Origin: Candidatus Saccharimonadota bacterium
Lineage (GTDB): Bacteria > Pseudomonadota > Gammaproteobacteria > Enterobacterales > Enterobacteriaceae
Direction of reading: 5' to 3'
Assembly (NCBI GenBank): GCA_000217635.1
Contig: CP001817.1
Coordinates: 1 to 32,000, forward strand
DNA: 32,000 nt
Program-made: the position numbers and the translations under genes
Shown here: piece after piece, positions 1 to 32,000 of the stretch
Layout of the letters: each line of letters begins with the position of its first letter
Numbering within the stretch: the first letter of the stretch is position 1
Notes under the pieces: model-generated
What the model saw: the letters and a program-made list of their open reading frames with translations, nothing else
Database searches by the model: none
What the model was told of the DNA's origin: nothing

Positions 1-1938
1 ATGGGAAATCAGATTCAGAAAACGACAGTGATTGTGGTAGGTGGCGGGCATGCTGGTACAGAAGCTGCCTATGCATCTGCTCGTATGGGGGTTAAAACGC
101 TATTAATAACTCAAAATATTAGTACGGTAGGAGCGCTTTCTTGTAATCCTTCTATTGGAGGTATTGGTAAAAGTCAATTAGTAAAAGAGATTGATGCTAT
201 GGGAGGTTTAATGGCTCTTGTGGCTGATTATTCAGGGATACAATTTAAAATCCTTAATTCTAGCAAGGGAGCTGCAGTTCGTTCTACACGTGCTCAAGTT
301 GATAGACAGTTGTATAAGAAAAATTTACAATATTTTTTAAAATTACAAAAAAATCTTCAGCTAATTGAAGCTGAAGTTTCTGATCTTATTATTAAAGATA
401 GAATTGTGCGTGGAGTTAAAGTAAATGATAACTGTGTTATTTTAAGTCGATCAGTGATATTAACCACTGGGACTTTCTTAAATGGAAAAATATTTACTGG
501 TTTAAAAGAACATTTAGGAGGACGTATCTATGAAAAACCTTCGAATCTATTAGCAAATAAATTAAAAAATTTTCCGTTTCGTTTTGGTCGTTTAAAAACC
601 GGAACACCACCAAGATTATTAGGTAGTAGTATTAATTTCCAATTGTTAGAAGAACAGAAAGGTGATTCTCCGGTCCCATTTTTTTCTTTTTTAGGATTTA
701 ATATCAATCATCCTGAACAAATTCCTTGTTATATGACATATACAAACGATTGTACACATTCGATAGTTCGTTCTAATTTAAATTTTAGTCCTATGTATAC
801 AGGTTCTATTGTTGGTTTTGGGCCTCGGTACTGCCCTTCTATAGAAGATAAGATTGTTCGTTTTTCAAAAAAAATAGACATCAAATTTTTTTTAGAGCCG
901 GAAGGATTGGATTGCAAGGTTTATTATCCTAATGGTATATCAACAAGTTTACCTTTATGTATACAAAAAAAATTTATAAAAACTATAGTAGGTCTAGAAA
1001 ATGTTGAAATTACTCAGCCAGGTTATGCAGTAGAGTATGATTATTTTGACCCGCGGGATTTAAAAATGACCTTAGAATCTAAAATTATAAAAAATTTATT
1101 TTTTGCAGGACAGATTAACGGAACTACTGGATATGAAGAAGCTGGGTCTCAAGGTTTATTGGCAGGAATCAATGCTGCGCTTTATGTTTTAGAAAAAAAA
1201 CCGTGGTATCCGCGTAGAGATGAGGCTTATATGGGTGTTTTAGTGGATGATTTATGTAATAAAGGTACTACTGAACCATATCGTATGTTTACATCTCGTG
1301 CAGAGCATAGATTGCTTTTGAGAGAAGACAATGCAGATTTTCGTTTAACAAAGATTGCTTATAAATTTGGTTTGATATGTCAAAATAGGTGGAAACGTTT
1401 TTGTGATAAAAAAAATTTTATTGCTGATGAGCATAGATTTTTAAAAAAAAGTATAATTTCAAAAAATAAATTAGATGCATATTGTACTAATAATAATATT
1501 TCAATTAGGATTTCTAGTGATATTACTGCTTTTGATTTTTTACGTAGACCAGGCATTTCTTATGGATTTATTATGAATTTATTAAATCGACCGATGAGTT
1601 TTTTATTAAAAAATTCAGAAGATATTGTTGAATTAGAAGCACAAATAAAATATTCAGGTTATATAATTAGACAAAAAATAGAAATTGAAAAACAAAAAAA
1701 ATTTGAATCAGTTAAATTACCTGTCAATTTAAACTATAAAAAAGTACCAGGTTTATCTAATGAGGTTTATATAAAATTAAATGAGTATAAACCGATCACT
1801 TTAGGACAGGCATCTCGTATATCTGGAATTACCCCAGCTGCAATTTCTATTTTATTAATTTTTTTAAAAAGAATGGTATTTTATTTTTTAATATTTACTT
1901 TAACTTTAATAAAAAATATACTATATTATATGGTATAA
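1..1938 (+). CDS. mnmG: tRNA uridine 5-carboxymethylaminomethyl modification enzyme MnmG (GidA)
   Basis: 645-aa ORF starting at ATG at position 1. It has the FAD-binding motif [10 protein letters not shown] and is colinear with E. coli GidA throughout ([41 protein letters not shown]). The last ~22 codons do not align with GidA; see the finding on the A5 tract at 1866-1870. Confidence 0.95.
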
Positions 1939-2015
1939 TTTTTTTGTATTTTTATTAGCTTTATTTTTATTAAATATATAAGAAATATATTTATGAAGAG
2001 TAGTATTATTAAAGA

Positions 2016-2045
2016 TCGGCAGGTTTTTTCCTACCGAATTTTTAT
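2016..2045. terminator. Candidate bidirectional terminator hairpin between convergent mnmG and gyrB
   Basis: GC-containing island in an AT-rich spacer: tcggcagg (2016-2023), loop tttttt, cctaccga (2030-2037). This gives an 8-bp stem. The 2020/2033 pair is a C-A mismatch in the plus-sense RNA and a G-U wobble in the minus-sense RNA. The plus strand continues with atttttat. Confidence 0.35.
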
Positions 2046-2089
2046 AATTATATTTGATTAATATATGATTCTTATTATTTGTATTTTTT

Positions 2090-4567
<2,478 letters not shown>

Positions 4568-4625
4568 TTAAAATTTATTTATATTTATCTTTTTTATAGA
4601 TTTTTAATTTTTTAAATAATATATG

Positions 4626-5732
4626 TTATAGTCGTAAAGGCATAATTACGTAATAAATATTTTTTTCTTCTAACGATTGAATTTGAATTTTTACAACAGG
4701 AATATCTAAAATAAAATAAATAATTTTGCTTGCTAAAGTATTCAAAACATCTAGTAAATAGAATACATTAATAGAAAATTCAATTTTTTTATTATTATAT
4801 TGAATTTTAAAGGAATCTGAAGATTCTTCGTCTTCTTGATTGTTTGATCGTATTTGTAATAGATTATTATAAAATTTTAAGTATATTCCTTTAAAATTAA
4901 TATCACATAAAATAGAAGTACGTAATAAAGATTTTTTTATTTGTGTAAGTGGAATTGGAATTCGTTGCATAGGGTTAATTAAGATAACATCTTGATAATC
5001 AGGAAATTTTCCATCTATTAATTTAGTAATAAGTATTATATTTTTAATATAAAATAAAATTTGGTTTTGATTGATAAAGATTCGTATTAGATCTTCTTTT
5101 TCTTCTAATAATTGATATAATTCAATAATGCTTTTTTTACTTAAAATTATTGAAAATGAAGTGACTTTGATATTTATTTTTTTCTTATACATTGCTAAAC
5201 GATGACCATCTGTAGCTACTCCATATAAATAACCATTATGGTACTCTAATAATAAACCGTTTAAAGAGTTTCGGATATCATGATTAGCTATAGAAAATCG
5301 AGTAAAAAAAATTATTTTTTTAAGTAAATTTTGTGATATGTTAATCTCGTTTTTTTCAGAATTTTTTTGAAATTTTGGAAAATTTTTTATAGACAATGTC
5401 ATTAAATAAAAAATAGTATTTAATATTTGGATTTTTATTTTTTTATTAACTAAATGAAAATTTAAGTTAGTGTCTTTAGGTGCATTTCGACAAATATGTA
5501 ATATTTTTTTTCCGGAAATACTAATATTACCTGATTGAAAAAATTGGTAGTTTTTATGGTGTATAGAAATATTCATTTCGACTTCTAAATTAGATGCTGT
5601 TAAATATAGTCTTTTTTGATTTACATCTATTATGATATTTTCTAAAATAGGAAAAATAGGATTTTTTGTAATTACATTAATAATTTTTTTGATATATGGT
5701 AATAGTATTTCTTTTTTTATGATGAATTTCAT
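4626..5732 (-). CDS. dnaN: DNA polymerase III beta sliding clamp
   Basis: 368-aa ORF colinear with E. coli DnaN (366 aa): MKF..., ATDGHRLA, KLIDGKFPDYQ, and C-terminal YVIMPLRL. It lies immediately downstream of dnaA, as in the conserved dnaA-dnaN operon. No recF follows it. Confidence 0.95.
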   Translation of the reverse strand: MKFIIKKEILLPYIKKIINVITKNPIFPILENIIIDVNQKRLYLTASNLEVEMNISIHHKNYQFFQSGNISISGKKILHICRNAPKDTNLNFHLVNKKIKIQILNTIFYLMTLSIKNFPKFQKNSEKNEINISQNLLKKIIFFTRFSIANHDIRNSLNGLLLEYHNGYLYGVATDGHRLAMYKKKINIKVTSFSIILSKKSIIELYQLLEEKEDLIRIFINQNQILFYIKNIILITKLIDGKFPDYQDVILINPMQRIPIPLTQIKKSLLRTSILCDINFKGIYLKFYNNLLQIRSNNQEDEESSDSFKIQYNNKKIEFSINVFYLLDVLNTLASKIIYFILDIPVVKIQIQSLEEKNIYYVIMPLRL

Positions 5733-5762
5733 AGTATTATGAGGTTAATTGATAAGATAAAT

Positions 5763-7112
5763 TTAAAAAATCATGATGAATTTTTTTATTTTTTTAGATA
5801 ATTCTTTTATTTTTCTGCAAGCATGTAGTACGGTGGTATGATCTTTTCCACCAAATGCGATACCGATTTCTGACAAGCTGTGGTTAGTCAATTTTTTTAC
5901 TAAAGCCATAGCTATTTGTCGAGGTTGTGCTATTGATCGTGTTCTTTTTTTTGATAACATATCTGACATTTTTATACTAAAATATTTAGATACTGATTTT
6001 TGAATGTTCTTTATCGTTATTTTTTCTTTTTGACAAATTAATAAATCTTGCAAGGTACTTTGAACGAGTTCTATATTAATATTTTTTTGATTAAATATAG
6101 AGTGGTTTTGAAGTTTATTAAGAATACCTTCTAATTCTCTGACATTCGAACATAATTTTGTTGCTATGAATTGAGCTATTGTATAAGATAACTTTATTTT
6201 TCTTTCTGCCGCTTTATATAATAGAATAGCTATTCTAGTATTTAAGTCAGGTGGGTTAATTGAAATAGTTAATCCCCAGCTAAACCGTGATTTTAAGCGA
6301 TCCGCCATACCATTAATATCTTTTGGATAACGATCTGAAGTTAAAATGATTTTTTGGTCGTGATCAAATAAGGTATTAAAAGTATGAAATAATTCTTCTT
6401 GAGACCGCTCTTTATTAGAAAAAAATTGAATGTCATCTATCATTAATGCATCTACAGATCGATAATATTTTTTAAATTCTTCAATAGAATTATTTTTTAT
6501 TGATTTTACCATATTTGCACAAAAACGTTCGGAATGGATATAAATAACTTTTGCAGTATTGTTATTTTCTAAAATAAAATTTCCAATAGCGTGTAAAAGA
6601 TGGGTTTTTCCTAAACCAGTATTTCCATATAAAAATAATGGATTATATGAATTTTTAAGTTTTGCTAGCTGATAAGAAGAATATCGTGCTAATCGATTTG
6701 ATTCTCCTTCAATAAAATTATTGAAACAGTATTTTTTATTAATTTCTGTATGATAATATGATTTTATATAGTGAATATTATAGTTAAAATGTTTTTTGTG
6801 TATTTTTTGTTGATTTATTATATTATATTTTGAGTAATAAGTATGAGTAGTAATTAAATGATCAGTAGAAATATTTTCAATTTGTAAAGTTAATGGAATA
6901 TTTTTTTTTTTGACCAAATTTATATAATAAATTTTTAAAATAGTGTATATACTTGTTTTTAACCCAATCCAAGACAAAATGATTTGGTGCAAATAAATAT
7001 AGAGAATTTTTTTTGATTTCACTCGCAGTGGACGAATCCACATACTAAATTCTGTAGGTAAAAGTTTTTTTTGTAAATGAGTAAGACATTTTTTCCAAAT
7101 TGCAAGAGACAC
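5763..7112 (-). CDS. dnaA: Chromosomal replication initiator DnaA (open ORF, but ~36 codons of domain I are read out of frame between two poly(A) tracts)
   Basis: 449-aa ORF with a GTG start, as in E. coli. It has the N-terminus [10 protein letters not shown]...[13 protein letters not shown]+ motifs ([37 protein letters not shown]) and the domain IV motif [15 protein letters not shown]. The conserved APNxFVLDWV block is encoded in a different frame between 7014 and 6901 (see finding). Confidence 0.95.
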
Positions 7113-7488
7113 GAATAGAGCTCCAAAAAAAATAAGATAAAGTAAATTAGAATATATTTATTTTTAAATATTACAAATATATATGACTATTAAAAATATT
7201 ATTCAAAGATAAAAAGTTATCTATTATTTTAATTTAATTAGATAATTTTTAAAATTAAATTGTTTTTTTTAATAGTTCTTTAAAAATATTTTTAAATTTT
7301 GATAATTTAAAAATTTATTAAAATTATAAGTATTTAATTTATTTTTTGAATTTATATTAATTTAATTTTTAATAATGCATAATATTTAGATGTATATATA
7401 GTATTTTGTACGATATTAAAAATTTCAAATATATCCTAAGTTAAGTATATGTTATTAGTATATTGATTTATTAGAAGGATTTTAGCAT

Positions 7489-7623
7489 ATGAAACGTACT
7501 TTTCAACCATCAAAGATTAAGCGAGCTCGAACACACGGGTTTCGTACGCGTATGTCGACGAAAAATGGTCGTCATATTTTATCTCGTCGTCGCATTAAAT
7601 CTCGTATTCGATTATGTGTTTAA
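7489..7623 (+). CDS. rpmH: 50S ribosomal protein L34
   Basis: This gene is not in the ORF track because it is too short. ATG at 7489 gives [44 protein letters not shown] (44 aa), with TAA at 7621-7623. This is close to E. coli L34. A Shine-Dalgarno aagga lies at 7475-7479. The position upstream of rnpA is conserved. Confidence 0.95.
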
Positions 7624-7655
7624 TGTTTATTGTTTTTAATAATTTTTAAAATTAT

Positions 7656-7991
7656 ATGTATAAATTTTTTTTTAAAAAAAGTCGATTGTTATCTACTTTA
7701 CAATTTCAACATGTTTATAAGCGGCATATTAAAATAATTAGACCGGAATTTATTTATTTAAGTAGAATAAATTATCTGAATTTTCCTAGATTAGGAATAT
7801 CTATATCAAAAAAGAATATAAAACGATCGCATGATCGAAACCGAATTAAACGTCTTATTCGAGAAAATTTTCGCTTAAAACAAAATAAGTTAATGTCTAT
7901 GGACATAGTTATAATTGTTAAAAAAAATTTAATTTTTCAGAACAATAAATTTATTATACATAGATTAGAAAATTTATGGATATATAAATAA
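7656..7991 (+). CDS. rnpA: RNase P protein component
   Basis: 111-aa basic ORF with the conserved RNR motif region (KKNIKRSHDRNRIKRLIRENFRL). It is colinear with E. coli RnpA and follows rpmH. Confidence 0.9.
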   Translation: MYKFFFKKSRLLSTLQFQHVYKRHIKIIRPEFIYLSRINYLNFPRLGISISKKNIKRSHDRNRIKRLIRENFRLKQNKLMSMDIVIIVKKNLIFQNNKFIIHRLENLWIYK

Positions 7992-8026
7992 TTTATTTTT
8001 TGATATAAGAGAAAGGTAAAATTCGG

Positions 8027-8067
8027 AGACTTCTGTTTTTTTGTAAAAGAGGTCTATTTTTTATTTT
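8027..8067 (+). terminator. Weak hairpin plus T-run between rnpA and yidC (possible attenuator or terminator)
   Basis: agacttct (8027-8034) pairs with agaggtct (8048-8055): 8 bp including one U-G wobble, with a 13-nt loop. It is followed by attttttatttt. It occupies the spacer where yidD sits in E. coli; no yidD ORF is present. Confidence 0.25.
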
Positions 8068-8080
8068 AAAAATTTAGATA

Positions 8081-9721
8081 ATGAGAATATCTATGATTAA
8101 CTGTCGATATTATGGTCGATTATTGTTATTATTTTTGTTGTTTTTTTTGTATTTTTATAGGTTTTTTTCAAAAAAAAGTATTTATATTAGTAAAAAAAAT
8201 AGTGTTTTTCATGAATATATAAAAAATTTTTCTAAAATATCACCAGATCAAGAAAAATCTCAATTAATTAATGTAAAAACCGATGTTCTATCCTTAGATA
8301 TTAATTTATTAGGCGGTAATATTGAATGCGCCGAATTATTAAATTATAAAAAAAGTCTAAATAGTTCAGAGTTTTTTACATTATTAAATAATAAAAAATT
8401 TTTTTATAAAACTAATAGTGGAATTCTTGTTAAAAAGAATTCTAATCATATCGGAAAAAATAGTAAGATTTTTTATTTTGTTTCATCTGTTATAAATAAA
8501 TTAAAAGAAAATCAAAATAAAATAAAAGTTTGTTTAACTTCTCGTGAAAAAAATGGGATTTCTCATAAAAAAGTTTTTATTTTAACGAGAGGATCATATG
8601 CAGTAGAAATAAAACATTATATTTTTAATCGTACCAATAAAACAATTGATGTAGTAGTATTTGGAGAATTACAACAAAACCCTGCGCTAATTAAAAGTTA
8701 TAATATCTTACAGGGTTTGTTTAATTTACAGATGTTTAGAGGCATTTCATATTCAACAGATGCTAATAAATATGTTAAAGTAAGTTTTAATAAGTTAAAA
8801 GATATTGTAGATGTTGTTGTGAAAACTACCCAAGGATGGATAGCAATGCAACAGCAGTACTTTTTAACTGCTTGGGTACCAAAATTTTCGAGTAGTTATA
8901 CAATTTATCTACATAAAATATTTGATTATTTTATATCTATTGGTTTTTTGTCTGATAATAAAAGAATTGCACCTCATTCATCTTATGTAACTTCTTCTAC
9001 GATTTGGATAGGACCAAATTTACAAAAACATATTTCTTTATTATCTAAAAATACCAGTTGTATGATGGATTATGGATGGTTATGGTTTATTTCAAAACCA
9101 TTATTTCAATTATTAAGTTTTTTTTATAATATATTTAAAAATTGGGGTATTTCTATAATACTAATTACATGTTTTATAAAAACAATGACATATTCATTAA
9201 CAAAATCACAATATTTAGCAACGATAAAAATAAAAACTTTACAACATAAAGTAGAAGCTATAAAAGAAAAATTTTTTAATGATACTGAAAAAATCCATAA
9301 AGAAATATTATTATTATATAAAAATGAAAATATTAATCCATTAAGCGGGTTTATGCCAACTTTAATTCAAATGCCTATTTTTTTAGCATTATATTACGTT
9401 TTAATCTCTGCAATTGAATTAAGACATGCACCATTTTTATGGTGGATTCAAGATTTATCTAGTTATGATCCGTATTTTATATTACCACTTTTAACAGGTT
9501 TTAGTATATTAGGTATGCAAATTAGTAATGAAGTAAATCAAGAATCTTTACCGGATAATAAATTTCTTATATTTTTTTCTGTTTTATCATCGTTATTTTT
9601 TTTATGGTTTCCAGCTGGTCTTGTTTTATATTATCTCGTTAATAATGTGGTTACTATTATTCAACAACATTTTATAAAAAAATTTTTTGTCAACAATATA
9701 GATAAAAAGTATAATACATAA
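8081..9721 (+). CDS. yidC: Membrane protein insertase YidC
   Basis: 546-aa ORF colinear with E. coli YidC (548 aa): VKTDVL, RGSYAVE, GWIAMQQQYF, DYGWLWFISKPLF, IQMPIFLALYY, FFLWFPAGLVLYY. The start could instead be the ATG at 8093. Confidence 0.93.
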   Translation: MRISMINCRYYGRLLLLFLLFFLYFYRFFSKKSIYISKKNSVFHEYIKNFSKISPDQEKSQLINVKTDVLSLDINLLGGNIECAELLNYKKSLNSSEFFTLLNNKKFFYKTNSGILVKKNSNHIGKNSKIFYFVSSVINKLKENQNKIKVCLTSREKNGISHKKVFILTRGSYAVEIKHYIFNRTNKTIDVVVFGELQQNPALIKSYNILQGLFNLQMFRGISYSTDANKYVKVSFNKLKDIVDVVVKTTQGWIAMQQQYFLTAWVPKFSSSYTIYLHKIFDYFISIGFLSDNKRIAPHSSYVTSSTIWIGPNLQKHISLLSKNTSCMMDYGWLWFISKPLFQLLSFFYNIFKNWGISIILITCFIKTMTYSLTKSQYLATIKIKTLQHKVEAIKEKFFNDTEKIHKEILLLYKNENINPLSGFMPTLIQMPIFLALYYVLISAIELRHAPFLWWIQDLSSYDPYFILPLLTGFSILGMQISNEVNQESLPDNKFLIFFSVLSSLFFLWFPAGLVLYYLVNNVVTIIQQHFIKKFFVNNIDKKYNT

Positions 9722-9808
9722 TTTAATAATTATATTAAGAATTATTGAATTATTAAAAATGTAGAAATAATTACTAAAATATACTTCTTTTAAATATTAA
9801 ATATAATT

Positions 9809-11173
9809 ATGAATATAAGTGATACAATTATAGCTCCTGCGACAGCAGGAGGAAAAGCTGGAATAGGAATTATTCGTATATCAGGTGGTGATGTTAGAAA
9901 TATTATTAAAAAAATTTTAAAAATTTCTTTAAGAGAACGGTATGCTCATTTTTTTACCTTTTTTGATTTAAATGGTAAAATTGTTGACAATGGTATTGCT
10001 ATTTTTTTTGCTTCTCCTCGTTCATTTACGGGAGAAGATATGTTAGAATTACAAGGACATGGTAATCCTTTGATATTAGATATGTTAATAAAAAATATTT
10101 TATTAATTAATAATGTACGATTAGCGCGGCCTGGGGAATTTTCTGAGCGAGCTTTTTTAAATGAAAAAATTGATCTTATACAAGCAGAAGCTACTATGGA
10201 TTTAATTCATGCTCAATCTAAATTAGCAATTCAAGCATCGTTAAAATCTTTACAAGGATTTTTTTCTCAGTGTATTAATAAAATTTTTCAACGTTTAAAT
10301 AGTATTTATTCAAATATTGAAGCCGCGATAAATTTTCCGGAGGATATAAATGATAATATTTTATTAAAAAATATTGATAATAAAATATATGATGTTATTT
10401 CTTTAATAAAAAAAGTAAAAAAGAAGGCCGTTCAAGGAAATTTATTACGGGAAGGGATAAAAATAGTGATTACCGGCACTCCTAACGTTGGTAAATCAAG
10501 TTTATTAAATAGATTACTAAATAAGAATGTTGCTATTGTGACAAATTTAGCAGGTACAACCCGTGATCTTATACGGAGTTATATCAATATAAAGGGGTTA
10601 ACTTTTGAATTAATTGATACAGCAGGATTATGTGATAGTAATAATGTTATTGAAAAAATTGGAATCAAATTAGCAAAAGATGTAATTAAAAAAAGTAATC
10701 ATGTTTTTTTAGTATTAGATAGTTCAAAAAAAGATGAATTTAATGAGTTAATAATTAAAAATTATATTAAAAAATTAAATAAAAATCAAATAATTACATT
10801 AATTTTTAATAAGATAGATTTAACAAAAAAAAAATCGTGTATTACAAGATATAAAAATAAATATACATCAATTTATGTATCTGTAAAATCTGGTTTGGGT
10901 ATAGATTTATTACGAAAATATATGCGAAGTTTTTCAAGGTCTATTGATAGTTCAGAAAATTTGTTTTTAGCACGTCGTAGACATCTTCAAATATTAACTA
11001 AAACTTTAAAATTATTAGAAGATGGTTTAAAAAATTGGATTGATTTTCAAACGATTGAGTTGTTATCTGATACAATTAAATTAGCAAATACATTAATATC
11101 AGAAATTTCTGGAAAGTTTATTAATCAAGATATATTAGAAAAATTTTTTTCTGAATTTTGTATTGGAAAATAA
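9809..11173 (+). CDS. mnmE: tRNA modification GTPase MnmE (TrmE/ThdF)
   Basis: 454-aa ORF, the same length as E. coli MnmE. It has SFTGEDMLELQGHG, the G-domain motifs GTPNVGKSSLLN / DTAG / NKID, and the invariant C-terminal FCIGK. Confidence 0.95.
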   Translation: MNISDTIIAPATAGGKAGIGIIRISGGDVRNIIKKILKISLRERYAHFFTFFDLNGKIVDNGIAIFFASPRSFTGEDMLELQGHGNPLILDMLIKNILLINNVRLARPGEFSERAFLNEKIDLIQAEATMDLIHAQSKLAIQASLKSLQGFFSQCINKIFQRLNSIYSNIEAAINFPEDINDNILLKNIDNKIYDVISLIKKVKKKAVQGNLLREGIKIVITGTPNVGKSSLLNRLLNKNVAIVTNLAGTTRDLIRSYINIKGLTFELIDTAGLCDSNNVIEKIGIKLAKDVIKKSNHVFLVLDSSKKDEFNELIIKNYIKKLNKNQIITLIFNKIDLTKKKSCITRYKNKYTSIYVSVKSGLGIDLLRKYMRSFSRSIDSSENLFLARRRHLQILTKTLKLLEDGLKNWIDFQTIELLSDTIKLANTLISEISGKFINQDILEKFFSEFCIGK

Positions 11174-11226
11174 ATTTTAAAAATATCAAATTTTTTATAG
11201 AATAAGAAATATATAACTGATATTTT

Positions 11227-11299
11227 TGCCCGGAGGCGGAATTGAACCGCCGACACGGGGATTTTCAGTCCCCTGCTCTACCAACTGAGCTATCCGGGC
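11227..11299 (-). tRNA. tRNA-Phe (anticodon GAA)
   Basis: The reverse complement reads GCCCGGATAGCTCAGTTGGTAGAGCAGGGGACTGAAAATCCCCGTGTCGGCGGTTCAATTCCGCCTCCGGGCA. It forms a complete cloverleaf: acceptor GCCCGGA/TCCGGGC, D stem GCTC/GAGC, anticodon stem GGGGA/TCCCC with loop CTGAAAA, and T stem GGCGG/CCGCC. It is very close to E. coli tRNA-Phe. The CCA end is not encoded. Confidence 0.95.
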
Positions 11300-11309
11300 T
11301 TACAAAAAT

Positions 11310-11339
11310 ATTAAAGCATTAAATTAGAAAGTTTGTCAA
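11310..11339 (-). promoter_or_regulatory. Candidate sigma-70 promoter for tRNA-Phe
   Basis: On the minus strand there is a perfect -35 TTGACA (11339-11334), an 18-nt spacer, and a -10 TTTAAT (11315-11310). This would start transcription a few nt upstream of the mature tRNA 5' end at 11299. Promoter-like hexamers are common in AT-rich DNA, so this is tentative. Confidence 0.35.
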
Positions 11340-11479
11340 GTTTTTTATTTTAAAAATTATTTAAATATTTTTAATAAAGAATGATTTTTATCATTAATCT
11401 ATTAAATTGGTCTTTTAGTAATATTATTAAAAATATTTTTTTTAAAAAATATAAAAATATAATAAAAATTAAGAACACA

Positions 11480-11510
11480 CCCTTGAAATTCTCTTTAGTC
11501 ATCCATATAT
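11480..11510 (+). promoter_or_regulatory. Sigma-32 (heat-shock) type promoter of groES-groEL
   Basis: CCCTTGAAA (11480-11488), then 13 nt, then ATCCATAT (11503-11510). The sigma-32 consensus is CTTGAAA-N13/14-CCCCATNT, and the spacing matches the E. coli groE heat-shock promoter. It is a GC-containing motif in an otherwise A/T spacer, ~90 nt upstream of the groES ATG. Confidence 0.6.
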
Positions 11511-11597
11511 GATAAGTTATAGACATATATTTTTATTTTTTATAATATAGGGTATAAAAAATATTTTATTACTAATAATCAAATAAGGATTTTGTAA

Positions 11598-11891
11598 ATG
11601 AAAATTCGTCCATTGCACGATCGGATTATTATTAAGCGTCATGAAAAAGAATCAAAATCTGCAGGCGGAATTGTTTTAACAGGTGCAGCGGCAGGAAAAT
11701 CAACTCGCGGAGTTGTTTTATCTGTTGGTAAAGGACGTGTTTTAGATAATGGAAGTTTAAAAAAATTAGACGTTAAAGTTGGAGACGTGGTAATATTTAA
11801 CGAAGGGTATGGTGCAAAAACAGAAAAAATTGATAATGAAGAAGTTTTAATTTTAACAGAAAGTGATATATTAGCAATTGTTGAAGAGTAA
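11598..11891 (+). CDS. groES: Co-chaperonin GroES
   Basis: 97-aa [17 protein letters not shown]...AGGIVLTG...ILAIVE, colinear with E. coli GroES. A Shine-Dalgarno aagga lies at 11585-11589. Confidence 0.97.
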
Positions 11892-12042
11892 AGAATTATA
11901 TATGAATAAGAATTTTTAAAAATATAAAAATATTATTTTGTTATTATCAAATAAAATATTTTTAAAAAATAAATCTGATTTATAAATTTTAATATTAATA
12001 TTATAGAAATTTCTTAAATTTATAATTTATTAATTTTTTTGA

Positions 12043-13713
<1,671 letters not shown>

Positions 13714-13793
13714 TTATTTTTTTGGTTATTTATTAAAAATATTGTATAAGTTTATATTATTGTACTATTTATTTTTATTAAAACGTTACAATA

Positions 13794-13846
13794 TCCTTGT
13801 TCTCGTTTTCTCTTAAAAAGAGGACAAGGAGTTTATTTTTATTTTT
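13794..13846 (+). terminator. Rho-independent terminator of the groESL operon
   Basis: tccttgttctc (13794-13804) pairs with gaggacaagga (13820-13830): an 11-bp stem with one U-G wobble and a 15-nt loop. It is followed directly by gtttatttttattttt, and lies 80 nt after the groEL stop. Confidence 0.6.
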
Positions 13847-13870
13847 GATTTGCATATTTAGGATTTTTTT

Positions 13871-14444
13871 ATGCCATCTTTTTTTGGTAGTAATTTAAAA
13901 ATAGGAAATAAAATTTTAATTAAAAAAACCATATGAAGTGTTACATCGAGAATTTGTTAAACCAGGAAAAGGACAAGCATTTGTTCGGTTAAAAATTAGA
14001 GAATTATTAACAGGAAAATTATTATTAAAAACCTTTAAATCTACAGATACTTTTTTATTAGCAAATATAACTGTCATTGATGTTCTTTTTTTATATAAAG
14101 ATATAGATGGGAAATCGTGGATATTTATGAATCAAAATACATTTAATCATATATCTGTTCATCAAGATAAATTATTTGGTTCTGAAAAATGGTTATTTAA
14201 TAATATTCAATGTACAATAACTTTATGGGATAATATTCCAATTATAGTTCGGGTATCTAATTTTATTCATCTAGAAGTAAAAGAAGTTGAATTATCTGTA
14301 AAAGGTGATACGATAAATGTATCGAGTAAACTTGTAAGATTAGTGACAGGCACTAAGATTCGAGTTCCTTTATTTATACAAAAAGGAGATTTTATAAAGA
14401 TAGACACAAGAGCAGGTATTTACATATCCCGTTCCATTATATAA
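13871..14444 (+). pseudogene. efp: Elongation factor P, interrupted by a frameshift in an A7 tract (possibly rescued by slippage, or an assembly error)
   Basis: ATG at 13871 gives MPSFFGSNLKIGNKILIKKTI*, which aligns to E. coli EF-P residues 1-19. The rest of the protein (PYEVLHREFVKPGKGQAF... to 14444) continues in the +1 frame immediately after aaaaaaa (13922-13928). Removing one A gives a 190-aa EF-P (E. coli 188 aa). The ORF track shows only the 168-aa 3' part, from GTG at 13938. Confidence 0.85.
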
Positions 14445-14490
14445 ATTGTGTAATTTGTTTTTTGATATTATATATAGATAATAATATATC

Positions 14491-15189
14491 TTAGTATTCA
14501 TGTCCTGTGATATTTTTTCTATAACTACTCCAGTCAAATGTTAACCATAAACTATGTCCTAATCGCATTCTATCAATAACGCGTTCACCTAATAGTTTTT
14601 TTATTCCAAAATAATCTAAATTGGATAACATTCCGGTAGATTTTTTTGTAGATGATCGTCTATCTATTATTTGGTTAATAATAATTTTTTCATATCGTGA
14701 TTTTATTTGCACTCCAATTTCATCAATTATTAATAGATCTACTTTACATAATTTGTGAATTAATTCTTCTTCTGTAGTTTTACAAGAACTACTAAATGTT
14801 TTTTTTATAGAAGACATTAGGTCTGCAACTGTAATAATTAATACACTATTACCATTTAAAATTAAATAATTTCCAATTGCTGCAGCTAAGTGATTTTTTC
14901 CTGTTCCTGGATTTCCGGAAAAAATAAAATTAGCTATACTATTTTTAAATTTTTTGCATATTTTTGAGAAGCTTGTAAAGCTTTTTTGTGACCTGCATGT
15001 TTTTATATTATAATTTTCAAATGAACAATTAATATATAATTCTCGAATTCCTGATCGTCCTAAAATTTTTTGCATTTTCATTGCCTGATTATTACGTAAA
15101 ATAGATATAGAGGATATTTGTCCTTGTTGTTGATTCCATAATAATAAATCTTTATCATTATAAAATTTTGGTGTGATATAGTGCGGCAT
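14491..15189 (-). CDS. dnaC: DNA replication protein DnaC (helicase loader)
   Basis: 232-aa ORF colinear with E. coli DnaC from its residue ~15 onward: MPHYITP vs MPAHIKP, RSGIRELYINCSFENY, the Walker A motif FSGNPGTGKNHLAAAI, DLLIIDEIG, and the C-terminal RMRLGHSLW...TGHEY. A possible 11-codon N-terminal extension from ATG 15221 lies in another frame (see finding). Confidence 0.9.
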   Translation of the reverse strand: MPHYITPKFYNDKDLLLWNQQQGQISSISILRNNQAMKMQKILGRSGIRELYINCSFENYNIKTCRSQKSFTSFSKICKKFKNSIANFIFSGNPGTGKNHLAAAIGNYLILNGNSVLIITVADLMSSIKKTFSSSCKTTEEELIHKLCKVDLLIIDEIGVQIKSRYEKIIINQIIDRRSSTKKSTGMLSNLDYFGIKKLLGERVIDRMRLGHSLWLTFDWSSYRKNITGHEY

Positions 15190-15559
15190 TATATTTTTTA
15201 GTTTTTTAAAAAATTTTTCATATATTTTATATTTTTCTATAATATTTTTATGAAATATTAATAAATATTTTTTAAAAATATATAGATCCTATATGTAATA
15301 AATATATATTTTTATAAAAATTAAATAGTCTTTAGTATCTTTTTTTATAATTTTTATTATATATATTAAGAATAGATTAAGTAAACAATAGATTTTTTAT
15401 TATATTAATATTAATATTAAGATGTATAAGTGAGTTTAACAAAATAATTTATTTATATGATATAATAAAAATATTATAAATTAATTTTATTTAAAATATT
15501 TTATGGGTGTTTTTTATTTCTTATGATACTTTCATAAAGTATGTATTTTATTTTTTACC

Positions 15560-16123
15560 TTAATTACAAATAAATAATGTACATATAACATTACCAATTT
15601 TTTTTTTTTTATTAAAGTCCAATTATGATTTAATTTTTTTTTATAAATTTTTTACATTGTTCAATATAAATAATAGATTTTTTATGTAACCAATTATTTT
15701 TTTTAATAATATAATGGTATTTTTTAATAATTTAAAATCGTGAAATGGAGGATCTAAATATATAATATCAAATGGTTTTCCGTTTTTTTTTAACCACGTT
15801 ATAGTGTCTGTATTAAATGTTAATACTGAATTAATTGAAAAATTTTTGATAGTATTAAGAAGTGCGTAGAATAATTTTTTGTTTATTTCTAGTGCTGTTA
15901 CTGAATGCGCTAAACGAGAAATTGATTCAATACTTAAATTACCGCTACCAGCAAAACAATCTAAACAATTTTTGTTCTTTATGTAGGGATTTAACCAATT
16001 AAATAGTGTTTCTTTTACACGATTTCCTGTAGGTCTGATATTAAAATTTTTTATAGAATGTAATACTCGACCGCGAAATATACCACTTATAATGCGAATT
16101 CTTTTTTTATATTTATTTTGCAT
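15560..16123 (-). pseudogene. rsmD: 16S rRNA m2G966 methyltransferase RsmD (YhhF), broken at three successive poly(A) tracts
   Basis: The 160-aa ORF (16123-15641) carries RPTGNRVKETLFNWL, the SAM motif LDCFAGSGNLS and DPPF. After LLKK the RsmD alignment continues only by changing frame at A8 (15697-15704), A9 (15634-15642) and A13 (15598-15610). This gives NNWLHKKSIIYIE... / LNHNWTLIKKKK / IGNVICTLFICN*, compared with E. coli NGWLADEALIYVE...ANWSLHREKVAGQVAYRLYQRE. Confidence 0.8.
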
Positions 16124-16176
16124 TTTTTTAAACTTATTGTATGTAATAAAATAATAAAATTTTAAGGAATAATATT

Positions 16177-17225
16177 TTGGGTATTAAAAAAAATTTTTTT
16201 TTGAAATGGATTAATTTTAAAAAAAAGATTCTAAATCTACAATTTGTCAGTCAAATCAAAAAAAAAATATAAAAAATTCTGTTTTTTCTATATTATCAGA
16301 AAATAAAATTATAAATAAGTTAAAAGATTATTTTATAAATACAAAAAAAATATTTACAGAAAAAATAAATAATATTTTTTTTAAAAAATCATTAAATCAA
16401 GAAACATTTAATGATATAGAAAAATTATTATTATTATCTGATTTTGGAATATCTACTACAGAAAATATTCTTTTAAAATTTAAAAAAAAAATAGATATTA
16501 ATAGGGTAACAGATCCAAAGAAAGCAATTTTGATTTTTAAAAATCAATTATTAAATATTCTAAAAAAAGTTAATTCAATTCCATTAACTGATAATTTTAC
16601 TTCTTTTCCTCATATTATTTTAGTAATAGGTGTTAACGGTGTTGGAAAAACTACAACTATTGCAAAATTAGCATATTATTATAAAACGCATGGTAAATCA
16701 ATAATGTTATCTGCAGGTGATACATTTCGAGCAGCAGCAATTGATCAAATACTTATATTAGGTAAAAAATATGAGATCCCTGTTTTTTCAAAACCTTTTG
16801 GAACAGATCCGGCTTCTGTGATATTTGATTCGATTCGAGAAGCCAAAAATAAAAAATCAGATATATTAATAATAGACACAGCAGGACGTTTGCATAATAA
16901 ATCGCATTTATTACAAGAATTAAAAAAAATTTCTCGTATAATAAAAAAATTTGATATATCAGCTCCTCATGAAGTAATTTTAGTTCTTGATGCGTGTATT
17001 GGTCAAAACTCTATTCAACAAACTAAATTATTTCATAAAAATGTTCCAATTAGTAGTATTATTATAACTAAATTGGATGGTACAGCTAAAGGAGGGATTA
17101 TCTTTTCTATCATAGATCGATTTAAAATTCCTATATGTTTTATCGGGACTGGAGAAAAAATTACTGATTTAAAAAAATTTAATAATGAATTATTTATTAA
17201 TGAATTTTTTAAAACTGAATTATAA
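16177..17225 (+). pseudogene. ftsY: Signal recognition particle receptor FtsY, with a frameshift in a poly(A) tract near the 5' end (possibly rescued by slippage, or an assembly error)
   Basis: TTG at 16177, with Shine-Dalgarno aagga at 16164-16168, gives MGIKKNFFLKWINFKKK..., matching the E. coli FtsY N-terminus MAKEKKRGFFSWLGFGQK. This frame stops at 16270-16272. The N and G domains (FNDIEKLLLLSDFGISTT..., GVNGVGKTTTIAKLA, DTAGRL, TKLDGTAKGG) are in the -1 frame, which is open from 16221 to 17225. The overlap region contains A8 (16219-16226) and A10 (16258-16267). Confidence 0.85.
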
Positions 17226-17466
17226 GTGATATTTTTACATTGTAAATATATATTCATATTTATTGAATCACATTAAATTTTAAAAAAAATATATTCGTAA
17301 TAAGTTTAAATAGGCATGATATCTTTATAATTTTTTAAAATACCTAATTAATATTTATTATCTTAAAATATTTTTATAAAATATTTTTTAATTCAATTAT
17401 ATAATTTAAAAAATATTTTTTTATTTTTAATAGATTACCCTTTTATTAGTATATGGTTATAGAGTA

Positions 17467-18342
17467 ATGAAAAATATAAAAAATAAAGTATTAACTTCTG
17501 GTTTTTTAAATATTGGAAGTTTAGATACATATGTGCGAGTAGCTAATTCTTTTCCTATGTTAACAGAAAAACAAGAAAAATCACTTCTTAATAAACTTTT
17601 TTTTCGTAATGATATAGAGGCAGTAAAATTATTAATTTTATCTCATCTTCGTTTTGTAATATATATAGCTAAAAATTATTCAGGTTATGGATTACCAAAA
17701 GCAGATTTAATTCAAGAAGGAAACATTGGATTAATGAAAGCTATTCGACGTTTTAACATTAATTTTAATGTTAGATTAGTATCATTTGCGGTACATTGGA
17801 TAAAATCAGAGATTCATGAATATGTATTAAGAAACTGGAGAATTGTTAAAGTAGCGACAACAAAATCTCAGCGTAAGCTTTTTTTTAATTTAAGAAAAAA
17901 AAAACGTTTAGGTTGGTTTAATACTGATGAAATTAATATTGTTGCTACGCAATTAGGAGTTACTCAACGAGAAGTGCAAGAAATGGAATCTCGTATGTCG
18001 ACTCAAGATATAACATTAGATTATTTACCTAACGATGTAAATTGTGATTATGTATCTAATCGTAATTTAATGCCTACGATTTACTTAGAAGATAAAAAGT
18101 CAAATTTTGCATTAGATATAGAGCAAAATAATTGGGAAAGACATGCTACTCATAAATTAAGCGATGCATTATTAATTTTAGATGAAAGGAGTCAACAAAT
18201 TATTAAGCGCCGTTGGTTATATCAAGATCACAATAAAATTACGTTACAATCACTTGCACGAGACTATGGAATTTCAGCTGAACGTGTGAGACAGTTAGAA
18301 AAAAATGCAATGAAGAAATTAAAATTAGCTATTGAAGCGTAA
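17467..18342 (+). CDS. rpoH: RNA polymerase sigma-32 factor RpoH
   Basis: 291-aa ORF colinear with E. coli RpoH: [22 protein letters not shown], the RpoH box [41 protein letters not shown], and the C-terminal [22 protein letters not shown]. Confidence 0.96.
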
Positions 18343-18794
18343 TTATAAATTAGTTATTAAGATTTTATAAATAAAAATATTCTTGTATTTTTTATATTAA
18401 AATAGTATTTTTTATTGAAATATATAAAATTTTAAAAAAAATGTATTTTTATATAGTATTATAACAAATATATATGATTTAAATGTTTTTTTTTATATTT
18501 TATTAAATTTTATGTGATTTAAGATATAATTAAGTTTTATATTTTTTTTTTTTATATTTTTTAATAATATTTATTAAGGTTGTTTTATTTTCTAAAATCA
18601 CATACTATTACTATATACTATATATATATTGAATAAAGATTTTTTTTATTTTTTTATTTCAAATATATATTCTATATAACTAAAATTTTTTAAAAATTTT
18701 TTAAACAATTAATAATATAATGTTATGTTTTTATTTTTTAAAATAATAAAAATATATTGATGTCCAGATAATATACTAAATTAGGAAAATATAT

Positions 18795-21070
18795 ATGAAT
18801 ATTAAAAATCATATACTCGGGTTTCCTAGAATTGGTTTGCATCGTGAGCTAAAGTTTGCTCAAGAGAATTACTGGTCTGGAAAATCTACCTTAAATGAAC
18901 TTTTATTAGTAGGAAAAGATATAAGAAAAAAAAATTGGGAATTACAAGTTAAAAATGGTATAGATATTGTTCCGGTGGGTGATTTTTCGTGGTATGATCA
19001 TATATTAAATACAAGTATGATGTTAGGAAACATACCAGAAAGACATTGTTGTAATCAAGAAATGCCAACTATTGATACTTTATTTCGTGTTGCGCGAGGA
19101 GTAAATTCAACTGAAGATACATGTTCTGCTTCAGAATTGACAAAATGGTTTAATACAAATTATCATTATATAGTACCAGAATTAAAAAAAATAAAATTTA
19201 AATTATCTTGGATGCAGATTTTTGAAGAATGTGATGAAGCATTATCATTAGGATTTACAATTAAACCGGTATTAATTGGACCGATAACATATCTTTGGTT
19301 AAGTAAAATTGTAGGTGAAGATTTTGATAAATTAGATTTACTTGATGATTTATTACGAGTGTATTGTGATATATTAAGTGAATTTAAAAAAAGAAATATT
19401 AAATGGGTGCAAATAGATGAACCAATTTTAACATTAGATTTACCTTCTGTATGGAAAAAATCTTTTAAAAAAGCTTATAATTATTTACATGGGGAACAAA
19501 AGATTTTATTAACCACCTATTTTGGTGATATAAAGCATAATTTTGATATTGTTAAATTATTACCAGTTGATGGTTTACATATTGATTTGGTATCTGGAGA
19601 ATATAATTTATTTGATTTAAATAGATATATTGATAAAAATACATTACTTTCATTAGGTATAATTAATGGGCGTAATATTTGGCGATCTAATATTTTAGAA
19701 TGGTTTAATATTTTGCAATCTTTTATGAATATTAGAGATACTTTTTGGATAGGTTCGTCTTGTTCATTATTACATGTTCCAATAGATATTAATGTTGAAG
19801 ATAATTTAACTGATCTTGTTAAGCAATGGTTTTCTTTTGGATTACAAAAATGTAAAGAGTTATCATTATTATCTAATATTTTAAATAATCAACATAAATC
19901 TACAAGCCAATTAAAAGAATGGATTAAACCAATAGCATCACATCAGTCATCTACATTAGTTAATAATTTTATTGTGCAAAAACGTGTTATGAATATTTCT
20001 TCTAAAGAAACAAAAAGAAATAGCTCGTATGCGGTTCGTTCTATAGAACAAAAAAAATCTTTAAAATTGCCTATTTTACCTACCACAACAATTGGCTCTT
20101 TTCCTCAAACATCAGATATCAGAAAATTACGTTTAGATTATAAAAATAATCATATTAGCCAAGATGATTACAATAAAAAATTAAATTACATATTAAAAAA
20201 TATTATTATACAACAGGAAAAATTTGGTCTTGATGTATTGGTTCACGGAGAACCAGAACGTAATGATATGGTAGAATATTTTAGTGATTATTTAGAGGGA
20301 TTTGTTTTTACAAATTATGGTTGGGTACAAAGCTTTGGTTCTCGTTGTGTAAAACCACCAATTATAGTGGGTGATATAAATCGTATTACACCAATAACAG
20401 TGCCATGGTCTGAATATGCGCAGTCTTTAACTAATAAACCCGTTAAAGGTATGTTAACTGGACCTGTGACTATTTTATGTTGGTCTTTTCCGCGTGAAGA
20501 TATATCAAAAGAAATAATTGCTAAACAAATTGCTTTAGCATTACGTGATGAAGTGAAAGATTTAGAAAGTATTGGCATTAAGATTATTCAAATTGACGAA
20601 CCAGCATTAAGAGAAGGTTTGCCATTACGTCAATGTCAATGGGATAATTATTTAAAGTGGGCAATAGAATCATTTAAATTATGTTCTTCAGGTGTTAAAG
20701 ATAGCACACAAATTCATACACATATGTGTTATTGTAAGTTTAATGATATTATGTCAGCTATTAGTTCATTAGATGTAGATGTAATTACAATTGAAACTTC
20801 TAGATCGGAGATGGAATTATTAAAATTTTTAAAAAATTTAATTATCTTAATGAAATTGGTCCTGGGGTTTACGATATTCATTCTCCAAATATTCCTACAG
20901 TAAAATGCATAGAAAAACGTTTATTAATGGCGTTAAAATTTATTTCTAAAGAAAGATTATGGGTTAATCCAGATTGTGGTTTAAAAACTCGTACTTGGTT
21001 AGAAACTTCATTATCACTACAAAATATGATACAAGCTGTACAAAATATTCGTAAAAATATTAATAATTAA
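18795..21070 (+). pseudogene. metE: Cobalamin-independent methionine synthase MetE, with a frameshift in an A6 tract 56 codons before the end (possibly rescued by slippage, or an assembly error)
   Basis: The 702-aa ORF (18795-20903) is colinear with E. coli MetE up to ...[17 protein letters not shown]. After aaaaaa (20831-20836) the alignment continues in the +2 frame: [22 protein letters not shown]...[15 protein letters not shown]... to TAA at 21068-21070. One extra A gives 758 aa (E. coli 753 aa). Confidence 0.88.
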
Positions 21071-21078
21071 TAAAATTT

Positions 21079-21131
21079 TTCCACTAAACATAATTTAATA
21101 ATTTCTTATTATTTATTTGTATTTAGTGGAA
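21079..21131. terminator. Long hairpin between convergent metE and rpoC (candidate bidirectional terminator)
   Basis: A perfect 10-bp inverted repeat: ttccactaaa (21079-21088) and tttagtggaa (21122-21131). An inner taataa/ttatta pair lies in the 33-nt AT-rich loop. On the plus strand it is followed by tgtttattttt. Confidence 0.35.
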
Positions 21132-21242
21132 TGTTTATTTTTCTTAATTTAGATATAAAATTAATTTCTGTATTTTTCGATATTTTATGGGTTTAAAAAA
21201 TTTTTAATAATTTATTGAAGATATAAAATGTAATAATTTGTC

Positions 21243-24200
21243 TTATATTTTTTCGGCAGAATTTAATAGTTCTGATAAGTTTGCTGCAGCTTCTTCAGCA
21301 CTAATTGATGATTTATTTTGTTTATCTTTTCTGTTTTTTTTAAGAACCGTTTTTTCTAAATGATTTTTTATTCTATTTTTATGATAAGAATATCCAGTTC
21401 CAGCAGGTATTAATCTTCCAACAATAACATTTTCTTTTAACCCGCGTAATTGATCTTTTTTACCTGCTACAGCAGATTCTGTAAGTACTCTAGTTGTTTC
21501 TTGAAAAGATGCAGCGGAAATAAATGATTCGGTAGCTAAAGATGCTTTTGTAATACCTAATAAATCTCTTAAAAAATTGCTTTTGTTTTTTATTTTTTCT
21601 AATTTTTTGTTTTCTGTTATAATGTTTGAATATTCTAATTGTTCGCCGGGTAAAAAATTTGAATTTCCAGAATTTAATATTGTAGCTTTTCGTAACATTT
21701 GACGTAAAATAACTTCAATGTGTTTATCATTGATTTTTACTCCCTGTAATCTGTAAACTTCTTGTACTTCATGTACTATATATTTTGTAACCGCTTGAAT
21801 TCCTCTCAATCGTAGTATGTCATGTGGTGATTCCGGGCCATCTGAGATCACATCACCTTTTTCTACACGTTCTCCTTCAAAAACATTTAATTGACGCCAT
21901 TTTGGAATCATTTCTTCGTGTATATGACATCCGGTGAGGGGAGTTAAAATTAATCTTCTTTTACCTTTTGTTTCTTTTCCAAAAGAAATAATTCCGCTAA
22001 TTTCAGCCAAAATTGCTAATTCTTTTGGTTTTCGGGCTTCAAATAAATCAGCTACTCTTGGTAATCCTCCGGTAATATCTTTTGTTCCTCCAGATTCTTG
22101 AGGTACTCTTGCTAATGTGTCTCCAGAATAAATTTTTATACCATTTTCTAATTGTATGATAGCTTTTCCAGGTAAAAAATATTGAGCCGGCATATCAGTC
22201 CCTGGAATAAAAATATCATATCCTTCTTTACTGATTATCTTTAATGATGGCCGTAAGTCTTTACTTGTGATTGTACGTTCAGAAATATCTAAAACTACTA
22301 CAGAAGATAATCCGGTTAATTCATCTGTTTGTCGTATAATACTTTGTCCGTCTACCATATCAATAAATTTAACATATCCATTAACTTCTGTAATTACAGG
22401 AATAGTATGTGGATCCCATTTTGCTATAATTTCTCCGGATTTTACTGATTCTCCTTCTCCTTTTACTAACACTGCTCCATATGGAATCTTATAACTTTCT
22501 TGTGTTTTGCCAAATTTATCTATTATTTTTAATTCAGTATTTCTAGATGTAATAATAATTTTTTTATTAGAATTTATAATAAATTTTGAATTACTTAAAT
22601 GAACAATTCCATTTTTTCGTATTTGTATGCTGGATTCTAATGCTGTTCTAGATGCTGCCCCTCCTATATGGAAAGTACGCATTGTTAGTTGAGTACCAGG
22701 TTCGCCTATTGATTGAGCGGCTATTACACCGATTGCTTCACCTTTTTTTACTAACGTTCCTCGAGCTAAATCACGCCCATAACAATAAGCACAAACTCCA
22801 AAAATTGTTTCACAATTTACAACAGATCTTACTTTAATTTTATCGATAAAATATTTTTCTAAAATATCACACCATTTTTCATGCAATAAAGTATTTCGTG
22901 GTATAATGATTTTTTTAGAGTTAGGTTTTAGTATGTTTTCGGCTGTTAACCGTCCTAATACTCTTTCTCGTAATGTTTCTTTAATATCTCCTCCTTCGAT
23001 TAAAGAATGCATAATAATACCTTCCGAAGTTTTACAATCACTTTCTGTGACTACTAAATCTTGAGCTACATCTACTAATCGACGGGTTAAATAACCAGAA
23101 TTTGCAGTTTTTAATGCGGTATCGGCTAATCCTTTGCGGGCTCCATGGGTTGAGATAAAATATTGTAAAACATTTAATCCCTCTCGAAAATTAGCTGTAA
23201 TTGGTGTTTCAATAATTGATCCATCCGGTTTAGCCATCAATCCTCTCATACCTGCTAATTGTCTAATTTGTGCAGCTGATCCTCGAGCACCTGAATCGGC
23301 CATCATAAAAATATTATTAAAAGATGTTTGTTGTATTGATTCTCCTTTTTTATTAATTATATTATCTGTAGATAAATTTTTCATCATAGCTTTAGCTACT
23401 TTCTCATTAGCAATTGCCCAAATATCTATGACTTTATTATATCGTTCTCCAAATGTTACTAATCCTGTTTGAAATTGTTCATGTATCTCTGATACTTCAT
23501 ATTCTGCCGCAGAAATAATTTCTGTTTTTTCTTGAGGTATAACAATATCATCTATTCCAACAGATGAACCTGATCGTGCTGCATAATCAAATCCTATATA
23601 CATAATTTGATCAGCAAAATCTACTGTTTTTTTTAAACCTAAAGTACGATAACAATAATTTAATAAACCTGAAATATCAGATTTTCCTAACGTTTTATTT
23701 ACTAAATGAAATGGTAATCCGTGCGGAACAATATTCCAGAAAATTGCTCTTCCAATAGTAGTATTAATAATTTTATTTTTTTTATTCAGTTTTTTTTCTT
23801 CTTTATTTTTATAATAATATTCTGTAATTTTTATACGTACTTTAGAGTGTAATTCGGCTACTCCTAATTCATATACACGTTCCGCTTCTTTAGATCCTGA
23901 TAATAACATTCCCTCTCCTTTTCCGTTTATTTTTTCTCTTGTCATATAATAAACTCCAAGAACAACATCTTGAGAGGGTACAATAATCGGTTCTCCATTA
24001 GCTGGAGATAATATATTGTTTGTTGACATCATCAGAGAACGTGCTTCTAATTGAGCCTCTTTAGTTAAAGGTATATGAATAGCCATTTGATCACCATCAA
24101 AATCAGCATTATATGCTGCACATACTAATGGATGTAATTGTATCGCTTTACCTTCAATTAAAATAGGTTCAAATGCCTGAATACCTAAACGATGTAAAGT

Positions 24201-25481
24201 GGGAGCTCGATTTAACAAAACAGGATGTTTACAAATAATCTCATCAAGAATATCCCATACTACAGCCTCTTCTTTTTCAACCATTTTTTTAGCTGCTTTT
24301 ATTGTAGTAGCTAAATTTCTTTTTTCTAATTTTCCATATATAAAAGGTTTAAAAAGTTCTAATGCCATTTTTTTTGGAATACCGCATTGATGTAATCGTA
24401 AATATGGACCAACAGTGATAACAGATCTTCCTGAATAGTCTACTCTTTTTCCTAGTAAATTTTGTCGAAATCGACCTTGTTTTCCTTTAATCATATCGGC
24501 TAATGATTTTAACGGTCTTTTATTAGATCCTGTAATAGAACGTCCACGTCTACCATTATCTAATAATGCATCTACAGCTTCTTGTAGCATTCTTTTTTCA
24601 TTGCGAATTATAATATCTGGAGCTGATAATTCTAATAAACGTTTTAGTCGATTATTTCTGTTTATCACTCTTCGATATAGATCATTTAAATCTGATGTTG
24701 CAAATCTCCCTCCATCAAGAGGCACTAATGGTCTTAGGTCAGGAGGAAGAATAGGTAAAACTGTTAGAATCATCCATTCGGGTTTATTTTTGGATACTAA
24801 TAATGATTCTATTAATTTAATTCTTTTTGTTATTTTCTTTTTTTTAGTCTCAGAATTAGTTTCTAAAATTTCTTCTTTAAGTATATGACATGTATTTTTT
24901 AAATGTATATTTTTAAGTAAATTTTGTATAGCTTCAGCACCCATTTGAGCACTGAATTCATTTCCAAATTCTTCTAATGCTTGTAAATATTGTTCTTCTG
25001 TTAAAATATGATTTTTTTCAAAATGAGTCATACCGCCATTTATTACGACGTATGATTCAAAATATAGTACTCTTTCTATGTCTCGTAAAGGCATATCTAA
25101 CAATAAACCAATTCGAGAAGGTAATGATTTTAAAAACCAAATATGGGCTATTGGAGAGGCTAATTCAATATGTCCCATACGTTCTCGGCGAACTTTGCTT
25201 TGTGTAACTTCAACGCCACATTTTTCACATATTACACCTCTATGTTTTAATCTTTTATATTTTCCGCATAAACATTCATAATCTTTAATTGGACCAAAAA
25301 TACGAGAACAAAATAATCCATCACGTTCAGGTTTAAATGTACGATAATTTATAGTTTCTGGTTTTTTTACTTCTCCAAAAGACCAAGAGCGTATAACATC
25401 TGGTGATGCTAATGAAATTCTAATTGAATTAAATTCTTCAGTGTTTTTGTTTTTTTTAAAAAGTTTTAATATTTCTTTCAA
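21243..25481 (-). CDS. rpoC: DNA-directed RNA polymerase subunit beta'
   Basis: Colinear with E. coli RpoC over its whole length, including the zinc-binding [23 protein letters not shown], the catalytic NADFDGDQM, and the trigger-loop and C-terminal regions. The ORF track starts at TTG 25505. I prefer TTG 25481 because [17 protein letters not shown] aligns with E. coli MKDLLKFLKAQTKTEEF, and AGGA (25493-25490) lies 8 nt upstream. Confidence 0.95.
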
Positions 25482-25546
25482 GGAGATAGTCCTATTTTTA
25501 AACAATATATTTTTTAGAATTACTACAAATTTTTATATAATAATAT

Positions 25547-28500
25547 TTATTCATTGTTTAATTCAATATTTATGCCTAATGATCGAATTTCTTTGAGTAA
25601 AACATTAAATGATTCCGGCATACCTGGTTCCATCTTATATTTTCCATTTACAATATTTTTATACATTTTTGTTCGTCCATTGACATCATCAGATTTTACT
25701 GTTAACATTTCTTGTAAAGTATGTGAAGCACCATATGCTTCTAAAGCCCAAACTTCCATTTCTCCAAATCTTTGACCTCCAAATTGCGCTTTTCCTCCTA
25801 ATGGTTGTTGAGTAATTAAACTATAAGATCCGGTAGATCGAGCATGCATTTTATCATCTACCAGATGATTTAATTTTAACATGTACATGTATCCAACAGT
25901 AACATCGCGTTCAAATTTTTCACCTGTTCGACCATCGAATAATGTGATTTGCCCTGATTCTGGTAAGTTGCCAAGTTTTAAAAGTTTTTTTATTTCTTGT
26001 TCGTGAGCTCCATCAAAAACAGGGGTAGCAATAGGCATACCATGACGTAAATTTTGGGCTAATTTTTCTATTTCTTGATCAGAGAATGTTTCTAAGTTTA
26101 TTTTTTGATTAGTATCATTACCTAAATCATATGCTTTTTGTATAAAATTTCGTATTTTATGTATTTTTTTTGCTTTTTTTAACATTTGATCAATTTTATC
26201 TCCTATTCCTTTAGCTGCTAATCCAAGATGAGTTTCAAGAATTTGTCCTAAGTTCATTCGTGACGGTACACCTAGCGGATTAAGTACAATATCAATAGGA
26301 ATACCATTTTTGTCATAAGGCATATCTTCTAAGGGATTAATTTTTGAAATAACTCCTTTATTTCCATGTCTTCCAGCCATTTTATCACCAGGTTGTATTT
26401 GTCTTTTAACTGCTAAATATACCTTTACAATTTTTAAAATTCCTGGTGATAATTCATCTCCTTGTTTTATTTTTTTAATTTTTTCTTTTAATTTTTTAGA
26501 AAATTTATTTTTTAAAGTTTTATATTGTTCTTTTAATTTTTGTATAGCTTTTGCAGTATTAATATTATTTTTAATATTAATTCGAAATAGTTGTTCTAAA
26601 GAATTTTCAATATAATTATTAATATTTATTCCGGCGATTTTTAGAATATTTTTTACTCTATGAATAAAATTTAATTTAAATATTTTTAATTTTTCTTTTA
26701 GTTCGTTGCGTACTTTTTTTAATTGCATTTCTTCAATTTCGAGAGTTCTTTTGTCTTTTTTTACTCCGTCCCTTGTAAATATTTGTACATCGATAATTGT
26801 TCCGCAGATGCTGTTTGGTACTCGTAATGAAGAATCTTTTACATCTGATGCTTTTTCTCCAAATATTGCACGCAATAATTTTTCCTCTGGAGTTAATTGA
26901 GTTTCTCCTTTAGGAGTCACTTTTCCAACTAATATATCTCCACCAGATACATCGGCGCCAATATAAACAATTCCAGAATCATCTAATTTAGAAAGAACTG
27001 ATGTATTAACATTAGGAATATCCGCTGTTATTTCTTCTGCTCCTAACTTTGTATCTCTAGAAATACATGATAATTCTTGAATATGAATAGTTGTAAAACG
27101 ATCTTTTTGTACAATTTTTTCTGAAATTAATATAGAGTCTTCAAAATTATAACCGTTCCATGGCATGAATGCTACCCGCATATTTTGTCCTAATGCTAAT
27201 TCTCCTAAATCAGTTGAAGGTCCATCAGCTAAAACATCACCCCGACAAATATTTTCATTTAAAACAACACAAGGTATTTGATTAATACATGTATTTTGAT
27301 TTGATCTGGTATATTTATTTAAATTGTATATATCTATTCCAGATTCTTCTATATTTATTTCAGCATTATGTACTTTAATTACAATACGAGCAGAATCAAC
27401 ATATTGTACAACACCGTTGCGTTTTGCAATGATTGTGACGCCTGAATCAATTGCAACAGATCTTTCCATACCAGTTCCAACTAAAGGTTTTTCTGTTTTT
27501 AAAGTTGGAACAGCTTGTCTTTGCATATTTGCACCCATAAGAGCACGATTAGCATCATTATGTTCTAAAAATGGAATTAATGAAGCTCCTACAGATACAA
27601 TTTGCTGAGTAGATACATCCATATAATCAACTTTATTACGATGCATTAATCCAAATTCACCATTATATCTACATGTAACATATTTTTCGGATAACTTTCC
27701 TTCTTTTGTTAATGTTGTATTAGCTTGAGCAATGGTATACATACCTTCTTCAATAGCTGATAGATAGTGAATTTCATTAGTAACTTGATTATTAGAAATT
27801 TTTCGGTATGGTGTTTCTAAAAATCCATATTTATTAGTTCTTGCGTATACTGATAAAGAGTTAATTAAACCGATATTTGGACCTTCAGGTGTTTCAATAG
27901 GGCATACACGACCATAATGAGTAGGATGTACGTCACGTACTTCAAAACCAGCTCTTTCGCGAGTTAAACCTCCCACTCCTAATGCAGAAATTCTACGCTT
28001 ATGTGTGATTTCTGATAGTGGATTATTTTGATCCATAAATTGAGATAATTGACTAGATCCAAAAAATTCTTTTATAGCAGAAGAGATCGGTTTAGCATTA
28101 ATAATATCTTGAGGCATAAGATTTTCTAAATCGCTAACTGATAATCTTTCTTTAACTGCTCGTTCTACACGTATTAATCCAATTCGAAATTGATTTTCTG
28201 CCATTTCTCCGACTGATCTAATACGACGGTTTCCTAAATGATCTATATCATCTATTTCTCCTTTTCCGTTTCTAATATCAATAAGTTTTTTTATCACATC
28301 GATAATATCTGATTTATTTAAAATTCCTGGCCCTGATATATTTTTACGCTTTAGGGATCGATTAAATTTCATACGACCGACTGGTGATAAATCATATCTA
28401 TCGGTTGTAAAAAAAAGATTATCAAATAAATTTTCTGTTGCTTCCTTAGTTGGTGGTTCTCCTGGTCTCATCATTTTATAGATTTCAATTAATGCAGTAT

Positions 28501-29578
28501 GACGATCGTGAGTTGTATCTAATTGTAAAGTTTCAGAAATAAATGGTCCATGATCTAAATCATTAGTATATAAAACATGAATAGTTTTTTGACCAGAGGA
28601 TTTTAATTTTTCAAAATTTTCACGTGTTAAATGAGAATTAGCAGATACAATTATAGTATTATTTGTTAAGTTTATATAATTTTTACTAATAATTTTGCTT
28701 TGCAGATATTCAAATGGTACATTAATAGTTTTTATTTTTTTATCTTTTAGTAATTTTATTTGTCTATTTGTGATTCTTTTTCTTTTTTCAATATATATTT
28801 TATTATCATGAATAATATCAAATTCTAATGTTTCCCCTCTTAATCGTTCGGGTATAAGTTCCATAACTATATTTTCTTGATCTATATGAAATACATCGTT
28901 TTTAAAAAAAATATCTAAAATATCTTCTGTACTTAAATTTAATGCGCGTAAAATTATTGTTACAGGTAATTTTCTTCTGCGATCAATACGAACAAATAAA
29001 TGATCTTTTGGATCAAATTCAAAATCTAGCCATGATCCACGATAAGGTATAATGCGAGCATTATATAATATCTTTCCAGATGAATGTGTTTTTCCTTTGT
29101 CGCTATCAAAAAATACACCTGGACTTCTATGTAATTGGGATACAACAACTCGTTCTGTTCCATTAATTACAAATGTTCCATTATTTGTCATTAAAGGTAA
29201 CTCTCCCATATACACTTCTTGTTCTTTTATATTTTTTACATGGGATTCTAATAAATCTTTTTCATAAATAATAAGTCGTAATTTTACTCTTAATGGAGAA
29301 GAATATGTTGCCCCCCGTATTTTACATTCTTTCTCATTAAATATGTTTTTTCCTATTCTATAGGAAACATATTGTAATTCAGATCCTCCATTATAACTTT
29401 GAATAGGAAAGATAGACTGAAAAGCTGCTTCTAATCCTTGTTTTTTTTTAGGATCCGATTTAATAAATTTTTGAAATGAATTGATTTGAATAGAAAGAAG
29501 ATAAGGTATATCTAATATTTTTGGTTGTTTTCCAAAATTTTTTCGAATTCTTTTTTTTTCTGTATTAGAGTAAACCAT
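25547..29578 (-). CDS. rpoB: DNA-directed RNA polymerase subunit beta
   Basis: 1343-aa ORF (E. coli 1342 aa). [17 protein letters not shown]..., the rifampicin-cluster region [30 protein letters not shown], and the C-terminal [20 protein letters not shown] all align without gaps. Confidence 0.98.
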
Positions 29579-29701
29579 TGGTTCCTCATTTTTTTATAAA
29601 AAATTTGAATTATCAAAGATTATTTTTAAAATTAATAATGTTAATTACATTTAAAAATATTTTATACAATAATAATATAGATGTTTAAAGAAATACATTA
29701 G

Positions 29702-29733
29702 AAAGCTAGTGACGTTATAAATTCACCAGCTTT
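29702..29733 (-). terminator. Candidate rplL-rpoB intergenic attenuator hairpin
   Basis: aaagctagtga (29702-29712) pairs with tcaccagcttt (29723-29733), with a 10-nt loop. The 29708/29727 pair is A-C in the plus-sense RNA and G-U in the minus-sense (operon-sense) RNA, giving an uninterrupted 11-bp stem in the sense transcript. E. coli has a partial terminator in this spacer. Confidence 0.35.
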
Positions 29734-29779
29734 TTTTAAAATTCTTTATATGTATTGTAAAAATTATGTGGTAATTATT

Positions 29780-30148
29780 TTATTGTATTTCAGCTTTTGC
29801 TCCAACATTAACAATATCTTTTACTAATTGCTCTGCTTCTTGTTTTGTAATTTTTTCTTTTATAAGGGTTGGTGCAGATTCTACTAAATCTTTAGATTCT
29901 TTTAATCCTAATCCTGTTACACTACGAATAATTTTTATTACAGAAACTTTATTTGATCCTATTTCATTTAATTTTACATTAAATTCTGTTTTTTCTTCTA
30001 TTTTTTTTACAGGAGTGCTATTCATTGTATCTAGTGAAATTACTGATGATACATTAAATTTTTTTTCTATTTCAGTGATTAATTGTGAAATATTTTGTAC
30101 TGACATTTCAGATAAAGCGTTAAGAATTTGTTCATTAGTAAGTGACAT
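29780..30148 (-). CDS. rplL: 50S ribosomal protein L7/L12
   Basis: 122-aa ORF with the conserved C-terminal domain KVSVIKIIRSVTGLGLKESKDLVESAP. Its position between rplJ and rpoB is conserved. Confidence 0.96.
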   Translation of the reverse strand: MSLTNEQILNALSEMSVQNISQLITEIEKKFNVSSVISLDTMNSTPVKKIEEKTEFNVKLNEIGSNKVSVIKIIRSVTGLGLKESKDLVESAPTLIKEKITKQEAEQLVKDIVNVGAKAEIQ

Positions 30149-30188
30149 AATGTTATTCCTAATAATTATATAATGTATATTTTAATAA

Positions 30189-30689
30189 TTAAGTTTGATC
30201 TTTTTTATTTTTACAGATAGCATTTAGTGTTCTTAATAATTTTCCTATAGAAACTTCTTTTAGTATTATTATAAATTTTGTTAATATTTCTTCATACGTT
30301 GGCAGTATAGCTAATTGTTCTATTTCTTGAAGTGATAATATTTTTTTTTCAAATATTGCTGTTATAATTTTAAATTTTGTATTGTTTTCAGTAAATTTTT
30401 TAAATAATCGACTAGCGCTTCCGGGGTGTTTCATAGAAAAAGCGATTAATGTTGGTCCTTTTAAAATATTAATTAATTGTGAAAAATTGGTATTTTTTAA
30501 GGATTTTTTTAATAATGTATTTCTTATTACGGACATCTCGATATTTAATTCGCGTGCTTGCCGTCTTAAATCATTCATTTCATTTACTGTAATTTTTGAA
30601 ATATCAGCTGTAATAGCAGACAATGCGGATTTAGCAATATTATGATTTTTTTTTATAATTTCTTTTTTATTATTAAAATTTAATACCAT
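30189..30689 (-). CDS. rplJ: 50S ribosomal protein L10
   Basis: 166-aa ORF colinear with E. coli L10: MVLNFNNKKEII..., SVIRNTLLKK, GPTLIAFSMKHPGSASRLFKKF, and LPTYEE. Confidence 0.95.
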   Translation of the reverse strand: MVLNFNNKKEIIKKNHNIAKSALSAITADISKITVNEMNDLRRQARELNIEMSVIRNTLLKKSLKNTNFSQLINILKGPTLIAFSMKHPGSASRLFKKFTENNTKFKIITAIFEKKILSLQEIEQLAILPTYEEILTKFIIILKEVSIGKLLRTLNAICKNKKDQT

Positions 30690-30885
30690 ATTATTATTCC
30701 GTTTTCTTCTTATATAAAATAGTTATAATCTGTTATAAATTTAAGATTTACAATTTTAAAAATTAAATTAAATATTTATTAATATAGTACGATGTATTTT
30801 ATGTAAAATTATTAATAATATTTTTTATTAACTTTTCATTTTTGTATATACGGAAAATTGATACATGGAATATATATGACGTGTT

Positions 30886-31575
30886 TTATAGTGATAGATG
30901 GTCGATTATTATTCCTGGACCCATAGTACTAGATAAACTTATTTTTTTACAATAAATTCCTTTTAATTGGTTTGGTTTTGATTTTTTAATTGCATTAAAT
31001 AATATTTTTAAATTTTGATATAATTGTGTCGTAGAAAAATTTATTTTACCAAAGCTGCTATGAATGATTCCATTTTTGTCATTTCTATAGTTAATTTTAC
31101 CAATTTTAGCTTCTTGAATTGATTTTTCTATATTTTCTGTCACAGTTCCGAATTTAGGGTTTGGCATAATACCACGAGGACCTAAAATTGGTCCTAATTT
31201 ACTAACAATATTCATTGTATCTGGAGAGGCAATCACAACATCAAATTTTGTTTTGTTTTTTTTAATAATATCAGCTAACTCTTCAGTTCCTACCGCATCT
31301 ACATTTAACATTTTAGCTATTTCTGCATTTTTTCCGGTTGCAAAAACAGCAATTTTTGATTTTTTTCCTGTTCCATAAGGTAATAATATAGAGCCACGGA
31401 TATTTTGTTCTGATTTTTTTGTATTTATATTAATATGAAATGCGGCATCAATACTTTCATTAAATTTAGCAAGTTGTAGATTTTTTAAAAGTTTTATTCC
31501 TTCTTTAACGGGATATATTTTATTAGTTTTTATATGTTGGCGGTTATTTTTTATTTTTTTGGATAAATTTTTCAT
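30886..31575 (-). CDS. rplA: 50S ribosomal protein L1
   Basis: 229-aa ORF colinear with E. coli L1: AKFNESID, LPYGTGK, FDVVIASPD, LGPRGIMPNPKFGTVT, YRNDKNGIIH. Confidence 0.96.
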   Translation of the reverse strand: MKNLSKKIKNNRQHIKTNKIYPVKEGIKLLKNLQLAKFNESIDAAFHININTKKSEQNIRGSILLPYGTGKKSKIAVFATGKNAEIAKMLNVDAVGTEELADIIKKNKTKFDVVIASPDTMNIVSKLGPILGPRGIMPNPKFGTVTENIEKSIQEAKIGKINYRNDKNGIIHSSFGKINFSTTQLYQNLKILFNAIKKSKPNQLKGIYCKKISLSSTMGPGIIIDHLSL

Positions 31576-31578
31576 ATA

Positions 31579-32000
31579 TCATTCCTTTATCACTTTGATA
31601 CCCATAGAATGAGCAGTTCCTTCAATAGATTTTGCTATTTGTTCGATATTTTTTCCTGTCATATCCTTTTTTTTTAAGTTAGCAATTTCATAGATTTTAT
31701 TTTTTGTTATGGTACCTATTATTTCATGTTTTGGTTTTTTCGATGCCTTTTTAATGTTCATCATTTTTTTTAATAAAACTGATGCTGGTGGAGTTTTTAA
31801 AATAAATGTAAATGTTTTATCTGCATAAACTGTAATAATTACTGGAGTTGGAATACCTTTTTCAAGATGTGCTGTTTTTGTATTAAAAATTTTACAGAAT
31901 TCCATAATGTTTACTCCTTTCTGTCCTAACGCGGGACCTACAGGAGGGCTGGGGTTAGCCATGCCAGACAATATTTGTAATTTTATATATGAATTTATTT
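31579..32000 (-). CDS. rplK: 50S ribosomal protein L11 (5' end runs off the window)
   Basis: [28 protein letters not shown]... matches E. coli L11. The same frame stays open upstream to the window edge ([16 protein letters not shown] vs E. coli QAYVKLQVAAGMANP). The true start is therefore a few codons beyond 32000, and the TTG at 31971 used by the ORF track is internal. Confidence 0.93.

Follow-up and report, generated by a model that had tools for sequence, protein, structure and literature searches.

Single-base frame events at A and T runs in the opening part of the chromosome record for Buchnera aphidicola (Cinara tujafilina)

Endosymbiont genes that are interrupted by homopolymer frameshifts and rescued by transcriptional slippage have been described before, among them Buchnera cell-wall genes and Blochmannia hisH (Tamas et al., 2008). 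Three Blochmannia genomes carry 4-8 homopolymer-frameshifted genes each across the whole genome (Williams and Wernegreen, 2010; PMC3017870), and each gene in the documented slippage cases has a single indel, in a tract of ~9-12, often conserved between strains or species (Tamas et al., 2008; Wernegreen et al., 2010; Williams and Wernegreen, 2010). A conserved poly(A)/poly(T) frameshift in pheA of Illumina-sequenced Periphyllus and Chaitophorinae Buchnera is likewise annotated as functional (bioRxiv 10.1101/2022.08.28.505559).

We analysed the first 32,000 nucleotides of CP001817.1 (the window), a 2011 record that represents the beginning of the 444,925-bp chromosome of Buchnera aphidicola (Cinara tujafilina); genome G+C is 23%, and the MnmE, L12 and GroEL of the window are 100% identical to those of this Buchnera. 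An earlier note had reported that conserved genes switch reading frame exactly at poly(A) tracts. Frames were judged by three-frame translation against E. coli K-12 orthologues and by DNA alignments with four or five related Cinara Buchnera, which are collinear and ~81% identical. Compensated pairs were assessed by the score gain obtained on editing the pair, with the noise limit taken from controls.

Frame events at A and T runs

In 21 kb we found 16 robust and ~22 probable frame events, roughly double the number listed before, affecting nine of the 16 genes (Table 1). Each event is a 1-nt length change (2 nt in one case) in an A or T run, and the primary events are deficits almost throughout. 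Runs of at least 5 A or T make up ~11% of coding bases, yet hold nearly all events (P ~6e-15). The homopolymer location stands, but the wording 'exactly at poly(A)' has to be relaxed: read on the coding strand, the metE site and two of the partner sites consist of T. Errors become much more frequent as runs lengthen: about 10 of the 23 runs with a true length of at least 9 are wrong (~40% off by one), compared with ~1 of 45 runs of 8, and five primary events are an A9 deposited as A8. All unpaired events lie close to gene ends. No event was found in the rpoC-rpoB-rplLJAK block despite its 19 runs of at least 8 (0/19 versus 12/50, P = 0.03), a pattern that selection on real mutations predicts more naturally than does random error.

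The A-runs listed earlier are all present in the window, and E. coli and the related Cinara Buchnera agree on frame switches in dnaA (two), efp, dnaC, rsmD (three), ftsY and metE. The dnaA A8 is short and the A11 long by 1 nt, the segment between them being conserved only in the other frame; a third dnaA shift, absent from the earlier list, leaves a C-terminal segment in another frame (E. coli counterpart IKEDFSNLIRTLSS). In rsmD there are three separate 1-nt deficits, as claimed, although the third may lie 3-5 nt upstream of the A13. The dnaC A6 is one short of the relatives' A7, with MKNFLKKLKNIMP conserved; the site, previously weak, now counts as strong. Other claims needed adjustment. In efp, the junction lies at the A7, before which the first 19 codons (MPSFFGSNLKIGNKILIKK) are read in a different frame, but removal of one A is not the sole remedy: the relatives have 2 nt more here, and adding two bases also restores the frame. 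The ftsY shift is present, not at the A10 (16258-16267), which is in frame, but at the A8 that had been offered as an alternative. Similarly, metE is shifted, with its last 82 codons (including NPDCGLK) in another frame, but the missing base belongs to a T5 and not to the neighbouring A6 (20831-20836). In the mnmG tail, where the claimed +1 may or may not be needed, LKKNGIL of the alternative frame is similar to LKKQGML in E. coli and to LKKN in the relatives, and both frames overrun the relatives' stop by 23-27 codons.

Table 1. Runs at which the reading frame changes or may change, in window coordinates (score gains are those of the pair edit).
Gene	Run and change	Position	Strand	Remarks
mnmG	A8, one short, first pair member	867-874	+	relatives AGCAAAAAT; score gain 35
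mnmG	T8, one extra, partner of 867-874	886-893	+	relatives T7
mnmG	A5, C-terminal tail	1866-1870	+	tail variable; relatives end LKKNTF or LKKSNF, then stop
gyrB	A7 (coding strand), one extra, partner of 2398-2405	2341-2347	-	relatives A6; score gain 83
gyrB	A8, one short	2398-2405	-	relatives A9; ~20 codons out of frame as deposited
gyrB	A8, one short, probable second pair	2538-2545	-	relatives A9; score gain 27
gyrB	A6, probably one extra, partner of 2538-2545	2574-2579	-	
dnaA	A7, one short, third shift	5789-5795	-	relatives G+A7
dnaA	A11, one extra, frame returns	6901-6911	-	
dnaA	A8, one short, frame leaves	7007-7014	-	34 domain I codons out of frame; score gain 163
yidC	T8, one extra, probable pair	8141-8148	+	relatives T7; score gain 28
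yidC	A8, probably one short, partner of 8141-8148	8170-8177	+	
efp	A7, junction of N-terminal 19 codons and remainder	13922-13928	+	relatives ATT ACA AAA AAA CCA
dnaC	A6-T3, one short, partner of 15000-15004	14947-14955	-	L087 GAAAATTTT; score gain 72
dnaC	A5, one extra	15000-15004	-	HAGHKKALQASQKYAKN conserved in alternative frame only
dnaC	A6, one short	15202-15207	-	splits conserved ATG (MKNF) from remainder of gene
rsmD	A13, third 1-nt deficit, in run or 3-5 nt upstream	15598-15610	-	
rsmD	A9, second 1-nt deficit	15634-15642	-	
rsmD	A8, first 1-nt deficit	15697-15704	-	relatives A9 / G+A8
ftsY	A8, one short, true shift site	16219-16226	+	Cinara confinis A9
metE	possible short pair, A6 short and A6 long	20175-20180, 20195-20200	+	score gain 21, the noise limit of controls
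metE	T5, one short	20825-20829	+	T6 conserved in three relatives

Compensated pairs and comparison with relatives

Up to seven pairs, each with one base short and one extra within 110 nt (one each in mnmG, dnaA, yidC, dnaC and metE, two in gyrB), keep the ORFs open and hide 6-35 out-of-frame codons inside them. Each of the seven extra bases has a deficit in its own gene no more than 110 nt away, an arrangement expected by chance with a probability of 7e-7 for all seven and of 3e-4 for the four robust ones. The earlier note had overlooked this pairing of every extra base with a missing one, which makes simple random under-calling an insufficient explanation. As deposited, the mnmG pair yields KIDIKF, while the conserved NRHQIF (E. 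coli NQHQIF) lies in the other frame; a 10-residue stretch is conserved in the alternative frame of the second gyrB pair, and the alternative frames of yidC (FFCIFIGFFQKK versus the relatives' FFCFFINIFQKN) and of the possible metE pair (KIKLHIKK versus KIKAHIKN) match in the same way.

No frame events were found in the same genes of the Illumina-assembled relatives L087, L091 and L092 (41.9 kb), compared with 16 robust ones across the 18.9 kb of coding sequence in the window (Poisson P ~4e-16), and every gene is full length in C. confinis L086. In their conserved frame, the 247 out-of-frame codons have a dN/dS of 0.21 (0.15 for the remaining 2390 codons) and contain no stop codons, and after 14 single-base edits seven proteins differ in length from those of the relatives by 0-2 residues. 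At the 5' end of ftsY, three Illumina-sequenced relatives do carry a homopolymer frameshift, at an A8/T10 or A9 directly after the start codon; in the window, by contrast, this run keeps the frame and the shift comes at the following one (A8, 16219-16226). This conserved frameshift is the one credible slippage case nearby.

Origin of the frame events

In pyrosequencing, a homopolymer is read as one light pulse, and past ~8 bases counting becomes unreliable and tends low. We consider it probable that the frame jumps reflect homopolymers under-called by 454 in an assembly that was not polished, together with imprecise frame-restoring edits. True A9, A10 or A14 runs would have been recorded as A8, A9 or A13, shorter runs would have been miscounted occasionally, and no other chemistry would ever have been used to polish the early assembly. 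Where an error fell in the middle of a well-known gene, the frame would have been restored at finishing or submission, and a base added to a neighbouring homopolymer instead of the true site would leave an open ORF with misread internal codons. Errors falling in the first ~20 codons or the final 10-25% of a gene would have been left alone because the ORF still looked plausible, giving normal-looking truncated proteins. The depositors' annotation does list the truncated ORFs as ordinary proteins (DnaA 449 aa, EF-P 168, DnaC 232, RsmD 160, FtsY 231 and MetE 702), and the depositors therefore neither recognised nor verified the frameshifts. The same laboratory read C. tujafilina bacteriocyte DNA by 454 FLX and Titanium, later required Illumina polishing for the co-resident Serratia, and another 2011 genome with the same first author was 454-only (Newbler and Gap4). 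We infer that 454 reads were the sole source of CP001817.1, and the paired extra bases look like human or software edits. Besides the event-free rpoC-rpoB-rplLJAK block, three observations weigh against this explanation: at good coverage, 454 consensus miscalls in short runs (here A4 to A5, T6 to T5 and T4 to T3) are unusual; the pairing and the restriction of unpaired events to gene ends are equally expected from natural selection on real indels; and the ftsY 5' end shows that real homopolymer frameshifts exist in this clade.

It is improbable that the indels are genomic, with RNA polymerase slipping at the A or T run to give a fraction of in-frame transcripts and with mid-gene shifts also fixed by nearby second-site indels. 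Slippage on long poly(A) in endosymbiont genes does give 12-50% corrected transcripts, according to a review that cites Tamas et al. (2008), insertion errors in Buchnera climb exponentially with run length in a published survey, and roughly half of the primary sites fall in runs of 8-13. Coding constraint is kept downstream of the shifts, the pairing, the gene-end pattern and the event-free rpoBC agree with selection, and annotators treat the relatives' ftsY frameshift as slippage-rescued. However, conservation is one defining test of slippage, and the comparison of tract lengths that the earlier note had proposed found the relatives in frame at every site, with no window frameshift common to any of them. 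The earlier suspicion that short tracts (A5-A7) suit slippage poorly holds, the T5, A5, A6 and A7 sites being too short for useful slippage. Moreover, dnaA, rsmD and dnaC would each need several (three) independent slips per transcript, event density is ~30 times that of documented cases, a genome-wide Buchnera survey found no transcription error that restores a frame, and reversion in a hypermutable long run should beat compensation in a shorter one.

Inactivation of Buchnera genes reportedly tends to begin with the loss of a single base from poly(A) (Moran et al., 2009), and a very recent burst of erosion by replication slippage would make efp, metE, rsmD, dnaA (domain I and C-terminus) and ftsY (N-terminus) fresh pseudogenes or damaged genes. 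Dispensability of some of these functions elsewhere in the clade fits such a burst (L091 has no efp, and in C. piceae L092 the DnaA N-terminal domain is undetectable), as does the co-obligate Serratia of the aphid. We nevertheless regard it as very unlikely: the shifted segments show neither a non-synonymous excess nor stops, the events would have to fill on average less than ~12% of the branch by our estimate, 16-22 of them would be simultaneous in 21 kb against none in relatives, and metE, otherwise intact, serves a core symbiotic function as the final step in making methionine. Programmed ribosomal frameshifting deserves almost no credence. Runs of the A_AAA_AAG type are classic slippery sequences, but both +1 and -1 shifts would be required, at times several per gene, the candidate sites are not kept in relatives, several are T runs or very short, and no conserved downstream stimulator was seen in the alignments to relatives. 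Of the two explanations between which the earlier note had left the choice open, slippage rescue loses ground, and under-calling is favoured by record-specific events absent from relatives, by undecayed sequence and by 454 material. If sequencing and finishing errors are indeed the cause, the frame jumps belong to the deposited sequence and not to the organism.

Comparison with known systems

The deficits of one A in runs of an eroding genome recall the gene inactivation described by Moran, McLaughlin and Sorek (2009), but erosion is slow and leaves decaying downstream sequence, whereas the window events come without decay, at extreme density and in one lineage. With slippage-rescued endosymbiont genes the window shares its Buchnera origin and A/T homopolymer frameshifts in genes otherwise intact under purifying selection; unlike those cases, it has up to three events per gene, half of its sites fall below 9, and the relatives share none of its frameshifts. 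The ftsY shift falls within the same 60-nt region as that of the relatives, but theirs is at the run that directly follows the start codon, and it is common across species. The window resembles 454 miscalls in unpolished AT-rich assemblies in that A/T runs change length, deficits dominate, error is steep at 9 or more, Illumina-sequenced relatives lack the events, and source material and laboratory used 454. It differs from them in that certain sites (A4, T4, T6) are shorter than usual, and in that every extra base has a deficit as its partner and all mid-gene shifts are compensated, which calls for an additional ORF-restoring step, be it curation or selection.

Frame changes in the window and in related Buchnera

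The window (accession CP001817.1; G+C 22-32%) carries mnmG, gyrB, dnaN, dnaA, rpmH, rnpA, yidC, mnmE, groES, groEL and efp in its first half, and then dnaC, rsmD, ftsY, rpoH, metE, rpoC, rpoB, rplL, rplJ, rplA and rplK. Two protein searches plus contig look-ups yielded as relatives the Buchnera of Cinara confinis (LT667503.1; contigs L086 and L095), two metagenome or Logan lineages (L087/L088 and L093), a more distant Logan contig (L091, from SRR33594963) and the Buchnera of C. piceae (L092). These closest other genomes are collinear with the window at about 81% DNA identity. A GroEL scan of genome contigs gave distant Gammaproteobacteria, with no Buchnera among the matches listed.

All Cinara relatives examined share with the window the mnmG-gyrB order without the atp operon, gyrB being convergent and lying directly after mnmG, and within the spacer a short inverted repeat rich in G+C (CGGCAGG TTTTTT CCTACCG) has the look of a terminator common to them. 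Just 3' of groEL, an imperfect hairpin (CCTTGTTCTC ... GGACAAGGAG) conserved in the window and in L091 is probably the groESL terminator. The groEL-dnaC gap of L091 is just 243 nt and no efp is called there, so that efp appears to have been lost in this Cinara-type lineage. For C. piceae Buchnera the dnaA call measures 344 aa, with a spacer of about 600 nt after it, and residues 1-114 of C. confinis DnaA found no match in any frame of that dnaA region; this DnaA seems either to lack domain I-II or to have it in degenerate form.

An earlier note, made from the sequence alone, had listed ten A-runs at which conserved reading frames switch. We checked each site with E. coli K-12 orthologues, tblastn and three-frame translations, followed by alignment to the relatives. 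All ten runs are present in the window. In dnaA, the conserved stretch between the short A8 and the long A11 indeed lies in the other frame: the ORF as deposited stays open across this segment, and the 20-residue E. coli counterpart matches the other frame. The one-base deficit claimed for dnaC (A6, against A7 in the relatives' ATG AAA AAT TTT TTA AAA AAA CTA) and the three successive one-base deficits of rsmD were likewise borne out. In the mnmG tail a shift is no more than possible. Other sites needed amendment. At efp A7 there is a frame junction as proposed, but the window has two bases fewer than the relatives' ATT ACA AAA AAA CCA; the upstream segment MPSFFGSNLKIGNKILIKK is in another frame from the rest, and restoring the frame would give the junction-spanning EF-P peptide ...KILIKKPYEVLH... 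The deficits in ftsY and metE are real features of the record, but they sit at an A8 and a T5, respectively, rather than at the A10, for which the note had named the nearby A8 as an alternative, and the A6. As deposited, metE is read in the wrong frame over its last 82 codons, which contain the zinc-ligand motif NPDCGLK.

The list was incomplete. Using tblastn with C. confinis proteins, we found a third dnaA shift, and a sliding 24-residue scan in all frames, a three-way DNA alignment and a scan that exhaustively tried single-base edits in pairs uncovered stretches of 6-35 codons conserved only out of frame within ORFs that are open as deposited. Since control pair-edit scans of the relatives reached top score gains of only 19-21, gains below about 21 were dropped as noise. 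An apparent 10-nt insertion in gyrB was considered as a real compensating mutation and rejected, the codons showing a simple A6-to-A7 change. Altogether, 16 robust and about 22 probable events fall within 21 kb and affect 9 of 16 protein genes; no event was found in rpoC, rpoB or rplLJAK, even against close relatives.

Positions of frame events and other features; "short" and "long" denote runs one nucleotide below or above the conserved frame, and a pair joins one of each within a gene whose ORF stays open
Feature	Genome	Position	Observation	Score gain	Grading
mnmG pair	window	867-874; 886-893	short; long	35	robust
mnmG-gyrB spacer	window (also L086, L087, L092)	1939-2089	gyrB convergent, no atp operon
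gyrB first pair	window			83	robust
gyrB second pair	window			27	probable
dnaA A7	window	5789-5795	third shift, 14 residues in another frame
dnaA A11	window	6901-6911	long
dnaA A8	window	7007-7014	short
dnaA pair	window			163	robust
dnaA and spacer	L092	5750-7386	called at 344 aa, then about 600 nt of spacer
yidC pair	window			28	probable
groEL 3' hairpin	window; L091	13795-13832; 11575-11620	conserved in both
groEL-dnaC gap	L091	11501-11742	no efp called
dnaC pair	window	15000-15004; 14947-14955	long; short	72	robust
ftsY 5' shift	L086; L087; L092	16258-16294; 16276-16308; 15550-15578	window equivalent 16177-16209
ftsY A8	window	16219-16226	short; A9 in C. confinis
metE T5	window	20825-20829	short; T6 kept in three relatives
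metE mid-gene pair	window			21	possible, borderline

Distribution of the events

At least 20 of the 22 events lie in A/T runs (P about 6e-15), and the primary events are deficits, five of them an A9 written as A8. These are one-base discrepancies in homopolymer length whose frequency rises with run length, as expected of 454 miscalls: about 10 of 23 runs (~43%) with a true length of at least 9 are miscounted, as against about 1 of 45 (~2%) at length 8. Each of the seven extra-base events has a deficit no more than 110 nt away in its own gene (chance 7e-7), and every unpaired event is at most about 20 codons from the start or in the last 10-25% of its gene.

In the window's coding regions taken together, A/T runs fall sharply from 53 of length 8 to 10 of length 9, and coding-strand A runs far outnumber T runs at every length (41 against 12 at length 8). 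We rejected this drop as a sign of hidden under-calls, the listed events already accounting for it in coding DNA.

The events are confined to this record. In the comparison of orthologous tracts that the earlier note had proposed, each site keeps the frame in C. confinis (L086/L095), L087, L091, L092 and L093, and the same genes in three other lineages with Illumina-type assemblies (41.9 kb) contain zero such events, again as expected of errors tied to one sequencing chemistry. Two metagenome scans with patterns across the metE and dnaC sites, permitting either run length, gave no matches. Exact look-ups of the window's own GroEL and MnmE contigs likewise returned nothing, and no second assembly or reads of this strain turned up in any of the collections queried. 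Nor do the genes bear the marks of fresh pseudogenes. Fourteen single-base edits bring seven proteins to within 0-2 residues of the relatives' lengths, the corrected frames are free of stops, and constraint is not relaxed, dN/dS in the conserved frame being 0.21 in the 247 codons deposited out of frame vs 0.15 elsewhere. By our estimate, the events would on average take up under about 12% of the branch that follows the divergence from C. confinis.

Origin of the frame events

What is needed, then, is a process that is specific to the record, acts on long homopolymers, under-counts and leaves no trace of decay, and pyrosequencing error fits all four. We consider it probable that the frame events are pyrosequencing homopolymer errors, in split genes repaired during finishing by a base added nearby; most likely the frame jumps are not a biological feature. 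For bacteriocyte DNA of C. tujafilina, 454 FLX and Titanium were the sequencing platforms; the same laboratory afterwards used Illumina reads to polish the co-resident Serratia, precisely in order to correct the 454 reference. Another 2011 genome by the same first author rested on 454 reads only and was put together with Newbler and Gap4. Judging from these sister papers, CP001817.1, which still stands at version.1, was itself presumably made by 454. Homopolymer under-calling, one of two explanations offered in the earlier note, is thus favoured by record specificity and the run-length trend, but random errors should arise independently, irrespective of one another and of their place in a gene, and these do not: random error alone accounts neither for the pairing nor for the absence of uncompensated mid-gene shifts. 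Finishing could supply both. Split genes may have been repaired by adding a base to a neighbouring ambiguous run, a step we infer to be curation, and shifts at gene ends would have been left alone because a plausible ORF remained. In the deposited annotation the truncated ORFs figure as ordinary proteins, which indicates that the shifts were not noticed or verified.

The other explanation in that note, real indels with expression rescued by transcriptional slippage, we regard as unlikely, though worth retaining because selection on real mutations would account for the pairing, for the bias towards gene ends and for the lack of events in the rpoBC block (P = 0.03-0.05). Slippage is mechanistically possible at runs of 8-13, rises exponentially with run length and corrects 12-50% of transcripts in documented cases. 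Tracts of the requisite length (about 9 or more) occur at dnaA A8/A11, rsmD A8/A9/A13 and ftsY A8 and at the A8 runs of gyrB, mnmG and yidC, but metE T5, efp A7, dnaC A6/A5, dnaA A7 and gyrB A6/A7 fall below it, and slippage would not serve T5 or A5-A7 sites. Moreover, dnaA, dnaC and rsmD would need several slips per transcript, the event density would be about 30 times that of documented genomes, and at no window site is the frameshift conserved in the relatives. The downstream frames are kept under purifying selection, as slippage rescue requires, which an artefact equally predicts. Fresh erosion without rescue is more doubtful still, clashing as it does with segments that show no decay. We rejected ribosomal frameshifting because the corrections would be of mixed sign, at sites not conserved, and several within one gene.

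Slippage does seem to operate in the clade, if not at the window sites. In C. confinis, L087 and C. piceae, three Illumina-type relatives, the conserved N-terminal peptide of FtsY (FFLKWINF / FFSKLNVF) does not share the frame of its start codon, the shift coming directly after that codon across an A8-T10 or A9-T8 cluster; for example, ATG TCR GAT AAT A8 T10 ... is followed by LKWINFKKK in another frame. In C. piceae, A9 must become A10, and the record gives the gene 1040 nt but 346 residues, in agreement with those annotators' stated practice, by which a homopolymer frameshift that is conserved counts as slippage-rescued. This 5' frameshift is real and of an already recognised kind; as a conserved site it is credible for slippage and the best such candidate in the region. 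At this run the window keeps the frame, but where the ATG should stand it has ATT, and TTG follows. The earlier interpretation holds in part: the observation was confirmed and extended and under-calling is supported, dependence of these genes on polymerase infidelity being unlikely.

Consequences for the reference record

The public proteins AEH39601-AEH39616 (window 1-21070) are truncated or locally scrambled, with deposited lengths of 449 aa for DnaA, 168 for EF-P, 232 for DnaC, 160 for RsmD, 231 for FtsY and 702 for MetE. RefSeq lists neither DnaA nor MetE under a WP accession and starts DnaC (244 aa, MYEKFFKK) and FtsY (286 aa, MNNIFFKK) at non-canonical codons. If the events are artefacts, it is the deposited DnaA, GyrB, MnmG, YidC, DnaC, EF-P, RsmD, FtsY and MetE that are damaged in this way, and gene-loss calls, dN/dS estimates and metabolic reconstructions, such as the intactness of methionine synthesis, may be distorted. 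The importance of the finding lies in data quality, since CP001817.1 is still in use as reference and outgroup for Cinara Buchnera. Extrapolating about one event per kb suggests hundreds of errors genome-wide, and the record should therefore be polished or resequenced. In a uniform re-annotation (PMC11193766), the C. tujafilina and C. confinis genomes are of almost the same size, with 394 and 384 CDS and, in one column, 78.5 and 68.1 kb; if that column is non-coding length, the difference fits many split or truncated genes genome-wide.

Were the indels real, slippage rescue would extend to core replication and translation genes and frequent second-site compensation would be demonstrated. The Cinara tujafilina Buchnera lineage would then have gone through a burst of single-base losses in A9-A14 runs that struck nine genes in 21 kb, among them dnaA, gyrB, efp, ftsY and metE, which we think improbable. 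Equally doubtful are its further parts, that lesions in mid-gene were compensated by the gain of single bases at second sites 20-110 nt away, leaving short scrambled stretches, and, with as little likelihood, that lesions near gene ends were tolerated or slippage-rescued. If true, this would be frameshifting with local compensation far denser and more systematic than any described in endosymbionts.

What the first reader, a model, noticed from the sequence alone, without database searches (positions are those of the whole stretch)
6901..7014. dnaA: compensated double frameshift hides a scrambled domain I inside an intact-looking ORF
The 449-aa ORF reads [54 protein letters not shown]. This has no similarity to DnaA between the flanking conserved blocks.

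The -1 frame of the same DNA, between the A8 tract (7007-7014) and the A11 tract (6901-6911), reads [35 protein letters not shown]. That aligns without gaps to E. coli [33 protein letters not shown]. One extra A in A8 plus one fewer A in A11 recreates a fully colinear DnaA.

As written, about 36 residues of domain I are replaced by out-of-frame sequence. These include the equivalent of E. coli Phe46, which has been implicated in DnaB loading. No stop codon appears, so ORF-based annotation would not flag it.
Basis: partly seen in the sequence, partly recalled or inferred. Interest (0 to 1): 0.72.

Follow-up and report, generated by a model that had tools for sequence, protein, structure and literature searches.

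The report
Probable sequencing-error frameshifts in Buchnera dnaA
The hidden double frameshift in this aphid symbiont's replication-initiator gene is really in the deposited sequence. However, it is one of about fifteen such single-base slips in the same 32 kb, so it is most likely an error in an old genome record, not biology.

Summary
The window is Buchnera aphidicola from Cinara tujafilina (the as-written 449-aa DnaA equals the database protein). Between A8 (7007-7014) and A11 (6901-6911) the annotated frame is unrelated to DnaA. The -1 frame reads [16 protein letters not shown]..., as in three relatives and E. coli.

It replaces the last 19 residues ([15 protein letters not shown]) with FIMIF*.

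The pair is not special to dnaA:
- Frameshift-aware alignment finds further compensated pairs in gyrB and dnaC, with weaker candidates in yidC and a second gyrB site.
- Uncompensated shifts occur in efp, rsmD and metE, and possibly ftsY.
- None occur in rpoB/C, groEL, the rpl genes or other well-conserved genes.

All hidden frames are intact and as conserved as the rest of each gene. Substitutions inside the scrambled stretches still fall on third positions of the hidden frame. None of the shifts is shared by relatives, and some lie in runs too short for slippage.

My verdict is record-level indel errors, probably from pyrosequencing. The ORFs may have been kept open by curation, or only ORF-preserving errors escaped checking. 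The true gene would be a colinear 458-aa dnaA. A real scrambled domain I is not excluded (about 10-15%); only reads can settle it.

The parts
5763..7112 (-). dnaA ORF as written (449 aa, GTG start); identical to the deposited BCt DnaA protein
7007..7014 (-). A8 tract. The record is 1 nt short here relative to the DnaA frame and to three relatives; A9 restores the frame
6912..7006 (-). Stretch read out of frame as written (ILYIYLHQ...INLV). Its -1 frame is DnaA domain I ([33 protein letters not shown]) and includes the equivalent of E. coli F46
6901..6911 (-). A11 tract preceded by C. The record has 1 nt too many here; C+A10 restores the frame. L001 has A11 in frame without the C
5781..5795 (-). 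A7-T-A7. A third 1-nt deficit lies in one of the two A7 runs and gives the as-written C-terminus [10 protein letters not shown]
5737..5781 (-). Hidden C-terminal coding stretch [14 protein letters not shown] plus TAA (5737-5739), 4 nt before the dnaN ATG at 5732. It is identical in nucleotides to L001 across 5735-5781
2341..2405 (-). gyrB compensated pair: A8 at 2398-2405 (1 nt short) and A7 at 2341-2347 (1 nt extra). Hidden frame [21 protein letters not shown] matches L001 at 17/21; the as-written frame matches at 5/21
2538..2579 (-). Probable second gyrB pair: A8 at 2538-2545 is short versus A9 in L001, plus an offset in the A6 runs 2565-2579. Hidden KYTYSIKK versus L001 KYSYTIKK. Weaker evidence
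14942..15004 (-). dnaC compensated pair: A5 at 15000-15004 (1 extra) and A6/T3 at 14947-14955 (1 short). Hidden KHAGHKKALQASQKYAKN matches L001 at 13/18; the as-written frame matches at 2/18
15194..15213 (-). dnaC 5' end: 1 nt short in the T6/A6 runs relative to three relatives. This puts a stop after the ancestral ATG, so the open ORF starts at 15189
8141..8177 (+). Probable yidC compensated pair: T8 at 8141-8148 (1 extra versus T7 in two relatives) and just after A8 at 8170-8177 (1 short). Hidden FFCIFIGFFQKKV versus L001 FFCFFINIFQKNV. The region is poorly conserved
13922..13928 (+). efp: uncompensated shift at A7. N-terminal MPSFFGSNLKIGNKILIKKTI* is in one frame, and PYEVLHREFVKPGKGQ... 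(to 14444) is in another
15598..15704 (-). rsmD 3' part: two to three 1-nt deficits, at A8 15697-15704, A6 15648-15653 and A13 15598-15610. The as-written ORF is 160 aa versus 189-192 aa in relatives
20822..20836 (+). metE: 1-nt deficit in A4-T5-A6. The last roughly 73 codons ([21 protein letters not shown]...NPDCGLKTR...) are open in another frame, ending near 21058

Best explanation
The deposited Buchnera aphidicola BCt sequence carries many single-base length errors in A/T runs, and the dnaA 'compensated double frameshift' is one instance of them. The real gene most likely has A9 at 7007-7014, C+A10 at 6901-6911 and one more A in 5781-5795. It would then encode an ordinary colinear 458-aa DnaA with domains I-IV.

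Shown:
- The shifts exist in the record.
- They are specific to this record among four related genomes.
- They recur across many genes of the window.
- Every hidden frame is intact and under the same constraint as its surroundings.

Inferred:
- The cause is base-calling of homopolymers in a pyrosequencing-era assembly.
- ORFs stayed open for one of two reasons. Either someone restored a broken ORF by editing the nearest run before the stop, or only those errors that did not visibly break an ORF escaped checking.
For: (1) The as-written protein equals the public BCt entry, so the window is that record.

(2) I aligned proteins from three relatives to the window with a frameshift-aware method (penalty -14). 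The relatives are L001, L011 and Tuberolachnus Buchnera L012. All three give the same seven events: dnaA x3, gyrB x2, dnaC x2. efp (against L001), rsmD (against L011 and L012) and metE (against E. coli) add more. The same procedure between relatives gives 0, 1, 0, 4 and 0 events, all in yidC.

(3) Identity of the hidden frame to L001 is 30/34 (dnaA), 17/21 (gyrB) and 13/18 (dnaC). Gene-wide identities are 81-86% (dnaA; tblastn, BLASTP), 81% (gyrB) and 80% (dnaC). The as-written frames score 4/34, 5/21 and 2/18.

(4) BCt/L001 differences inside the three scrambled stretches fall at codon positions [7, 5, 27] of the hidden frame. In the rest of the genes they fall at [168, 86, 412]. On the BCt branch only, the counts are [5, 3, 10] versus [79, 37, 149]. 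So there is no sign that the written frame has ever been the selected one.

(5) Downstream frames of the uncompensated shifts stay open: metE for about 73 codons and efp for about 165 codons, in a window of about 26% G+C.

(6) At least 14 events hit about 8 of 22 genes in 32 kb. If all were real, the load would be too heavy for an obligate symbiont.

(7) One-base deficits outnumber excesses (roughly 10 to 4). The same region holds one 9-mer in BCt against nine in L001.

(8) A published comparison table gives BCt 918.7 against 963-982 for eight other Buchnera, and 393 CDS against 366 in BCc. I read that column as mean gene length. This is what genome-wide truncated or split ORFs would produce.

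(9) The same laboratory sequenced C. tujafilina DNA on 454 FLX. It later polished a 454 assembly from that aphid with Illumina reads. Its 2011 SCc genome used 454 plus Sanger joins only.
Against: No reads or independent assembly of this strain could be reached, so the tract lengths are not directly refuted.

The paper describing the BCt genome is not in the library. The sequencing platform is therefore inferred from sister papers and my own recollection.

Several events lie in short runs (A4/A5, T3/T4, T5/T6), where pyrosequencing consensus errors are uncommon.

Compensation in three to five gene segments needs an extra assumption: curation, or survivorship of ORF-preserving errors.

Real indels in A runs are the commonest inactivating mutation in Buchnera, as stated in PMC5574713.
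Confidence: 0.8

Rival explanations
1. The two indels are real and fixed in BCt. A first -1 in A9 truncated DnaA, and a +1 in the next long run (A10 to A11) restored the downstream frame. The cell would then live with a DnaA whose domain I is scrambled over about 36 residues and whose C-terminal helix is replaced.
For: The off-frame stretch has no stop. With event 1 alone, the first stop falls 6 codons after the second tract, so a +1 there is the natural rescue site. Homopolymer indels are the main mutational route in Buchnera. Some insect endosymbionts do without dnaA altogether (my own knowledge).
Against: The hidden frame shows no relaxation: 30/34 identity to L001 and third-position-biased substitutions. 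The same would have to be true at once for gyrB, dnaC, yidC, efp, rsmD and metE, and all events would have to be very recent. Three relatives have none of them.
Confidence: 0.07
2. The indels are real, but expression is corrected. RNA polymerase slippage or ribosome sliding on the poly(A) runs adds one A at A8 and drops one at A11. This would resemble the poly(A)-tract frameshifts reported in Buchnera and Blochmannia.
For: Both sites are A runs. A AAA AAA is a classic slippery heptamer. Insertions in A/T runs dominate transcription errors in Buchnera, and their rate rises with run length.
Against: Two independent corrections are needed in one molecule, plus a third at A7, so the yield would be the product of small rates. 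A transcriptome-wide survey in Buchnera found no case of a transcription error restoring a frame (PMC5574713). Other events in the window sit in runs of 3-6 nt, where slippage is negligible. There is no stimulatory RNA structure after either tract (z -1.0 and +0.45). The frameshifts are not conserved in relatives, unlike the maintained Blochmannia cases (my own knowledge).
Confidence: 0.05
3. Tract lengths are polymorphic among the many genome copies and cells pooled for sequencing. The consensus froze a mixture of minority or intermediate calls that no single chromosome carries.
For: Buchnera is highly polyploid and the DNA came from pooled aphids (the polyploidy is my own knowledge). Long A runs mutate fast.
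Against: This does not explain the events in short runs, or why about 15 sites in 32 kb would all be polymorphic. In practice it still means the record does not represent a functional allele.
Confidence: 0.06

Closest known systems
Homopolymer-length errors of pyrosequencing (454) assemblies in AT-rich genomes
   Same: The indels are confined to A/T runs. One-base deficits predominate, many genes are hit, and the hidden frames are perfectly intact. The record dates from the 454 era and comes from a laboratory that used 454.
   Different: Several events are in short runs. Three to five events come as frame-restoring pairs, which calls for curation or survivorship on top of random miscalls.
Poly(A)-tract frameshifts rescued by polymerase infidelity in Buchnera and Blochmannia (Tamas et al. 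2008 PNAS; Wernegreen et al. 2010 MBE; my own knowledge, and cited as a proposal in PMC5574713)
   Same: The same clade, the same kind of site, and downstream frames that remain conserved.
   Different: Those are single shifts in long runs (about 9 nt or more), some conserved between lineages. Here the shift is paired, one run is only A8, it is not shared by three relatives, and it sits among shifts in runs far too short to slip.
Evolutionary compensated frameshifts (two nearby indels of opposite sign that leave an out-of-frame patch)
   Same: The same anatomy: -1 and +1 about 100 nt apart, with no stop in the patch.
   Different: A real patch should lose the codon-position signature of the old frame. 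Here it is undiminished, and the pattern repeats in several essential genes.
dnaX-type programmed -1 ribosomal frameshifting
   Same: An A-rich slippery heptamer in the A8 tract.
   Different: There is no downstream stem-loop. A second, opposite shift would be required, and the site is not conserved in relatives.

Membership tests
DnaA (bacterial replication initiator) | N-terminal domain I (Pfam DnaA_N) present over its full length | tested here: not met
   As written, only profile positions 2-35 of 65 match (31 bits). After the A9/A10 repair, positions 2-63 match (64.7 bits).
DnaA (bacterial replication initiator) | AAA+ domain III and DNA-binding domain IV | tested here: met
   The database entry for the as-written protein carries PF00308 and PF08299. 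It aligns to relatives at 81-86% identity. The last 19 residues of domain IV lie in another frame as written.
Poly(A) frameshift rescued by transcriptional slippage | Frameshift lies inside a long A run (about 9 nt or more) | tested here: inconclusive
   A11 qualifies. A8 and A7 are borderline or short.
Poly(A) frameshift rescued by transcriptional slippage | Frameshift maintained in related lineages | tested here: not met
   L001, L011 and L012 are all in frame at the homologous sites.
Poly(A) frameshift rescued by transcriptional slippage | Heterogeneous transcripts that restore the frame | not testable with these tools
   Needs cDNA sequencing.
Programmed ribosomal frameshift | Slippery site plus a stimulatory downstream structure | tested here: not met
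   The heptamer is present. Folding of the 3' flank is no better than shuffles (z -1.02 and +0.45).
Sequencing/assembly artefact (homopolymer miscalls) | Indels restricted to mononucleotide runs and specific to one record | tested here: met
   Nearly every non-3n gap inside genes relative to L001 lies at or next to an A/T run. The core events in dnaA, gyrB and dnaC are absent from three relatives, and between-relative controls give 0-4 events.
Sequencing/assembly artefact (homopolymer miscalls) | Many genes affected while hidden frames stay intact and constrained | tested here: met
   About 8 of 22 genes are affected.
Sequencing/assembly artefact (homopolymer miscalls) | Raw reads or an independent assembly give different run lengths | not testable with these tools
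   No second BCt sequence was found.
Sequencing/assembly artefact (homopolymer miscalls) | Record produced on an error-prone platform | tested here: inconclusive
   The BCt paper is not held. Sister papers from the same laboratory report 454 FLX on C. tujafilina DNA and a 454-only genome in 2011.

The most novel reading that the evidence does not exclude
The run lengths are real. In that case, Buchnera of Cinara tujafilina carries compensated frameshifts in dnaA, gyrB and dnaC, plus single shifts in efp, metE and rsmD. It would then either tolerate a DnaA with an unfolded domain I, or depend on routine double recoding (polymerase slippage or ribosome sliding on poly(A)) to make functional initiator, gyrase and helicase loader.
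Probability: 0.08. Interest if true: 0.75.

Novelty: not a real feature. Interest (0 to 1): 0.12.

Why it matters
If this is an artefact, the value is practical. A reference endosymbiont genome (CP001817 / NC_015662) that is used in comparative studies of gene loss seems to carry roughly one frame error per 2 kb in this window. Some of these errors are invisible to ORF-based checks. They distort protein sequences (DnaA, GyrB, DnaC, YidC). They could also be misread as truncation or pseudogenisation of efp, metE, rsmD and ftsY.

If the lengths were real, this would be a striking case of essential replication genes surviving scrambled segments or relying on expression errors.

Tried and rejected
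- Exact-protein look-ups of the as-written DnaA found no contig.
- The single genome-contig scan, using the repaired protein, returned only Arsenophonus, Providencia and similar genomes. It returned no Buchnera and not the source genome. Those loci served only as outgroups.
- An exact-match scan of JGI metagenome contigs for a BCt-specific 35-mer from the scrambled stretch gave 0 hits.
- The paper describing the BCt genome could not be read by DOI or PMC id. Papers citing it gave no sequencing details.
- Plain tblastn aligned straight through the scrambled stretch and hid it, so I wrote a frameshift-aware aligner. At a lax penalty (-9) it produces false positives between relatives, so only the -14 results are relied on.
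- I looked for RNA structure after the tracts as a recoding signal and found none.
- I asked whether the position of the +1 (the last long run before the first off-frame stop) separates curation from natural compensation. It does not.
- I considered a hard cap on called run length and rejected it, because runs of 10-13 nt are present in the record.
- Structure prediction of the scrambled domain was not run, because it would not separate artefact from biology.

Full report
**What is in the sequence**

The minus strand of 5763-7112 is an open 449-aa ORF. Between them the written frame reads [32 protein letters not shown]. The -1 frame reads [33 protein letters not shown].

Pfam DnaA_N matches the written N-terminus only over profile positions 2-35 (31 bits). 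The -1-frame piece alone matches positions 29-63 (E 5e-7). A sequence with A9 and A10 matches positions 2-63 at 64.7 bits.

The written one has 0/35.

**Source of the window**

The written protein is identical to the public entry 'chromosomal replication initiator protein [Buchnera aphidicola (Cinara tujafilina)]', from a 444,925-bp contig (P0001). The window is therefore the deposited BCt genome. Papers give its accessions as CP001817 and NC_015662. The annotation accepted the ORF as intact.

**Relatives**

- The nearest relative (P0002, 86% identity, ENA contig L001) reads [43 protein letters not shown]. That is the hidden frame.
- A four-way DNA alignment used BCt, L001, L011 (Logan) and L012 (Buchnera of Tuberolachnus salignus). 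At the first tract BCt is one base short relative to all three relatives. At the second tract it is one base long relative to L001 and L011; L012 is too diverged there to align.

In the A7-T-A7 stretch at 5781-5795, BCt is again one base short. As written, the protein ends ...[10 protein letters not shown]. With one more A it ends ...KK(N/I)[16 protein letters not shown], matching L001 ...[19 protein letters not shown] and E. coli ...DFSNLIRTLSS*. The stop would then lie at 5737-5739, 4 nt before the dnaN ATG.

**The pair is not special to dnaA**

A whole-region nucleotide alignment to L001 shows gaps that are not multiples of three inside several genes. Nearly all of them lie at or next to A/T runs.

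I then aligned relatives' proteins to the window DNA with a frameshift-aware dynamic programme (BLOSUM62, frameshift penalty -14). All three relatives return the same seven events:
- dnaA: about 7007-7016 (-1), 6912 (+1) and 5795 (-1).
- gyrB: about 2398-2410 (-1) and 2345 (+1).
- dnaC: 15003 (+1) and 14948 (-1).

Further events come from single comparisons:
- efp has an uncompensated shift at A7 13922-13928.
- rsmD has two or three deficits, and metE has one at 20822-20836. The metE shift leaves its last roughly 73 codons, including NPDCGLKTR, open in another frame.
- ftsY has an unclear 5' end.
- DNA alignments add a probable pair in yidC (8141-8177), a second probable pair in gyrB (2538-2579), and a deficit at the dnaC start.

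No events were found in rpoB, rpoC, rplK/A/J/L or rpoH against E. coli. None were found in groES/EL, dnaN, mnmE, mnmG, rnpA or rpmH against relatives.

As a control, the same procedure between relatives gives 0, 1, 0, 4 and 0 events, all in the poorly conserved yidC. The signal is therefore specific to the BCt record.

**Are the written frames ever used?**

Hidden-frame identity to L001 is 30/34 (dnaA), 17/21 (gyrB) and 13/18 (dnaC). That equals the gene-wide level. The written frames score 4/34, 5/21 and 2/18.

Nucleotide differences between BCt and L001 inside the three scrambled stretches fall at codon positions [7, 5, 27] of the hidden frame. In the rest of the same genes they fall at [168, 86, 412]. 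Restricted to the BCt branch, using L011 as outgroup, the counts are [5, 3, 10] versus [79, 37, 149]. The pooled pattern is clear. The BCt-branch counts are few and only consistent with it.

So there is no trace of relaxed or redirected selection. The shifts are either extremely recent or not in the organism.

**Why I favour a record error**

1. About 15 events hit about 8 of 22 genes in 32 kb. These include the initiator, gyrase, the helicase loader, the membrane insertase and EF-P. If real, all would have to be very recent at once.
2. Deficits outnumber excesses. The homologous roughly 14 kb has one 9-mer in BCt against nine in L001.
3. Several events sit in runs of 3-6 nt. Transcriptional slippage could not rescue those. 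A transcriptome-wide study in Buchnera found no frame-restoring transcription errors (PMC5574713).
4. A published table lists BCt at 918.7 against 963-982 in eight other Buchnera, in a column I read as mean gene length. It also lists 393 CDS against 366 in BCc. This is the expected result if many ORFs are truncated or split genome-wide (PMC10851558).
5. The same laboratory sequenced C. tujafilina DNA on 454 FLX and Titanium, and later polished a 454 assembly from that aphid with Illumina reads. Its 2011 SCc genome was 454 plus Sanger joins only (PMC4122931 and PMC3213167). My own recollection, which I could not check, is that BCt was pyrosequenced. The paper is not held.

**Why pairs?**

With only the upstream -1, the first off-frame stop falls 6 codons (dnaA) or 3 codons (gyrB) after the second tract. 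A curator who saw an ORF break next to the longest run would plausibly 'repair' it there, leaving an out-of-frame patch. Alternatively, only errors that happen to keep an ORF open escaped checking. Natural compensation would be subject to the same positional constraint, so this test does not discriminate. I treat the curation step as inference.

**Rivals**

The rivals are (a) real fixed compensated mutations, (b) real indels corrected by slippage or ribosome sliding, and (c) tract-length polymorphism frozen in a consensus. None is excluded without reads. Together I give them about 0.2. No stimulatory RNA structure follows either tract, and the shifts are not conserved in relatives. Both points argue against programmed recoding.

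**Limits**

I found no independent sequence of this strain, so the true run lengths are inferred, not observed. Some weaker events (yidC, the second gyrB pair, ftsY) rest on alignments in poorly conserved, low-complexity regions.

**Verdict**

The sequence feature is real in the record. It is probably not real in the organism. The likely true gene is a colinear 458-aa dnaA. Biological interest is low, but the result is useful as a flag on a reference genome.

Noticed in passing
window 5781-5795 and 5737-5781 (-): A third 1-nt deficit in dnaA, at A7-T-A7, replaces the conserved C-terminus [15 protein letters not shown] with FIMIF*. The DNA after the written stop is identical to L001 over about 47 nt.
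   Followed up: yes
window 2341-2405 and 2538-2579 (-): gyrB carries one clear compensated pair between poly(A) runs and one probable one. Both are in its variable C-terminal region.
   Followed up: yes
window 14942-15004 and 15194-15213 (-): The dnaC-like gene has a compensated pair in short runs (A5; A6/T3). It also has a 1-nt deficit that destroys the ancestral start region.
   Followed up: yes
window 13870-14444 (+): efp is split by a shift at A7 (13922-13928), and both parts are conserved. Relatives L011 and L012 have no efp between groEL and dnaC, so a real early pseudogene cannot be ruled out for this gene.
   Followed up: partly
window 20822-21058 (+): The metE ORF ends early as written (702 aa). 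The catalytic C-terminal roughly 73 codons are intact in another frame after a 1-nt deficit in A4-T5-A6.
   Followed up: partly
window 15598-15704 (-) and 16200-16270 (+): The 3' part of rsmD has two or three 1-nt deficits (160 aa written versus 189-192 aa in relatives). The ftsY 5' end (ATGGATTAA...) does not give a clean start, and its ORF is open only from about 16215.
   Followed up: partly
window 8141-8177 (+): The yidC N-terminal region shows a probable +1/-1 pair (T8, A8). The hidden frame FFCIFIGFFQKKV resembles L001 FFCFFINIFQKNV.
   Followed up: partly
whole window; L001: The spectrum of A/T run lengths drops sharply from 8-mers (60) to 9-mers (11). In the first 15.3 kb there are 33 8-mers and one 9-mer, against 26 and 9 in the homologous L001 contig.
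   Followed up: partly
window 1-1938 (+): mnmG (gidA) starts at base 1 of the window and is 645 aa, against 622 aa in the Tuberolachnus relative. No frameshift was detected, and the longer C-terminus was not examined.
   Followed up: no
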